In this document: positions 1 to 64,000 of the stretch, in pieces | Position numbering within the stretch: the stretch's first letter is position 1 | How the letters are laid out: each line of letters begins with the position of its first letter | DNA from: Sphingobium sp. | Lineage (GTDB): Bacteria > Pseudomonadota > Alphaproteobacteria > Sphingomonadales > Sphingomonadaceae | Assembly (NCBI GenBank): GCA_036404995.1 | Contig: DASWYL010000011.1 | Span: 995-64,994 of the forward strand | Length of the DNA stretch: 64,000 nt | Direction: 5' to 3' | Translations under genes and position numbers: made by a program | The notes under the pieces: generated by a model | What the model was told of the DNA's origin: nothing | Seen by the model: the letters and a program-made list of their open reading frames with translations, nothing else | The model's database searches: none

Positions 1-521
1 TGGGTGCGCAGCTGGTGCGTGCGGCCGGTCTCCGGCGTGAAGCGCACGAGTGCCCGCCCGTCACGCGCCGCAAGCACACGCCAGTGCGTCACGGCCGACT
101 TGCCCTTGGGATCCGGCACCATCCGCCAGCCGGTTTCGCGCGTGCTCGTCTTGCCCAGCGGGATATCGATCGTGCCGCTCTCCGCCTCGGGCACACCGTC
201 GAGCACGGCGAGATAGGTCTTCTCCACCGCGCGGTTCTCGAACGCGGCGGTGAAGCGCGCCGCCGCCTTGGGATTGCGCGCGAGTAGCAGGCAGCCGCTG
301 GTGTCGCGGTCGAGCCGGTGGACCAGCACCGGCCAGCGCGCGAAACCGAAGGTGAGGCCCGCGAGATGATTGTCCATCGAAAGGCTTCCGTCGCGCGGCG
401 GATCGACAGGCAGCCCGGCAGGCTTGTCGATCACCAGCGCCTCGCCGTCGATGAAGACGATGCGCTCGGCCAGCGGGGAGGGCGGACGTTCGCGGCGACG
501 GGGGGACTTGGGATTGTTCAT
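1..521 (-). CDS. RluA-family RNA pseudouridine synthase (3' end runs off the window)
   Basis: Manual minus-strand translation from ATG 521: MNNPKSPRRR...VIDKPAGL...VHRLDRDTSG...TGRTHQLR. HRLD catalytic motif and GRTHQ motif present. Not in the ORF track because it is truncated. Confidence 0.93.
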   Translation of the reverse strand, partial: MNNPKSPRRRERPPSPLAERIVFIDGEALVIDKPAGLPVDPPRDGSLSMDNHLAGLTFGFARWPVLVHRLDRDTSGCLLLARNPKAAARFTAAFENRAVEKTYLAVLDGVPEAESGTIDIPLGKTSTRETGWRMVPDPKGKSAVTHWRVLAARDGRALVRFTPETGRTHQLRT

Positions 522-544
522 GGCGCAGCCTATAGGCCGTGCTC

Positions 545-1534
545 ATGCAGCGGGGAAGCATCGAGACCGTCGGCAAGTCGGCAATCGCCATGCCGGTCGC
601 CCGCGAGCGGCTCGATTGGCTCGATGCGCTCAAGGGCATCGGCATCATTGCCGTGGTCGTTGGCCATATCTGGGCGCGCGGCGTCCTGCGCGACGCGATT
701 TACAGCTTTCACATGCCGCTCTTCTTCATGGCGACCGGCGCCGTGGCGCGCGGGGTGCCGACGCGCATTCTCGCGCCGCGCCTGCTGCTGGCGCTGGGGC
801 TCCCTGCGCTGAGCTTCGCCATCCTGTTCCTCGGCCTCGATTATCTCATCGAGGGGGCGCGGCATGTCCGGCCGATCTTTCCGAACGTACCCACCGGCAT
901 CTGGACCATCCTGACCGGCACGGAGCGCCTGCGAGGTCCCTTCGCGATCCTGTGGTTCGCGCCCTGCCTCATCATGGCGCGGATCGTGTGGAACAGCCTC
1001 TCGCATCGCGTCGATCCCGCCGGCCGCCGGATGATCGCGGTCATGGGCGCCGTTCTTGTGATCGCTTTGCTCGTCGACCGCTGGGGCACGATATCGCCGC
1101 TCGGCCTGCTGCCCGTGCCGGGTGCGCTGATCTTCATCTGGCTCGGTTATCGCTGGAAGGATCGACGGCCTGGCCTTCTCTTCGGCCTTGGCTGCCTCGC
1201 TTTCGCAGCCTTTGCGCTGATCGTCATGCCGCCGCTCAACATGCGCGCGGGCGATCTCGGCTGGCCGGTCCTTGGCATCCTGGCCGCCGCCGCGATCGTG
1301 GACCGCATTGCCTGGGTCGCGCGCCGGTTGCCGGGCAGGCTGGCCCGCTTGCTCGGCTGGATCGGGCGCAATTCGCTCATCATCATGTTCCTGCACCTTT
1401 GCTTTGCCCACTATCTTGCGCCCTATTTTCCCAAGCTTGCGCTGCTCGCGCTGGGCGTTGCGGGGCCGCTTCTGATCGGCATGCTGCTGCGGAGGAACCG
1501 CGTGACGAGATTGTTGTTTCTCGGGGAAAGGTGA
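545..1534 (+). CDS. Acyltransferase family 3 (OafA-like) membrane protein
   Basis: RLDWLDALKGIGIIAVVVGH and FHMPLFF motifs, ~9-10 hydrophobic segments, C-terminal GRNSLIIMFLH. Start uncertain (545 or 590). Confidence 0.85.
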   Translation: MQRGSIETVGKSAIAMPVARERLDWLDALKGIGIIAVVVGHIWARGVLRDAIYSFHMPLFFMATGAVARGVPTRILAPRLLLALGLPALSFAILFLGLDYLIEGARHVRPIFPNVPTGIWTILTGTERLRGPFAILWFAPCLIMARIVWNSLSHRVDPAGRRMIAVMGAVLVIALLVDRWGTISPLGLLPVPGALIFIWLGYRWKDRRPGLLFGLGCLAFAAFALIVMPPLNMRAGDLGWPVLGILAAAAIVDRIAWVARRLPGRLARLLGWIGRNSLIIMFLHLCFAHYLAPYFPKLALLALGVAGPLLIGMLLRRNRVTRLLFLGER

Positions 1535-1593
1535 ACCGGCCGAAAAGGCGCTTCGGCCACACGTGCTTCTGAGCGCCTCGCTGCCAAGCCCGC

Positions 1594-1657
1594 GACTCGC
1601 GGAGTCAGGCCGGGTAATCTAAAATTAACCTTTTGCGTTCACACACCCTATGGTTAA
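1594..1657 (+). promoter_or_regulatory. ctrA promoter region: two GANTC (CcrM) sites, a CtrA full box and a CtrA half-site
   Basis: GACTC 1594-1598 and GAGTC 1602-1606. GTAA-N7-TTAAC at 1614-1629 (consensus TTAA-N7-TTAAC). ATGGTTAA at 1650-1657 is the reverse complement of the TTAACCAT half-site. Confidence 0.75.
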
Positions 1658-1719
1658 TAGTTGAGTTCGGATTTGCCTTGAGCGGGATTGGCGTCCGAGA
1701 CGAACAGAGGGGCTAGCAT

Positions 1720-2430
<711 letters not shown>

Positions 2431-2452
2431 CTTCCGAATTTCAGCAAGCATG

Positions 2453-2491
2453 AAGAAGGGCTGGCGGAGCGATCCGCCGGCCCTTTTCTTT
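2453..2491 (+). terminator. Rho-independent terminator after ctrA
   Basis: aagaagggctggcgga-gcga-tccgccggcccttttcttt: GC stem-loop followed by a T-rich tail. Confidence 0.85.
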
Positions 2492-2516
2492 GTGGCAGGC
2501 CGTGGGTTCCACACGC

Positions 2517-2617
2517 CGTCATTCCCGCGAACGCGGGAATCCTGTGCGATCGCAGAAGTAGCGGGAGTCTGTTGATGAAGGGCCGCGGCCTGGATTCCTG
2601 CGTTCGCGGGAATGGCG
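2517..2617. repeat. REP doublet (REPIN-like inverted repeat)
   Basis: cgtcattcccgcgaacgcgggaatcc (2517-2542) and ggattcctgcgttcgcgggaatggcg (2592-2617) are reverse complements with 2 mismatches. Each arm is itself a hairpin. Confidence 0.85.
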
Positions 2618-2679
2618 AGACGGGTTGGCGGCAGAGTTCAGAAGATATATCATCTCATAATTGCTATGGGAGAGATATT

Positions 2680-3159
2680 ATGAGAGCGCACTTCTTTCTC
2701 CTTCTTGCCGCTACCCTGCTCGCCACCCCCGGCACTGCACAGCCTGCTGCCCGTTCCCCGCTACTCGGCACCTGGGCTGTCGATGTCTCGAAGCTGCCCA
2801 TCCCACCCGAGCAGAGGCCCAAGAGCGTTACCTTCACCTACAGCGAAGCCGGCGAAGGGAAATGGGCGACACAAGTCGATATCGTCGCGGCCGACGGCTC
2901 GGCGTCGCACGGCACGGCCAGCTACCTGCGGGATGGCACAGCCTGGCCAGTGCAAGGCAGCCCGGAGGCCGACACCACCGCCGTCATGACGCCGCAGCCC
3001 GACGTGCTGGTCATGGCGCTGAGCAAGGGCGGTGTACCGGGGTCGATCCGCATCTACACCGTGGCGCCTGACGGCAAGAGCATGACGGAGACGGCTACCT
3101 ACTTCACCCGCGAGGGCAAGCCGGTCATGCGGACCAACTATTTCAACAGGGTTCGTTAG
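2680..3159 (+). CDS. Secreted hypothetical protein, probable lipocalin-like beta-barrel
   Basis: ATG 2680 after a GGGAGA RBS. Signal peptide, LLGTW motif, alternating beta-strand pattern. Confidence 0.7.
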   Translation: MRAHFFLLLAATLLATPGTAQPAARSPLLGTWAVDVSKLPIPPEQRPKSVTFTYSEAGEGKWATQVDIVAADGSASHGTASYLRDGTAWPVQGSPEADTTAVMTPQPDVLVMALSKGGVPGSIRIYTVAPDGKSMTETATYFTREGKPVMRTNYFNRVR

Positions 3160-3980
3160 GCCGCGCTACTCTTGCGCGGTTCCTCGGCGTCCTCGGCGCT
3201 CTCGCCGGTCGTCAGGAACCAGCATTCGGTGCCTTCAAGACCGATCGCGGTCAGCCGCCCGGTTGCATAGGCGCCTGTGTCGATGCCGATGCGATTGGTG
3301 CGCATCTCGACCTGTTCGCGGATCGAGTGGCCGTGAACGATCATATAGGGATGCGGATCCTCGCAATTGAGGAAGGCGTCGCGGATCCAGTAGAGATCGG
3401 TGTCTTCCTGCTCCTCGAGCGGCACGCCGGGCTGGATGCCGGCATGGACGAACGCATAGTCGCCGATGATCGCCTGGCTGTTCAGGCTGGCGAGGAAATC
3501 CTTGTGTTCCTGGGGCACGGCCTTGTCGATCATGTCCCAGAGTTCGCCGGGTTCCAGCTCCTTGATCGCGCGCTTGGAGATGCCATAGCTTGCCAGCGTT
3601 TCGCGCCCGCCCACGCCGTCGCGCGTGAAGAAGCGCACGGCCTGTTCGTCGCCGTTGATCGCCATCTGGAAGACCTGCTCATGATTACCCATGAGGCAGG
3701 TCATGTTCGGCCATTGATCGCGTAGCTTGATGAGGAAATCGATCACCTCGCGCGATTGCGGGCCACGGTCGACATAATCGCCGAGCAGGACCAGGCAGGT
3801 TTCCTCGCGCTGCTTGCGGCGCCAGTCGTCGCGGCCGATCATGTCGAGCAGCTCGACGAGCAGGTCGAGCCGGCCGTGAATATCGCCGATCGCATAGACG
3901 CGCCGATCCATGCCGACGGACGGTGGGCCGGCGAGGATCTGGCGGTCGCGTTTTGGTCGCAGCATCTGAAACATGATCAT
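3156..3980 (-). CDS. Metallophosphoesterase (PrpA/PrpB-like Ser/Thr phosphatase)
   Basis: GDIHG, GDYVDRG, GNHE, HAG, HGHS and IDTGA motifs. Confidence 0.93.
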   Translation of the reverse strand: MIMFQMLRPKRDRQILAGPPSVGMDRRVYAIGDIHGRLDLLVELLDMIGRDDWRRKQREETCLVLLGDYVDRGPQSREVIDFLIKLRDQWPNMTCLMGNHEQVFQMAINGDEQAVRFFTRDGVGGRETLASYGISKRAIKELEPGELWDMIDKAVPQEHKDFLASLNSQAIIGDYAFVHAGIQPGVPLEEQEDTDLYWIRDAFLNCEDPHPYMIVHGHSIREQVEMRTNRIGIDTGAYATGRLTAIGLEGTECWFLTTGESAEDAEEPRKSSAA

Positions 3981-4068
3981 GCCACTATAAGAGGCAAAAA
4001 GTGAACCGATACAGAATCGCTTTGTAATAAATTATATGCGCTTTGGTTCCCGGCTGTGGCGCATCGGT

Positions 4069-4623
4069 TCAAAGCCGTGGCAGAGTGACGCCCCGCTGGC
4101 CCATATATTTGCCTGCCCGGTCGGCATAGCTCGTCTCGCAGGGCTCGTTGCCCTGGAGGAAGAGGAACTGGCACGCGCCCTCATTGGCGTAGATTTTCGC
4201 CGGGAGCGGGGTCGTGTTGGAAAATTCCAGCGTGACATGGCCTTCCCAGCCCGGCTCGAGCGGCGTCACGTTCACGATGATGCCGCAGCGCGCATAGGTC
4301 GATTTGCCGAGGCAGATGACGAGCACGTCGCGCGGGATCCGGAAATATTCGACCGTGCGGGCCAGCGCGAAGCTGTTCGGCGGGATGATGCAGCAATCGG
4401 TCTTGCGGTCGACGAGGCTGTTGCTGTCGAAATTCTTGGGGTCGACGATGGCGCTGTCGACATTGGTGAAGATCTTGAACTCGTCCGCGACGCGCGCGTC
4501 ATAGCCGTAGGAGGACAGGCCGTAGCTGATGCAGCCCTCGCGGCGCTGGCTCTCCACGAACGGCTCGATCATGCCCGTTGAGAGCGCCTGTTCGCGAATC
4601 CATTTGTCGGAAAGAATGGCCAT
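4069..4623 (-). CDS. dcd: dCTP deaminase
   Basis: [34 protein letters not shown] motifs. Confidence 0.97.
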
Positions 4624-4654
4624 GTCCTGTCGCTACCCGCCCGCGGGTTCCCTA

Positions 4655-5095
4655 TCAACCCAGGTTCGCCGGTCCGAACGCGTGCGGCAGCAGCTCAGCG
4701 AGGCGATGGCGCGTGACGCTCTTGCCGTCGCCCGAGACGCATAGGATCGCGATCTCGTGTCCGGCCACATCCTGCGCTTCGTTCAGCACCTGCCGGCAGC
4801 GGCCGCAGGGGGTGACAACGGCATTGCCCGGTCCATCCATCGGCGCCCCGGCGACGGCGACAGCGACGATCTCCTTGAGCCGCCCCTGCGCGTTGGCCGC
4901 CGCGACGGCGACCGTCTCGGCGCAGAGCGACAGGCCATAGCTTGCATTCTCGAAATTGCTGCCGGTGAGGATCGACCCATCGGCCATGCGGAGCGCGGCG
5001 CCCACGGCGAAGCGGCTATAGGGCGCGTAGGCATGGCCCATTGCCGCGCGCGCCGCGTCGACCAGTTCCTGCTCCAGCGCGGTCAATCCACTCAT
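4655..5095 (-). CDS. cdd: Cytidine deaminase
   Basis: AYAPYSRFAVGA, ENASYGLSLCAE, PCGRCRQ. ATG 5095 overlaps the stop of the upstream gene. Confidence 0.95.
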   Translation of the reverse strand: MSGLTALEQELVDAARAAMGHAYAPYSRFAVGAALRMADGSILTGSNFENASYGLSLCAETVAVAAANAQGRLKEIVAVAVAGAPMDGPGNAVVTPCGRCRQVLNEAQDVAGHEIAILCVSGDGKSVTRHRLAELLPHAFGPANLG

Positions 5096-5811
5096 GGCCT
5101 CACCACGTCCCATTCCACCGCGCCCTTGATGCCCGGCACGCGCTTCCATGTCGAGGCCGTCCAGATCACCCAGGGCCGGGTCGCATAGCCGGGCTTGAAG
5201 AACTCTTCCTCCAGCCAGAGCGTGCGGTTGATCCCGGAGGAAAGGTCATAGGCGGCCTCGACGTCGCGCGTCACGCGCAGGATGGCCGGTTTGCCGGCAT
5301 GCGCCTCGATCTGGTTGAGGAAGATATTGAGCTCGGCGAGCAGCTTGTCGCGGCTGGGCCGCTGCGGGCAGAGCGGCGAGAAGGCGAGGGCGACGACGGG
5401 CGGCAGCATCGCGTCGTCCCGCGGCACCGTCGAGATGAAGGTCGTCGACTGGTCGGTCGCGCTGGCGCACAGGCTGTAGCGATGGATCGCGCCGTGCTTG
5501 AGGCCCGCAGCGCGCGCGCCGTCGAGATTGGCGGCGAAAGTGGCGTCGCGCTCGCTCCGGCCGGAGGACGCGACGAGATAGACGAAATCCGCGCCGCTCA
5601 GGCGCACGGCCGCCCAGTTGACCGCGCCTGTCTCCGCCGAGACTGTGATGCCCTGCAGTGGAAAGGCGCTCCGAGACGGCGTCCAACTCCTGAGCAGCCA
5701 GAAGGTGCCACCGCCGACGAGTGCGGCGGCCAGCACCACCGCGACGATGATGCGCAGCGGCGTGACCTTGATGCGGCGCTTGCGCGTCGGATCGCTGTGC
5801 AGAACGACCAT
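5092..5811 (-). CDS. GH25 (lysozyme M1)-like membrane-anchored protein with degenerate catalytic residues
   Basis: N-terminal TM anchor. GH25 layout (GITVS..G.VNW, GAIHRYS.C, LPPVV, PWVIWT, VPGIKG.V). Confidence 0.8.
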   Translation of the reverse strand: MVVLHSDPTRKRRIKVTPLRIIVAVVLAAALVGGGTFWLLRSWTPSRSAFPLQGITVSAETGAVNWAAVRLSGADFVYLVASSGRSERDATFAANLDGARAAGLKHGAIHRYSLCASATDQSTTFISTVPRDDAMLPPVVALAFSPLCPQRPSRDKLLAELNIFLNQIEAHAGKPAILRVTRDVEAAYDLSSGINRTLWLEEEFFKPGYATRPWVIWTASTWKRVPGIKGAVEWDVVRP

Positions 5812-5812
5812 C

Positions 5813-6295
5813 TTATCCCCGGATGTGCAGCACGCAGATCAGCGTAAACAGCCGCCGCGCCGTGTCGAAATCGACGGCGATCTTGCCGTCGAGCTTGGCC
5901 ATGAGCAGCTCCGCCGCCTCATTGTGGACGGCGCGCCGCGCCATGTCGACCGTCTCGATCTGCGCGGGCGTCGCCTGGCGTATCGCCTGATAGTAGCTCT
6001 CGCAGATCGCGAAATAGTCCTTGATCGCCCGCCGGAAGCTGGCGAGCCCCAGGATAATCGCCTCGAGCGGGCTGCCGTCCGCGCGGCGGATCTCGATCAC
6101 CAGCCGCCCTTCCTGGACGTTCAGGAACACCTTGTAAGGTCCGGCATAGCCGTCCTCATGCACACGAGCCGGCGCGAAGCTGTTTTCCTCGATCAGGTCG
6201 TAGATGGCGATGCGCCGCTCCTGCTCGACATCCGCATTGCGCCAGAGAATCGTCTTCTCGTCGAGCGCGATGTCGATGATGCGGGGGTCGGCCAT
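5813..6295 (-). CDS. UPF0262 family protein
   Basis: EQERRIAIYDLIEENSF, KDYFAICESYY, IETVDMARRAVHNE, DFDTARRLFTL. Confidence 0.92.
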   Translation of the reverse strand: MADPRIIDIALDEKTILWRNADVEQERRIAIYDLIEENSFAPARVHEDGYAGPYKVFLNVQEGRLVIEIRRADGSPLEAIILGLASFRRAIKDYFAICESYYQAIRQATPAQIETVDMARRAVHNEAAELLMAKLDGKIAVDFDTARRLFTLICVLHIRG

Positions 6296-6428
6296 GACCC
6301 CGAAACCCCTAGGCCCCGTGCTGCGTTGCGGCAAGGGGCGGGGGCGAGGGGGCGGGGATTGTTGACGGAATGAACCGTGCCGCCGAAGCGCATTGTCAGG
6401 ACTGGCGCTGGCCCGCTAAGCCAGCGCC

Positions 6429-7577
6429 ATGCGCCTCACCGACTGCCACAACATCGACGACTTCCGCCGCCTGGCGCAGCATCGCCTGCCCTGGCCGGTC
6501 TTCGACTATATCGACGGCGCAGCGGACGACGAGATCACCAAGACGCGCAATACGGCCGCCTATGCCGACTGCGACCTGGTCCCCAATGTGCTGGCCGGCG
6601 TCGCCGAGATCGACACGTCGGTCACGATCCTGGGCCGCAAGAGCGCATTGCCGCTGATCCTCTCGCCGACTGCCTTGCAGCGTGTCTTCCACTGGCAGGG
6701 CGAGCGCGCCGTCGCCCGCGCCGCCGAGAAGTTCGGCCTGTGGTTCGGCATTTCCAGCCTCGCCACGGTCAGCATCGAGGAGATCGGCGCCGCGATCAGC
6801 ACGCCCAAGCTCTTCCAGTTCTATTATCACAAGGATCGCGGCCTCAACCGCTCGATGGTCGAGCGCTGCAAGGCGGCCAAGTTCGATGCGCTGGCGCTCA
6901 CCGTGGACACCATCGTCTCGGGCAAGCGCGAGCGCTGCGCCCGCAGCGGCTTCACCTCGCCACCGCGCTTCACGCTCTCCTCGGCGCTTTCCTACGCGAT
7001 CAAGCCGCGCTGGGCGCTCGATTATCTTTTCCGCGAGAAGTTCGCGCTGCCCAATCTCGAGACCCATGTGAAGGAAGGCAGCGACGAGGCCGTCTCCATC
7101 GCCGGCTATTTCAACTCCATGCTGGAGCGCGGGATGGACTGGAAAATGGCAGAGCAGCTGCGCGAGGACTGGGGCGGCACTTTCTGCCTCAAGGGCATCA
7201 TGAGCGCCGCCGACGCGCGCCGCGCTGTCGAGATCGGCGCCGACGCGATCATGATCTCAAACCATGGCGGCCGCCAGCTCGACGGCAGCCGCGCCCCCTT
7301 CGACCAGCTGACCGAGATCGTCGACGCGGTCGGCGGCCGGATCGAGATCATCTGCGACGGCGGCGTCCGGCGCGGCACCCATGTGCTCAAGGCGCTGTCC
7401 GCAGGCGCCAACTGCGCCTCGGGCGGCCGTCTCTATCTCTACGCGCTCGCCGCGGCGGGGCAGGAGGGCGTCGAACGCGCCATCGGGATCCTCAAGGACG
7501 AGATCGAGCGCGGCATGCGCCTGATGGGGGTGACGAGCGTGGACCAGCTGGGGCGGGATCGGTTGCGGTGGCGGTGA
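6429..7577 (+). CDS. FMN-dependent alpha-hydroxy acid dehydrogenase/oxidase (LldD-like)
   Basis: FDYIDGAADDE, LTVD, LKGI, SNHGGRQLD, DGGVRRGT motifs. Confidence 0.93.
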   Translation: MRLTDCHNIDDFRRLAQHRLPWPVFDYIDGAADDEITKTRNTAAYADCDLVPNVLAGVAEIDTSVTILGRKSALPLILSPTALQRVFHWQGERAVARAAEKFGLWFGISSLATVSIEEIGAAISTPKLFQFYYHKDRGLNRSMVERCKAAKFDALALTVDTIVSGKRERCARSGFTSPPRFTLSSALSYAIKPRWALDYLFREKFALPNLETHVKEGSDEAVSIAGYFNSMLERGMDWKMAEQLREDWGGTFCLKGIMSAADARRAVEIGADAIMISNHGGRQLDGSRAPFDQLTEIVDAVGGRIEIICDGGVRRGTHVLKALSAGANCASGGRLYLYALAAAGQEGVERAIGILKDEIERGMRLMGVTSVDQLGRDRLRWR

Positions 7578-7982
7578 GGGGCGTAGAGAGCGGCATGATG
7601 CGGACTTCGATCGCGCTCTCCCGGATCGAGAAAGCGTAAAGCTGCTGCTCATTCGCATGTCCGGAACTTGCCGGGCAACACCTGTCAGTCAGGACACGAC
7701 CCGATTGCGGTCGTAAGCTCTCATTTGTCGTGACGACCGGCGTCATCGGCAGACAGTGGTGAACGTCGAACATGCCATGTTGATCGTGGCTAATCCGGTC
7801 CAGCTTCCTGTGCGACATGGCGCTTTGGCGAAGCGTTGCTGGCGGTCGTCGGCAGTCAAGTGATCTGTGTGGGACCACACGCTCAGTCTTTTAAGTACTG
7901 CGTTTTGCATTTTACTTCGATTCCATAGGTATTTAAGAACAATGCAGACCTGATTCGAATTGGGTAAAGCAAGGGGGAAGTA

Positions 7983-9737
7983 ATGCGGCGGGTCCATACG
8001 GTGGTGGCCGCTGCCACGTGTCTGGCTCTTGGGGCTTGCGGTGGTGGAACGCCCCAAAGCGTCGCGTCCTCCCCTCCACCAGTAACGCCTGCACCCTCAC
8101 CCACTCCCACTCCTCAGAATACCAACATCGGCGATCTGGTGGCCAGCCAGAGCTTCGTAAGCAATGCTTCAAACACCAAGGCGTCGTTCGACCTCACTAG
8201 CGGAACGACGATCGCTGCAAGTGCTAACCAATCCACTCTGGCGATCAGCTACGATGCCGCCACTCAGAGCTACACGGTCACGACGGGCGCGAGCGAGATG
8301 CAAACCTTCGGGCCGGCGGATAAGGTTTCGCCTAGCATTCGTGGGGAAACCCAGTTCAGCAAGCCTGGCGACAGTAGCAGGAGTCATCTGACGATTGTTA
8401 CGATCCCATATCTCACCCAGCAGCCCAACCGCTTTGTTGCGCTCGGTTATTGGCAGCGGGACCAGCTTTCCAGCCAACGACAGGATCTTTCGTTGGACAT
8501 ATTCACCTTCGGACTGACAACCGCTGCAGCAGCGGTTCCCCGGATCGGAACGGCCAATTACGCGATCGATGTTTTTGGATTTCTTACTAATCCGACCGGG
8601 AGACCCGTGACACTTCAGGCCACCGGGACATTTGACCTTGATTTTGGAGCCGGTGCTTTTCTCGCACGCACCGACATGAGACCGTTCGACACCGCTACGG
8701 GTACGAATGGTTATAGCGGTATTTTTCCGCTTTTGCTTGGTGGGCATATCGGAAGTGGCGGGAGCTTTTCGGGAACGGCCTCATTTCGGTATTTGTCTGT
8801 CCAGCTCGCTGGCAGCTCAGATGGACGCTTTTATGGACCTAATGCCGATGAACTTGGCGCGACCTTTTCGGCGACGAGCGCCGATGGCGCGTCCCTCATT
8901 GGCGGATTTACCGGCGTGCTTGGAACCGGCGGCGCCACCCAGAATCTGACTTTGATCAACATAACTCGAGCGCAGGAGTTGAGTGCTGTCTATGGGGAGG
9001 TGTTCACCTCCACAAACGCTCTAGGCCACACCGAGGTCCTTACCTACACGGATGCCAGCATCGTCAATCTCGCGGTGAGCGGTTCGATGACCTATATCCC
9101 CAGCGGCTCGCCCCACAGAACCGCGGGTTTTGATCCAACGAATGAAACGGCTGGTCCGGTCAATTTTACATCGTACCACACCGTAGTGGACGGAAAGCCG
9201 ATTGACCTGTCGCTTTACAAACCAGGTGATGGCAATTCCGAGCTGCGTCTTACCTACTCCAGCTTCGGAATTTGGAAGCAAGTAGGTAATGATGCCAATT
9301 CTAGCGACACCTATCAGCAGTTTTTCACTTATGGGATCATGACGCCTACGGGAGCGACAATTCGGCGCACTGGCAGCGCGCACTACGCAGGCATAGCCTA
9401 TGGAGCGGCCATAGATCCGGCGACGCTTGAGCGATATACGTTGAAAGGAACCTCAGCATTCGACGTCGACTTTTCGAGCCAGAATTATAGTGGCAACCTT
9501 GCTTTGCAGAGTACACCGCAGGGAAGCGCCACTCCACGCAACATTGGACAGATGAGCTTTTCGGGAGCTCTCGGCACCAGTGGACCTGAGTCTGGGGCTC
9601 TAACCCAATCGGGCGCAAATGTCGGGCAAATCGCCCTCCGGTTTTACGGCCCGAATGCTGAAGAGGTAGGCGCTTCGTTCACTGCTCGGGCAAACAGCCT
9701 GACCATGGCTGGCGTGGCAGCCGCGCTGGCTCAATAG
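7983..9737 (+). CDS. Bilobed transferrin-binding-protein-B-like surface lipoprotein
   Basis: Lipobox LGAC, Pro/Thr linker, two lobes ending GRFYGPNADELGATF and LRFYGPNAEEVGASF. Visibly AT-richer codon usage than the flanking genes. Confidence 0.8.
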   Translation: MRRVHTVVAAATCLALGACGGGTPQSVASSPPPVTPAPSPTPTPQNTNIGDLVASQSFVSNASNTKASFDLTSGTTIAASANQSTLAISYDAATQSYTVTTGASEMQTFGPADKVSPSIRGETQFSKPGDSSRSHLTIVTIPYLTQQPNRFVALGYWQRDQLSSQRQDLSLDIFTFGLTTAAAAVPRIGTANYAIDVFGFLTNPTGRPVTLQATGTFDLDFGAGAFLARTDMRPFDTATGTNGYSGIFPLLLGGHIGSGGSFSGTASFRYLSVQLAGSSDGRFYGPNADELGATFSATSADGASLIGGFTGVLGTGGATQNLTLINITRAQELSAVYGEVFTSTNALGHTEVLTYTDASIVNLAVSGSMTYIPSGSPHRTAGFDPTNETAGPVNFTSYHTVVDGKPIDLSLYKPGDGNSELRLTYSSFGIWKQVGNDANSSDTYQQFFTYGIMTPTGATIRRTGSAHYAGIAYGAAIDPATLERYTLKGTSAFDVDFSSQNYSGNLALQSTPQGSATPRNIGQMSFSGALGTSGPESGALTQSGANVGQIALRFYGPNAEEVGASFTARANSLTMAGVAAALAQ

Positions 9738-9969
9738 TTCGCGTCAGGATTACAACTCCGGTTTCCGCCATCGACAGGCCACGATGTCGCCTCCACCCTA
9801 TCCCAGACGTCGGCTATTCATGCGACCCCACAAGCCGCCCGTGCACTTTCAGGAGCTAGGGTTGCGTATTGTTCATCGGGCGCGACGCAGCTTATCTTAA
9901 ACTCCCCCTTTCCTACACGCTCCATTCCGTCACACATAATCCGTCCCCATCCCATGGAGGACGCGTCCC

Positions 9970-10197
9970 ATGCCCATCGAAGCCCCGCCGCCCGCCCCGC
10001 TCCGCCGCCGCGTTGACGGCTGGACGCCGTGCCGCCAGCGCGAATTCCTCGCCGTGCTGGCGCAGACCCGCAGCATCACGCGCGCCGCGCGCGCTGTCGG
10101 CCTTAGCAGGACGGCCGCCTATCGGCTGCGCAGCCATCCCGCTGCGCGCGATTTTGCGGCCGCGTGGGATGGGGCGCTGGCGTTTCGCCCGTCTTGA
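9970..10197 (+). CDS. Small HTH hypothetical protein (sphingomonad RxDGWT family)
   Basis: ATG after GGAGG. RRVDGWTP.RQ..FL..LA.T.S...AARAVGLS...AYRLR...F..AWD.AL pattern. Confidence 0.7.
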   Translation: MPIEAPPPAPLRRRVDGWTPCRQREFLAVLAQTRSITRAARAVGLSRTAAYRLRSHPAARDFAAAWDGALAFRPS

Positions 10198-10274
10198 GGG
10201 GAGTGCACCTTTCTGCGGCCATGGGCGCAACTTTCACGACCTTTGTCACCTTCCAGGCCGTCCCTCGAGGCCGC

Positions 10275-10306
10275 TCGTCCACGCTCTTATCCACAGCTTG
10301 CCCACG
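10275..10306 (+). promoter_or_regulatory. DnaA box cluster upstream of dnaB
   Basis: Perfect TTATCCACA at 10287-10295, flanked by TCGTCCACG (10275-10283) and TTGCCCACG (10298-10306) in the same orientation. Confidence 0.65.
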
Positions 10307-10358
10307 GGGTAAAATGGGCGCTTGCATGGCCGCGACAATGGGCTGATTGAGGGCGACC

Positions 10359-11849
10359 ATGTCCGATCCCGTCCGTCTCAATCCGGTGCCCGATGCACCC
10401 GCAGAACCCCGCATGCCCCGTAATGTCGAGGCAGAGGCGGCGCTGCTCGGCGCGCTGATGATCGACAATCGAATCGCCGAGGACGTCCAGATGACGCTCG
10501 CGGCGGCGCATTTCTACGAGCCGCTCCACGGCCGCATCTATGACGCGATCCTGAAGCTCGTCGACCGAAACATGGTCGCCAATCCGGTGACGTTGAAACC
10601 CTTGCTGGAGGCCGATCCGGCGCTTAAGGAACTGGGCGGCCCCGGCTATCTGGCGCAGCTCACCGGCAGCGGCGCGGCGGTGATCGGGGCGCGTGACTTC
10701 GCCCGGCAGATCTACGATCTCGCCTTGCTGCGCGAGCTGGTCGGCGTCGGCCGCGAACTCGTCGAAAAGGCGCTCGACACGTCGGAGGCGATCGACCCCA
10801 AGGGCCAGATCGAGGAGGCCGAGGTCGCGCTCTACAAGGTCTCGGAGCAGGGCGGCGAAACCAGCGGCGTCAAGACCTTCGCCCAGGCGACGCGTCTTGC
10901 CGTCGACATGGCCGAGAAGGCGCTCAACTCCGGCGGCCATGTCTCGGGCATCACCACCGGCCTCGACGGGCTCAACACCAAGACGGGCGGCCTGCACAAT
11001 TCGGATCTGATCATCGTCGCCGGCCGTCCGGGCATGGGCAAGAGCTCGCTCGCGACCAACATCGCCTATAATGCGGCGCGCCGCTGGGTCCGCGACATGG
11101 CCGATGGCATCGAGCCCGCTAAGTCGATCGGCGCGCCGGTCGCCATCTTCAACCTCGAAATGTCCGCCGACCAGCTCGCGACGCGTATCCTTGCCGAACA
11201 GTCGGGCATCTCGGGCGAGAAGCTGCGCATGGGCCGCATCAATCACAGCGAGTTCCAGGATCTCGTCCGCGCCTCGCGAGAGCTGCAGGACCTGCCGCTG
11301 TTCATCGACGACAGCGCCGGCCTCACCATCGCGGCGCTGCGCACCCGCGCGCGCCGGCTAAAGCGCCGCCACGATATCGGGCTCATCGTGGTCGACTATC
11401 TCCAGCTGCTGCAGGGCTCGGGCAAGGGCAATGACAACCGCGTCAACGAGATTTCGGAGATCAGCCGCGGCCTCAAGACGCTGGCCAAGGAGCTCCAGGT
11501 CCCGGTCATCGCGCTCTCGCAGCTGAGCCGTGCCGTCGAGAGCCGCGAGGACAAGCGCCCGCAGCTCTCGGACCTGCGCGAATCCGGCTCGATCGAGCAG
11601 GACGCCGACATGGTCTGGTTCCTTTATCGCGACGATTATTACGAGATGTCCAAGGAGCCGGACATCAACCAGGATCCGGCGGCCTATACGACCTGGCGCG
11701 AGAAGATGGACCGCATCTCCGGCATCGCCGAGCTGATCGTCGCCAAGCAGCGCCACGGCGCCACCGGCAAGGTCCGCCTGCGCTTCGAATCCCAGATCAC
11801 CCGCTTCACCGACCTCGCCGACGACAGCTTCGGCGGCGGCGACGACTGA
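10359..11849 (+). CDS. dnaB: Replicative DNA helicase
   Basis: P.NVEAEAALLG, AGRPGMGKS, EMS, VDYLQL, LSQLSR, DLRESGSIEQDAD, KQRHG. No intein. Confidence 0.98.
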   Translation: MSDPVRLNPVPDAPAEPRMPRNVEAEAALLGALMIDNRIAEDVQMTLAAAHFYEPLHGRIYDAILKLVDRNMVANPVTLKPLLEADPALKELGGPGYLAQLTGSGAAVIGARDFARQIYDLALLRELVGVGRELVEKALDTSEAIDPKGQIEEAEVALYKVSEQGGETSGVKTFAQATRLAVDMAEKALNSGGHVSGITTGLDGLNTKTGGLHNSDLIIVAGRPGMGKSSLATNIAYNAARRWVRDMADGIEPAKSIGAPVAIFNLEMSADQLATRILAEQSGISGEKLRMGRINHSEFQDLVRASRELQDLPLFIDDSAGLTIAALRTRARRLKRRHDIGLIVVDYLQLLQGSGKGNDNRVNEISEISRGLKTLAKELQVPVIALSQLSRAVESREDKRPQLSDLRESGSIEQDADMVWFLYRDDYYEMSKEPDINQDPAAYTTWREKMDRISGIAELIVAKQRHGATGKVRLRFESQITRFTDLADDSFGGGDD

Positions 11850-11880
11850 GGCGGTAGCGAAGCCGCCGAATTCATCAGAT

Positions 11881-11948
11881 CCGTCACCCCGGCGAAGGCC
11901 GGGGTCCAGAGGGGCGGTCATGGATCCCGGCCTTCGCCGGGATGACGG
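11881..11948. repeat. REP doublet (REPIN-like inverted repeat)
   Basis: ccgtcaccccggcgaaggccggggtcca (11881-11908) and tggatcccggccttcgccgggatgacgg (11921-11948). Confidence 0.85.
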
Positions 11949-11990
11949 CGTCCCTTCAATGGCGTCGAATCAGGTTTTGGAAGACCCCCT

Positions 11991-12875
11991 ATGCACCACG
12001 CCTCCGCCCGCAGCACTCTTCTCCCCGTCCTCGCCTGCTGCGTGGCGATGGCCTGCTTCCAGCTCGGCGCGGCGCTGGCCAAGCAGCTCTTCGCCACCAT
12101 AGGCCCGATGGGTACGGCGTCTCTGCGCCTGTTGATCGGCGCGGGCGTGCTCATCCTGCTGACACGGCCCTGGCGCAGCTGGCCCGCGTACGTGCCGAAG
12201 CTCCCGCTGCTCGCCCTCGGTGCAAGCGTCGCGGGCGCGATCCTCTTCTACTATCTCGCCATCGACCGACTGCCGCTCGGCATCGCCATGCCCGTGCAGT
12301 TTCTCGGCCCCCTCGTGCTCGCCACGGTCATGTCGCGCGGCGTCATGGATCTGCTCTGGGTGGCGCTGGCGGCGCTCGGCATCTGGTGCCTGCTCGGCAG
12401 CGCTGCTGCGGGGCCTATCGATCCGGTCGGCATCCTCTTCGCGCTCGGTGCGGCGGTCAGCTGGGCGGTCTATATCCTCGCCGGCAAGGCCGCGGGCGAC
12501 GCGCTCGGCGGTGCCGCCGCCCCGGCCTCGCTCGGCATTGCCGCGATCATCCTGCTGCCGGTCGGCGCAGCGAGTGCCGGCACGACGCTGCTCGATCCCG
12601 CCATCCTCCCGCTTGCCGCGCTCGTCGCCATCGTCTCGGCGACCATTCCCTTCTGGCTCGAGCTCTACGCCATGCCGCGCCTGCCGACCCGCACCTTCTC
12701 GGTGCTGATGAGCCTAGAGCCGGTCTTCGCCGTCCTGTTCGGCCTGGCCGTGCTCGGCGAGCATCTCTCGCTCGTCCAGACCCTCGGGGTTGCGCTTGTG
12801 ATCGGCTCCAGCATCGGCTCGGTGCTGACCATCCGCGAGCGCGAAACCGCCGCCGTGCCGCCGTCATTGGATTAG
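11991..12875 (+). CDS. EamA/DMT-family transporter (RhtA-like)
   Basis: Q.GAALAK.LF, FY.AIDRLPLG, WA.YIL, SLEP motifs, 10 TM pattern. Confidence 0.9.
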   Translation: MHHASARSTLLPVLACCVAMACFQLGAALAKQLFATIGPMGTASLRLLIGAGVLILLTRPWRSWPAYVPKLPLLALGASVAGAILFYYLAIDRLPLGIAMPVQFLGPLVLATVMSRGVMDLLWVALAALGIWCLLGSAAAGPIDPVGILFALGAAVSWAVYILAGKAAGDALGGAAAPASLGIAAIILLPVGAASAGTTLLDPAILPLAALVAIVSATIPFWLELYAMPRLPTRTFSVLMSLEPVFAVLFGLAVLGEHLSLVQTLGVALVIGSSIGSVLTIRERETAAVPPSLD

Positions 12876-12914
12876 CGGCCCCGGTGGCGTAAGATGCGCA
12901 TCGAGGAGAGCGCC

Positions 12915-13514
12915 ATGACCACGCGACGCGACCTGTTGATCGGCTTGGGGGGCACCTTGGGCGCCGCCGCATTGGCGACGCGCCTGTTCCCGCAGGACGC
13001 GCGGGCAGCCGAGCGTGCCTGCACGGCCGGCGCGCTCACCCGCCGCCAGACCGAAGGGCCCTATTTCAAGCCCGACACCCCCGCGCGGCGCGACATCCGC
13101 GAGCCCGGCACAAGCGGCGCCCTTGTCATCGTGAGCGGCCGCGTCCTCGATACCCAATGCCGGCCGATTGCGGGCGCGCTCATCGATTTCTGGCAGACCG
13201 GCGACACTGGCGGCTACGACACGCGCGGCTACCAGTATCGCGGCCACCAGCTCACTGACGCGCAGGGCCGCTACGAGCTGCTCACCATCCGGCCCGTCCA
13301 GTATAGCGAGGGCGGCATATTCCGGACTCCGCATATCCACGCAAAGCTGCAGGGCGCGGGCACGGGGATGCTCAACACCCAGCTCTATTTCCCCGATGCC
13401 GAGGCGACCAACCGCATCGACCGGATTTTCGATCCGAGCCTGCTGGTCGATCTGCAAGGCACGCGCGACGGCGCCCGGCTCGCGATTTTCGATTTCGTGC
13501 TGGCGCGGGCCTAG
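12915..13514 (+). CDS. Tat-exported intradiol ring-cleavage dioxygenase family protein
   Basis: TTRRDLL twin-arginine signal. EGPY, DFWQ..G.Y, RG...TD..GRY, IRP..Y, RTPHIH, TQLYF. Confidence 0.88.
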   Translation: MTTRRDLLIGLGGTLGAAALATRLFPQDARAAERACTAGALTRRQTEGPYFKPDTPARRDIREPGTSGALVIVSGRVLDTQCRPIAGALIDFWQTGDTGGYDTRGYQYRGHQLTDAQGRYELLTIRPVQYSEGGIFRTPHIHAKLQGAGTGMLNTQLYFPDAEATNRIDRIFDPSLLVDLQGTRDGARLAIFDFVLARA

Positions 13515-13629
13515 GCACCAGCCGGATCGCAGCTGGCGCCCCTATCCAGCGGCTTGCAAATCCGCGCGGTTTCCCGATGATCGCGCGCCAGAGCGAAGCA
13601 CGGGCTTCGCCGACGGGGAGGGGACCGCC

Positions 13630-14151
13630 ATGCCGCTGAAACGTTTTTTCTCTGCCGCCGCCATCGCCGCCGCATTCTGTCTCGGCCTCGCCGCGCAAGC
13701 GGGTGGGAAGGCGCAGCCATCCGCGGACGCCGCGCTCGCCCGCGATCGCCTCGCGATCGAGGCCACGCTGCAGGACTATGTCCGTGCGCTCGATGGCTCG
13801 GATCTCCCCGCCTATCTCGCCACGCTGACCGAGGACGCCAAATTCCTGTCGAAGGAAGGCAATTACTACGGCAGGAAAGCGATCTCGGATTATGTCTCGC
13901 CCGTGATGAACGCGCGTCTCAAGCGCGCGGCATCAGGCACTGACACCGTCAAGGGTACGCACCACGTCATTTCGAACATTGCCCTGCGCTTCGTCGACCT
14001 CGATCATGCCGTTATGACCAGCTACTGGATGTTCGTTGTCGCCCATAAGCAGGGAGCGGCCACGATCGAGGTCATGGGCAGTGCCGAGGATCATTTCGTC
14101 CGCCAAGGCGGCAAATGGCTGATCAGCGAGCGCCATGTCGAGACCCTCTGA
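13630..14151 (+). CDS. Secreted NTF2/SnoaL-like protein
   Basis: ATG 13630 after GGGGAGG. Signal peptide, DRLAIE..L..Y..ALD, THHVISN, D.FVR..G.WLI.ER. Confidence 0.85.
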   Translation: MPLKRFFSAAAIAAAFCLGLAAQAGGKAQPSADAALARDRLAIEATLQDYVRALDGSDLPAYLATLTEDAKFLSKEGNYYGRKAISDYVSPVMNARLKRAASGTDTVKGTHHVISNIALRFVDLDHAVMTSYWMFVVAHKQGAATIEVMGSAEDHFVRQGGKWLISERHVETL

Positions 14152-14166
14152 CCGGCCGCCTCTGGC

Positions 14167-15978
14167 CTAAGCCTTCAGCCGGGCCGCCGTCCGCGCCTCG
14201 ATGCGCCTCTCAAGGATCGTGAGTGGCATCGCACCATCCTGCAGGATGTCGTGGAACCACCTGATGTCCCATTTTGCTCCGAGCGTCTTCTCGGCCTTCT
14301 CGCGCGCCCGCGTCCACGCGGCGTGGCCGACCTTGTAGCTGCAGGCCTGCCCCGGCATCGTGCAATAGCGCTCGACCTCGCGCTGGCTGCGCGGGCGCGC
14401 GAAGCCGGTGGTCGCGACCATATAGTCGGTGGCCTGCTCGCGGCTCCACTTCTTGGTGTGGATGCCGGTGTCGATGACCAGGCGCGCGGCGCGGAACAGG
14501 TAGGACTGGAGATAGCCCGCCCGCTCCAGCGCTGTCTTGTAGCTGCCCAACTCATCGGCGAGATGCTCGGCGTAGAGCGCCCAGCCTTCGCCATAACCCG
14601 AGAGGAAGGCAACCTTGCGGAGCGTCGGCATGGCGCCAGAGGCTTGCGCCGTCGAGAGCTGGAGATGATGCCCGGGCACGCCTTCATGATAAGTGAGGGC
14701 GGGCAGGCTGTATTTCGGCCAGTCGCCGACATCCTTGAGGTTGATGAAGTAGATGGCCGGGCGCGAGCCGTCGAGCGCAGCGCGCTGGTAATAGCCGTTG
14801 GAGGCTCCGTCCTGGATCTCGACCGGCACGCGGCGGATTTCCAGAGGTGCGTTGGGCGGGGCGTTGAAGTAGCGCGGTAGCCGCGCGATCATGTCGCGCA
14901 CGCCTTCGTTAAGGCCTTTGATCAGGTCGGCGCGCCCGGCGTCCGTGTTCGGATAGAGCTGTTCCGGGCGTTTGTTGAGCGCTGTCAGCCGGTCCCCGAC
15001 CGATCCGGTGGTGAGGCCATTGGCCTTGAGGATCGAATCCAGTTCGGACGTGATTGACTTGACCTGATCGAGGCCCATCTGGTGGACCTGCTCGGGTGTC
15101 ATGTCGGTCGTCGTCCAGTAGGCGAGTTCATCGGCATAGAGTTCATCGCCGCGCTTCACACGCCAGATGCCGTCGCCCGCCGCCGTAGTTGGCTTCAGTT
15201 TCTCGATGAGCGCGATCTGTCGATCGAGCGCGGGATAGACCTTGTCGGCGACGATCTTGGCCGCCTGTCCAGCCCAGTCGCCGGTAATGCCTGCTGCCTT
15301 TGAGCGGTCGGCGAGCGACTTCACCATCGAGCATTCTTCCGGCTTGGGGTCGCGCAGCGCATGCATCTGGCCCAGCGACAGGTCGAGCGACCAGGCCGGC
15401 GCAAGATAGCTCCGCGCGGCATAGGCCTGCTGCACAGCCGTGTCCTGGTCGAGCGCGGTGCCAAGTGCTGAGAGCCGCGTCAGATATGCGTCGCAATCTT
15501 CTTTCGTGGCGATGACGTGGCTTGAGTTCAGGAAGTCCGGCAGGTCGAAATATGCGCCGCCCTGCTGGTAGATTCGATAGGGCAGGGCGATGCCGGCCAG
15601 GTCATATTTCTCCGCGGGGATGAGGTCGCGCTCCAGCGAGTAGCGAATGCAGTCGTAGTTGAGCTGATCCCGATCGGTGAGCTTCTGGCCCTTGAAGCTG
15701 TCAAGCAGGGCGAGCGACTTCCTGGTGATCGCCAGATTGTCCTTCACTGCTTGCAGGCTCCGGTCGTCCAGTTTCGACTTCGCGGCAGCGCGCGGGCCTT
15801 TGTCGAGACCGAGCGATGTCGCCGTTTCAGGCGATGCGTCGACCGCCATGTTGAAGATCGTCTCGAAGGCGGCGTCGAGCGCGGGCGTGGTCTCGCCGGC
15901 AGTCTGGGCGAAGGCGCGTGGCGCCAGGCCGAGCAGCGCGAGCGAGGCGGACGACAGGAGAAAGTCGCGGCGGTCCAT
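14167..15978 (-). CDS. DUF885 family protein (Tat-exported putative metallopeptidase)
   Basis: MDRRDFLL Tat signal, YHEGVPGHH, EGWALYAE, RAARLVIDTGIH, EVERY..PGQACSY. Confidence 0.92.
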   Translation of the reverse strand: MDRRDFLLSSASLALLGLAPRAFAQTAGETTPALDAAFETIFNMAVDASPETATSLGLDKGPRAAAKSKLDDRSLQAVKDNLAITRKSLALLDSFKGQKLTDRDQLNYDCIRYSLERDLIPAEKYDLAGIALPYRIYQQGGAYFDLPDFLNSSHVIATKEDCDAYLTRLSALGTALDQDTAVQQAYAARSYLAPAWSLDLSLGQMHALRDPKPEECSMVKSLADRSKAAGITGDWAGQAAKIVADKVYPALDRQIALIEKLKPTTAAGDGIWRVKRGDELYADELAYWTTTDMTPEQVHQMGLDQVKSITSELDSILKANGLTTGSVGDRLTALNKRPEQLYPNTDAGRADLIKGLNEGVRDMIARLPRYFNAPPNAPLEIRRVPVEIQDGASNGYYQRAALDGSRPAIYFINLKDVGDWPKYSLPALTYHEGVPGHHLQLSTAQASGAMPTLRKVAFLSGYGEGWALYAEHLADELGSYKTALERAGYLQSYLFRAARLVIDTGIHTKKWSREQATDYMVATTGFARPRSQREVERYCTMPGQACSYKVGHAAWTRAREKAEKTLGAKWDIRWFHDILQDGAMPLTILERRIEARTAARLKA

Positions 15979-16105
15979 GATGGGCAGCTCCAGCTTGAGG
16001 GAGCCCGCAACCTAGACCAGTTTGACCGCGACGCAATAATCTATCGCGGGCGTTTTTGTGTGGGGCGAGCGGATCATTCTGTCCGAGAAAAAATATTCGC
16101 ACATG

Positions 16106-16132
16106 TGTCGATCGCGCGCGGGTTCGTTCGTC
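16106..16132 (+). promoter_or_regulatory. ECF42-type promoter of the first DGPF/YciI gene
   Basis: TGTCGA-N17-CGTC matches the TGTCGA / CG(A/T)C consensus described for ECF42. Confidence 0.7.
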
Positions 16133-16183
16133 ATGGGATATGAGGCTCGATGAGAGGAGCCCGCAAAGGCAAGGAGACAAATC

Positions 16184-16609
16184 ATGCGCGTGATGGTGTT
16201 CGCGAAAGCGACGGAGGACAGCGCGAAGGGCGTGCCCCCTACGAAAGAGGCGTTCGAGGCCATGGACAAGTTCACCGAGGAGTTGGTCGAGGCCGGTGTC
16301 CTCGTGGCCGGTGCCGGCCTCAAGCCTGCCGCTGAAGCCAAGCGCATCCTGGTCGACGGTGCCAGTCGCACCGTCATTGACGGCCCATTCGCCGAGGCGC
16401 GCGAAATGGTCGCGGGCTTCTCGATCTGGGAGGTCAAGGACATGGATGAAGCGGTCGCCTGGGCCAGGCGTTGCCCAAATCCCATGTCGGGGCCCAGTGC
16501 GATCGAGCTCTGGCCGTTCCTGGAAGCGGCGGACCTCGCTGAATTCCTGACCCCCGAAGAACTTTCGACGCCCCGTGAAGGCGAGCGCGGCAAGCTCGGC
16601 GTCGCCTGA
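16184..16609 (+). CDS. YciI/DGPF-domain protein
   Basis: VIDGPFAEAREMVAGF, EAVAWARRCP. Confidence 0.92.
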   Translation: MRVMVFAKATEDSAKGVPPTKEAFEAMDKFTEELVEAGVLVAGAGLKPAAEAKRILVDGASRTVIDGPFAEAREMVAGFSIWEVKDMDEAVAWARRCPNPMSGPSAIELWPFLEAADLAEFLTPEELSTPREGERGKLGVA

Positions 16610-16625
16610 AAAAATTTCAGTCCCT

Positions 16626-16652
16626 CGTCGATTTGCCGGAGTCTCGTTCGTC
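16626..16652 (+). promoter_or_regulatory. ECF42-type promoter of the second DGPF/YciI gene
   Basis: CGTCGA-N17-CGTC with the same TCGTTCGTC -10 context as 16106-16132. Confidence 0.65.
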
Positions 16653-16698
16653 GTGACGATATCCCGCAAGTGAGCAGGGACAGCCAAGGAGACAAGAC

Positions 16699-17130
16699 AT
16701 GCGTGTAATGGTTTTCGTGAAAGCGACCGAAGACAGCGAGAAGGGCCTCTTCCCGCAGCCCGAGATGAGCGAAATGCTTGAGGCGATGGGCAAGTTCAAC
16801 GAGGAACTGGTCAAGGCCGGCATCATGCAGAGCGGCGACGGGCTCAAGCCCTCGTCGGAGGGCAAGCGTGTCGCGTTCGACGGCCCCAATCGCACCGTAA
16901 TCGATGGCCCGTTCGCCGAGGCGCGCGAGCTGGTCGCCGGCTACTGGATCTGGGAAGTGAAGGACATGGACGAGGCCGTGGCCTGGGTGAAGCGCTGCCC
17001 CAATCCCATGCTCGGGCCCAGCGAGATCGAGATCCGCCCCTTCTATGAAATGGAGGATTTCGGCGAGATCATGACGCCGGAAGCCGAAGAGATTCATGAT
17101 CGCGTCCGCGACAAGCTGGAGGGCCGCTGA
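16699..17130 (+). CDS. YciI/DGPF-domain protein (tandem paralog)
   Basis: VIDGPFAEARELVAGY, EAVAWVKRCP, EIEIRP. Confidence 0.92.
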   Translation: MRVMVFVKATEDSEKGLFPQPEMSEMLEAMGKFNEELVKAGIMQSGDGLKPSSEGKRVAFDGPNRTVIDGPFAEARELVAGYWIWEVKDMDEAVAWVKRCPNPMLGPSEIEIRPFYEMEDFGEIMTPEAEEIHDRVRDKLEGR

Positions 17131-17150
17131 GGCGATCTTGGTCTTCCCCA

Positions 17151-17251
17151 AGTTCGTCTTGGGGAGGGGACCAAGAAGCGGACTTTCCTCGGAATCTATC
17201 CTTCTACCACCGAGCGGGCGGTGCCCTGACCCACGCTTCGCGTGGGAGGAT
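17151..17251. repeat. Degenerate palindromic/REP-like elements
   Basis: ttccccaag-ttcgt-cttggggag hairpin and a REP-like arm gacccacgcttcgcgtgggaggat. Confidence 0.4.
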
Positions 17252-17300
17252 CAGAACGTGACATGCTTGCCTTGCCGGGACGATTTTCCGACAAGGCGGC

Positions 17301-18569
17301 ATGGCAGCGGACGAGACCCATCGAGCGATCGAGGCAGTATACCGGATCGAACGGGCCAGGCTCATTGCAGGCCTGGCCCGCGTGGTTCGCAATGTCGATC
17401 TCGCCGAGGAACTGGCGCAGGAGGCGCTGCTGACGGCGCTCTCCGAATGGCCGCGGACGGGCATTCCCGACAAGCCCGGCGCGTGGCTGATGACGGCCGC
17501 CCGGCGCCGCGCGATCGACGGTATCCGCCGTGAGCAGATGCGCCAGCGCAAGCATGCCGAGATCGCCCTCGGGCAGGAGAGCGACCAGGGGGATGCGGCG
17601 GCACAGATCGAGGCAGCCATGGACGACGATCTTGGCGACGAACTGCTTGGCCTCATCTTCACGGCCTGCCATCCGGTCCTACCGCGGGAGGGGCGCGCAG
17701 CGCTGACCCTGCGGCTTATCGGTGGCCTCACTACGGATGAGATCGCTCGCGCCTTTCTCTCGAACGAGGCAACGATCGCCCAACGCATCGTTCGCGCCAA
17801 GAAGACGATCGGCAAGAGTGGCCTCGCCTTTGAAGTACCGCGCGCAGCCGAGCGTCCCGCGCGTCTCGCTTCGGTGCTGGAGGTCGTCTACCTCATCTTC
17901 AACGAAGGCTATGCCGCAACAGCCGGGGCGGATCTCATCCGGCCTTCGCTCTGCCTTGAGGCGCAGCGGCTCGGTCGTATCCTGGCCGGCCTGATGCCCG
18001 ACGAGCCCGATGTGCTCGGCCTGCTTGCGCTCATGGAAATCCAGGCGTCGCGCTTCGCCGCACGAACCGGACCGGACGGGGCCTTCGTCTCATTGACCGA
18101 TCAGGACCGGTCGCGCTGGGACCAGTTACTCATTCTTCGTGGCCTCGATGCGCTGGAGCGGGCCGAAGCGCTGGGCGGCGAAGACCGCCTCTATGTGCTG
18201 CAGGCCGCCCTTGCCGCCTGCCACGCCCGCGCCCGCCGCGCCGAGGATACGGATTGGTGCCAGATCGCGGCGCTCTATGACCGGCTGCGTGAGGTCATGC
18301 CGTCACCCGTCGTCGATCTGAATCGGGCGGTGGCGCACAGCATGGCCTATGGGCCCGAGGCCGGTCTTGCTCTGGTCGACGAGATCGCAGACGTCGCCGT
18401 GCTGCGCAATTATGCGCCGCTCCCTGCGGCGAAGGGTGATTTCCTGTTCCGCGCCGGGCGGCTGCCCGAAGCGAAAGTGCAGTTCGAGGCTGCCGCAAAC
18501 CTCACGCGCAACGAACGCGAGAAGGCGTTTCTCCTCACTCGCATGGCGGCCTGCGACTGCGCCGGTTAG
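17301..18569 (+). CDS. ECF42-type RNA polymerase sigma factor with C-terminal TPR extension
   Basis: Sigma2/sigma4 (AEELAQEA..AL..WP..G.PD.PGAWL; LIFTACHP.L; EIARAF...ATIAQRIVRAK), YLIFNEGY, QDRSRWD, C-terminal helical repeats. Adjacent to DGPF genes. Confidence 0.92.
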   Translation: MAADETHRAIEAVYRIERARLIAGLARVVRNVDLAEELAQEALLTALSEWPRTGIPDKPGAWLMTAARRRAIDGIRREQMRQRKHAEIALGQESDQGDAAAQIEAAMDDDLGDELLGLIFTACHPVLPREGRAALTLRLIGGLTTDEIARAFLSNEATIAQRIVRAKKTIGKSGLAFEVPRAAERPARLASVLEVVYLIFNEGYAATAGADLIRPSLCLEAQRLGRILAGLMPDEPDVLGLLALMEIQASRFAARTGPDGAFVSLTDQDRSRWDQLLILRGLDALERAEALGGEDRLYVLQAALAACHARARRAEDTDWCQIAALYDRLREVMPSPVVDLNRAVAHSMAYGPEAGLALVDEIADVAVLRNYAPLPAAKGDFLFRAGRLPEAKVQFEAAANLTRNEREKAFLLTRMAACDCAG

Positions 18570-18573
18570 TCGA

Positions 18574-19353
18574 TCAGAAGACCGGCTGGTTGGCAGGATC
18601 TTCCGGGTCGGCGATCGGTGTCGAGACGGTGTGGATACCGCACTCCACCTTGTCCCAGCCGCGCCAGCGACCTGCCCGTGGGTCTTCGCCCGGCATCACC
18701 TTGCTTGTGCAGGGCTCACAGCCGATCGAGAGATAGCCCTGCGCCTCCAGGGGGTGGCGGGGCAGGTCATGCGCTTCGAAATAGGCATCGAGCGCACTCT
18801 TGTCCCAGTCCCCGAGCGGGTTGATCTTCAGTCGTCCGTCCTCGATCTCGAAGCGCGGCAGGTTCTGACGCGTTACGGACTGGAAGGCCTTGCGGCCGGA
18901 GATCCAGCTGTCCAGTCCCTCCTTGGCGCGCTTCAGCGGCTCCACCTTCCGGATCTCGCAGCAGCCGTCAGGATCGTAGGACCAGCGCAGATTGTTGGCG
19001 TCCTTGGCGGCGAGCACGTCGGCGAGCGGCGTCACTGTCCGGCTGTCGGTGAAGCCGAGCGTCTTCACCAGCGTATCGCGATAGTCCAGCGTTTCGGGGA
19101 ACATGCGCAGCGTGTCGACGAAGACGACAGGCATCGCCTTGTCCGCCTGCGCCACCAGGTGCAGCAGCACTGCGCTCTCGGTCCCGAAGGACGAGACGAC
19201 CGCCACCTTGCCGAGAATGCCCTCGGCGACCAGCGCTTTCAGCATCTCGCCCGCAGGAACGCCCGCGAAGCGCGCGTTGAGCGCGTCTGCCTGGTCCTGT
19301 GTCCAGCGAGGTGCCGCGTCGATGCGGTCGATCTGGCGGGCCGGTTCAGCCAT
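18574..19353 (-). CDS. cysH: Adenylyl-/phosphoadenylyl-sulfate reductase
   Basis: SSFGTES, DT...FPET, CCEIRKVEP, SIGCEPCT, RAGRW..K.ECGIH. The CC...CxxC pattern indicates an Fe-S (APS-type) enzyme. Confidence 0.95.
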   Translation of the reverse strand: MAEPARQIDRIDAAPRWTQDQADALNARFAGVPAGEMLKALVAEGILGKVAVVSSFGTESAVLLHLVAQADKAMPVVFVDTLRMFPETLDYRDTLVKTLGFTDSRTVTPLADVLAAKDANNLRWSYDPDGCCEIRKVEPLKRAKEGLDSWISGRKAFQSVTRQNLPRFEIEDGRLKINPLGDWDKSALDAYFEAHDLPRHPLEAQGYLSIGCEPCTSKVMPGEDPRAGRWRGWDKVECGIHTVSTPIADPEDPANQPVF

Positions 19354-19786
19354 GCTTGGATCCGTGCCGCAGGGCCCAGATCGGGCGGGCGGCGTCGGCG
19401 GCCTTCTGGTAGCGCTGCGGGAAGCGGCCAAGCGCGGCCTTGAGCGCGATCGGATCGAGCGGCTGGTCGGGCCCGAAGCTGTCGAAACCGCAGCGGACCA
19501 TGTGGCCGATCTGGTCGACCAGCACGGCGCCTGTTGCGCGCAGTTCGCCGTCATAGCCCTGCTCACGCAGGATCCGCGCCGCCGAATAGCCGCGTCCGTC
19601 CGTGAAGGCGGGGAAATTCACTTCGATAAGCTGCAGGCGGTCCAGATACGGCAGCAGCTCGCGCGCGTCCTCGCCCGCTTCGATGCGCACCGCGACGGCG
19701 TTGCTCTGTCCGGCAAAGGCTTCGAGCGTCACGGCGGGGGCTTCGCTTGCCGGCTGGTCGTGCCGCGTCGTGAAGAAATCAAGCAT
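19346..19786 (-). CDS. DUF934 family protein
   Basis: FPAFTDGRGYSAARILRE.GY.GELRA.G, RCGFDSF. Located in the cys operon. Confidence 0.92.
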   Translation of the reverse strand: MLDFFTTRHDQPASEAPAVTLEAFAGQSNAVAVRIEAGEDARELLPYLDRLQLIEVNFPAFTDGRGYSAARILREQGYDGELRATGAVLVDQIGHMVRCGFDSFGPDQPLDPIALKAALGRFPQRYQKAADAARPIWALRHGSKHG

Positions 19787-21410
19787 AGAGGACATCCTTG
19801 AACGGCTTCATGCCGATGCGACGGTAGGTGTCGAGGAAGCGTTCACCCCCCTCGCGATTGTCGAGATAGACCTGCGTCGCTTTCTCGACCGCGTCGACAA
19901 TGCCGTTCTCGTCGAAGCCGGGGCCGGTAATCTGGCCGAGCGAGACATCTTCTGCGCCCGATCCGCCGAGCAGGAGCTGGTAATTCTCAACGCCTTTCCG
20001 GTCGACGCCCAGGATGCCGATATGGCCGGCATGATGGTGCCCGCAGGCATTGATGCAGCCCGAGATCTTCAGCTTGAGTTCGCCCAAATCCTGCTGGCGG
20101 CCAGTGTCGGCGAAGCGTTCGGCGATCTTCTGCGCGACGGGGATCGAGCGCGCATTGGCCAGGCTGCAATAATCGAGACCGGGGCACGCGATGATATCGG
20201 TGATCAGGTCGAGATTGGCTGTGGCGAGGCCGGCGCCGGCCAGTGCCTTCCACACGGCAGGCAGGTCTGCCTTCTTCACATGGGCGAGCACGATGTTCTG
20301 TGCATGGGTCACGCGCAGCTCATCGAAGCTGTAGCGTTCGGCGAGGTCAGCGATCAGGTCCATCTGCGCGGACGAGGCATCGCCCGCAATGCCGCCGATC
20401 GGCTTCAGGCTGATGTTCACGATCGCATAACCCGGCTGCTTGTGGGGCGCGACCTGCTGGTCGACCCACTGGGCGAAGGCCGGATCACGACGGTCGATCT
20501 CGTCGCTCAGGCCCTGCTTGTAGGGCGGCGGCGCGAAATAGGTTGCGATGCGTTCCAACTCCGCGATCGGCGGGTCGATGCCGAGCGTCTTGAGGTGTAG
20601 GAACTCTTCCTCCACCTGGCGGCGATATTCATCGACGCCCATTTCGTGGACGAGGATCTTGATGCGCGCCTTGTACTTGTTGTCGCGCCGCCCGTAGCGA
20701 TTGTATACGCGAAGGCAGGCTTCGAGATAGGAGACAACCTCCTCGAACGGCACGAAGTCGCGAACTTCCGGCGCAATCATCGGGGTGCGGCCCATGCCGC
20801 CGCCCACGAAGACCCTGGCGCCGATGACGCCGTCCTTGTTCACCAGCTCAATGCCGATGTCGTGGAGGCGCATCGCCGCGCGATCCTCGGCGCTCGCGAT
20901 CACCGCGATCTTGAACTTGCGCGGCAGCGCGACGAACTCGGGGTGGAAGCTCGACCACTGCCGCAGCAGTTCGGCGAGCGGGCGCGGATCGGCCACTTCG
21001 TCAGCTGCGACGCCGGCATATTGGTCGGAGCTGATATTGCGGATGCAATTGCCGCTGGTCTGGATGGCGTGCATCTCGACGCTGGCGAGATCGGCCAGGA
21101 TGTCCGGGGCATCGGAGAGCTTGATCCAGTTATACTGGATGTTCTGGCGCGTCGTGAAATGGCCGTAGTCGCGGTCATATTTGCGCGCGATATGGGCGAG
21201 CATGCGCAGCTGCCGCGCCGACAGCGTGCCATAGGGCACCGCCACGCGCAGCATGTAGGCATGCAGCTGCAGGTAGAGGCCATTCATCAGCCGCAGCGGA
21301 CGGAACTGCGCTTCGGTCAGCTGGCCGTTGAGGCGGCGCTCGGTCTGGTCGCGAAACTCCGCAACGCGGGCATCGACCATGGCTTGGTCATATTTGTCAT
21401 ACTGGTACAT
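19779..21410 (-). CDS. cysI: Sulfite reductase hemoprotein (nitrite/sulfite reductase)
   Basis: FTTRQN, TSGNCIRN, LPRKFKI, ACPGLDYC and SGCINAC siroheme/4Fe-4S cysteines. Confidence 0.93.
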   Translation of the reverse strand: MYQYDKYDQAMVDARVAEFRDQTERRLNGQLTEAQFRPLRLMNGLYLQLHAYMLRVAVPYGTLSARQLRMLAHIARKYDRDYGHFTTRQNIQYNWIKLSDAPDILADLASVEMHAIQTSGNCIRNISSDQYAGVAADEVADPRPLAELLRQWSSFHPEFVALPRKFKIAVIASAEDRAAMRLHDIGIELVNKDGVIGARVFVGGGMGRTPMIAPEVRDFVPFEEVVSYLEACLRVYNRYGRRDNKYKARIKILVHEMGVDEYRRQVEEEFLHLKTLGIDPPIAELERIATYFAPPPYKQGLSDEIDRRDPAFAQWVDQQVAPHKQPGYAIVNISLKPIGGIAGDASSAQMDLIADLAERYSFDELRVTHAQNIVLAHVKKADLPAVWKALAGAGLATANLDLITDIIACPGLDYCSLANARSIPVAQKIAERFADTGRQQDLGELKLKISGCINACGHHHAGHIGILGVDRKGVENYQLLLGGSGAEDVSLGQITGPGFDENGIVDAVEKATQVYLDNREGGERFLDTYRRIGMKPFKDVLYA

Positions 21411-21411
21411 T

Positions 21412-21708
21412 TCAGATCACCCAATTGCCGGCGGCAGGATCGGCAGGCTTCAAGCTGAGGTCGAGGCGTACGGTCGGACCGAGCGCGCGGATGCGGTCCT
21501 TGATGTGAGCCGGCCGCACAGTGCCGTCCACAACCTCGGCTTCGATCATATAGACCTCATTGGCCCGGCGCGCGGCGACCTCCGTCTGGGCGATTTCGTC
21601 GCCCTTGTCCCCCACATCGATGGCCTCGCCGACATGGCGCGACCAGCCGTTGCCGGTCCACCAGATGACGTCGCCGGAAGCAAGATCGTTGCCGGTCAGG
21701 ATATTCAT
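21412..21708 (-). CDS. DUF2849 family protein
   Basis: ILTGNDL.SGDVIWW, RP.HIKDRIRALGPTV. Located in the cys operon. Confidence 0.9.
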   Translation of the reverse strand: MNILTGNDLASGDVIWWTGNGWSRHVGEAIDVGDKGDEIAQTEVAARRANEVYMIEAEVVDGTVRPAHIKDRIRALGPTVRLDLSLKPADPAAGNWVI

Positions 21709-22496
21709 GCGCTCGGGGCTCCAAGGGATAGTCTGTATGTGAAGGGCAGCGCGTCGACGGCTTCGGCTTCCCGCACGACGTCGCCAACGACGATGAGCGC
21801 CGGACTCGCGATGTGCTCGCGCGCCACGAGGTCGCCGAGGTCGGCAAGCAGGCTCCGTACAACGCGCTGGTCGGAGCGCGTCGCCTTCTCGATGATCGCC
21901 ACGGGTGTCGAAGGCTCCAGCCCGTCGGCGATCAGCTTCTCGGCAATGTCATGTGCCGTTGCGAGGCCCATGTAGATGACCAGGGTGCGGCCCGCGCCGG
22001 CAAGGCCGGCCCAGTCCTGTTCGGAGAGGCCCTTGCACTGGCCGGCGACGAAGCTGACGATGCTGGCATGGTCGCGATGGGTGAGGGGAAGCAGGGCGGC
22101 AGCGCCGCCGCCGATCGCTGCGGTGATGCCAGGGACGACCTCCACGATCACGCCGGCCGCGCGGCAGGCTTCGACTTCCTCGCCGCCGCGGCCGAAGATA
22201 AACGGGTCGCCGCCCTTCAGGCGCACCACGTCGCGCCCGGCCAGCGCCTCGCGCACCAGCAGCGCATTGATGTCGTCCTGCTTCATCGAGTGGCGCGAGC
22301 GCTGCTTGGCGACGGAAACCAGCTCGGCGTCGGGCCGTGTCAGCGCGAGAATGGCGGAATCGACGAGGCCGTCGTGCACGACCAGCCCCGCGCGTTCAAT
22401 CAGCCGCGCGGCGCGTAGCGTCAGCAGATCAGGGTCGCCCGGACCCGCACCGACGAGATAGACCGTTCCGGCCGAAGAGGACTCAGCATGCGCCAT
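21705..22496 (-). CDS. cobA: Uroporphyrinogen-III C-methyltransferase
   Basis: VYLVGAGPGDPDLLT, VVRLKGGDPFIFGRGGEE, VPGITAA. Confidence 0.96.
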   Translation of the reverse strand: MAHAESSSAGTVYLVGAGPGDPDLLTLRAARLIERAGLVVHDGLVDSAILALTRPDAELVSVAKQRSRHSMKQDDINALLVREALAGRDVVRLKGGDPFIFGRGGEEVEACRAAGVIVEVVPGITAAIGGGAAALLPLTHRDHASIVSFVAGQCKGLSEQDWAGLAGAGRTLVIYMGLATAHDIAEKLIADGLEPSTPVAIIEKATRSDQRVVRSLLADLGDLVAREHIASPALIVVGDVVREAEAVDALPFTYRLSLGAPSA

Positions 22497-22699
22497 GACG
22501 CGCTAGATGCTCATGCGCCCCCTGAACCGCAAATCAGGCTTACTTTAGCCACGCTAAGCCAAACTTGGGTGAGCCCCCGGTTCCCGTGGTAAACTGCCGT
22601 TCAACCTTAAAATACCACAGCCCGGCCTAGGGCGCGTTGACCTCACCGGGTGGGCCGGAGAGAAGCCGCTTCACCCCCTCACTCCCCTCGGAGACATTG

Positions 22700-23665
22700 A
22701 TGCGTTTTGCCGCTTTTGCCGGAAGCCTTCCTGTTGCCTTTTTTCTGTCCGCATGCGGCGGCAGCGGCACCACGGGGAGCATCAGTTCCACGCCAACGCC
22801 CATCGCTACACCCACGCCAACCCCGGTTGCAACCTCGTCTGGCGGCCCGACGGGCGGCAACGCCACCCTCACCAACCTGCAGGTTTCCGAAAGCTTCGGC
22901 GGCGTCGGCGCCGTCAACCGCTTCACCGCCGCCGCGAGCACCGGCGCGACGAGCAATCGCCAGCCCATGTCGACCGGCCCGGTCCAGATTCGCTACGATG
23001 CCGCGAGTGGATCCTATACCATAGCGACGGGCACGCTGCCGGATGTAACCTTCGCTACTTCGGATCGCAGCAGTTCAGGTTCGACCGCCGTCATTTCCGC
23101 CTATGGCAAGAGCAGCGGCTCGAAGACGGACAATCTCGCCCTCTTCAATCCCGGTCCGGGCAACACGCAGCTTGCGCTCACTTATGCCTCCTATGGCGGC
23201 TGGCAGTCGACCAGCGCGGCTGGCGCATCCTCGGAAGTTGCCACCACCTTCTTCGTCTATGGCATCAAGACCGCGCCGGGCGACCTCCCGACCGCGGGAA
23301 CCGCATCCTACAAGACCACTCTCGACGGTCTTTTTGCAGGCAATAGCGGCCTCTACACCCTGAGCGGCAGCAGCGCGATACTGGCGGACTTCGCGGCCGG
23401 CACGATCGATTTCAGCATGAGCCCCAGGGGCCGCAACATCGTCGATGGCTCGGTCAAGGATTTCGGTGACCTGCTCGGCTCCGGTACGATCGGTTCCGGC
23501 ACGTCAGCCTTTGCCGGCACTTCGGACGCTGCATCGGTGAACGGCTATTCGGCAACGATGTCCGGCCAGTTCTTCGGTCCGCAGGCCGCCGAGGTGGGGG
23601 TAGCCTTCCAGCTGACCGGCGCGGACGGGCAGGGCAGCGGTGTCATTGTCGGCAAGAAGAATTGA
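22700..23665 (+). CDS. Single-lobe TbpB-like surface lipoprotein
   Basis: Lipobox LSAC, PT-repeat linker, LTYASYGGW, C-terminal GQFFGPQAAEVG barrel motif. Confidence 0.8.
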   Translation: MRFAAFAGSLPVAFFLSACGGSGTTGSISSTPTPIATPTPTPVATSSGGPTGGNATLTNLQVSESFGGVGAVNRFTAAASTGATSNRQPMSTGPVQIRYDAASGSYTIATGTLPDVTFATSDRSSSGSTAVISAYGKSSGSKTDNLALFNPGPGNTQLALTYASYGGWQSTSAAGASSEVATTFFVYGIKTAPGDLPTAGTASYKTTLDGLFAGNSGLYTLSGSSAILADFAAGTIDFSMSPRGRNIVDGSVKDFGDLLGSGTIGSGTSAFAGTSDAASVNGYSATMSGQFFGPQAAEVGVAFQLTGADGQGSGVIVGKKN

Positions 23666-23684
23666 GGTTGTAGGGATCGAGGCG

Positions 23685-23996
23685 TCAGGTTTCCGACGCC
23701 TCGATGATTTCGCGCAGGTAGCGCATATGCTCGCGAAAGGCCGCTAGTCCTGCTTTGCTGATCGCGACGCGGGTTCGCGGCTTCTTGCCGACAAAATCCT
23801 TGTCGATGCCTAGATAGCCCGCATTTTCGAGCGTCGAAAGATGGGTCGAGAGGTTGCCGTCCGTTGCGCCGGTCAGCGCTTTCAACCGGTTGAACTCGAG
23901 CGGGCCATCCTCTCGCGCCGCGCTGAGCGCCGCCATGATCTTGAGGCGGAGTGCCTGGTGGATGAGGTCGTTGGGCTGCGCGGAGTTTTCCGTCAT
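23685..23996 (-). CDS. Winged-HTH transcriptional regulator (HTH_34, MarR/ArsR-like)
   Basis: IHQALRLKIM..L, TDGNLSTHL..LE.AGY...K.F.GKKPRT. True start is ATG 23996, coupled to the upstream stop. Confidence 0.9.
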   Translation of the reverse strand: MTENSAQPNDLIHQALRLKIMAALSAAREDGPLEFNRLKALTGATDGNLSTHLSTLENAGYLGIDKDFVGKKPRTRVAISKAGLAAFREHMRYLREIIEASET

Positions 23997-24568
23997 CAGG
24001 GCTTCCGCATCCACAGCGCACCTGCCAGCAGCCCGCCGCCGCCCGCAGCCGCGACCCAGAAGGCGATTGCCTGCGGCATCAGGATAAGGCCGAGCGCAGT
24101 CACCGCGAAAATGCCGGTGCCGATCCAGAGATATCGCGACGCCCCCATCGCGCCGACCAGCACATAGATATAGGCGAGAAATATAGCAGGAAAGGCGAGG
24201 GCGGGGACGATATCTTTCGGCTGGAAGAGCAGCAGCGTCGAGACGATAAAGGTCCCGGACGCCCCGATCATCCAGAGCATACGCGAGGCCGGCGCCACCC
24301 TGGCGGCGGGATCGCCAGGGACCGCACGCGTCGCCCGGACGCTCAGCGCAAAGCTGCCGAGCGCACCGGCAAGTGCGAGCGGCAACCAGAAATAGGGCCA
24401 TGTCTCCGGCGGTGTCAGTCCGGTCGCGACATAGCCCGCTGCCCAGATCACGCCGCTGAGGGCAAGATGTGGGCTCGCAAGGCCGTAGCCTTTCGCGAGC
24501 AGCGTCCGCCGCTGCACGTCACGCACATCGCGCAGGGCCTCGGCCGCATTGCGTTCGCTGATCGCCAT
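23996..24568 (-). CDS. Hypothetical membrane protein (~6 TM)
   Basis: ATG after AAGGAG. N-terminal A.EAL.DV..V.RR helix followed by hydrophobic segments. Confidence 0.82.
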   Translation of the reverse strand: MAISERNAAEALRDVRDVQRRTLLAKGYGLASPHLALSGVIWAAGYVATGLTPPETWPYFWLPLALAGALGSFALSVRATRAVPGDPAARVAPASRMLWMIGASGTFIVSTLLLFQPKDIVPALAFPAIFLAYIYVLVGAMGASRYLWIGTGIFAVTALGLILMPQAIAFWVAAAGGGGLLAGALWMRKP

Positions 24569-24592
24569 GGATTCGTCTCCTTAGATGAGAGC

Positions 24593-24628
24593 ACTATAGA
24601 TTGAACAAAGAACTTTGTCAAACAAAGT
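24593..24628 (-). promoter_or_regulatory. Sigma70 promoter overlapped by a palindromic operator
   Basis: Minus strand TTGACA (24621-24616)-N17-TATAGT (24598-24593). Perfect inverted repeat ACTTTG-N5-CAAAGT at 24612-24628 covers the -35. Confidence 0.8.
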
Positions 24629-24636
24629 ATATGCTC

Positions 24637-24720
24637 CCCATCCTTCCCGCGGAAGCGGGAATGCGGGCCGAGTTAGCGCCAGCCGGGCCTCTGGATTCCC
24701 GCCTTCGCGTGAATGACGGG
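24637..24720. repeat. REP doublet (REPIN-like), degenerate
   Basis: catccttcccgcggaagcgggaatgc and ggattcccgccttcgcgtgaatgacg arms, same family as 2517-2617. Confidence 0.7.
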
Positions 24721-24807
24721 GCAGGAGAATTCGCCCGCCGCTGCCTCACTTTTCTTCCCGATGTAAGAAACGCCCACCCACCCGCTACTAAGGGCGCAAA
24801 GGTTGGG

Positions 24808-25320
24808 ATGATGCTGGACATCGAACGCACCGCGATATTCGAAAGCTGGATGGAGGCGCACAAGGCGATCCTGTTCAAGGTCGCGCGTGCTTATGGCGCC
24901 AGCCATGCAGACCGCGAGGATCTGTTCCAGGAGATCGCGCTGCAGGTCTGGCACAGCGTCGACGCATTCCGCCGCGATGCCGCCGTCTCAACCTGGATTT
25001 ACCGGATTGCGCTGAACACGGCGATGGCCTGGCGCCGCAAGGAGCGCAAGCATGGCACCGGACGGCAGGAGATCGAGGCGGTAACCGGCCTGCTCATCGC
25101 CCAGCCGGGCCGCGATCCGCGCCTCGACTGGATCTATGAGCGGATCGCCGAGCTCGATGAAGTGAACCGATCCCTCGCGCTGCTGATGCTGGACGGCTTC
25201 AGTTACCGCGACATGTCGCAAATTCTCGGCCTCAGCGAAAGCAACGTCGGGGTGAAGATCAACCGCATCAAGGCGACGTTGGCTGACCAGCTCGCCAAGG
25301 AAGAGCATGATGGACTTTGA
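24808..25320 (+). CDS. ECF RNA polymerase sigma factor
   Basis: DREDLFQEI..QVW.S, STWIYRIALNTA, DGFSY.DM..ILGLSESNVGVKINRIK. Confidence 0.93.
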   Translation: MMLDIERTAIFESWMEAHKAILFKVARAYGASHADREDLFQEIALQVWHSVDAFRRDAAVSTWIYRIALNTAMAWRRKERKHGTGRQEIEAVTGLLIAQPGRDPRLDWIYERIAELDEVNRSLALLMLDGFSYRDMSQILGLSESNVGVKINRIKATLADQLAKEEHDGL

Positions 25321-25942
25321 TCAGATGCTGGAATCCTGGCGCACACAGGACGACAAGCCGCTCTACGGCGTCAACGGCGACCTGCTGCGGCTGGTGCTGC
25401 AGAACGAGCAGGCGAAGATCCGGCGTACGATGCGGATGGGCCAATGGATCACCTATATGGTCGGCCCCGGCATGGCGCTGTTCGCGGCGTTCTGGCTCTG
25501 GGTGGCCATTCTCAGGCATGTCCCTGCGCTTCAGATCGCCGCAGCTGCGGTCAGCACCGGCACGTTCGTGCTCTGGGTCGGCGCCTTCTGGACGAGCCGA
25601 CGGCGCCAGGCAAAGCGCGAGCGTGTGTTCGGCAACAGTCTGAAGGACGAGATCGGCCGCAACCTCTCCTTGGTCGAGTATCAGATCCGCAACGGCCGCC
25701 CGATCGCTGTCCTGTATTGGACCGCACCGGTCATGATCGGCGCGACCCTGGTCTACTGGCTGGTCTTCCAGATCAACACGAGCAGCGGCTTCTCATGGTG
25801 GAACCACGTCTTCGTCGGATTCGCCATTATCTGGTCGATGCTATGGACCGCCTATGCCGGAGACCGTGCCGTGAAACAGACACTCGAACCGCGCCGCGAG
25901 CGGTTGCGCGAGCTGCTCGAAACCCTCGACGCAAGCGAATGA
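25307..25942 (+). CDS. 4-TM membrane protein, putative anti-sigma factor
   Basis: Overlaps the sigma factor stop. N-terminal D.M..SW..Q motif and four hydrophobic helices. Confidence 0.75.
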   Translation: MMDFDQMLESWRTQDDKPLYGVNGDLLRLVLQNEQAKIRRTMRMGQWITYMVGPGMALFAAFWLWVAILRHVPALQIAAAAVSTGTFVLWVGAFWTSRRRQAKRERVFGNSLKDEIGRNLSLVEYQIRNGRPIAVLYWTAPVMIGATLVYWLVFQINTSSGFSWWNHVFVGFAIIWSMLWTAYAGDRAVKQTLEPRRERLRELLETLDASE

Positions 25943-25950
25943 TGGAGACC

Positions 25951-27690
25951 ATGATGACCTCTCTCAAGCATATCGCATTCGCCCTGGGCGCCCTGCTGGT
26001 CGCCCTGATCACCGGCCCGGCCGTGGCGCAGGGCGCGCCCGATATCGTTGGCGAGTGGCACGGGTATGCCGCAGTGGCGACGGGCGACCAGATGATGGCG
26101 CTCACCGTCACGCGCGTTGCGGATGGCACGCTCAAGGGCGAGTTCGAGGCGCGCGACACAGCGCCCGGTCGCAGGGCGCCCGTAACCGAAATCGTCGCCA
26201 CGAATGGCCGCCTGACCTTCAAGCTCGCGGCCCTTGCCGCCACCTATGAAGCGACGTGGGACGACGCTGCGAAATTGTGGCGCGGCAAGATCAGCCGGGG
26301 CAACACCCCCATCAACTTCTCGCGCGGCCTGCCGCCCGTCAAGCCGCGGATCGGGGGGCTGGACGGCCGCTGGGAAGCGACCGTGGACGCCAACGGCACC
26401 AAGCTGCGGCAGATCCTGCGAATTTCCAGCGGCGACTGGGGTACGAACGCGCTGATGGATTCGCCCGACCAATATGTGTCGAACATCGTCATCGCGAACC
26501 TGGCGCGGGAAGGCCGGCTGGTGCGCTTCTCCATCGCGCGGGGCGCCGGGCAATTCGAAGGCATACTCTCCGAAGATGGCGATGGGCTGACGGGGATTTT
26601 GAAGGCGGCGGGCCAGCAATCGCCGCTCAGCTTCACTCGCACCCAGGCCGTCGCCGAGCAGGCACCCCCCAAGCGTCCGCAGGAGCCGAAGGAGCCACTG
26701 CCCTACCGCCAGGAGGAGGTCGCCTTCGACAATCCGGCCGCGCCCGGCGTGCACCTGTTCGGTACGTTGACCCTGCCACGGGGCAAGGGGCCATTCCCAG
26801 TTGCGATCACGATCGCCGGCACCGGCCAGCATGACCGCGACGAGACGCTCGACGGGCACAAGCCCTTCCTGGTAATCGCCGACCATCTCACCCGCAACGG
26901 CATTGCGGTGCTGCGCTTCGACGAGCGGGGCGCGGGCAAGTCGACGGGCCAGGCTTATGACGCGACCTCCGGCGACAAGGCGAGCGACGCCAATGCCGCC
27001 TTCGGCTATCTCCTCACCCGAGCTGATATCCGCAGGGATGCCATCGGCTTCATCGGCCATAGCGAGGGCGGCCTGATCGGCCCGATTGCCATGGCGAGTA
27101 ACGACAAGGTGGCCTTCCTGGTCAGCCTCGCCGGGCCGGCGGTCGACATCATCGATCTGGTGAAGTCCCAGCGCCGCATCATGGCGGGTGGGGAGGGGGC
27201 GAGCCAGGAGCAACTCCTGCGCACCGAACCCCAGACCATTGCGATCTGGAAGACCCTGGCGGACGCGCCGACGCCCGAAGCCGGCCGTGCGGCACTGCTG
27301 GCGCTGATGACGCCACAGTTCAAGGCCGCCATGGGCCTGCCACCCGAGATCGACAGTGCGCTGGCCCTGCGCGAGTTTATGCGGGCCCGTGTCTGGTATC
27401 TGGCGCGCTACGACCCGGTGCCGAACCTCGCTCGCATCAAGGTGCCGGTGCTGGCGCTGGGCGGCAGTCTCGACCATCAGACCGAATCCGGGCCTAATCT
27501 CGATGCCTGGCGCAAGCGACTGACGAATAGCAAGGACGTGACGGTCAAGGAGTTGCCGGGCCTCAATCACATGTTCCAGCATGCCAAGACCGGCGGGCGC
27601 GGCGAATATCGCGACATCGAGGAAACGTTCGATCCCGCGACGCTCAAACTGATCAGCGACTGGATCGGGAAGCGCTTCCTGAAGCCCTAG
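25951..27690 (+). CDS. Secreted alpha/beta-hydrolase with two N-terminal beta-repeat domains
   Basis: Signal peptide, GTLTLP, G.GQHDRDE, LRFDERG.G.S, GHSEG nucleophile, D (SLDHQ) and H (LNHMFQ). Confidence 0.9.
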   Translation: MMTSLKHIAFALGALLVALITGPAVAQGAPDIVGEWHGYAAVATGDQMMALTVTRVADGTLKGEFEARDTAPGRRAPVTEIVATNGRLTFKLAALAATYEATWDDAAKLWRGKISRGNTPINFSRGLPPVKPRIGGLDGRWEATVDANGTKLRQILRISSGDWGTNALMDSPDQYVSNIVIANLAREGRLVRFSIARGAGQFEGILSEDGDGLTGILKAAGQQSPLSFTRTQAVAEQAPPKRPQEPKEPLPYRQEEVAFDNPAAPGVHLFGTLTLPRGKGPFPVAITIAGTGQHDRDETLDGHKPFLVIADHLTRNGIAVLRFDERGAGKSTGQAYDATSGDKASDANAAFGYLLTRADIRRDAIGFIGHSEGGLIGPIAMASNDKVAFLVSLAGPAVDIIDLVKSQRRIMAGGEGASQEQLLRTEPQTIAIWKTLADAPTPEAGRAALLALMTPQFKAAMGLPPEIDSALALREFMRARVWYLARYDPVPNLARIKVPVLALGGSLDHQTESGPNLDAWRKRLTNSKDVTVKELPGLNHMFQHAKTGGRGEYRDIEETFDPATLKLISDWIGKRFLKP

Positions 27691-27739
27691 CTTGCCGAAC
27701 GTCTCGACAGGTCCCGCACAGCGGAATAACCAAGTGCGC

Positions 27740-30577
27740 ATGACAAACCCTCTCAAGAGTCTCGCCCTGGCGGGAGCGGCGCTCGCAGCGCTGACCGTCT
27801 CCGTCCCCCTCGTCGCGCAGAAGAAAGCCCCAGCGTCCGCCGTCACCGCGCCGCCGATCCAGTTCACCGAGTGGAAGCTCGCCAACGGGCTGACCATCAT
27901 CGCGATCCCGGACAAGAAGACGTCCACCGTGATGACCTCGGTCTGGTACGACGTTGGCTCGAAGAACGATCCGGAGGGGCGCTCCGGTTTCGCGCACCTG
28001 TTCGAGCATATTCTGAGCCGCAAGACGCAGAACATGCCCTACAACATGATCAATCGCCTGACCGAGGATGTCGGCGGCCAGCGCAATGCCTCGACCGGCG
28101 GCGACCGCACCAACTATTACGAGATCGTCCCCGCCGAATATCTCGAGACCATGCTCTGGACCCATGCCGAGCGCATGGCCCGCCCGGTGGTCGACGACGA
28201 GGTGTTCGAGCGCGAGCGCTCGATCGTGAAGGAGGAGCTGCGCCAGCGCGTGCTCGCCCCGCCCTATGGCATCATGCAGCGCTACCTGCTGGCTGAGAAT
28301 GCCTATGACGTGCTGCCGCACCGGCGCTCAGGTATTGGCAGCATCGAGCAGCTCGATTCCGCCACGCTCCAGGATGCGCGCGGATTCCACCAGGCCTTTT
28401 ACGGCCCGGATACAGCAACTTTGATCGTCGCCGGCAATTTCGATCCCGCCCGGCTCAAGTCGCTGGTCGACAAATATTTCGCCGCCATTCCCCGTCGTGC
28501 GCGCCCGGTCTCGACCGACATCACCACGCGCGAGAAGCCGCGCACCACGCCGCGCACGGTCAACGGCACCGGCCCCAACGTGCCGCTCCCCGCGGTCGGC
28601 GCGATCTACCAGCTGCCCGCAGCCGCCACGCCGGACATTGCCGCGCTCACCGTGCTCGATGCCATCCTCTCGACCGGCGAGAACAGCCGCCTGTACAATG
28701 CGCTCGTCCGCACCGGGAAGGCCGTGCAGGTTTCCGAATATTTCGACAGCAACCAGGAAGGAGGCTACATTTCGCCCTTCGCGATCCTCAAGGCCGGCAC
28801 GCCGCTGCCCGAGGTCGCCGGCATCATCGCCGCCGAGCTGGAGCGTGTGCGCACCAGCGGCGTGAGCGCAGCCGAGCTGACCGAAGCCAAGAACCAGCTG
28901 CTCTCCGCTGCCCTCGTCCGCCGCGAGACCGCGTCGGGTCGCGCCTTCGAGCTTGGCGAGGCTCTGGTCACGGTCGGCGACGCGCATGCCGCCGATCGCC
29001 AGCTGTCCGACATCACCAAGGTCACGGTCGCCGACGTCCAGCGCGTCGCGAAGAAATGGCTCGACCCCAAGGGCGTCGTGCAGTTCACCTATACGCAGGG
29101 TTCGGGCGCGCCTTCGACCTGGGCCAACCCCGTGCCCATGCCGCGCTTCGACACGATCCCGGCCGCGACCGGCGAGCCCTCGAAGCTCAATCCGGAAGCG
29201 CAGCGCCAGGCCCCGCCGCCGCCCGCCGCCGCGCCGGCCATCGCCCAGCCGAAGATCGTCGAGAGCAAGCTGCCCAATGGTGTGCGCCTCGTTGCTGCGC
29301 AGACCGGCGACGTGCCCCTCGCCACGATGAGCGTCGTCCTGCCCGGCGGCACGGCGACCGATCCGGCGGGCAAGGCAGGCCTCGTCGCCTTCGCGTCGGA
29401 GGTCGCCAACAAGGGGACGCCGAACCACACCGCCGAGCAGATTGCAGCCAAGCTCGAAAGCCTCGGGGCCGAGATGAGCGCGACACCCTCGCCGGACGGC
29501 GTGGTGTTCAGCGTGACCGCGCCTGTCGCCAATCTCGATGCGGCCGGGGCGGTACTGGCTGACGTGATCCGCAACGCCACCTATCCGGACGCCGAGCTCG
29601 AACGCGAGCGCTCGCGCACGATCGACTCGCTCAAGGTTGCGCTCAAGGATCCCGGTACGCTCGCTACCATGGCCGCCTCGCGCGTCTTTTATGGCGATGC
29701 CGCCTATGGCTCGGTGGCGACGCTGCAGACCATCCCCGCTATCAGCCGCGCCGACCTGCTTGCCTGGCGCGCCTCCCATTGGCACCCCTCGACCGCCTCG
29801 GTCATCGTGAGCGGCGGCATCACCCCGGCGAAGGCGCAGGTGATCGTCGGCAAGCTGTTCGGCGACTGGAAGAGCAATGTTGCCGCCGCGCCGCGCGTCA
29901 CAAGTCCCGCCGGTGCCGCGCCGCAGCCGCGCACGGTCGTGATCGACCTGCCGGAAGCGGGGCAGGCGGCGGTCTACGTCGGGGTACGTGGCGTGCCGCG
30001 TGCCGGCGCGGATTATTATTCGCTCATCCTCGCCAACAGCGTGCTCGGTGTCGGCTCCAACGGCCGCCTGTTCGAGGAAGTGCGCACCAAGCGGGGCCTG
30101 AGCTACGGCGCCTACAGTACGCTCCCCTCGCGCGCCGACGCACCGGTGCTCAACGCCACCGCGCAGACGCAGAACAGCACGGCGGATGAGGTCGTGCAGG
30201 TTATGCTCGATCAGTTCGGCGGCCTCGGCACCAATCCGGCGGCGGAGAATGCGCTCCAGAAGCGCCGCCTCTATCTCGGCGGTGCGCTCGCCCGGCAGAT
30301 CGAGACGAGCAGCGGCTTCAACACGCTCGTCGCCGGCCTGCTGCTGCAGGGCCTGCCGCCGGGCGAGTCCGAGAAGCTGCCCGCTCGCTATGCCGCCGTC
30401 ACGACAGCCGCAGCGGCGGACGTCGCCAAGCGCTACGTCACCCCGCAGGTTGCCTCGGTGGTGGTGGTGGGCAAGGCCGCCGACTTCATCGACGACCTCA
30501 GGAACATTCGGCCCGACGCCGTGGTGATCCCGGCGGCGAAGCTTGACCTGTCCAGGGGGACGCTGATGGCGCCCTGA
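27740..30577 (+). CDS. M16 (pitrilysin-family) zinc protease
   Basis: Signal peptide, GFAHLFEH inverted zinc motif, NAST, VKEE, C-terminal RTKRGLSYG. Confidence 0.94.
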   Translation: MTNPLKSLALAGAALAALTVSVPLVAQKKAPASAVTAPPIQFTEWKLANGLTIIAIPDKKTSTVMTSVWYDVGSKNDPEGRSGFAHLFEHILSRKTQNMPYNMINRLTEDVGGQRNASTGGDRTNYYEIVPAEYLETMLWTHAERMARPVVDDEVFERERSIVKEELRQRVLAPPYGIMQRYLLAENAYDVLPHRRSGIGSIEQLDSATLQDARGFHQAFYGPDTATLIVAGNFDPARLKSLVDKYFAAIPRRARPVSTDITTREKPRTTPRTVNGTGPNVPLPAVGAIYQLPAAATPDIAALTVLDAILSTGENSRLYNALVRTGKAVQVSEYFDSNQEGGYISPFAILKAGTPLPEVAGIIAAELERVRTSGVSAAELTEAKNQLLSAALVRRETASGRAFELGEALVTVGDAHAADRQLSDITKVTVADVQRVAKKWLDPKGVVQFTYTQGSGAPSTWANPVPMPRFDTIPAATGEPSKLNPEAQRQAPPPPAAAPAIAQPKIVESKLPNGVRLVAAQTGDVPLATMSVVLPGGTATDPAGKAGLVAFASEVANKGTPNHTAEQIAAKLESLGAEMSATPSPDGVVFSVTAPVANLDAAGAVLADVIRNATYPDAELERERSRTIDSLKVALKDPGTLATMAASRVFYGDAAYGSVATLQTIPAISRADLLAWRASHWHPSTASVIVSGGITPAKAQVIVGKLFGDWKSNVAAAPRVTSPAGAAPQPRTVVIDLPEAGQAAVYVGVRGVPRAGADYYSLILANSVLGVGSNGRLFEEVRTKRGLSYGAYSTLPSRADAPVLNATAQTQNSTADEVVQVMLDQFGGLGTNPAAENALQKRRLYLGGALARQIETSSGFNTLVAGLLLQGLPPGESEKLPARYAAVTTAAAADVAKRYVTPQVASVVVVGKAADFIDDLRNIRPDAVVIPAAKLDLSRGTLMAP

Positions 30578-30583
30578 GGTTTA

Positions 30584-32029
30584 TCAAGCCGCGCTAGCGT
30601 TCGCCCCCGGAGGCGTAATCTGCCGCAATCCCGTCCCGATCAGCGCTCTCGGCTGGTCGAACGCCGCCGAGACCACCGGATAGGCGCAGGCGTCGGCGAC
30701 ATAGCTGCCGCCCGGGCGGTGGTTGCCGGAATAGCCGGTGCCGCCCATCGGTGCAGAGACGGGCGTGGCGGTGGTCGGGCGGTTCCAGTTGACGATGCCG
30801 CTTTTGCTCATCGCCAGGAAATAGTCGAAATGCTCCGGCCCGCCGCCGATCAGGGCGGAGCAGAGGCCGTAGCGCGTGTCGTTGGCAATGGCGATTGCCC
30901 GCTCGAAATCGGCCACGCGGACGATCTGCAGCAGCGGCCCGAAATATTCGACGTCGGGCGGCCGGTCCTTCATGTCGGTGAGGTCGATGATGCCGGGTGT
31001 CACGAAGGGCAGGCCGTCGATCGGCCGCCTCATGTGGCGCAGCGGCCGGCCGCCATTGCTCATCAGGTAGAGGAATCCGTCGGTGAGGCAGTCGGCCGCG
31101 TCCATGTCGATCAGCGGGCCCATATACGGCACCTCCTCCGCATGGGGATGGTCGATCAGCAACTGGTCGGAGAGGCGCACGACCTCGGCGATCAGCGGCT
31201 CGGCAATGCCGTCGCGCACGATCAGGCGCCGCGCGGCGAGGCAGTTCTGCCCGCTGGAGGCAAAGGCGGACTGGACGATGAGCGTCGCGGCGCTGGCAAT
31301 GTCGGCCACGTCCCAGGCGACGATCGCATTATTGCCGCCCATGCTGAGCGAAAGCAGCTTTTCCGGATGTCCGCCCAGCGCGCGGGAGATGGCGATGCCG
31401 TTCAGCGTCGAGCCGGTGAAAAGCACGCCGTTGACGCGATCGTCGGCGGCGAGCGCCGCGCCTGTCTCGGGTCCGCCGATCACGCAGCGCACCAGCTCTT
31501 CGGGGATGCCCGCGCCGTGCATCAGGTCGATCAGGCACTGGCCGACGACCGGCGCCTTTTCGGACGGCTTGAAGAGCACGCCATTGCCGGCGATCAGCGC
31601 GGCGACGATCTGGTCGGCCGCGATTTTCGCCGGCATGCAGGCCGGGCTGATCACCGCCATGATGCCGAGCGGCAGGTGGCGCAGCGTCTGGCGCGCACCC
31701 ATCGCCCCTTCGAGCCGGCGTGCGCCCGCGCGCTCGGAGACGGCCATGACTGCCTGGTCGACCGACATGGTCAATGCATGGACCTCGGCGCGCGTGTCCC
31801 AGAGCGGTCGGCCCGTTTCGCGCGCGATCAGGTCGGCAAACTGTTCCTCATTGTCGCGAACATGATGCGCGAAACGGCGCATGGTCTCGATGCGGTTGAT
31901 CAGCGGCAGCTTCGCCCAGGCCGGGGCGGCGCGCTCCACGCAGGCGATTTCGGCCGCGATATCACTGACTTCGCCCTCCCAGAGGAGCGCGCCCGTGGCG
32001 GGCTCATAGGATGAGAGCATTGAGGACAT
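30584..32029 (-). CDS. AstD-like aldehyde dehydrogenase family protein with substituted catalytic Asn and Glu
   Basis: FKPSE, FTGS, MGGNN, GQNC, EYFGP, GIVNWNRPT and SGNHRP are AstD-like. Confidence 0.85.
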   Translation of the reverse strand: MSSMLSSYEPATGALLWEGEVSDIAAEIACVERAAPAWAKLPLINRIETMRRFAHHVRDNEEQFADLIARETGRPLWDTRAEVHALTMSVDQAVMAVSERAGARRLEGAMGARQTLRHLPLGIMAVISPACMPAKIAADQIVAALIAGNGVLFKPSEKAPVVGQCLIDLMHGAGIPEELVRCVIGGPETGAALAADDRVNGVLFTGSTLNGIAISRALGGHPEKLLSLSMGGNNAIVAWDVADIASAATLIVQSAFASSGQNCLAARRLIVRDGIAEPLIAEVVRLSDQLLIDHPHAEEVPYMGPLIDMDAADCLTDGFLYLMSNGGRPLRHMRRPIDGLPFVTPGIIDLTDMKDRPPDVEYFGPLLQIVRVADFERAIAIANDTRYGLCSALIGGGPEHFDYFLAMSKSGIVNWNRPTTATPVSAPMGGTGYSGNHRPGGSYVADACAYPVVSAAFDQPRALIGTGLRQITPPGANASAA

Positions 32030-32149
32030 CCCAGCGTTCTACCGCCAAGGTGTCGACACATGGTTACCGTGCGGAAATCGCGGCGGTTCGTCCGCCGGAA
32101 TAGAACCGACCAAGGAATAATTCTGCGAGCTACGACTGTAGCTACATCG

Positions 32150-32405
32150 ACCCTGGTAACGCGCATTCAGAGCGACGAACGCTTCCAAGGCCGGCGATCG
32201 CTCGGCCATCATGGTCTGGATATGCGGGCGAAGCGCCATCATCCGCATGTAGGTATCGGCATGCAGACCATATCAGTCCAGGACATCCTCACCGTATATG
32301 CGAGACGTCGCGGCGCTGATCACCGTGAAATGAACATAGGCGATGCAGTCGGCTGCAGAGAATGATGAGCCGAATGCGAAGGGCGTGAATTTGGCGAGAC
32401 GTGGA
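32150..32405 (-). pseudogene. Glutathione S-transferase C-terminal remnant
   Basis: One frame reads RLAKFTPFAFGSSFSAADCIAYVHFTVISAATSRIYGEDVLD*YGLHADTYMRMMALRPHIQTMMAER. GST N-capping box (G..FS.AD) and RP motif present, in-frame TGA at 32273-32275, N-terminal domain missing. Confidence 0.7.
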
Positions 32406-32460
32406 ACTGCCGAGCTTCTCTCGCAAGATCGAACACGGCGGGCCGTGAATGAAGCGACCG

Positions 32461-32497
32461 ATGCGTTCTGGGCATGGGAATGATAGGGAGACATGAT
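32461..32497 (+). promoter_or_regulatory. Four-box LysR (OxyR-like) operator upstream of DUF302
   Basis: ATGC-N7-GCAT-N7-ATAG-N7-TGAT. Confidence 0.65.
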
Positions 32498-32567
32498 TTC
32501 CGCGCGGGGCCGTGGAGACACATAATCCGGGCAGCAGAAATCATCCCGGAGTATTTCGATGACCCTC

Positions 32568-33062
32568 ATGTCCGCCTCATTTCGTCCCTTTTCCGTCTTC
32601 GCGCTCGCCGGCGCGGTTCTCGCGATGTCGCCTCACGCCGTGCATGCCCAGTCCGCCCCCCAAGCGTCGACCAAGGGCGTCTTGCGCCTCAAGAGCGCTA
32701 ACGGCTTCGACGACACCGTGGTTCGCCTCAAATCCGACGTTCAGGCCAAGGGCATCCGCCTCTTCGACCAGATCGACCAGTCTGGCCTCGGCGCGCAGGC
32801 GGACCTCAAAACCGGCCGCTCGACGCTGGTCATCTTTGGCAACCCGCCGCTCGGCGTGCAATTCCTCCAGGCCAACCCCTATTCGGGCCTCGACTGGCCG
32901 GTTCGCATGCTGGTCGTGCAGGAGGCGGATGGCAGTGTGTATGTGGCCTGGACCGACTTTGCCGAGATCGCCGCGCGTTATGGGCTCATGAACCGCGACG
33001 CGCAGCTCAAGATGGCCAGCGAGGTCGCGGCCTCTATCGCCAAGGCGGCGACCAGCCAGTGA
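32568..33062 (+). CDS. DUF302 family periplasmic protein
   Basis: Signal peptide, LF.QID, LVIFGNP..G, GLDWPVRMLV. Start is 32559 or 32568. Confidence 0.88.
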   Translation: MSASFRPFSVFALAGAVLAMSPHAVHAQSAPQASTKGVLRLKSANGFDDTVVRLKSDVQAKGIRLFDQIDQSGLGAQADLKTGRSTLVIFGNPPLGVQFLQANPYSGLDWPVRMLVVQEADGSVYVAWTDFAEIAARYGLMNRDAQLKMASEVAASIAKAATSQ

Positions 33063-34030
33063 TGGGCACTGCGCTCGCCCTGCTGCTTCTCGCATTGATT
33101 TGCGCCGCGACGATGGGCTTTGCCATCACACGCGGCGCGACCTGCATGGTTGCCGCCGTAGACGAGATATACCGTGGGCGTGGTTGCCGTAGGATACTCG
33201 CTCTTGCCGAAGCTGCCCTCTGGGTGGCGGGGGGCCTCAGCGTTGCGGCGCTTGCCGGTCTTATGCCCAGGGCGCCGGCTGCGCACGCCATCGGCATGGC
33301 CACGATCCTCGGCGGCGCGCTGCTGGGCATCGGCGCCTTTGTGAACCGCGCCTGCGTTTTCGGCTCGGTCGCGCGGCTGGGCGCGGGCGAATGGCATTAT
33401 CTTATGACGCCGCTCGGCTTCCTGGCCGGATGTCTTGTCCTGCAGCCCCTGGCGGCAACCGCGCTGGGCACGCATGATGCCATGACTGGGTTTCCGGTGC
33501 TGCCGGCGTTCGTCCTTCTCGCGCTCCTGGCCTTTGCCCTGTTCCGGGGCTTCGGCTTTTCTGCGGCCGCACGACGCGGCCAACTCGCCGATCACTTCTG
33601 GTCGCCGCACCTCGCGACCAGTGTCATCGGCGTTGCTTTCGTCATTCTGTTGCTGACGGCTGGCGCCTGGACCTATCCCGAGGCGCTGATCGAACTCTCG
33701 CGCGGCATGACGATGCAGAGCGCTTTGCGAGTCTCGCTCTTTCTATCGCTGCTCGGTGGCGCAGTCCTCGGCGGCTGGGGCCGGGCGGTTACGGGCGGTC
33801 GGGGCTGGTCGAATGGGGGCGCACTGCGCTGCTTTGGCGGCGGCGTCCTCATGGGGCTCGGCAGCCTTTTGATTCCCGGTGGAAACGACAATCTTATCCT
33901 CGTCGGACTACCGTTCCTGCTGCCTTATGCCTGGGTGGCGATCGGGGTCATGTTCCTGTCGATCTGGGGCTGCATGGCGCTTGGCGACGGCCTCACAAGG
34001 GCGCTGGCGTCAACCAGGGCAGAGAGTTAA
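33062..34030 (+). CDS. YeeE/YedE (thiosulfate/sulfur compound transporter family) membrane protein
   Basis: MGFAI.RG..CMV, G.GAFVNRAC..G, GG.LMG.G..L.PGGND, ~9 TM. Confidence 0.8.
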   Translation: MGTALALLLLALICAATMGFAITRGATCMVAAVDEIYRGRGCRRILALAEAALWVAGGLSVAALAGLMPRAPAAHAIGMATILGGALLGIGAFVNRACVFGSVARLGAGEWHYLMTPLGFLAGCLVLQPLAATALGTHDAMTGFPVLPAFVLLALLAFALFRGFGFSAAARRGQLADHFWSPHLATSVIGVAFVILLLTAGAWTYPEALIELSRGMTMQSALRVSLFLSLLGGAVLGGWGRAVTGGRGWSNGGALRCFGGGVLMGLGSLLIPGGNDNLILVGLPFLLPYAWVAIGVMFLSIWGCMALGDGLTRALASTRAES

Positions 34031-34059
34031 ACTGTCAATCGAGGCTGGGGGCTTTCACG

Positions 34060-34965
34060 ATGGAAATGCAGCAAGTCCGCTATTTCATTGCGGTGGCGAA
34101 GACGCTGAACTTCACGCGTGCCGCCGAGCAGTGCAACGTGACGCAGCCTGCGCTGACGCGCGCCATCAAGCAGCTGGAGGAGGAGCTTGGCGGCGAGCTC
34201 ATCCGCCGCGAGGGCCGGCTCAGCCACTTGACCGATCTTGGCGCGCGTATGCTGCCGCTGCTCACCCAATGCTATGAGAGCGCGATCAACGCCAAGACTC
34301 TCGCTGCACAAGTGAGGAAGGGTGACGTTGCCAGCCTCGCCATCGGCGTATCGCGCACCCTGGATGTCGATCTGCTCATCGAGCCCCTTGCCGAGATGCA
34401 TCGAAGCTTTCCGGGACTGCAGTTGAAGCTGCGCCGTGGGAGCGGGGCGCAGATCGCCGAATGGCTCAAAAATGGCGACATCGAACTCGCAATGGGCGGA
34501 CCCCTTGGCGAGACTTGGGACCGGCTCGAAAGCTGGCCGATGTTCACTGAGTCTTTCGATTTCGTCGTGTCTGCCGATCATGAACTGGCCATGCGCAACG
34601 AGCTCGAAATCGATGTCGAGATCATCAAGGACGTACGATTCCTCGTTCATGGTGAGTGCGATCCCGCCGAACTGAACCGCTCGAGGCTGGATGCGGCAGG
34701 CATCAACCTCGATCAGGCGCATCAGGTCGACTGCGCCCGGGATCTGGAGGCGCTTGTTCTTGCGCGGTTCGGCATTGCGATCTTGCCGTCGAGCGCGCTG
34801 CGCGCCCCAAGGTTGCGGCATGTCGCCTGCGCATCGCTCGACCTGCGCCGCACGGTGGCCATCTACAGTGTCGCCGGTCGTGCCCGGTCGCGCGAGGCCA
34901 CGGCTCTGCTTACTCTGGTGCGCTCGGCCGACTGGTCGCTCAGCTCCTGTCCAGAAGCGGCTTGA
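34060..34965 (+). CDS. LysR-family regulator, OxyR-like with single Cys200
   Basis: LNFTRAAEQCNVTQPALTRAIKQLEEELG HTH. Cys25 and Cys200 sit at positions equivalent to OxyR C25 and C199. Confidence 0.9.
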   Translation: MEMQQVRYFIAVAKTLNFTRAAEQCNVTQPALTRAIKQLEEELGGELIRREGRLSHLTDLGARMLPLLTQCYESAINAKTLAAQVRKGDVASLAIGVSRTLDVDLLIEPLAEMHRSFPGLQLKLRRGSGAQIAEWLKNGDIELAMGGPLGETWDRLESWPMFTESFDFVVSADHELAMRNELEIDVEIIKDVRFLVHGECDPAELNRSRLDAAGINLDQAHQVDCARDLEALVLARFGIAILPSSALRAPRLRHVACASLDLRRTVAIYSVAGRARSREATALLTLVRSADWSLSSCPEAA

Positions 34966-35647
34966 GTTCTTTGAGAATTGTGCTCGGCTCCAGGCGCCGA
35001 CGGTAGTCGGGATCGACATGTCGTGACACGATGACGCCGTCACCATCGAGGACGAAGACTGCCGGTACTGGCAATATCCAAGGCGTGCCCCCTTGGTAGC
35101 CCGGGACATCCCAGCCGGCGCCGGCGATCAGCGAAGACATGAACTCGTCGACGAAAATGGCAAGGTTGATCGAGAGGCAGTAGCCCCCCCCGACATCTGA
35201 GAGAAACGGGAAGGTGGCACCAGATTCCGCACGCAGCATCTGTGTGTATTTGCGCGTTTCCGAGGAAATGGCGACAATCTGCGCGGGCAGCACGTCGCCC
35301 TGTATCTCAGCAAGACCGACCATGTTCAGCCGGCAATAGGGGCACCAGTGCCCGCGATGAAAACCGATAATGACCGGCCCCCGAGCAAGCAGGTCGTCAA
35401 GATGGACGAGCCTTCCTTCGTGATCGGGCAGGCTGAAAGACGGCATATGGTCACCGATTTGCGGGGCCGCTGCTCCGGCGCTCGCCGCTTCCAGCCTCGC
35501 GACGAACCGATCGACCGTGACCGCAAAGTCGGGTGCCTTGACTCTCACGACATCGGCAATGGCCGCAAGCCGCTCGGCAAGGGGCAGGTCCAGGTCACGG
35601 ACTTTCTGAAACTCGTCCTCCAGCGCGGCAACCAGCGGATGAGTCAT
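34940..35647 (-). CDS. Peroxiredoxin-like (AhpC/TSA, CxxC) protein
   Basis: G..MPSFSLPD, FHRGHWCPYCR, AISSE, LPVPAVFVLD, DPDYRRR.EP. Confidence 0.9.
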   Translation of the reverse strand: MTHPLVAALEDEFQKVRDLDLPLAERLAAIADVVRVKAPDFAVTVDRFVARLEAASAGAAAPQIGDHMPSFSLPDHEGRLVHLDDLLARGPVIIGFHRGHWCPYCRLNMVGLAEIQGDVLPAQIVAISSETRKYTQMLRAESGATFPFLSDVGGGYCLSINLAIFVDEFMSSLIAGAGWDVPGYQGGTPWILPVPAVFVLDGDGVIVSRHVDPDYRRRLEPSTILKELKPLLDRS

Positions 35648-35723
35648 GCGTACCCCCTTCCGCCTATGATCATAGCATGGCGCCTCGCCCGGTCCACAGC
35701 GCGCTCGGGTGCATCCGGCGACC

Positions 35724-36389
35724 TCAACAGCGGTTCAACAATGGCTGCAGATGGGCGAGAATGTCGCTCGGCTCCGCGCGCCGGCGATAGTCCGGGTCGA
35801 CATAGCGCGCGACAATCGTACCGTCGCGATCGAGGACGAACACGGCCGGGATTGGAATGATCCACGGCGTGCCGCCCTGATAGGCCGGGATATCGAGCCC
35901 GGCACCCGCGATCAAAGCCGCCATGGTCTGATCCACATACACCGCAAGATTGACCTGGAGGCTGTACCCCACGCCGACATCGGTCAGAAAAGGAAAGGTC
36001 GCACCCGACAACGCACGCAGTTCGCTGGTATGTTTGCGCGTCTCCGGCGAAATCGCGACGATCCGGGCAGGCGCCACTTTGTCCTGGATTTCCGCCAGTC
36101 CGATCATGTTCGTGCGGCAATAGGGGCACCAGTGTCCGCGGTGGAACGCGATCACCAGCGGTCCCTGCTCCAGCAGTTCAAGGAGGGTGACGAAGCGCCC
36201 GTCCTGATCGGGCAGGTCGAAGGGCGGCATTTTGTCGCCAACCTGCGGGGCCGTCGAACCGGCATTGGCTGCCTCCAGCCTGCCAATGAACTGGTCGATC
36301 GCCGTGGCGAACGGTGAAGGCCCTTTCGCCCGGATCCGATCGGCTATGGCCTGGAGCCGTTCGGCGAGCGTCAATTCGGTTTCACTCAT
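35724..36389 (-). CDS. Peroxiredoxin-like (AhpC/TSA, CxxC) protein, tandem paralog
   Basis: FHRGHWCPYCR, AISPE, IPIPAVFVLD, DPDYRRRAEP. Confidence 0.9.
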   Translation of the reverse strand: MSETELTLAERLQAIADRIRAKGPSPFATAIDQFIGRLEAANAGSTAPQVGDKMPPFDLPDQDGRFVTLLELLEQGPLVIAFHRGHWCPYCRTNMIGLAEIQDKVAPARIVAISPETRKHTSELRALSGATFPFLTDVGVGYSLQVNLAVYVDQTMAALIAGAGLDIPAYQGGTPWIIPIPAVFVLDRDGTIVARYVDPDYRRRAEPSDILAHLQPLLNRC

Positions 36390-36479
36390 GTCAGCATTCA
36401 GTCCTCAAATCAAAGGCAGAGGGCGGCGGCGGCGCAGCATCGGCCTGGTCCACCAGATGGGGCGCGCGGCGCGCCTCCG

Positions 36480-37619
36480 TTATTCCGCCGCGACGGTGTG
36501 CACGAGCTCGCCGCCCATGGCCTCATGCAGGATGAAGCCTTCCAGCGGATCGAACTCACCGCGCCAGGGGGCCTTTTCCAGCGTTTCCAGCGTGTGCCGG
36601 TAGCCGGCCTCCCAGCGCTTGGCGATGCCGTCGCGGCTGAAGTCGATATCCTTGGCATGGTCCTCGTTGGGCAACGACGGCGCGAGCAGCCGGACGACAT
36701 GCATCTGCGTTGTGCAGCCATAGCTGGCGAGCTCGGCGACGCGATTGCCGTTGCTGGCGTCGGGCGGCACTTTCGCCGCCAGCTCCGCGACGACGTGGCG
36801 CAGTTTGTGGAGCTGACGCTGGCGGCGGATGTGAGTCGCGGTGCGCGAGCTGTACTGCAGGTCCTTCTGGCGGTTCATGACCTCCCAGATGGTCTGCGGC
36901 TCGCCGCCATCGGGATTCCAGAGGTGCACCGAAAAGACGAGGCCGCTTTGTCGGGGATGGTCGTCGAACACGACCTCGACCGGGGTGTTCGAGAGAATGC
37001 CGCCGTCCCAGTACAGCTCGCCGTCGATCCGCACCGCCGAGAAGGCCGGCGGCAGGGCGCCGGAGGCCATGATGTGGCGGACTTCGAGCCTGCGGTCGCG
37101 GCTGTCGAAATAGACCATCTCGCTCGAATGGACATTGGCCGCGCCGACCGTGAGGCGGATGGGGCCGTCGTTGAGCTGATCGAAATCGATGAGGTCGCTC
37201 AGCGCGTCGGCGAGCGGCTGCACCGAATAATAGCCCGCGCCCTCGCCGCCGAGCGGCGCGTGAGGACTGAAGAAAGCGGCTGGACGCGGCTGGAAGAAGG
37301 CGGGCACGCCCGTGCCGATCGACAGCATGTTGCGGGCTGCGGCGCTGAACCAATCGGGTAACGGCACGCCCATGAACTTGTCCCGTTCAACGCGCTTCCA
37401 GAAATCGCGCAGCTTCTCCATGCGCTCGCCCGGCTTCGACCCGGCGATGATTCCGGCGTTGATCGCGCCGATCGACGTGCCGACGATCCAGTCCGGCGCG
37501 ATGCCGGCCTCGTCGAGGGCCTCGAACACGCCGACCTGATAAGCGCCGAGCGCGCCGCCGCCCTGAAGACAAAGGACGATCTGGCCGTGCGTGGAAAGTT
37601 CATCGTGCAAGCTGGACAT
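36480..37619 (-). CDS. Patatin-like phospholipase with DUF3734 C-terminus
   Basis: QGGGALGAY, GTSIG, ASGALPP, DGG, KDLQYSSRT, KDIDFS. ATG 37619 after AAGGAG. Confidence 0.92.
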   Translation of the reverse strand: MSSLHDELSTHGQIVLCLQGGGALGAYQVGVFEALDEAGIAPDWIVGTSIGAINAGIIAGSKPGERMEKLRDFWKRVERDKFMGVPLPDWFSAAARNMLSIGTGVPAFFQPRPAAFFSPHAPLGGEGAGYYSVQPLADALSDLIDFDQLNDGPIRLTVGAANVHSSEMVYFDSRDRRLEVRHIMASGALPPAFSAVRIDGELYWDGGILSNTPVEVVFDDHPRQSGLVFSVHLWNPDGGEPQTIWEVMNRQKDLQYSSRTATHIRRQRQLHKLRHVVAELAAKVPPDASNGNRVAELASYGCTTQMHVVRLLAPSLPNEDHAKDIDFSRDGIAKRWEAGYRHTLETLEKAPWRGEFDPLEGFILHEAMGGELVHTVAAE

Positions 37620-38916
37620 GGTCGGCTCCTTGAGCTGCGCCTTTGAGAGGGATTGGCGCCGGGTTTGGTGAGATCTCGCCGGTGATGAGGCGAGCGTGGC
37701 GGGCAAAGGTGAGGTAATTCCAGGCGAGGCTCATCCCCACGGAAAGGCGATTGCGGAAACCGACCAGGAAATAGACATGGACTGTCGACCAGAGCAGCCA
37801 CGCGACGAAGCCAGTCACGCGAAGTCGACCAAAATCGATGACCGCCCGGCGACGGCCAATGGTCGCGAGATTGCCGAAGTGGCGATACCGGAACGGCACT
37901 ACGCACCGTCCTCTTTCGGTGGCCAGGATGGCGCGCGCGGCGTGCGAGCCCTGCTGCTTGGCGACCGGTGCGATGCCGGGCAGCATGCCGCCACGTCCGT
38001 CGGGGCAGGCTGCGGTATCGCCGATGACGAACACGCGGTCATCGCCGGCCAGACGCAGGTCACTCCCGATCATCACGCGGCCAAGGCGATCGCTCACAGT
38101 ATCGAGCCAGGTGGCGGCAGGCGACGCTTTGACGCCAGCAGCCCAAATGGCCGTGAAGGTCGGGATGACCAGATCGGCGAGTTCGACATGATCCTGCGCC
38201 ACGTGAACAACCGGTTGGCCGAGTTGAACCTCGACGCCAAGCTGCTCGAGCGCGCGCTTGGCATTGTCCGAGAGGGCAGGCGGGAAGGCCGTCAGCACGC
38301 GCGGCGCCCCATCGACCAGTACGACCCGCGAGCAATGCGGCGTAATCGAGCGGAAATCCTTGCTGGTGGAACGGTGGGCGAGCTCGGCGATGGCGCCGGC
38401 CATTTCGACCCCCGTTGGGCCGCCGCCGATCACGACGAAGGTGAGCAGCGCCTGGCGCCGGACCGGGTCGGTCTCCGTCTCGGCCAGCTCAAGCGCGAGC
38501 AGAATCTTGCGGCGGACCGCCGTCGCATCCTCGATGGTCTTGATGCCGGGGGCATGCTCAGCCCATTCGTCTCGGCCGAAATAGCTGTGGCGCGCACCCG
38601 TCGCGACGATGAGCCAGTCATAGTCGATCGCACGGCCTTCGCGCAGCATTACCCGCCGGTTCGGCCGGTCGATGCCGGTCACTTCCTCGAGCAGAACGCG
38701 CACGTTGGTCTGGTCGCGCAGAATGGAGCGGATCGGCCCGGCAATGTCGGCGGGCGACAGCGCGCCCGTCGCCACCTGATAGAGCAGGGGCTGGAAGAGG
38801 TGATGGTTGCGCCGGTCGATCAGCGTGACATCAACGTCCGCGCCGGCGAGCGCGCGCGTCGCCGCGAGCCCGCCGAAACCGGCGCCGATGATGACGATGT
38901 GCGGGCGACGGGCCAT
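37600..38916 (-). CDS. Type II NADH dehydrogenase (NAD(P)/FAD oxidoreductase)
   Basis: GAGFGG, FQPLLYQVATG, GGGPTGVEMAG, WAAGV, IGD, APVAKQQG. Confidence 0.92.
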   Translation of the reverse strand: MARRPHIVIIGAGFGGLAATRALAGADVDVTLIDRRNHHLFQPLLYQVATGALSPADIAGPIRSILRDQTNVRVLLEEVTGIDRPNRRVMLREGRAIDYDWLIVATGARHSYFGRDEWAEHAPGIKTIEDATAVRRKILLALELAETETDPVRRQALLTFVVIGGGPTGVEMAGAIAELAHRSTSKDFRSITPHCSRVVLVDGAPRVLTAFPPALSDNAKRALEQLGVEVQLGQPVVHVAQDHVELADLVIPTFTAIWAAGVKASPAATWLDTVSDRLGRVMIGSDLRLAGDDRVFVIGDTAACPDGRGGMLPGIAPVAKQQGSHAARAILATERGRCVVPFRYRHFGNLATIGRRRAVIDFGRLRVTGFVAWLLWSTVHVYFLVGFRNRLSVGMSLAWNYLTFARHARLITGEISPNPAPIPLKGAAQGADHVQLAR

Positions 38917-38941
38917 CGTTCCTGCTCCCTGGCGGCTGCGC

Positions 38942-39766
38942 CTATTGAGCCGTCCAACCGCCATCGACGGGAATGGCCGCGCCGGTGATCGAAGCTGCGC
39001 CAGGCGAGGCCAGGAACCGGGCCAGCGCGCCGATCTCGTCGACCGTGGCGAAACGCTTGCTTGGCTGTGCTGCGAGCAGGACATTCTCGATTACGTCGCT
39101 GCGATCGATGCCGCGCGCGCGGGCGGTGTCGTCGATCTGCTGCTCCACGAGCGGCGTCCAGACATAGCCCGGGCAGATCGCGTTGCAGGTGATGCCTGAC
39201 CGGGCTGCCTCCAGCGCCACTGTCTTGGTGAGCCCCACTACGCCGTGCTTGGCAGCCACATACGCGCTCTTGAACGGCGAAGCGACAAGGCCGTGCGCGG
39301 ACGCGACATTGATGATGCGTCCGAAGCCGTGCATCTTCATGGCAGGCAGTGCGGCGCGAATGGTGTGAAAGGCCGCGCTGAGATTGAGCGCGATGATCGC
39401 GTCCCAGCGGTCCGTCGGAAAATTCTCGATGGGGCTGACATATTGGATGCCGGCATTGTTCACGAGGATGTCGATGCGACCGAAATGGGCGATCGTGTTC
39501 TCGATCAGATCTGCTGCGCCTGCAGGGTCGAGCAGGTTCGCGCCGTCATAGATCACTGTGCCGCCATGGACGGCGAGATCGTCGCAGACCGTGTCGATGT
39601 CCTCGGCCTTACCAAGTCCGTTGATGACGACGTCCGCGCCAGCCTCCGCGAAAGCCTGGGCAATGCCCAGGCCAATGCCGCTGGTCGAGCCTGTGACGAC
39701 GGCGACGCGTCCTGAAAGCAGGGGAATTTCAATCGACGGCAACGTGTCGGTACGGGCGAGCATCAT
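38942..39766 (-). CDS. bdhA: D-3-hydroxybutyrate dehydrogenase (SDR)
   Basis: TGSTSGIG, NNAGIQ, ASAHGLVASPFKSAYVAAKHG, CPGYVWTPLVEQQI, DGGWTAQ. Confidence 0.9.
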   Translation of the reverse strand: MMLARTDTLPSIEIPLLSGRVAVVTGSTSGIGLGIAQAFAEAGADVVINGLGKAEDIDTVCDDLAVHGGTVIYDGANLLDPAGAADLIENTIAHFGRIDILVNNAGIQYVSPIENFPTDRWDAIIALNLSAAFHTIRAALPAMKMHGFGRIINVASAHGLVASPFKSAYVAAKHGVVGLTKTVALEAARSGITCNAICPGYVWTPLVEQQIDDTARARGIDRSDVIENVLLAAQPSKRFATVDEIGALARFLASPGAASITGAAIPVDGGWTAQ

Positions 39767-39839
39767 GACGGGCATCCTTCGGGCAAGGGTGAGCAACTGG
39801 ATTGCCCAGGAAAATGCCGCCTCGCGCGCTTCTACTGAA

Positions 39840-39876
39840 ATGCCTTCTCCTTGGGCTTTCCATGCCCTGCGGTTAT
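39840..39876 (-). promoter_or_regulatory. Four-box LysR operator facing bdhA
   Basis: Minus strand ATAA-N7-GCAT-N7-CCAA-N7-GCAT; third box degenerate. Confidence 0.5.
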
Positions 39877-39891
39877 GTCGGAGCGCCTGCC

Positions 39892-39928
39892 ATGCCCTTT
39901 GCGCATGTTACTGATGCCAGCTTAGAAT
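39892..39928 (+). promoter_or_regulatory. Four-box LysR operator facing the cupin gene
   Basis: ATGC-N7-GCAT-N7-ATGC-N7-GAAT. Confidence 0.65.
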
Positions 39929-40017
39929 TGGGATCGGATGACCTCCCTGCCGTAACGTTCAGGGCATCGGGACCTCCCCCATGGCCCGGTTCACGCAAAG
40001 TTTCAGGAAGGACTAAC

Positions 40018-40467
40018 ATGTTCACCAAGCCCCTTATGGCCGCTGCGCTTGGCTGCGCCGCCGCCCTCACTCTCACCGCCCCGGCCCTCGCCGGCGATTG
40101 CCCTCAGGGCAAGGAAATGGTCAATCCGCTGACGGGCGCGCCGACCGCGCCGGTCGGTGTCACCGACACCGTGATCGGCTCGATCGACCTCAACAAGGAA
40201 ATCATGGTCGACGGGCGCCTGCTGCGTACGCGTCGCCTGGTCGTTCAGCCCGGCGGCATCGTTCCGATGCACAGCCATGTCGGCCGCCCCGCGCTCATCT
40301 ATACCGTGAGCGGCACCATCGTCGAACACCGCTCGAGCTGCGCCGCGCCGATCGTCCACAAGGCCGGCGACATCGCCCGCGAGGCCGACGGCATTTCGCA
40401 CTGGTGGAAGAATGAAGGCAAGACCCCGGTCGTGCTTCTCTCTTCCGATGTGTTCAAGGGCAACTGA
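40018..40467 (+). CDS. Periplasmic cupin-domain protein
   Basis: Signal peptide, PGGIVPMHSH..RP, E and HWWKN cupin motifs, two Cys in the mature part. Confidence 0.88.
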   Translation: MFTKPLMAAALGCAAALTLTAPALAGDCPQGKEMVNPLTGAPTAPVGVTDTVIGSIDLNKEIMVDGRLLRTRRLVVQPGGIVPMHSHVGRPALIYTVSGTIVEHRSSCAAPIVHKAGDIAREADGISHWWKNEGKTPVVLLSSDVFKGN

Positions 40468-40659
40468 GCTCCCACCCGGTAGGCTTACCCCTCTGCCGGA
40501 ACCCTGGTGCTCCTGCCCTCGCCCCCAAACGGGAGCACCAGCCTTGTCCGGCCGCCGGAGAAAGGCGCGCGCAATCCATCATGCGGCGTCCGCCGGCGGC
40601 CGGAGCTTGGGGGGCACGAAACCCCATCCAGACCACAGCAGTTCGAAGGAGAATATCTC

Positions 40660-40935
40660 ATGAAGATCGTCGCTACCACGGCCTCGGCCGCGCTCATCGC
40701 ATCGCTCGCCGCCGGTATCGCCAATGCTGGCCCCGTCAAGCCGCAACCGAACATGGACAAGTGCTACGGCATCAGCCTTGCAGGCAAGAATGACTGCAAG
40801 GCCGGCGCTGGCACGAGCTGCGCAGGCACCAGCCGCGTCAACTATCAGGGCGATGCCTGGAAATATGTCGCGAAAGGGACCTGCACCAAGATCAAGACCC
40901 CCAAGGGTCTCGGCTCGTTGACGCCGAAGAGCTGA
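40660..40935 (+). CDS. bufA: Bufferin-type RiPP precursor (DUF2282/BufA1 family)
   Basis: ATG after AAGGAG. Signal peptide, then [25 protein letters not shown]...WKYV.KGTC (4 Cys). Confidence 0.88.
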
Positions 40936-40944
40936 GAGGGCGCC

Positions 40945-41778
40945 ATGACCCCGACCGCCGGACTGTCGCTCAAGGCGCAGCATCTGCATGAAGCGCTGGC
41001 TTCGCCGGCGGCGGGGCTGTGGTTCGAGGTGCATGCCGAGAACTACATGGTCGAGGGCGGCGCGCGCCTGGCGATGCTGGAAGCAGCGCGCGAGGCCCGG
41101 CCGCTCTCGCTCCATGGCGTGGGCATGTCCCTCGTCGGCACCGAGCTCCCCGACCCTGTGCACCTCGCTGCGTTGAAGCGACTCGTCGATCGGTTCGAGC
41201 CGTTTCTCGTGTCCGAGCATCTCGCCTGGTCGCGGCTCGACCGACGCTATTTTCCAGACCTGCTGCCCTTTCCAAGGACAAATGAAGCGCTCGTCCGCAT
41301 CTGCCGCAATATCGATCATGTCCAGACGGTGCTTGGTCGGCAGATTCTGATCGAGAATCCGAGCCATTACATGGCCATCGCCGGTCACGAATGGCGCGAG
41401 CAGGATTTCCTGGGCGAGATCGCCAGGCATACGGGCTGCGGCTTGCTGCTCGATCTCAACAATGTCGCGGTGAGCGGCCATAACATGGGCTTCGACCCGG
41501 CGCTCTGGTTGCGCTCCTTTCCCGCCGAACATGTCTGCGAGATCCATCTCGCCGGGGCGAGCGAGGACGCTGCGCTCGACCTGCTGATCGACAGCCACGA
41601 CAGGCCCGTCTCCGAGGACGTGTGGCAGCTGCACCGCCGGTTCGTGGAACGCCATGGGCCGCGCCCGACGCTGATCGAGCGCGACGGCACGATTCCGACA
41701 TTTCGCATGCTGATGCGCCAGCGCAATCGCGCAGCGGACAATCTCAGGATCAACCTGAAGGAGCTGGCATATGCATGA
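40945..41778 (+). CDS. bufB: Multinuclear non-heme iron oxidase (DUF692/MNIO)
   Basis: WFEVHAENY, SLHGVG, VSEHLAW, DLLP, LIENP, LLDLNN, EIHLAG, IDSH, LIERD. Confidence 0.93.
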   Translation: MTPTAGLSLKAQHLHEALASPAAGLWFEVHAENYMVEGGARLAMLEAAREARPLSLHGVGMSLVGTELPDPVHLAALKRLVDRFEPFLVSEHLAWSRLDRRYFPDLLPFPRTNEALVRICRNIDHVQTVLGRQILIENPSHYMAIAGHEWREQDFLGEIARHTGCGLLLDLNNVAVSGHNMGFDPALWLRSFPAEHVCEIHLAGASEDAALDLLIDSHDRPVSEDVWQLHRRFVERHGPRPTLIERDGTIPTFRMLMRQRNRAADNLRINLKELAYA

Positions 41779-42502
41779 CCTTCATAGCTTCCAAGGTCAG
41801 TTCGTGAGTCTGATCGACCGACCGGAAGGGCCATTGTCGCCGCTGCTGGTCTATCGCAACACCAGCCTCAACGGTCTTACCGAAGCGCTTGCCGACAATT
41901 ATCCCGTGGTATGCGAACTGCTCGGCGAACAGCTGTTCGGCGCCCTGGCATTGGCCTTTGCCGAGACGATGCCGCCGGTCTCACCGGTTCTCGCCCTTTA
42001 TGGCGAAGGCTTTCCGGACTGGCTGGCCATGCAGCCCGTCGCCGGAGAGATCAGCTATCTCGTGGACGTCGCTCACTGCGAGCGGGCCCATGTCGAGGCG
42101 TTGTTCGCGGCGGACGCGCAGGCGCTCTCCACTGCCGATATTGCCCAAGTCCCGCCCGAACGATTGCTGGCGATGCAGTTCGCGCTGCATCCCGCCGCCC
42201 GTTTCGGCTGGCAGGCGACACCCGCCATCGATATCTGGCTTGCGCATCGCAATCCGGTCGAAGGCGAGATTGTCATCGACTGGCGCGCCGCCGGCTATCT
42301 GTTCACACGCCCCGAACTCGAAAGCCGCGCCCAGCCGATCGATCGGCCGGCCCATCGCCTGCTCTACGGCATTCGCCTGGGCGAGGTGCTGGGACATGCC
42401 GCTGCCGCCACGATCCGTCTCTATCCCGCCACAGACATTGGAGCCCTGTTCGCCTCGCTCGTGGCGGCCGGGGCCTTCATGACACCCATCAAGAGGAACT
42501 GA
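41771..42502 (+). CDS. bufC: MNIO partner protein (DUF2063)
   Basis: VYRN....L.EAL..NYP....LLG...F, P.SP.L..YG..FP.WL. Confidence 0.88.
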   Translation: MHDLHSFQGQFVSLIDRPEGPLSPLLVYRNTSLNGLTEALADNYPVVCELLGEQLFGALALAFAETMPPVSPVLALYGEGFPDWLAMQPVAGEISYLVDVAHCERAHVEALFAADAQALSTADIAQVPPERLLAMQFALHPAARFGWQATPAIDIWLAHRNPVEGEIVIDWRAAGYLFTRPELESRAQPIDRPAHRLLYGIRLGEVLGHAAAATIRLYPATDIGALFASLVAAGAFMTPIKRN

Positions 42503-42505
42503 GCC

Positions 42506-42970
42506 ATGAAAACGACCGTCGTCGAAAACGCGCCGGCGCCGTCCAGCTTCTATAATCGGCTGACCGATCTTGCCGGCACCATCCTTTCGCCCTCGTTCTT
42601 ACTGCTTGTGCAGAGGTTGGGCATCGCGTCGGTTTTCTTCCTGTCTGCCAGGACCAAAGTGGAAGGCTGGTTCACGATCAGCGACAGTACGTTCGAACTC
42701 TTCCGCACCGATTATGCGCTGCCCCTCATCCCGCCTGTGCAGGCCGCCTACCTCGCGACCTTCAACGAGCATGTCTTCTCGGTGCTGCTGGCGCTGGGTC
42801 TCGCGACCCGGTTCTCGGCGTTGATGCTGCTGGGTATGACGGCGGTCATCGAAATCTTCGTCTATCCCGATGCTTGGTCGACGCATCTGTCTTGGGCGGG
42901 TCTGCTGCTGCCGCTGATTGCCATGGGCGGCGGCCGCATATCCCTGGATCGGCTGATCGGGCTCAGGTGA
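42506..42970 (+). CDS. bufD: DoxX-family membrane protein
   Basis: R...A.VFF.S..TK, LF..DYALP, EH....LL.LGLATR, FVYP.AW..HL.W, G.GRISLD. Confidence 0.9.
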
Positions 42971-43242
42971 GCCGGCCAACTAGTCTTCGAGCTGGGTTTT
43001 GGACGCCGAAGCGCCAGCATCTGCCAATCAAACCGAATAGATCCTTCCAGCATTTGTAACCGCAGGCGCCGTGAGACGAATGTCTCCCTGTCCGGCAGCG
43101 CAGCGTCTTACAGGCCAAACTGCCGTGCTTCTCAGCGGACATATTCGAGATTGGCCTCTTTCTTATCTCGCCGCACCACGATTGTCCGGAGGGGAAATTC
43201 GCCAGCTCACCTACGAAGGTGATCGATCTGTGACAGGGCGCC

Positions 43243-43400
43243 ATGGAAAATATGTGTATTCAGTTCGAGCCATTTATCAGCGATGACGAACGAAAGTTCA
43301 TCGTAGACGGCATCGACTATTACAACGTCGCCGCAACGGGTTTGCCCGATTGGTTCCCCATAAATTTCGTCTTGCGCGGCGAACGCGGCGACGTGCTTCG
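43243..43400 (+). pseudogene. 5' remnant of a GNAT acetyltransferase
   Basis: MENMCIQFEPFISDDERKFIVDGIDYYNVAATG...INFVLRGERGDVL. Similarity stops abruptly before the expected GG..G strand. Confidence 0.6.
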
Positions 43401-43495
43401 GAAGGTTGGGGATGGTGCTATTTCGACGAGGTCGAGATTGATTTCGAGGGCGATACGACGCCTCAGCGCGGCCCCATGCCGAAATATATCGACGC
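43401..43495 (+). pseudogene. 3' remnant of a UBP-type zinc-finger protein
   Basis: EGWGWCYFDEVEIDFEGDTTPQRGPMPKY resembles the conserved EGWGWCYxDE...TP..GP.P.Y C-terminus of bacterial zf-UBP proteins. Confidence 0.6.
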
Positions 43496-43552
43496 GTTCG
43501 GTCGACTGATCGAGTCTGCGATCAGAGGCTTGTCGCCCAAATTGTGATCTTC

Positions 43553-44539
43553 TCAGGGCGCGCTGCGATATTCGGTCGCGGACGCCAGGATGATCGTGAA
43601 ATCCTCTGCCAGATCGGTCCAGAATTTGACGGGCGTCCAGCCGCTGGCTTGAAGCAGCAGCCTCGCCTGGTCGGGCGTATATTTATGGCTGTTCTCGGTG
43701 TGGATCGTCTCGCCCCTCCGCATCTTGAAATGCGTGTCGGCGACGGCGAAGCTGAGATCCTCGATTGCTTCGAGGTGCATCTCGATCCGGCTCCAATCCG
43801 CATTCCAACGTGCGACATGGTGGAACCGATCGAACGGCATGTCTGCATCCAACTCGCGATTGATGCGCTTGACGAGGTTGAGGTTGAAGCGGGCGGTTAC
43901 TCCCTGTGCATCGTCATAAGCCGAGACCAGTCGTCCGACATCCTTCACCCGGTCGATGCCGATGAGCAGATGCGAACGGTTGCCGAGCGTATCTCGCATC
44001 GAACGCAGCAGGTCGACCGCAGTATGTGGCACGAGATTGCCGATCGTTGAGCCTGGGAAGAAGCCCAGCATGTCGAGATGCTGGACGCAGCTCGGCAAGG
44101 TCACCGGCCGCATGAAGTCGGCCTCGACCGGGACGATCGGCAAGTCGGGAAACTTGGCGGCCAACTCGTCACAGGATTGGCGCAGGAACTCGCCTGAAAT
44201 GTCGAGCGGCACATAGGCGGCCGCAGCGACCTCGCGCAGCAGCAGAGGCGTCTTGATCGAGCTCCCGGAGCCGAACTCGACCACGGCGCGATTGGGCCCG
44301 ATCAGCGCCGCGATCTCACGGCCGTGCGTCTCCAGCAGCCGCGTTTCGGTGACGGTCGGATAATATTCCTCGAGCTGGGTGATCTGCTCGAACAGCTCTG
44401 AGCCGGCCATGTCGTAGAACCAGCGCGCGGGAATCGCCTTCTGTCGCTCGGACAGCCCACGGAGCACGTCCGCACGGAAAGCGAGGTCGACGCCATCGGG
44501 GTCGTGCTCGACCAATTTGAGCGCGGCATGCACCGGCAT
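43553..44539 (-). CDS. egtD: L-histidine N-alpha-methyltransferase
   Basis: K.IPARWFYD..GS.LFEQIT.LEEYY, EFGSGS..KT, FPGSTIGN, AYDDAQGVTA.FN.N, IHTENSHKY. Confidence 0.95.
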   Translation of the reverse strand: MPVHAALKLVEHDPDGVDLAFRADVLRGLSERQKAIPARWFYDMAGSELFEQITQLEEYYPTVTETRLLETHGREIAALIGPNRAVVEFGSGSSIKTPLLLREVAAAAYVPLDISGEFLRQSCDELAAKFPDLPIVPVEADFMRPVTLPSCVQHLDMLGFFPGSTIGNLVPHTAVDLLRSMRDTLGNRSHLLIGIDRVKDVGRLVSAYDDAQGVTARFNLNLVKRINRELDADMPFDRFHHVARWNADWSRIEMHLEAIEDLSFAVADTHFKMRRGETIHTENSHKYTPDQARLLLQASGWTPVKFWTDLAEDFTIILASATEYRSAP

Positions 44540-44540
44540 G

Positions 44541-45827
44541 TCAGAGATCCTTTGCGAGACGCAGGCCAGTGAACTGCCAGCGCTGGTGAGGGTAGAAGAA
44601 ATTGCGATAGGAAGGGCGCACGTGCCCGCGCGGCGTCGCGCAACTTCCGCCCCGGAGCACGAACTGACCGCTCATGAACTTGCCATTATATTCGCCGACT
44701 GCGCCGGGCGCCGTCCGGAATCCCGGATAGGGGCGATAGGATGACCCGGTCCATTCCCACACATTGCCGAAGAGCGAAGAGAGTTCCCCGCTTTCCGGTA
44801 CAAAACGCGGCCGTACCGCGCCGGCGTGATCGAGCTGGATTCCGTTTGCCGGATCATGACCGCGTGCCGCGGCTTCCCATTCCTGCTCGGTGGGTAGTCG
44901 GGCGCCAGCCCAGGTTGCAAAGGCATCGGCTTCGTAGAGGCTGATATGTGTGACTGGTTCGGTGGGATCGACGGGCTGCCAGCCCGACAGTGTGAACTGT
45001 TCCCAGCCCAGATGATTGCGCCGCCAGTAGAGCGGCGCGTGGATACCGTCCTGGTTGACCCAGGACCAGCCGTCCGAGAGCCAGAGCGAGGCGGTCAGAT
45101 AGCCGTTGTCCTTGATGAAATCGAACCAGTCGCCGTTGGTGACGGGCCGGCCGGCCAACGCGTGAGGATGAAGATGGTGAAGATGGGCCGGCCCCTCGCA
45201 ATCGAAGGCGAAGCTGTCGCCGGCATGGCCGACCTCGACGACGCCGGTCTGGCCCGGATGCCATGTCGGCTCGGCGCCATATTGGCTGCCTGGCTCGCTG
45301 GCTTGGACCGGCCAGATGGCGGGCCCAAGCGGATTGTGGAAGAAGAGATGCTTGAGATCGGTGAGAAGCAACTCCTGATGCTGCTGCTCATGATTGAGCC
45401 CGAGCGCGAGCAGATCAGGACAGCGCTCCAGGATGAGCGGCATGGCCGACAGGATTGCTTCATCGACATGGCGACGATAATCGATGACCTCGGTAAGGCT
45501 CGGCCGCGTCAGCAGCCCGCGCTGCGGCCGCGCATGGCGCGCGCCTTCCGCCTCGTAATAGCTGTTAAACAGGAAGGGCCAGCGCTCGTCATGCAGGCGA
45601 TAGCCCGGCACATGATCGCGCAGGATAAATGTCTCGAAAAACCAGGTGACATGAGCGAGATGCCATTTTGCAGGCGAAGCATCCGGCATCGACTGCGCCG
45701 TTGCATCAGCATCGGAGAGCGTCGCCGCCAGATCGAGGCTGAGCGCGCGCACCGTGAGATAGTCTCTGCCAAGCCGCTCGACGCCCGCGCTCGAACCAGC
45801 CTGAAGACGTCCGGTCGTCCGGTTCAT
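44541..45827 (-). CDS. egtB: Ergothioneine biosynthesis sulfoxide synthase
   Basis: QSMPDASPAKWHLAH.TWFFE, HEQQHQE, FGE-like domain (RLPTE.EWE, GNVWEWT, YNGKFM, YRNFF). ATG 45827 after AAGGAGG. Confidence 0.94.
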   Translation of the reverse strand: MNRTTGRLQAGSSAGVERLGRDYLTVRALSLDLAATLSDADATAQSMPDASPAKWHLAHVTWFFETFILRDHVPGYRLHDERWPFLFNSYYEAEGARHARPQRGLLTRPSLTEVIDYRRHVDEAILSAMPLILERCPDLLALGLNHEQQHQELLLTDLKHLFFHNPLGPAIWPVQASEPGSQYGAEPTWHPGQTGVVEVGHAGDSFAFDCEGPAHLHHLHPHALAGRPVTNGDWFDFIKDNGYLTASLWLSDGWSWVNQDGIHAPLYWRRNHLGWEQFTLSGWQPVDPTEPVTHISLYEADAFATWAGARLPTEQEWEAAARGHDPANGIQLDHAGAVRPRFVPESGELSSLFGNVWEWTGSSYRPYPGFRTAPGAVGEYNGKFMSGQFVLRGGSCATPRGHVRPSYRNFFYPHQRWQFTGLRLAKDL

Positions 45828-45901
45828 CGTTTCACGCCCTCCTTTTTTTCGCGGGACCGTTGCGAGACCTGCGTCAGCCATACGAGCGGGCGCGAATTTG
45901 G

Positions 45902-46100
45902 TTACATCGCACCTTGCGATAATCTCGAGCCCAGCCACTCTGCGGCCTGCTTGGGGGTCCGTTTCTGAGCGCCCCGGTCGACCATCCAGTTCGCTTCCCA
46001 CATTGTCGTGATCCCGATGCCGCCAATCAAGGGTTGCGGCGCGGCAATCAGCCTTTCATCCCGCGCGGCGCGCGGCGCGCGCAACATAGGTGATCGCGGA
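45902..46100 (-). pseudogene. 3' remnant of an OpuAC/OsmF-type (betaine/ergothioneine) ABC substrate-binding protein
   Basis: APRAARDERLIAAPQPLIGGIGITTMWEANWMVDRGAQKRTPKQAAEWL resembles the L.PL.G.I....M..AN..VD.....P..AA.WL C-terminus of this family. Confidence 0.6.
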
Positions 46101-46476
46101 GAACAGGCTGGATGCAATTCCTCGTCCACAGCTTGGTCCAGAGGCGCGCTCGCGCCCCTTCGCGAGGTGAGACGGGATAGATCGGACGACAGGGAAAAGC
46201 GTCCTCGACATATTCGCAGATCACCGTGGATTACGGAATAATCTCGCCGTCATCCACCAGCACCGGCACGACACCCTTCGGATTGATGGCCAGATAGTCC
46301 GATGCGAACTGCTCGCCCTTCAGATGTCGATATAATGACTTGCCCAGCCGAGTTGCTGCTCAGCAAGCGCGAACCGGACCTTTGCCGCACAAGCCGACGA
46401 GCCATGGCGATAGAGTTCGAGTAGGAGCCGCTCCGTTCATATGAGTTCACTGCTTAAGTCGTAGCAGCAGCTTTCG

Positions 46477-47427
46477 TTAAAGTCCCGGCTCGCGCTGAAC
46501 AACCGGCTTTGAGGAAACTGTTTCAGAGGCTAGGGTCATGTTTGGGACGGCTTCGAAAACGCACTGCCGAAGCCAGCGATGGGCTGGGTCGCCGTCCATG
46601 CGCGGGTGCCACAGCAGGGATATCGTGAAATCTGTCACCGACACTGGCACGGAAAAGCGGTACATGCCGTGTCGCAGGCCCGTCGTGTGGCGCTCAGGCA
46701 CTGTGGCGATCAGATCGCTTTCACGCGCGAGCGCCAGTGCTGCGGAAAATCCATCGACTGTCGCGACGATATTGCGCTTCAATCCGTGATCGCTCAGCAA
46801 CTGATCGATTGACCCAAGGTCAAGGCCTTCACGCCAAGCCACGATGTGATCGCCTGCTGCGTAGCGTTCTGGTGTGACAGGTCCGGACACTAGCGGGTGG
46901 TCCGCCCTGACAACGCCGACATAGCGGTCCCGGAACAGAGCGCGAGCGCGAATCTCAGGACCGATCACTGCTGCCACTACGCCCGTTTCGAGGTCATAAG
47001 TGCCATCGCGCAAGCCCCCGCTGTCCTTGTCGAGCTTGCGCACGAACCGTAGCTTTACATGTGGCGCTTGTGCGCGAACTGCCCGGATGAGCGAGGGGCC
47101 GACGCTTTCCGCAAAACCGTCGCTCGCCCTAATCGTAAAAGTGCGTTCGAGGGTCGCGATGTCGGCGATCTCATTCGGGCGAAGCACAGCCTCTATATCC
47201 TGCACGAGCTGACGAACGTGATCGCGCAGCTCGATCGCCCGCGGGGTTGCGGCGAGACCGCGCCCTGCCCGCACCAGAAGGGGATCGCCCGTCGTCTCCC
47301 GCAACCGCGCCAATGCCCGGCTCATGGCGGAGGGGCTGAGCTGCAAACGTCTGGCGGCGCGCGCCACACTCCCTTCAGCAAGCAAAACGTCGAGCGTTGT
47401 CAGCAGGTTGAAGTCGGGCGTCGCCAT
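46477..47427 (-). CDS. LysR-family transcriptional regulator
   Basis: PDFNLL..LDVLL.EGSVARAARRL.LSPSAMSR.LARLR..TGDPLLVRAGRGL, LLWHPR...DPAHRWLR. Confidence 0.93.
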   Translation of the reverse strand: MATPDFNLLTTLDVLLAEGSVARAARRLQLSPSAMSRALARLRETTGDPLLVRAGRGLAATPRAIELRDHVRQLVQDIEAVLRPNEIADIATLERTFTIRASDGFAESVGPSLIRAVRAQAPHVKLRFVRKLDKDSGGLRDGTYDLETGVVAAVIGPEIRARALFRDRYVGVVRADHPLVSGPVTPERYAAGDHIVAWREGLDLGSIDQLLSDHGLKRNIVATVDGFSAALALARESDLIATVPERHTTGLRHGMYRFSVPVSVTDFTISLLWHPRMDGDPAHRWLRQCVFEAVPNMTLASETVSSKPVVQREPGL

Positions 47428-47471
47428 ACCGTCATGCATATCACAAAGGGCAGTTCTGACATAGCGTTGAA

Positions 47472-47488
47472 TGCACTAATATAGTGCA
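47472..47488. promoter_or_regulatory. Palindromic operator in the divergent LysR / cupin-MFS promoter
   Basis: TGCACTA-ATA-TAGTGCA perfect inverted repeat. Confidence 0.6.
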
Positions 47489-47563
47489 AGTGCTGCGTCT
47501 TCCGCCACATGATAGCGCCGCCTAACCTGTCCTTCGCAATCTGAAACCGAAGGAGCTGGGACG

Positions 47564-48109
47564 ATGATCAAGAATTCACTGGAGAATTGGATCGATGCGG
47601 TTCGGCGCGACTGGGGACCGCTCAGCACCGATGTCGTCGCCAACTGCCAGCGCCATCTCGAGGAGCTCGTGCAGGCGCCGGCGTCGGAGGAATGGCTCGC
47701 CGCTTTACATCGCGATGCGCCGGCCAGTCGGGAACTCTACCGTGATCCCGATCACGGCTTTGTCCTTCAGGCGCATACTGAAGAAACGGGCCTCTACCGA
47801 CCGCCCCATGATCATGGGAGAAGCTGGGTCATATATGCCGTCCAGCGCGGCGAGAGCGAGATGGGCACCTATGCCCGCATTGACGATACGGACGGGCGGC
47901 CGGTTCTGGTCAAGCGCAACACGACCTGGGTCAGACCCGGCCAGGTGCAGGTCTATCTGCCTGGCGACATCCACGACACACAGTGCCTGGCTGGCCCCGC
48001 GCTGCTCTTTCGCTTTACAGAGCGCGATCTGCGCAGAGAGGACCGCGAAGAGCATCAGGTGACCCGCTATGTCGAGCGCGAGGGTCGCTGGACGACCGCG
48101 TCAACATGA
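47564..48109 (+). CDS. Cysteine/thiol-dioxygenase-like cupin protein
   Basis: LYRDPDHGF, PPHDHG.SW.IYAV..G, Y.PGDIH (three-His pattern). Confidence 0.7.
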   Translation: MIKNSLENWIDAVRRDWGPLSTDVVANCQRHLEELVQAPASEEWLAALHRDAPASRELYRDPDHGFVLQAHTEETGLYRPPHDHGRSWVIYAVQRGESEMGTYARIDDTDGRPVLVKRNTTWVRPGQVQVYLPGDIHDTQCLAGPALLFRFTERDLRREDREEHQVTRYVEREGRWTTAST

Positions 48110-49473
48110 TCTTGGGCGGCACTGTGGAGGCCGGGACCGGCCTCGAGCAACCACGCCGGGCCATCGCGGTCGCTGCGGTGCTTGCCGCTATGACCTTGGC
48201 GGTTCTCGACGCGGCGCTCGCCAATGTGGCGCTCCCGACAATCGCTCGGTCGCTGCGAGTAGCGCCGGCGGCGTCTGTGCAAGTGGTCACGGCCTATCAG
48301 ACGGCGCTGGTCATGGCGCTGCTGCCCTGTGCAGCGCTTGGCGAGAGCTTCGGATTTCGTAAGGTCTTTGCGCTGGGGGTGGGTCTTTTTATCGTGGCCT
48401 CTGGATTGTGCATGCTGGCGCCTTCGCTCCCCTGGCTGGTTGCGGGGCGCGTCCTGCAGGGCCTGGGCAGTGCTGCGATCATGGCGCTCGGCATTGCGCT
48501 GCTGCGGCATGTCGTCCCATCCGACAGGCTCGGCACCGCCATCGGATGGAATGCCCTCACCGTTGCATTGGCCTCTGCGGCCGGCCCCTCAATGGGCGCC
48601 CTCATCCTGTCGCTCGGCGGTTGGCGCTGGCTGTTCGCAATCAACCTGCCGGTGGGACTCGCAGCCCTCTTGTTCGCGAAGACGTTGCCAAGCGTTCCGG
48701 GTACGGGAAGACGGTTGGATCTCGTCAGCACGGCGCTGAATGCCGGCCTCTTCGGGGCACTGGTCGTCGGGACCCAGGCATTGCCGTCTCAGCCGGTTGT
48801 GGGGGTTTTTCTACTGGCTTTGTCCGCAACGGCCCTCGTGGCCCTGCTTCACCGCGAACTCCCGAAAACGGCGCCGCTGATCCCACTTGATCTGCTGAGG
48901 CGGCGTCCGTTCCTGATCTCGGTGATCGCATCGATTTGCTGCTTCACGGGTCAGGCCGCCGGCATGGTGGCGCTGCCTTTTCATCTCCAACACGAGTTCG
49001 GCCAGACGCCCTGGATGACCGGCCTTCTGATGACCCCTTGGCCGTTGACGGTGGCCGTGACCTCCCAAATTGCCGGCCGCTTGAGCGAACGTGTGCCGAC
49101 TGCCTGGCTATGCGCGGCTGGAGGCATCGGCCTGTCGGTCGGCCTGGGCCTTTTGGGACTTTGGCCGCGGGGGGGTGAGCCACTCTTGCTGGCGATACCG
49201 ATCGCGCTTTGCGGTTTCGGCTTCGGGCTGTTCCAGGTGCCCAACAACCGCAACATGTTTCTGGCCGCGCCCGCGGAGCGCAGTGGCGCCGCCGGCGGCA
49301 TGCAGGGAACGGCTCGATTGACAGGCCAAACGCTCGGCGCATTGCTCATAACGCTCCTCTTCGCCGGTCTTTCTGTCGATGCCGCGCCGCGGGTCGGGCT
49401 TTGTATGGCGGCATGTGTCACTCTGGCTGCGGGGTTGGTCAGCCTGCGCCGCGCCGGCGCCATTCGGCGCTAG
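48106..49473 (+). CDS. MFS efflux transporter (DHA2, 14-TM type)
   Basis: LD..LANVALPTIA, GR.LQGLG.A, WRWLF.INLP.G, FQ.PNNR. Confidence 0.92.
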   Translation: MILGGTVEAGTGLEQPRRAIAVAAVLAAMTLAVLDAALANVALPTIARSLRVAPAASVQVVTAYQTALVMALLPCAALGESFGFRKVFALGVGLFIVASGLCMLAPSLPWLVAGRVLQGLGSAAIMALGIALLRHVVPSDRLGTAIGWNALTVALASAAGPSMGALILSLGGWRWLFAINLPVGLAALLFAKTLPSVPGTGRRLDLVSTALNAGLFGALVVGTQALPSQPVVGVFLLALSATALVALLHRELPKTAPLIPLDLLRRRPFLISVIASICCFTGQAAGMVALPFHLQHEFGQTPWMTGLLMTPWPLTVAVTSQIAGRLSERVPTAWLCAAGGIGLSVGLGLLGLWPRGGEPLLLAIPIALCGFGFGLFQVPNNRNMFLAAPAERSGAAGGMQGTARLTGQTLGALLITLLFAGLSVDAAPRVGLCMAACVTLAAGLVSLRRAGAIRR

Positions 49474-49542
49474 ACTTTTTGCCCCCGGGAGTTTGTCTTA
49501 GGTGACATTGACTCTCACGTCGTCGAAGGCTTGGACGGAGAT

Positions 49543-51297
49543 ATGCGCCGCCCCTTGAAAGACGTCCTGCTTGCGGTTGCGCTCCGGCAACGCCGCGCCA
49601 TGCGAGAAAGTGAGGCGGCATTCATCTTGCTCGCGACGATTGCGGGCCTCGCCGCGGGCTTGTTGACCAATTTTCAGCAGTTTCTTTCACACGGCATCCA
49701 GCATCTCTTCTACGGCGTCACCATCAACAGGCTAAGCGCGCTGGGATCCATCCATCATCCCTGGCGTCTGCTGGCACTTCCCGTCGGCGGGCTGATGCTG
49801 GTGATGCTTGCCCGTGCCTTGAGGCGACGAAAGCGCCCGCCCATCGACGTGGTGGAGGCCAATGCACTGCATGGGGGACGCATTCCGTTTGCCGACAATG
49901 TGGTGATTGCCGCGCAGACCGTCATCTCCAACGGTGCCGGCGCCTCGGTCGGGCTGGAGGCGGCCTATGCCCAGATGGGCGGTGGTGTCGCTTCGGTGCT
50001 TGGCCAATGGTTCAAGCTTCGGCGGAACGACTTGCGGACGCTGGTCGGCGCGGGCGCGGGCGCGGCTGTGGGCGCTGCCTTCGGTGCGCCACTGACTGGC
50101 GCCTTCTATGCCTTCGAGATCGTGATCGGCAACTACACGCCAGCGGCCATTGCGCCGGTGATGGCAGCGGCGCTCACCGCCAGTTTCGTCACGCGCGCGC
50201 TTGGCGTCGAGCCCTATCTGGTCGCGACTACTGCGGATCGGCATCTCGCGATCGCCGACTATCTGGCCTATGCCGGCCTTGGGTTGGTCTGCGCTCTGAT
50301 CGGCATAGCCGTCATGCGCCTGGTCACCTCTGCAGAGCTACATGTGCAGTCGTGGACTCGCCTGGGAAGGTGGCGCCCAGTGATCGGTGGTCTCCTGCTG
50401 ATGCCGATCGCATGGGTCTCGCCACAATCGCTTTCCGCGGGCCATGGCGCTCTCCACCTCGACTTGCTCCTGCGACCGACGCTGACCTTCCTCGCCGTCA
50501 TTCTTCTGATGAAGATTGCAGCATCCGTGATTTCGCTCAGCTTCGGCTTCAGGGGTGGATTGTTCTTCGCGTCGCTGTTTCTGGGATCGCTTGTCGGGCA
50601 GATTTTTGCGGGCCTGGTCAACCTGAGTCCGCTGGCGGTGACGCTGGACGTCAATGACGCGGCGCTGGTCGGGATGGCGGCGCTCAGCGTCTCGATCGTC
50701 GGCGGGCCGATGACACTCGCTATTCTGATGCTCGAGACCACGCACGATTTTGCCCTGATGGGCGTCGTGCTGACCGCGACCCTGATTTCAAGCGCATTCA
50801 CACGCGAGACGTTCGGCTATTCCTTCTCGACCTGGCGCCTGCATCTGCGCGGCGCGACGATCCGCAGCCCGCGCGACATCGGGTGGACGATGACGCTCAC
50901 CGCCGGCCGCATCATGCGCAAGGATTGGGTCGCTGTCCGCGACGACATGTCCGTCGCTGACTTCCGCGCGCAGGTTCCGCTTGGTTCAGCGAGCAAGGCC
51001 GTGGTGACTGATGCGCAGGGGCATTATCGCGGGATCGTAGCGACGACTTCTGCCCATCGACCCGATCTGGCAGTGGCTTCTCCCCTCAGCGCCTTGGTGA
51101 CGCTTGCCGACACGACTTTGACCCCCGCCACCGGGATTGAGGCCATGCTGCACATGTTCGACGACCATGCTGCGGACGAAATGGCCGTGGTCGACGAGCG
51201 CGGACAGGTGCTCGGCGTGGTGAGCGAAAAGCATGCACGCCGTCGCTATTTCGAGGAGATCGAAGCTTCGCAGCGGGAGTTGTTTGGCGAGACCTGA
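49543..51297 (+). CDS. ClC-family chloride channel/antiporter with CBS-like tail
   Basis: GASVGLEA (gating Glu), AAFGAPLTGAFYAFE, GGLF, C-terminal CBS-like pair. Confidence 0.9.
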   Translation: MRRPLKDVLLAVALRQRRAMRESEAAFILLATIAGLAAGLLTNFQQFLSHGIQHLFYGVTINRLSALGSIHHPWRLLALPVGGLMLVMLARALRRRKRPPIDVVEANALHGGRIPFADNVVIAAQTVISNGAGASVGLEAAYAQMGGGVASVLGQWFKLRRNDLRTLVGAGAGAAVGAAFGAPLTGAFYAFEIVIGNYTPAAIAPVMAAALTASFVTRALGVEPYLVATTADRHLAIADYLAYAGLGLVCALIGIAVMRLVTSAELHVQSWTRLGRWRPVIGGLLLMPIAWVSPQSLSAGHGALHLDLLLRPTLTFLAVILLMKIAASVISLSFGFRGGLFFASLFLGSLVGQIFAGLVNLSPLAVTLDVNDAALVGMAALSVSIVGGPMTLAILMLETTHDFALMGVVLTATLISSAFTRETFGYSFSTWRLHLRGATIRSPRDIGWTMTLTAGRIMRKDWVAVRDDMSVADFRAQVPLGSASKAVVTDAQGHYRGIVATTSAHRPDLAVASPLSALVTLADTTLTPATGIEAMLHMFDDHAADEMAVVDERGQVLGVVSEKHARRRYFEEIEASQRELFGET

Positions 51298-51525
51298 AGC
51301 GTTGCTTGGAAAGGATCGTCCTTCGCTCAGGCGGTGACGCGGTCCTTGGCGAATTGGTCATAATCCTCGACGTCCGGCGCCCCGCCTTCGGTCGCAGCCT
51401 TCGCCATGGCCGAAAATGACTTCATACTTCCGGCGTGCCGAGCCGCACTTCCTTGATTGCATGGCTGAGCCCGCGGGCCATTTCCGGCCAGTCCCTGGGC
51501 ATGGCTTTCCTGCTTTCGGGCGGGT

Positions 51526-52776
51526 CTATCGGCCTATCAGGCTGAGCAATTTGTAGGCCGCGACGATTCGATCCGTCTGGGCTTTCGCGAGAGCAGCAGC
51601 GGCGCCCGTCGCTTCGCGTTCAGCGTTCAAAAGATCGAGCTGGGGCTTCAGGCCGACACGCACTTCATGCGCAACGCTGTCACGCGCCTGCCCCGCAGAT
51701 CCGGCCTGCCGGGCCGACGCTGCTTCGACGAGCAGGGCAGTCTGGACCGCCTGGAAAGCGCCAATGACCTGCTCCTTCACCTGATTTTGTGCGACGTCGA
51801 ATCGCGCCTGGGCGGCACGGACGGCGCTATCGCTCCCGGCAACCTTGGCCGATACGATGGCATTGAAGATTTGCCAGCGGGCGCGGACGCCGACCGTGGC
51901 GCTGTCCGCCCGATAGTCCGGGAAGAACTGGTCACGGACCATTGCTCCTTCGGCAAAGGCGCCGACGGTCGGCAATCGCTCGGCGCGCGCACCGCGGGCA
52001 GCAGCCCGCGCCGCGCGCAGGCCAGCCTCAGCCTCCGCCAGCCAAGGATTGTGCTGGAGCGCGGCATCCATGGCCTCATCCAGCGTCGCGGGAATTTGGG
52101 GATTGGCGGGCAGCGGTTCGAGCCCATCCGGCGAAAGGCCGGTCAAATTCGAAAAGCGGGCATCGGCTGCAATCACAAATCCTTTCGATTGGGCAAGACC
52201 CGCCTCCGCTTCCGCGAGCCGCGCGGCGGCCTGCGCCACGTCAGTGCTGGGGCTCTCACCGGCCTTGTAACGCAGCTGAGCCTGCCGCTGAATCTCCTGC
52301 ATCTGCATGAGCAGTTCTGTGTTGAGCGCGACCATGCGGCGGCTTGTCAGGACGTCGCCATAGGCCTGCGCGACGGCGGCAACCATCTGGCTGCGGGTCG
52401 CGTTTTCGCCGGCCCGGGCCGCATCGTTGCCGGCATTCGCCTGCGCGATTCCTGCCCTGATGCGTCCACCAGCATAGATTGGCTGCTCGATCGTCACCTG
52501 TGCCGCGCGCGGCGTTACATTGGCAGCGCCCAGGCCGAAGAAGTTCTGAGGGTCAAGGCGGCCGACGCCGATCGTCCCGGTCACTGTGGCTGTCGGCAGA
52601 CCGCCGGCCTTCGCCTCACGCACGCGCGCTGCAGCGGTGTCGCTGTCTGCGTGCGCCGCCTCGATTTCGGGTGCATGCTTCAGCGCCGCTGCAATCGCCT
52701 CGTCCAGCGTTGTCGCCTGCGCAGGCAGGGCAATGCCGGTGAGCAGGCCAATCAGGATCAGCCGGCCAGTCTTCAT
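51526..52776 (-). CDS. TolC-family outer-membrane efflux protein
   Basis: Signal peptide, TLDEAI..AL...P, QPIY.GG, duplicated OEP repeats, G.K..LDLL.AE. Confidence 0.92.
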   Translation of the reverse strand: MKTGRLILIGLLTGIALPAQATTLDEAIAAALKHAPEIEAAHADSDTAAARVREAKAGGLPTATVTGTIGVGRLDPQNFFGLGAANVTPRAAQVTIEQPIYAGGRIRAGIAQANAGNDAARAGENATRSQMVAAVAQAYGDVLTSRRMVALNTELLMQMQEIQRQAQLRYKAGESPSTDVAQAAARLAEAEAGLAQSKGFVIAADARFSNLTGLSPDGLEPLPANPQIPATLDEAMDAALQHNPWLAEAEAGLRAARAAARGARAERLPTVGAFAEGAMVRDQFFPDYRADSATVGVRARWQIFNAIVSAKVAGSDSAVRAAQARFDVAQNQVKEQVIGAFQAVQTALLVEAASARQAGSAGQARDSVAHEVRVGLKPQLDLLNAEREATGAAAALAKAQTDRIVAAYKLLSLIGR

Positions 52777-52976
52777 CTGAAGGCGTTTCCGGGACGCACG
52801 CCCATCGCTTTGAAGATCATGGCCGCCGGGCAGAAACCGGTAATGCCCGCCTGGATCATATTGAGACCGGCGAAGACGGTGAGCGCGATCCACCAGGGGT
52901 GGACCGTGAGCGACAGCGTCACACCGAGCAACACGACGAAGCCGGCGAACATCAGGACGGCACGATCGATATTCAT
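52773..52976 (-). CDS. DUF2892 (YgaP membrane domain) protein
   Basis: MNIDRAVL.FAG...W..LT.F.G.N..QA..TGFCP, two TM helices with conserved Cys. Confidence 0.9.
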   Translation of the reverse strand: MNIDRAVLMFAGFVVLLGVTLSLTVHPWWIALTVFAGLNMIQAGITGFCPAAMIFKAMGVRPGNAFR

Positions 52977-53011
52977 GGCAATTTCTCCCAACCTGAGGAC
53001 TCTTGGCGCCG

Positions 53012-54292
53012 TCAGAGACGCAGCTTGCGGATGCCCATGACATGCAGGGCCAGCTTCTCGTAGAAGGGCTCGCTCTCGCCCTTGCGGACCTTGCGCAGGA
53101 AATATTTCTCGAAGCCGATCTTCGCCAGATGGACCCATTTGCCGCTCGACGACCAGTTGACGTTCCGCGGAGGAATCTGTGGCTGGGCGACGAAAGCGAC
53201 ACCACCGTCACCGAAGTCGGCGAGGCAGACCGCGTTCCACGTGGCCTCGGCGGTCGCCTCCTTGCCGTCGATGATCGCCGCGAGATTGGCGGCAATCGCG
53301 GTCACCATGCTCTCGATCATGAAGCCGGTCTTGGGGACGCCGACAGGCACGGGCGTCGGCCCCGTGGGCGGGATCGCGACGCAGACGCCCAGCGCAAAAA
53401 TCTCCGGGAAGGCAGGATTGCGCTGATGCTTGTCGACCAGGATGAAGCCGCGTGGATTGGTGAGACCTTCGATGCCGCGCACGGCGGGCACGCCGCGGAA
53501 GGCGGGCAGCATCATCGAGAAGCCGAAGGGCAGGTTGTGGGTCTTCTTGACCGCGCCGTCCTCGCCAACTTCCTCGACATGCATCATGCCGGCCTCGACC
53601 TTCGCGACCTTGGCGTTGGTGATCCACTTGATGTGGCGATTGCGCATCTCGCTTTCGAGCAGACCTTTGGTGTCGCCGACACCATCGAGGCCGAGATGGC
53701 CGATATAGGGCTCGGAGGTCACGAAGGTCATCGGCACCTTGTCGCGAATCTTGCGTTTGCGCAGCTCGGTGTCGAGGATCAGCGCGAACTCATAGGCCGG
53801 GCCGAAACAGGATGCCGCCTGCACGGCGCCGACGACGATGGGGCCGGGATTGGCGCAGAAGGCGTCGAATGCGTCGGCAGCTTTGGAGGCATGGGCGGTC
53901 TGGCAGACCGAGACAGTATGGCCACCGTGAGGCCCCAGCCCCTCGATCTCGTCGAAAGCGAGATCGGGGCCGGTTGCAATCACCAGATAGTCATAGTCGA
54001 TCGACGTCCCATCATTCAGTTCCACGCGCTTCTCCGCCGGGTGGAGCCGCTTCGCACCAACAGGAGTGAAACCGATCTTCTTCTTGGCGAAGACGGGCGG
54101 CAGATGGACCTGGATCGCTTCTGGCTCGCGCCAGCGCACAGCGACCCAAGGGTTTGATGGAACGAAGCTATATGTCTCGGAGTCGGAGACGGTCATCACC
54201 TCGGCCCTGTCCTTGACGGCGGCCTTGATCTCGTAGGCGGCGATCGTTCCACCCAGACCGGCACCCAGAACCACGATCTTCGGCTTGCCCAT
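53012..54292 (-). CDS. sqr: Sulfide:quinone oxidoreductase, type I (SqrA)
   Basis: GAGLGG, FVPSNPW, SCFGPAYE, EPY.GHLGL.G, PKTGFMIE, WNAVCLADFG, K.GFEKYF. Confidence 0.95.
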   Translation of the reverse strand: MGKPKIVVLGAGLGGTIAAYEIKAAVKDRAEVMTVSDSETYSFVPSNPWVAVRWREPEAIQVHLPPVFAKKKIGFTPVGAKRLHPAEKRVELNDGTSIDYDYLVIATGPDLAFDEIEGLGPHGGHTVSVCQTAHASKAADAFDAFCANPGPIVVGAVQAASCFGPAYEFALILDTELRKRKIRDKVPMTFVTSEPYIGHLGLDGVGDTKGLLESEMRNRHIKWITNAKVAKVEAGMMHVEEVGEDGAVKKTHNLPFGFSMMLPAFRGVPAVRGIEGLTNPRGFILVDKHQRNPAFPEIFALGVCVAIPPTGPTPVPVGVPKTGFMIESMVTAIAANLAAIIDGKEATAEATWNAVCLADFGDGGVAFVAQPQIPPRNVNWSSSGKWVHLAKIGFEKYFLRKVRKGESEPFYEKLALHVMGIRKLRL

Positions 54293-54320
54293 CGGTCCTT
54301 CTCCATTTCTTCAATCGTCA

Positions 54321-54349
54321 TTGACTAATATAAGCATCTCACGATATAT
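54321..54349 (+). promoter_or_regulatory. Divergent sqr/rhodanese promoter with ArsR-type operator
   Basis: TTGACT (54321-54326)-N17-ATATAT (54344-54349). Inverted repeat ATATA-N12-TATAT at 54328-54349 spans the spacer and -10. Confidence 0.65.
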
Positions 54350-54376
54350 GCAATGGGGAAATTGAAGGAGGCATCC

Positions 54377-54715
54377 ATGTTCGGATTCGGAAAAGGCAGG
54401 GCTCATCGCGAGATCGGGCCGATGGAACTTGACGCCATGCTGAAAAATGACGCCGTGTTGCTTGTCGACGTGCGCGAGCCAGACGAGTTCGCTTCGGGCC
54501 ACATTGCAGGTGCAGTAAACATGCCGCTGTCGACATTTTCACCTCGTAATGTTCCGGATGCACAGGGCCGGACCGTCGTGCTGCAATGCGCCGGCGGAAA
54601 GCGCTCGGGCATGGCGCTTGAGAAATGTGGTCAGGCGCAGTCAGCCATCGACACCCATCTGGCCGGCGGCATCGGGGCTTGGAAATCTGCCGGACTTCCC
54701 GTGGTGACGGGCTGA
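54377..54715 (+). CDS. Single-domain rhodanese (sulfurtransferase)
   Basis: DVREPDEF..GHI.GA, active-site CAGGKRS, LAGGI.AW..AGLP. Confidence 0.94.
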   Translation: MFGFGKGRAHREIGPMELDAMLKNDAVLLVDVREPDEFASGHIAGAVNMPLSTFSPRNVPDAQGRTVVLQCAGGKRSGMALEKCGQAQSAIDTHLAGGIGAWKSAGLPVVTG

Positions 54716-54734
54716 AACGGCGAACGGGGATCAT

Positions 54735-55762
54735 ATGATGGCGAAGAGAGCGAAAGCGTTCTGGCTTTACGGCGCATTGTTGGCCCTTTCAGCATGTGGC
54801 GGTGAACCCGTACCGGAACAGCGGTCGGCCAGCCTGCCCGCAGGCGAGACGCTGCGCCTCGCCCTGAGGGACATCGCCGACATGAAAGCTGTTGGTGCCG
54901 AAATCGCCACCCGCGATCAGGCCGAGGCTTTGGCCCGCATCCCCGGCACGCTCACCAGCCTCTCCGTTCGCGCCGGCGACATGGTCAGCAAGGGCCAGCG
55001 CATCGGCATGATCGTTGATGCGAGGCTCGGCTATGAAACCAGCGCCTATGGCGCGCAGGTCGCCGCAGCACAGGCTGAGGCCGCCCGCGCCAATGGCGAT
55101 CTCGCGCGTATCCAGGACCTCTACAATAATGGCGTCTACGCCAAGGCGCGGCTTGATCAGGCGGTCGCTGCCGCCAAGGCGGCAAATGCAATGGTCGCGG
55201 CTGCCCAGGCCCAGCGAGGCGCGAGTGCCAGCGTTGCGGGACAGGGTGCCGTGCTGGCCCCGGCAAGCGGTCGCGTCCTGCGCGCCGACATCCCGGCCGG
55301 GTCGGTCGTGGCGCCGGGCATGTCGATCGCAACCGTGACCGCAGGACCACCCATCCTGCGCCTCATGCTGCCAGAGTCGGCGGCCGGTGCAGTTCACACC
55401 GGTTCGCGCGTGCTGGTCACCGATACGAACTATTCCGGCACGCGCGAGGGCGTCGTCGCGCAGGTCTATCCGGGCGTCAGTGGCGGACAGGTCCGTGTCG
55501 ATGCGACGCTGCCGGGCCTCACCACCGATTTCGTTGGGCGCCGCATCAGCGCCTCCGTCTCCCTGGGCACACGCAAGGCGCTGGTGGTCCCGCGCCGCTT
55601 CGTCACGACGCAATATGGCATCGACCAGGTGCACGTCCTGGGCAGCGACAAGGCTCTCAGCATGGTGCCGGTGCAGGTTGCGCCGACAGACGACCCGGAA
55701 ATGCTCGAGATCCTGAGCGGCGTGACTGCGGGTGATACGCTGTTCGTTCCAAAGGGCGCGAA

Positions 55763-55766
<4 letters not shown>
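54735..55766 (+). CDS. RND efflux periplasmic adaptor (MFP) lipoprotein
   Basis: Lipobox LSAC, lipoyl halves (ARI.G....L.V..GD.V..GQ; APASG.V), coiled-coil hairpin, EILSG...GD. Confidence 0.92.
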
Positions 55767-58965
<3,199 letters not shown>

Positions 58966-58969
<4 letters not shown>

Positions 58970-59289
58970 AGATGGAAGACATGAAACTCGGCCTGCTGTG
59001 CGAGCGCGCGACGGAAGTCGCCGCCATGCTCAAATTGGTCGCCAACCAGCAACGGCTGGTGCTGCTTTGCCGGTTGCGTGAAGGCGAGGCGTCGGTCAGC
59101 GAGTTGATTAATCTGTGCGGTCTCTCGCAGTCGAGTGTATCCCAGCATCTTGCGAAGATGCGGGAAGGCGGCATTTTGCAGACCCGTCGAGATGCCCAGA
59201 CAATTTATTATCGGCTCGAGAACCCGCATGTCGAAGCGCTGATGGAATTCATGTGCGACCGCTTCCAACCGCAACCCGAGCAAGGCTGA
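58966..59289 (+). CDS. ArsR-family repressor, BigR/SqrR/YgaV-like
   Basis: LK..AN..RL.LLC.L..GE.SV.EL, QS..SQHLA..R, TRRDAQTIYY.L, C-terminal Cys. Confidence 0.88.
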
Positions 59290-59356
59290 AGCCGCGCGTG
59301 AGAATGAGACGAAGAGGTTGCGCCTGCTGCTAATGTAACGGAACGGAGTTGCCCCG

Positions 59357-60751
59357 ATGACCGCGCTCATACTGGCCCGTGCGCAGTTCGCCTTCGTGGT
59401 GAGCTTCCACTTCCTGTTTCCGGCTTTCACGATCGGGCTGGCGAGTTTTCTCGCGGTGCTCGAGGGGTTGTGGCTGAAGACCGGTCGCGGCGTCTACGCC
59501 AATCTCTATCGCTACTGGCTCAAGATCTTCGCGATCGTCTTCGCCATGGGCGTCGTCTCGGGCATCGTCATGTCTTACCAGTTCGGCACAAACTGGTCGG
59601 TCTTTTCGGATAAGGCCGGTCCCGTCATCGGGCCGCTCATGGCCTATGAGGTGCTCACCGCCTTCTTCCTCGAGGCGGGCTTTCTCGGCGTCATGTTGTT
59701 CGGCATCAACAAGGTGGGCCGAAAGCTTCATTTCACAGCGACGCTCGCCGTCGCAGTCGGCACATTCATCTCGGCCTTCTGGATTCTCGCCGTGAACAGC
59801 TGGATGCAGACGCCGGTCGGCTATGAGATGGGCGCCAACGGCCAGTTCCTGCCGGGTCCGAGCTGGACCACGATCATCTTCAGCCCCAGCTTCCCCTATC
59901 GCCTGGTCCACACCGTGCTGGCAGCCTATCTGACGACGGCCTTCGCGATTGGTGGCGTCGGAGCCTTCCATCTGCTCAAGGACTGGAAGAACCCCGGTGC
60001 TCGCAAGATGTTCTCCATGGCGATGTGGATGGCGGCGATTGTCGCGCCGATCCAGATTTTTGCCGGCGACATGCACGGGCTCAACACACTTGAGCATCAG
60101 CCGGCCAAGGTCATGGCGATGGAAGGTCATTATCAAAGCCATCCCGACGGCGCGCCGCTCATCCTGTTCGGCATACCCAACAGCAAGGAGAAGCGCGTCG
60201 ACTATGCGGTCGAGATTCCCAAGGCGTCTTCGCTGATCCTGAAGCATGACCCCAATGCGCCGCTCGCCGGGCTCGACACTGTGCCCTCAGAGGACCAGCC
60301 GCCGGTCGGCATCGTTTTCTGGGCCTTCCGCGTCATGGTCGGGCTCGGCTTCGCCATGGCTGGCCTTGGCCTTTGGAGCCTGGTCGCACGATGGCGCGGC
60401 AAGCTCTACGACTGGACTTGGCTGCATCGCGCGGCGCTGGCGATGGGACCCGCCGGCTTCGTCGCCGTGCTGGCCGGGTGGATTGTCACCGAGGTCGGCC
60501 GCCAGCCCTTCACCATCTATGGCTTGCTACGTACAGCGGACAGTGCCTCTCCCCTCGACGCGCCAGCCGTCGCGACGTCGCTCGTCGCTTTCGCGGCGAC
60601 CTATTTCATCGTGTTCGGCATGGGCATCCTCTATCTGTTGAAACTCATGCGCAAACCGCCCGAGGCGCACGAAGCCATGTTGGATGGCACGCCGATCCGC
60701 AGCGCCGGCGTCACGCCCGCTCCCGCGGTCCTGGAAGGAGGGCAGCCATGA
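59357..60751 (+). CDS. cydA: Cytochrome bd (CioA-like, short Q-loop) oxidase subunit I
   Basis: LARAQF....FH..FP, YQFGTNW, FFLE, NSWMQTP, QPAK..AMEG, TEVGRQP. Confidence 0.96.
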   Translation: MTALILARAQFAFVVSFHFLFPAFTIGLASFLAVLEGLWLKTGRGVYANLYRYWLKIFAIVFAMGVVSGIVMSYQFGTNWSVFSDKAGPVIGPLMAYEVLTAFFLEAGFLGVMLFGINKVGRKLHFTATLAVAVGTFISAFWILAVNSWMQTPVGYEMGANGQFLPGPSWTTIIFSPSFPYRLVHTVLAAYLTTAFAIGGVGAFHLLKDWKNPGARKMFSMAMWMAAIVAPIQIFAGDMHGLNTLEHQPAKVMAMEGHYQSHPDGAPLILFGIPNSKEKRVDYAVEIPKASSLILKHDPNAPLAGLDTVPSEDQPPVGIVFWAFRVMVGLGFAMAGLGLWSLVARWRGKLYDWTWLHRAALAMGPAGFVAVLAGWIVTEVGRQPFTIYGLLRTADSASPLDAPAVATSLVAFAATYFIVFGMGILYLLKLMRKPPEAHEAMLDGTPIRSAGVTPAPAVLEGGQP

Positions 60752-61746
60752 TCGACCTCACTGTCATCTGGGCCGGCATCATCGCCATCGCCATCATCGC
60801 CTATGTGGTGATGGATGGCTTCGATATTGGCATCGGCATCCTGTTCCAGTCCTTCAAGGTAGGCCCGGATCGCGACACGGCCATGAACAGCATCGCGCCG
60901 GTGTGGGACGGCAACGAGACCTGGCTGGTGATGGGCGGCGGTGGGCTTCTTGCCGCCTTCCCGCTGGCTTATGCGATCATTTTGCCCGCACTCTATGCGC
61001 CGCTCACAGCCATGCTGCTGGGGCTGGTGCTGCGCGGCGTGGCGTTCGAGTTTCGCTGGCGCGACGCTGCGCATCGCAAGACATGGGACGTCGCATTCAC
61101 ATTGGGCTCGACGATAGCGACGCTGGCGCAGGGCATTACGCTGGGCGCGCTGCTGCAGGGAATCCGGATCGAAGGCCGCGCTTATGCCGGAGGCTGGTGG
61201 GACTGGCTGACGCCGTTCAGCGTGCTGACGGGCGTCGGCCTCGTGGTCGGCTACAGCTTGCTGGGCGCGTGCTGGCTCAACTGGAAGACGGAAGGCGCGC
61301 TGCAGGAACAGGCGGCGAAGCTGGCGCGGCGCCTGGGGATGCTGCTCCTCCTGGTGATTGGGCTGGTCAGCCTGATGACGCTCGGGCTGGAGCCTGAATA
61401 TTATACCCGCTGGCTCGCCTATCCAGGTGTGCTCGCCACCGCGCAGGTGCCGCTGGCAACGCTCATCGTGACCGTGATGTTCTACCGGAGCCTGAACAAG
61501 CGGCAGGATGCTGCACCATTCTTCTGGGCGCTCGGCCTCTTCGGTCTGTCTCTTGTGGGCCTGGCTATTTCGATCTGGCCCTATGTCATTCCCGCCCGCG
61601 TGACGATCTGGGAGGCGGCTGCGCCGGTGCGCAGCCAGGTGTTCATGCTGATCGGCGCGGGCATCATGCTCCCAGTCATTCTGGCCTATACGGGCTGGGC
61701 CTATTGGGTGTTTCGCGGCAAGGTTGGGCACGGGGGCTACCATTGA
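60748..61746 (+). CDS. cydB: Cytochrome bd oxidase subunit II
   Basis: YVVMDGFD.G.G, PVWDGNETWL, RGVAFEFR, YWVFRGKV. ATG overlaps the cydA stop. Confidence 0.96.
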   Translation: MIDLTVIWAGIIAIAIIAYVVMDGFDIGIGILFQSFKVGPDRDTAMNSIAPVWDGNETWLVMGGGGLLAAFPLAYAIILPALYAPLTAMLLGLVLRGVAFEFRWRDAAHRKTWDVAFTLGSTIATLAQGITLGALLQGIRIEGRAYAGGWWDWLTPFSVLTGVGLVVGYSLLGACWLNWKTEGALQEQAAKLARRLGMLLLLVIGLVSLMTLGLEPEYYTRWLAYPGVLATAQVPLATLIVTVMFYRSLNKRQDAAPFFWALGLFGLSLVGLAISIWPYVIPARVTIWEAAAPVRSQVFMLIGAGIMLPVILAYTGWAYWVFRGKVGHGGYH

Positions 61747-61853
61747 TGCGACAAGCGCTCGCACGGCTAGGCTGGTTCGTTGGCCTCTGGTCGACGGGCG
61801 TGATCGTCTGCGCGACAGTCGCTTTCTGTATCCGCCTGTGGCTGCGAAGCTAA
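61746..61853 (+). CDS. Small DUF2474-family membrane protein (bd oxidase accessory)
   Basis: Manual translation MRQALARLGWFVGLWSTGVIVCATVAFCIRLWLRS (35 aa). ATG overlaps the cydB TGA. RL.W...LW..GV motif. Confidence 0.8.
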   Translation: MRQALARLGWFVGLWSTGVIVCATVAFCIRLWLRS

Positions 61854-61985
61854 CGCCGATAAGTCCGAGCCGAACAACCTGCGCTGCTGGATCAAGGGCT
61901 CGCTGCCCGAGCCGGGCTATACCTATGCCGGCAACTGATGCACGTCTGAAGCCCTCGCTGTTCCAAGGGACAGGGCCAACGGGGT

Positions 61986-64000
61986 TCATTCGTAGCGCAA
62001 AGCTTTCACGGGGCTGGTGCGCGCGATGCGGACCGCGTGGGTGGTAACGGTGCCGACCGCGATGGCCAGCGCGACCGCGGCCGCGACGACGAACGGCAAT
62101 GGCGTGAGGGCGATGCGCTCGTCGAACCCGTTGAGCCAGTCGCGCATCAGCCACCAGGCGACGGGCCATGCGACGAGATTGGCGATCAGCACCGGCCGGC
62201 TGAATTGCCAGACCAGCAGCCGCACGATGTCGAGCGTCCGGGCGCCGAGCACCTTGCGGATGCCGATCTCCTTCGTGCGCCGCTCGGCCGTGAAGGCGGC
62301 GAGGCCGAACAGTCCCATGCAGCCGATGACCACCGCGAGGATCGCGAACATGCCAAACAGCTGCGCGCGCCTCTCGTCGGGTCTGTAGAGCGTTTGGATG
62401 ATATCGGTCACGAAGCGCGACGCGAAGGGAACGTCGGGCACCATGCGCCGCCAGATGGCTTCCACCCTGTCGCGTACGGTCTTGGGGTCGCCCTCGAAGC
62501 GCACGAGCAGCTGGTTATAGCCCTGGCGCTGATAATAATAGACGATCGGCTGGATCGGCTGGCGGACACTGCGATAGCGCACGTCGCTGACCACGCCCAC
62601 GACGGTGCCGGGCACTTGGCCGCCTGCTTCTGGAATGGTGAAACCCACCGAGATCGGCTTGCCGATCGCACTCTGCGGCGTGGGGAAGCCAAGCCGCTTG
62701 GTGGCGGATTCAGAAAGGACATAATTGACGCCGCGCGCCACAAGCGCCTTCTCGGCCTCGATCTCGGGCGGCTGGGGCGTCCAGGCATCATCCATTGCGA
62801 TCGTCTCGGAAACATTGCGGCCCGCGATGATGCGCATGCCCAGAGCGGGGACGACCCCCGGATCGATGCCATAGATGCCGAGATTGATTGGATTGACCTG
62901 GCCCGGACGACGCACGTCAGTCATCGAGTTATTGCCCGGATTGACGGCGATCGTCGTGCGCCCGACCGCAGTGACGCCGGGGATCTTGCGCACTTCCTCC
63001 TGCAGCGTCTTGGCGACGCGCTCCGCGTCGGGCGCGCCCAGCGCATAGACCTGCATCAGGCCTTCACGCTTGTAGCCGGCGTCCATTGTCCGCTCGTAGA
63101 TGGTCTGGCCATAGACGATGGCGGTGCAGATGATGAGGCCGATCGAGACGGCGAACTGGCCGACGACAAGTAGATTTCGCAGGCGCCCGGAGCCCTCCGC
63201 GTCGGCGGCCGACTTGTTCGCCTTGAGTACGCGCGCCGGCTGGAAGCGCGAGAGGTAGAAGGCGGGGTAGAGTCCACCGGCGAGGCCGACGAGCAGCGCC
63301 AGCCCGATCACCGGCAGCAGGATGCCGTCGGCGCCGAAATAGTGGATCTCCATCGACGCATCGAGGAACGCGTTGAGCGCCGGAAGGGCCAGCTCGGCAA
63401 GCGCCAGCGCGATCAGCGTCGCAATGCCGGAAACGAGGACAGACTCCCCCAGGAACTGGGCGATGAGCTGGCCGCGCGTTGCGCCCAGCACCTTGCGCAG
63501 CGCGACCTCGCGGGCGCGCTGCGAGGCGCGGGCCGTGGCGAGATTGGTGAAGTTGATGCAGGCCATCGCCAGGATCATCAGCGCCACCACGACGAAGGTG
63601 AGGATGGTCCGCTTGTCGCCGCCATTGGGATTGAGCGCCGCGCGCTGCGCTTCGCCGAGATGGATGTCGCGGACGTTGACCAGGTGCCAGTCCTGATATT
63701 CGCCCGGATTGCGGAACGGTCCCGCGCCCGGCTCATCCGGGATATTGCGCTTCTCCCAGGCCGGAAATTGCGCCTCGATCGCCTTGACGTCCGTTCCGGG
63801 CTTGAAGCGGACGTAGATGGGCCCGTTCTGGTTGTTCCACGATGCCAGGTTGCGCGCGTCGAACAGCTGCGATGGCTCGAAACGGGCAACCAGACTGATG
63901 TTGAGATGGGTGTTCTTGGGCAGGTCCTTGAAGACCCCTGTGACGCGATAGTCCTGTTTGACCTTGCTGAACGAGAGCGTGATCGTCTGTCCGAGCGGGT
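61986..64000 (-). CDS. ABC transporter permease (MacB/FtsX family), 5' end outside the window
   Basis: ACINF.NLATARA..RA.EV..RKVLGA, RTKEIGIRKVLGA, P..ALRYE. Frame is open to the window end (PLGQTITL...VTGVFKDLPKNTH). Confidence 0.93.
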   Translation of the reverse strand, partial: PLGQTITLSFSKVKQDYRVTGVFKDLPKNTHLNISLVARFEPSQLFDARNLASWNNQNGPIYVRFKPGTDVKAIEAQFPAWEKRNIPDEPGAGPFRNPGEYQDWHLVNVRDIHLGEAQRAALNPNGGDKRTILTFVVVALMILAMACINFTNLATARASQRAREVALRKVLGATRGQLIAQFLGESVLVSGIATLIALALAELALPALNAFLDASMEIHYFGADGILLPVIGLALLVGLAGGLYPAFYLSRFQPARVLKANKSAADAEGSGRLRNLLVVGQFAVSIGLIICTAIVYGQTIYERTMDAGYKREGLMQVYALGAPDAERVAKTLQEEVRKIPGVTAVGRTTIAVNPGNNSMTDVRRPGQVNPINLGIYGIDPGVVPALGMRIIAGRNVSETIAMDDAWTPQPPEIEAEKALVARGVNYVLSESATKRLGFPTPQSAIGKPISVGFTIPEAGGQVPGTVVGVVSDVRYRSVRQPIQPIVYYYQRQGYNQLLVRFEGDPKTVRDRVEAIWRRMVPDVPFASRFVTDIIQTLYRPDERRAQLFGMFAILAVVIGCMGLFGLAAFTAERRTKEIGIRKVLGARTLDIVRLLVWQFSRPVLIANLVAWPVAWWLMRDWLNGFDERIALTPLPFVVAAAVALAIAVGTVTTHAVRIARTSPVKALRYE

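Follow-up and report, generated by a model that had tools for sequence, protein, structure and literature searches.

Within a 64,000-nucleotide stretch of a Sphingobium sp. assembly (the window), the gene for a sulfide:quinone oxidoreductase (SQR) is interleaved with the genes of a tripartite RND pump. We infer that the locus is a module for sulfide stress under persulfide control, with a pump that probably exports the sulfane sulfur made by SQR; this is our best explanation, and we hold it at about even confidence. The gene content, the conservation of its linkage, a conserved dyad, and conserved catalytic, relay, and sensor residues were observed directly, and the module is expected to be induced by sulfide.

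Layout of the module and linkage of its pump to sulfur genes

The module comprises the following features (positions within the window):

51526–52776, minus strand: tolC, dedicated outer-membrane factor with signal peptide, final gene of the sqr arm (Pfam OEP 185 bits, two repeats; TIGR01844 TolC 208 bits)
52773–52976, minus strand: DUF2892/YgaP-like two-helix membrane protein, 67 aa (Pfam PF11127 43 bits)
53012–54292, minus strand: sqr, type I sulfide:quinone oxidoreductase, 426 aa (PDB matches)
54321–54354, no strand: AT-rich dyad TTGACTAATAT-N12-ATATATGCAA, inside the 84-bp divergent gap
54377–54715, plus strand: single-domain rhodanese, 112 aa, without signal peptide (Pfam Rhodanese 54 bits)
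54735–55766, plus strand: MFP (adaptor) lipoprotein (TIGR01730 RND_mfp 113 bits, above cut-off)
55763–58969, plus strand: RND permease, 1068 aa (Pfam ACR_tran 482 bits)
58966–59289, plus strand: ArsR-family regulator (HTH_5; like BigR/SqrR/YgaV/HlyU)
59357–60751, plus strand: cydA, cytochrome bd subunit I, short CIO-like form, 464 aa (Pfam Cyt_bd_oxida_I 546 bits)
60748–61746, plus strand: cydB, subunit II (Pfam Cyt_bd_oxida_II 322 bits; TIGR00203 162 bits, above cut-off)
61746–61853, plus strand: DUF2474-like small membrane ORF, 35 aa (Pfam DUF2474 18.9 bits, E 1.5e-3, under cut-off)

Gene calls were checked by Pfam, NCBIfam, and PDB matches, and every named gene was found in place. This bore out an earlier note on this DNA, which had described two arms, sqr-DUF2892-tolC (minus strand) and rhodanese-MFP-RND-ArsR-cydA-cydB-DUF2474 (plus strand), diverging from an 84-bp gap with the three pump parts split over both. 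The gap (54293–54376) is exactly 84 bp if the rhodanese starts at the ATG at 54377, behind GGAGG. Sulfur genes and pump parts are interleaved across both arms, with 4-bp overlaps at tolC/DUF2892 (ATGA, the tolC start overlapping the DUF2892 stop), MFP/RND, RND/ArsR, and cydA/cydB.

The arrangement is far beyond chance. Of 64 related loci, drawn from different species, 50 have the same split-pump divergon. These close relatives, whose RND permeases are 65–93% identical and which come mostly from different sphingomonad species, comprised 64 loci with enough flanking sequence. DUF2892 was present in all 64, SQR in 61, rhodanese in 56, and TolC in 53, and all five partners occurred together in 50; in 57 of 74 loci, the gene immediately after RND encoded the ArsR. 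Across the phylum, an RND homologue at E ≤ 1e-150 was found in 173 of the 401 genomes sampled. Fifty-four of the 80 members of an RND tree had SQR, DUF2892, rhodanese, or ArsR within 6 kb, including a basal clade at 35–39% identity, and sulfur linkage extended to relatives of 35–45% identity in other classes. In the distant members, DUF2892 is encoded on the strand of the pump genes, either 48–125 bp downstream of RND or immediately upstream of MFP. The earlier note had proposed asking whether this RND clade co-occurs with sqr, DUF2892, and rhodanese; it does so, and with a BigR/SqrR-like ArsR as well, in almost all related loci and also in distant relatives, with one sister clade (16 members, ~45% identity) in which no sulfur genes were found nearby. 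The pump–SQR pairing is real and widespread, and it is already in print, in an Azospira operon discussed below and in a survey from the Dahl laboratory. RND pumps are also listed among the neighbors of SqrR-type regulators (PMC12423496).

The sister clade would be compatible with a pump for general stress or multiple drugs that has simply come under a persulfide sensor and has no sulfur substrate. Such control has precedent: sulfane sulfur is reported to regulate multidrug-resistance regulators, in MexR/MarR-type control of drug pumps (PMC9495516). However, the pump is interleaved and translationally coupled with sulfur genes across dozens of species in several classes, and DUF2892, found in every close locus, adjoins pump genes in distant ones. 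Because the interleaving and coupling hold across species and DUF2892 is so constant, the association amounts to more than shared regulation, and we consider a general pump quite improbable.

Sulfur proteins and persulfide dioxygenase

The SQR matched that of A. ferrooxidans (3SZ0/3T31) at 480 bits (E 5e-143) and that of Aquifex at 333 bits, and its C130, C162, C304, and C356 were invariant across 65 sequences. Enzymes of this family oxidize H2S and pass the electrons to quinone, and work in R. capsulatus and Aquifex gives type I enzymes a periplasmic orientation. The type I SQR here would act at the membrane, converting H2S to polysulfide or S8 and delivering electrons to quinone. The rhodanese has the active-site loop CAGGKRS, with C71 (active site) and C84 invariant in 62 sequences; this presumably cytoplasmic protein would move persulfide sulfur that reaches the cytoplasm. 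In DUF2892, Cys49 lies in the motif GFCP, is invariant across 71 sequences, and is predicted to be on the cytoplasmic side. The protein matches the transmembrane domain of E. coli YgaP (2MPN, E 2e-5), but YgaP has Ser at the Cys49 position, and rhodanese and DUF2892 are here unfused and on opposite arms.

By tblastn of the whole assembly, no persulfide dioxygenase (PDO) or TauE homologue was found on the window's contig, extending the earlier observation that the module lacks both. From that absence came the proposal that sulfane sulfur passes through rhodanese and DUF2892 to the pump and is exported rather than oxidized, the pump replacing PDO; about two thirds of the fully flanked relatives indeed lack pdo2 within 10 kb. 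However, a search of the host genome for pdo did not support this. Despite an assembly only 59% complete, we found a type II PDO on contig C2, divergent from tauE (E 4e-97 to P. putida PDO 4YSK), and a PDO–rhodanese fusion on contig C57. Moreover, among the 47 fully flanked relatives, pdo2 occurs within 10 kb of the module in 16 and tauE likewise in 16; the two genes abut it in loci such as L028–L038, L091, L093, L095, and L097. Because pdo is present in the genome, and beside the module in these relatives, the pump occurs alongside PDO and is not a substitute for it, and we regard a PDO-less pathway as unlikely. Instead, the pdo2–tauE pair and the fusion, encoded elsewhere, could oxidize cytoplasmic persulfide sulfur to sulfite.

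The module thus shares features with the sqr-pdo(-rhodanese) operons of heterotrophic bacteria (e.g., Cupriavidus pinatubonensis and Pseudomonas putida PP_0051-0053; PMC9163753), in that SQR and rhodanese would detoxify sulfide and that PDO and TauE are encoded in the genome and, in many relatives, beside the module. By contrast, this module has a type I SQR in place of type II and a dedicated tripartite pump within its operons, and pdo lies unlinked in the genome.

The pump and its likely substrate

Judged from its sequence, the RND permease belongs to a deep-branching HAE-1-like subfamily. It scored far under the cut-offs of all named NCBIfam pump families, and its top PDB match was TriC (6VEJ, 216 bits). 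Its proton relay is intact (D417, D418, R976, R1006, and T1013), and the lipobox of the MFP (LSAC) has a Cys conserved in 80% of sequences. Together, the MFP lipoprotein, the RND permease, and TolC would carry a sulfide-derived species out through the outer membrane; the likeliest candidate is sulfane sulfur residing in the membrane or periplasm. An alignment of RND sequences contained no conserved periplasmic cysteine, and the sole Cys of the permease, C559, is 84% conserved; the pump thus shows no sign of a covalent sulfur relay. The literature searched yielded no characterized RND pump for sulfane sulfur.

As a rule, RND pumps draw their substrates from the periplasm or the outer leaflet, whereas the rhodanese has no signal peptide and Cys49 of DUF2892 is predicted to face the cytoplasm. 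This counts against the export reading.

The pump resembles AcrAB–TolC with AcrZ of E. coli in being a tripartite RND system with an intact relay that is constantly encoded with a small membrane protein, here DUF2892. This constancy suggests that the Cys-bearing DUF2892 is probably a fourth, accessory pump part. Still, the permease is 20% identical to AcrB, the AcrB K940 position (R976 here) is Arg in all 80 subfamily members, AcrZ is unrelated to DUF2892, and binding of DUF2892 to the pump is only presumed.

Mehta-Kolte et al. (2017, PMC5358917) described the operon Dsui_3440-3443 of Azospira suillum PS, in which genes for an RND pump, SQR, and an MFP accompany one for an unknown protein. H2S strongly induces this operon, Bar-seq shows it to be important for fitness when H2S is present, and a DUF2892 gene of the organism is induced about 10-fold by sulfide, but deletion of the whole operon left the sulfide oxidation rate unchanged (PMC5358917). 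Compared by described gene content, the operon resembles our module in combining SQR with an RND permease and its adaptor. By contrast, the gene order differs, all genes lie in one operon, and the description includes neither TolC nor rhodanese, ArsR, or bd oxidase.

The Azospira authors proposed metal-sulfide export for their sulfide-induced RND pumps (PMC5358917). Accordingly, the pump here might remove a secondary toxic product of sulfide exposure, either complexes of metals with sulfide or thiols, or organic polysulfides and adducts of thiols. Organic molecules would suit an HAE-1-like permease whose pocket is partly hydrophobic (F625 and F627, both kept, and Y618). However, the likeness to heavy-metal pumps is one of general fold only (256 bits for the CusA/CzcA family vs. 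411 for the multidrug-type model), transmembrane helix 4 carries DD rather than the HME motif, and the genes that constantly accompany the pump are those for SQR, rhodanese, and DUF2892 rather than metal genes. We consider a secondary-product pump possible but doubtful, and export of sulfane sulfur made by SQR remains our preferred reading.

Regulator, divergent promoter, and cytochrome bd oxidase

The ArsR-family protein matched structures of HlyU, BigR, YgaV, and SqrR (E 1e-15 to 1e-18), its C35 and C97 were invariant in 38 orthologues, and it is a candidate persulfide sensor. As in the SqrR (Rhodobacter capsulatus) and BigR (Xylella/Agrobacterium) regulons and YgaV–YgaP of E. coli, an ArsR-family repressor with one Cys in helix 2 and a second near the C-terminus is encoded with sqr, rhodanese, and DUF2892-type genes. 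Yet it scored 78.7 bits against the BigR model, under the 155-bit cut-off, and its second Cys lies 62 residues beyond the first, vs. 66. Sulfane-sulfur bridging of the two cysteines would probably release the protein from DNA.

The dyad core, TTGAC-n-AATAT-N12-(A/T)TAT(A/T)-n-GCAA, was kept in 58 of 60 sqr/rhodanese gaps and occurs once per related locus and once in its own assembly. It overlaps two face-to-face promoter-like hexamer pairs, and its region has putative promoter and operator roles; a simple promoter scan made no call there. The SqrR box, ATTC-N8-GAAT, is absent from the window, and the AT-rich dyad is probably the ArsR operator instead. ArsR, encoded by the final gene of the pump operon, would probably repress both arms through it; this single conserved operator-like dyad is common to the two.

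Cytochrome bd oxidases (E. coli bd-I and bd-II; CioAB-type) are known as sulfide-tolerant terminal oxidases, and cydA and cydB here are of the bd family. They differ in being a short CIO-like form with DUF2474, of putative sulfide tolerance, with cydA far under the E. coli CydA/AppC equivalog cut-offs, and in their lineage-specific attachment to the module. Direct fusion of cydAB to the module was seen in 1 of 80 related loci; only L023 has cydA so placed, and it has a 62% identical DUF2474-like ORF at the same place. In L096, the opposite arm carries a fused CIO-type cydAB, and 20 of 47 loci have another type of bd oxidase no more than 10 kb from the module. Thus bd oxidases joined the module at least two times by independent accretion (the window and L023; L096), and cydAB-DUF2474 would have been added behind the regulator gene in this lineage. 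These accretions and nearby oxidases make the earlier note's coupling of SQR to bd oxidase plausible.

The CIO-like form and its DUF2474 would also suit a cyanide/thiocyanate module, in which rhodanese would make thiocyanate from cyanide and the sulfane sulfur produced by SQR, DUF2892 and the pump would export the thiocyanate, and the cyanide-insensitive-type bd oxidase would sustain respiration. The rhodanese loop is of the thiosulfate:cyanide sulfurtransferase type, and a link with thiocyanate has been discussed for the membrane domain of YgaP. However, a CIO-type oxidase is attached in only two independent lineages, the regulator is of the persulfide-sensor type, and no cyanide-related genes were seen, leaving this alternative very improbable. 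In a sulfide-stress module, by contrast, the quinol made by SQR could be reoxidized by an oxidase of a sulfide-tolerant kind. The host genome also encodes heme-copper oxidases, so the bd oxidase could serve as a sulfide-resistant bypass.

Layout and sequence relatives of the module proteins

How bacteria dispose of the sulfane sulfur made by sulfide:quinone oxidoreductase (SQR), and by which route sulfur gets outside Gram-negative cells, are both poorly understood. The window is part of a Sphingomonadales metagenome-assembled genome (2.13 Mb, 83 contigs, 59% complete), and every gene of the sulfide module named in an earlier note was found where that note had placed it:

51526-52776, minus strand: tolC (Pfam OEP 185 bits; TIGR01844 208 bits)
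52773-52976, minus strand: DUF2892/YgaP-like membrane protein, 67 aa; its stop overlaps the tolC start
53012-54292, minus strand: sqr
54293-54376: 84-bp gap between the two arms
54377-54715, plus strand: rhodanese
Further plus-strand genes, in order: adaptor (MFP) lipoprotein, 1068-aa RND permease, ArsR-family regulator, cydA, cydB
After cydB, plus strand: DUF2474-like ORF, 35 aa (weak Pfam match)

Overlaps of 4 bp join the MFP to the RND gene, the RND to the ArsR gene, and cydA to cydB. The flanking genes (an MFS transporter, a CLC channel, and an FtsX-type permease) lie outside the module.

The RND permease matched Pfam ACR_tran at 482 bits (residues 20-848 and beyond), and NCBIfam RND models spanned residues 13-1059. 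It fell below the curated cut-off of every named NCBIfam pump family, with AcrB, MexB, MdtBC, OqxB, and CusA/CzcA among those checked; its best score was 411 bits to RND_permease_2 (cut-off 1250), and the CusA/CzcA model gave 256 bits (cut-off 701). The closest solved structure was TriC (216 bits), and identity to AcrB was 20%. The permease is a distant HAE-1-like protein. Its proton relay is intact: AcrB D407, D408, K940, R971, and T978 (TM4, TM10, and TM11) correspond to D417, D418, R976, R1006, and T1013, with Arg at the K940 position in all 80 aligned members of the subfamily. The cognate adaptor scored 113 bits to TIGR01730, over the cut-off. A covalent sulfur relay through the pump was considered and dropped, as our search for a conserved periplasmic Cys in the pump found none, and the permease's single Cys is badly placed.

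The SQR is of type I: against the Acidithiobacillus ferrooxidans and Aquifex enzymes it gave E-values of 5e-143 and 2e-98, but only 3e-8 against human type II SQOR. Residues C130, C162, and C356 were invariant among 65 relatives. Like the R. capsulatus enzyme, it has no signal peptide; a periplasm-facing location of type I SQR is known only from experiments on other members. The rhodanese also lacks a signal peptide; its active-site Cys is retained, as is another invariant Cys. DUF2892 matched the membrane domain of YgaP (2MPN, E 2e-5), a membrane rhodanese in which the rhodanese and DUF2892 domains are fused, whereas in the window they are separate genes on opposite arms. The Cys in its GFCP motif was invariant in the module's DUF2892 family, whereas E. 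coli YgaP has Ser there. A second DUF2892 gene lies away from the module on another contig of the same assembly (G000:C55:50996-51175) and scored better against Pfam (80.6 bits) than the module copy.

Linkage of the RND subfamily to sulfur genes

The earlier note had tied this pump to sulfur metabolism, and the RND clade did co-occur with sulfur genes, both in close loci and in a deeper tree. Scanning a single genome for each species gave 80 loci whose RND permeases were 65-93% identical to the window's; most came from sphingomonads, and some from Caulobacterales and Rhizobiales. Upstream sequence of 4.5 kb or more was available for 64 loci; all 64 had DUF2892, 61 had SQR, 56 had rhodanese, and 53 had TolC, and in 50 all five partners occurred in the same layout. 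An ArsR gene directly followed the RND gene in 57/74 loci, and Rhizobiales showed the variant order SQR-DUF2892 <> ArsR-MFP-RND.

To cover more distant members, we searched 401 genomes sampled across the phylum, 173 of which contained an RND homologue at E ≤ 1e-150. We fetched 60 of those loci and placed 80 members on a tree made with FastTree, scoring a row as sulfur-linked when SQR, DUF2892, rhodanese, or ArsR lay within 6 kb. The window's clade was linked in 38 of 40 rows, a mixed group in 8 of 15, and a basal clade (35-39% identity) in 7 of 8. A sister clade (~45% identity, with a C-terminal extension) was linked in 0 of 16 rows, one locus of which was Pfam-checked. Therefore, the association between RND pump and sulfur genes is old and pervades the subfamily, with at least one loss. 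DUF2892 was the most constant partner (48/54 linked rows), and in distant members it sits on the same strand, either 48-125 bp past the RND gene or directly ahead of the MFP gene. This constancy and adjacency suggest that DUF2892 may be a fourth part of the pump.

Several loci departed from the common arrangement. In the sister clade (L110-L128, e.g., L113:6488-10216), which is common in the phylum's other classes, the extension brings the RND protein to 1200-1400 aa; an MFP gene is present, and most of the neighbouring genes encode proteins that no Pfam model matches. Two loci of a distant clade at 35-37% identity (L143:5165-6300 and L147:5258-6400) carry three tandem rhodanese genes between the SQR and RND genes, with no separate DUF2892 detected. 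Two metagenome-assembled contigs labelled Phenylobacterium (L018) and Devosia (L060) hold modules that are 89% identical to those of sphingomonads and group within the sphingomonad clade, reflecting either horizontal transfer or mis-binning. The full module is present twice in Sphingopyxis granuli NBRC 100800, on separate contigs (L021 and L022); other tractable relatives that carry it whole are Sphingobium chlorophenolicum NBRC 16172 (L016) and Novosphingobium sediminis (L028).

Regulation of the divergent arms and role of the pump

The ArsR-family regulator is an HTH_5 winged-helix protein resembling HlyU, BigR, YgaV, and SqrR (structures, E 1e-15 to 1e-18), although it scored below the BigR equivalog cut-off (78.7 vs. 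155 bits). Its C35, invariant in 38 orthologues, aligns with the helix 2 Cys of BigR in "LMLVC". The second Cys of BigR, SqrR, and YgaV lies in the C-terminal helix, 66 residues past the first, whereas the likewise invariant C97 here follows C35 by 62 residues and, in the alignment, precedes the BigR/SqrR Cys by roughly one helical turn. The assembly, 59% complete, yielded no other BigR-like ArsR.

The SqrR box ATTC-N8-GAAT was absent across the window, and the published operator of R. capsulatus rcc1451 had no match when sought in 150 loci. The gap instead contains a different conserved AT-rich dyad of 34 bp (54321-54354; TTGACTAATAT-N12-ATATATGCAA), the core of which was kept in 58 of 60 sqr/rhodanese gaps. 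The dyad occurred exactly once per ~23-kb locus and once in the whole assembly, with no further copy before cydA, before pdo2, or elsewhere. Its ends form face-to-face -35-like hexamers (TTGACT rightward, TTGCAT leftward), each joined by a spacer of 17-18 nt to a weak -10-like hexamer; a simple promoter scan called none of these sites. With the hexamers facing each other across the dyad, a single bound dimer could shut both arms.

Pairing of an RND pump with SQR has been published before. Azospira suillum PS carries an operon that encodes an unknown protein, an RND pump, SQR, and an MFP; H2S induces this operon strongly, the operon is important for fitness under H2S, and a DUF2892 gene there is induced ~10-fold (PMC5358917). 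Deletion of the operon left the sulfide oxidation rate unchanged, and the authors suggested metal-sulfide export (PMC5358917). RND pumps are also among the listed neighbours in a survey of SqrR-type regulators (PMC12423496). Our literature search turned up no RND pump with a characterised role in sulfane sulfur transport. The window's variant of RND pump has been noted before but is uncharacterised.

The observed linkage between RND pump and sulfur genes is strong. The pump most likely serves to remove SQR-derived sulfane sulfur, or a closely related sulfide-derived product, under the control of a persulfide sensor and with DUF2892 as an accessory, a substrate and mechanism that we infer. A more specific proposal, which we advance tentatively and consider less likely than not, is that the RND subfamily, with the Cys-bearing DUF2892 as a fourth subunit, would be dedicated to exporting zero-valent sulfur (S8, polysulfide, or persulfide from type I SQR). 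Such an exporter would supply the missing route over the outer membrane in Gram-negatives, and its substrate class would be one that RND pumps are not known to carry. If true, this would add a new substrate class for these pumps, assign a function to DUF2892, and refine models of sulfide detoxification that are at present limited to SQR, persulfide dioxygenase (PDO), rhodanese, and TauE. The subfamily is widespread and wired to SQR, rhodanese, a putative persulfide sensor, and a tiny Cys-bearing membrane protein, with most sampled members sulfur-linked. This combination of spread and linkage makes it a concrete, genetically tractable candidate that is suited to direct genetic test.

Persulfide dioxygenases and the bd oxidase

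For the window itself, the result is a correction, both to the reading of the locus as a PDO-free pathway and to the standing of the attached bd oxidase, which is local. PDO and TauE are indeed absent from the module, as the earlier note had said, and from its contig. However, the genome encodes two PDOs on other contigs of the assembly (C2 and C57 of G000), despite being only 59% complete:

G000:C2:65705-66385, minus strand: tauE
G000:C2:66658-67533, plus strand: pdo2, type II PDO (E 4e-97 to the P. putida enzyme 4YSK), divergent from tauE
G000:C57:23742-24767: ETHE1-like PDO with C-terminal rhodanese fusion (E 3e-51 to 4YSB), the second PDO of the genome

The C2 enzyme and the C57 fusion, which is like the Burkholderia PRF protein, rule out a genome without PDO, and the PDO-less reading is wrong at the genome level. 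In a sqr-pdo sulfide-oxidation operon, PDO is encoded with sqr, whereas here no pdo lies on the module's contig. Directly upstream of pdo2 is a near-perfect AT-rich palindrome (TTGATATATTAGATTATACTAATATATAGTCAA), similar in style to the module's dyad yet different from it. Among 47 relatives flanked by 9 kb or more on both sides of the module, pdo2 lay within 10 kb in 16 and tauE in 16; other frequent neighbours at that distance were AhpD-like CMD proteins (28/47), peroxiredoxin (23/47), and thioredoxin 2 (10/47). Thus, the pump coexists with the oxidative route, and the proposal that sulfane sulfur is exported rather than oxidised is not supported.

Both bd oxidase subunits are present (cydA and cydB, Pfam 546 and 322 bits), along with the weakly matching DUF2474 partner. 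CydA is of the short form (464 aa) and scored far below the E. coli equivalog cut-offs; the enzyme is a CIO-like cytochrome bd. The order ArsR-cydA-cydB-DUF2474 recurred at only one other locus, that of a close relative (L023). In another alphaproteobacterial family (L096:162-5430), CIO-type cydAB genes ~50% identical to the window's are appended after tolC on the sqr-DUF2892-tolC arm; here a bd oxidase was fused to the module independently. Of the 47 fully flanked loci, 20 had a canonical cydAB of a different kind, accompanied by cydDC, within 10 kb. Therefore, the association of bd oxidase with the module is recurrent but facultative, and the window's fusion is a local addition. A simple promoter and terminator scan between ArsR and cydA found no terminator and no clear promoter.

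In one relative (L035:13737-20852) and ~20 more sphingomonad loci, the canonical cydAB is divergent from cydDC, with the pump operon on one side and a peroxiredoxin-ArsR2 unit on the other, and looks like part of a larger sulfide/redox island. The idea that relatives have an ArsR2-cydDCAB operon was rejected, since cydDC in L035 is on the opposite strand from cydAB and ArsR2. E. coli bd oxidases are known to tolerate sulfide. Heme-copper oxidases are encoded in the genome as well, which would fit a role for the bd oxidase as a sulfide-tolerant bypass.
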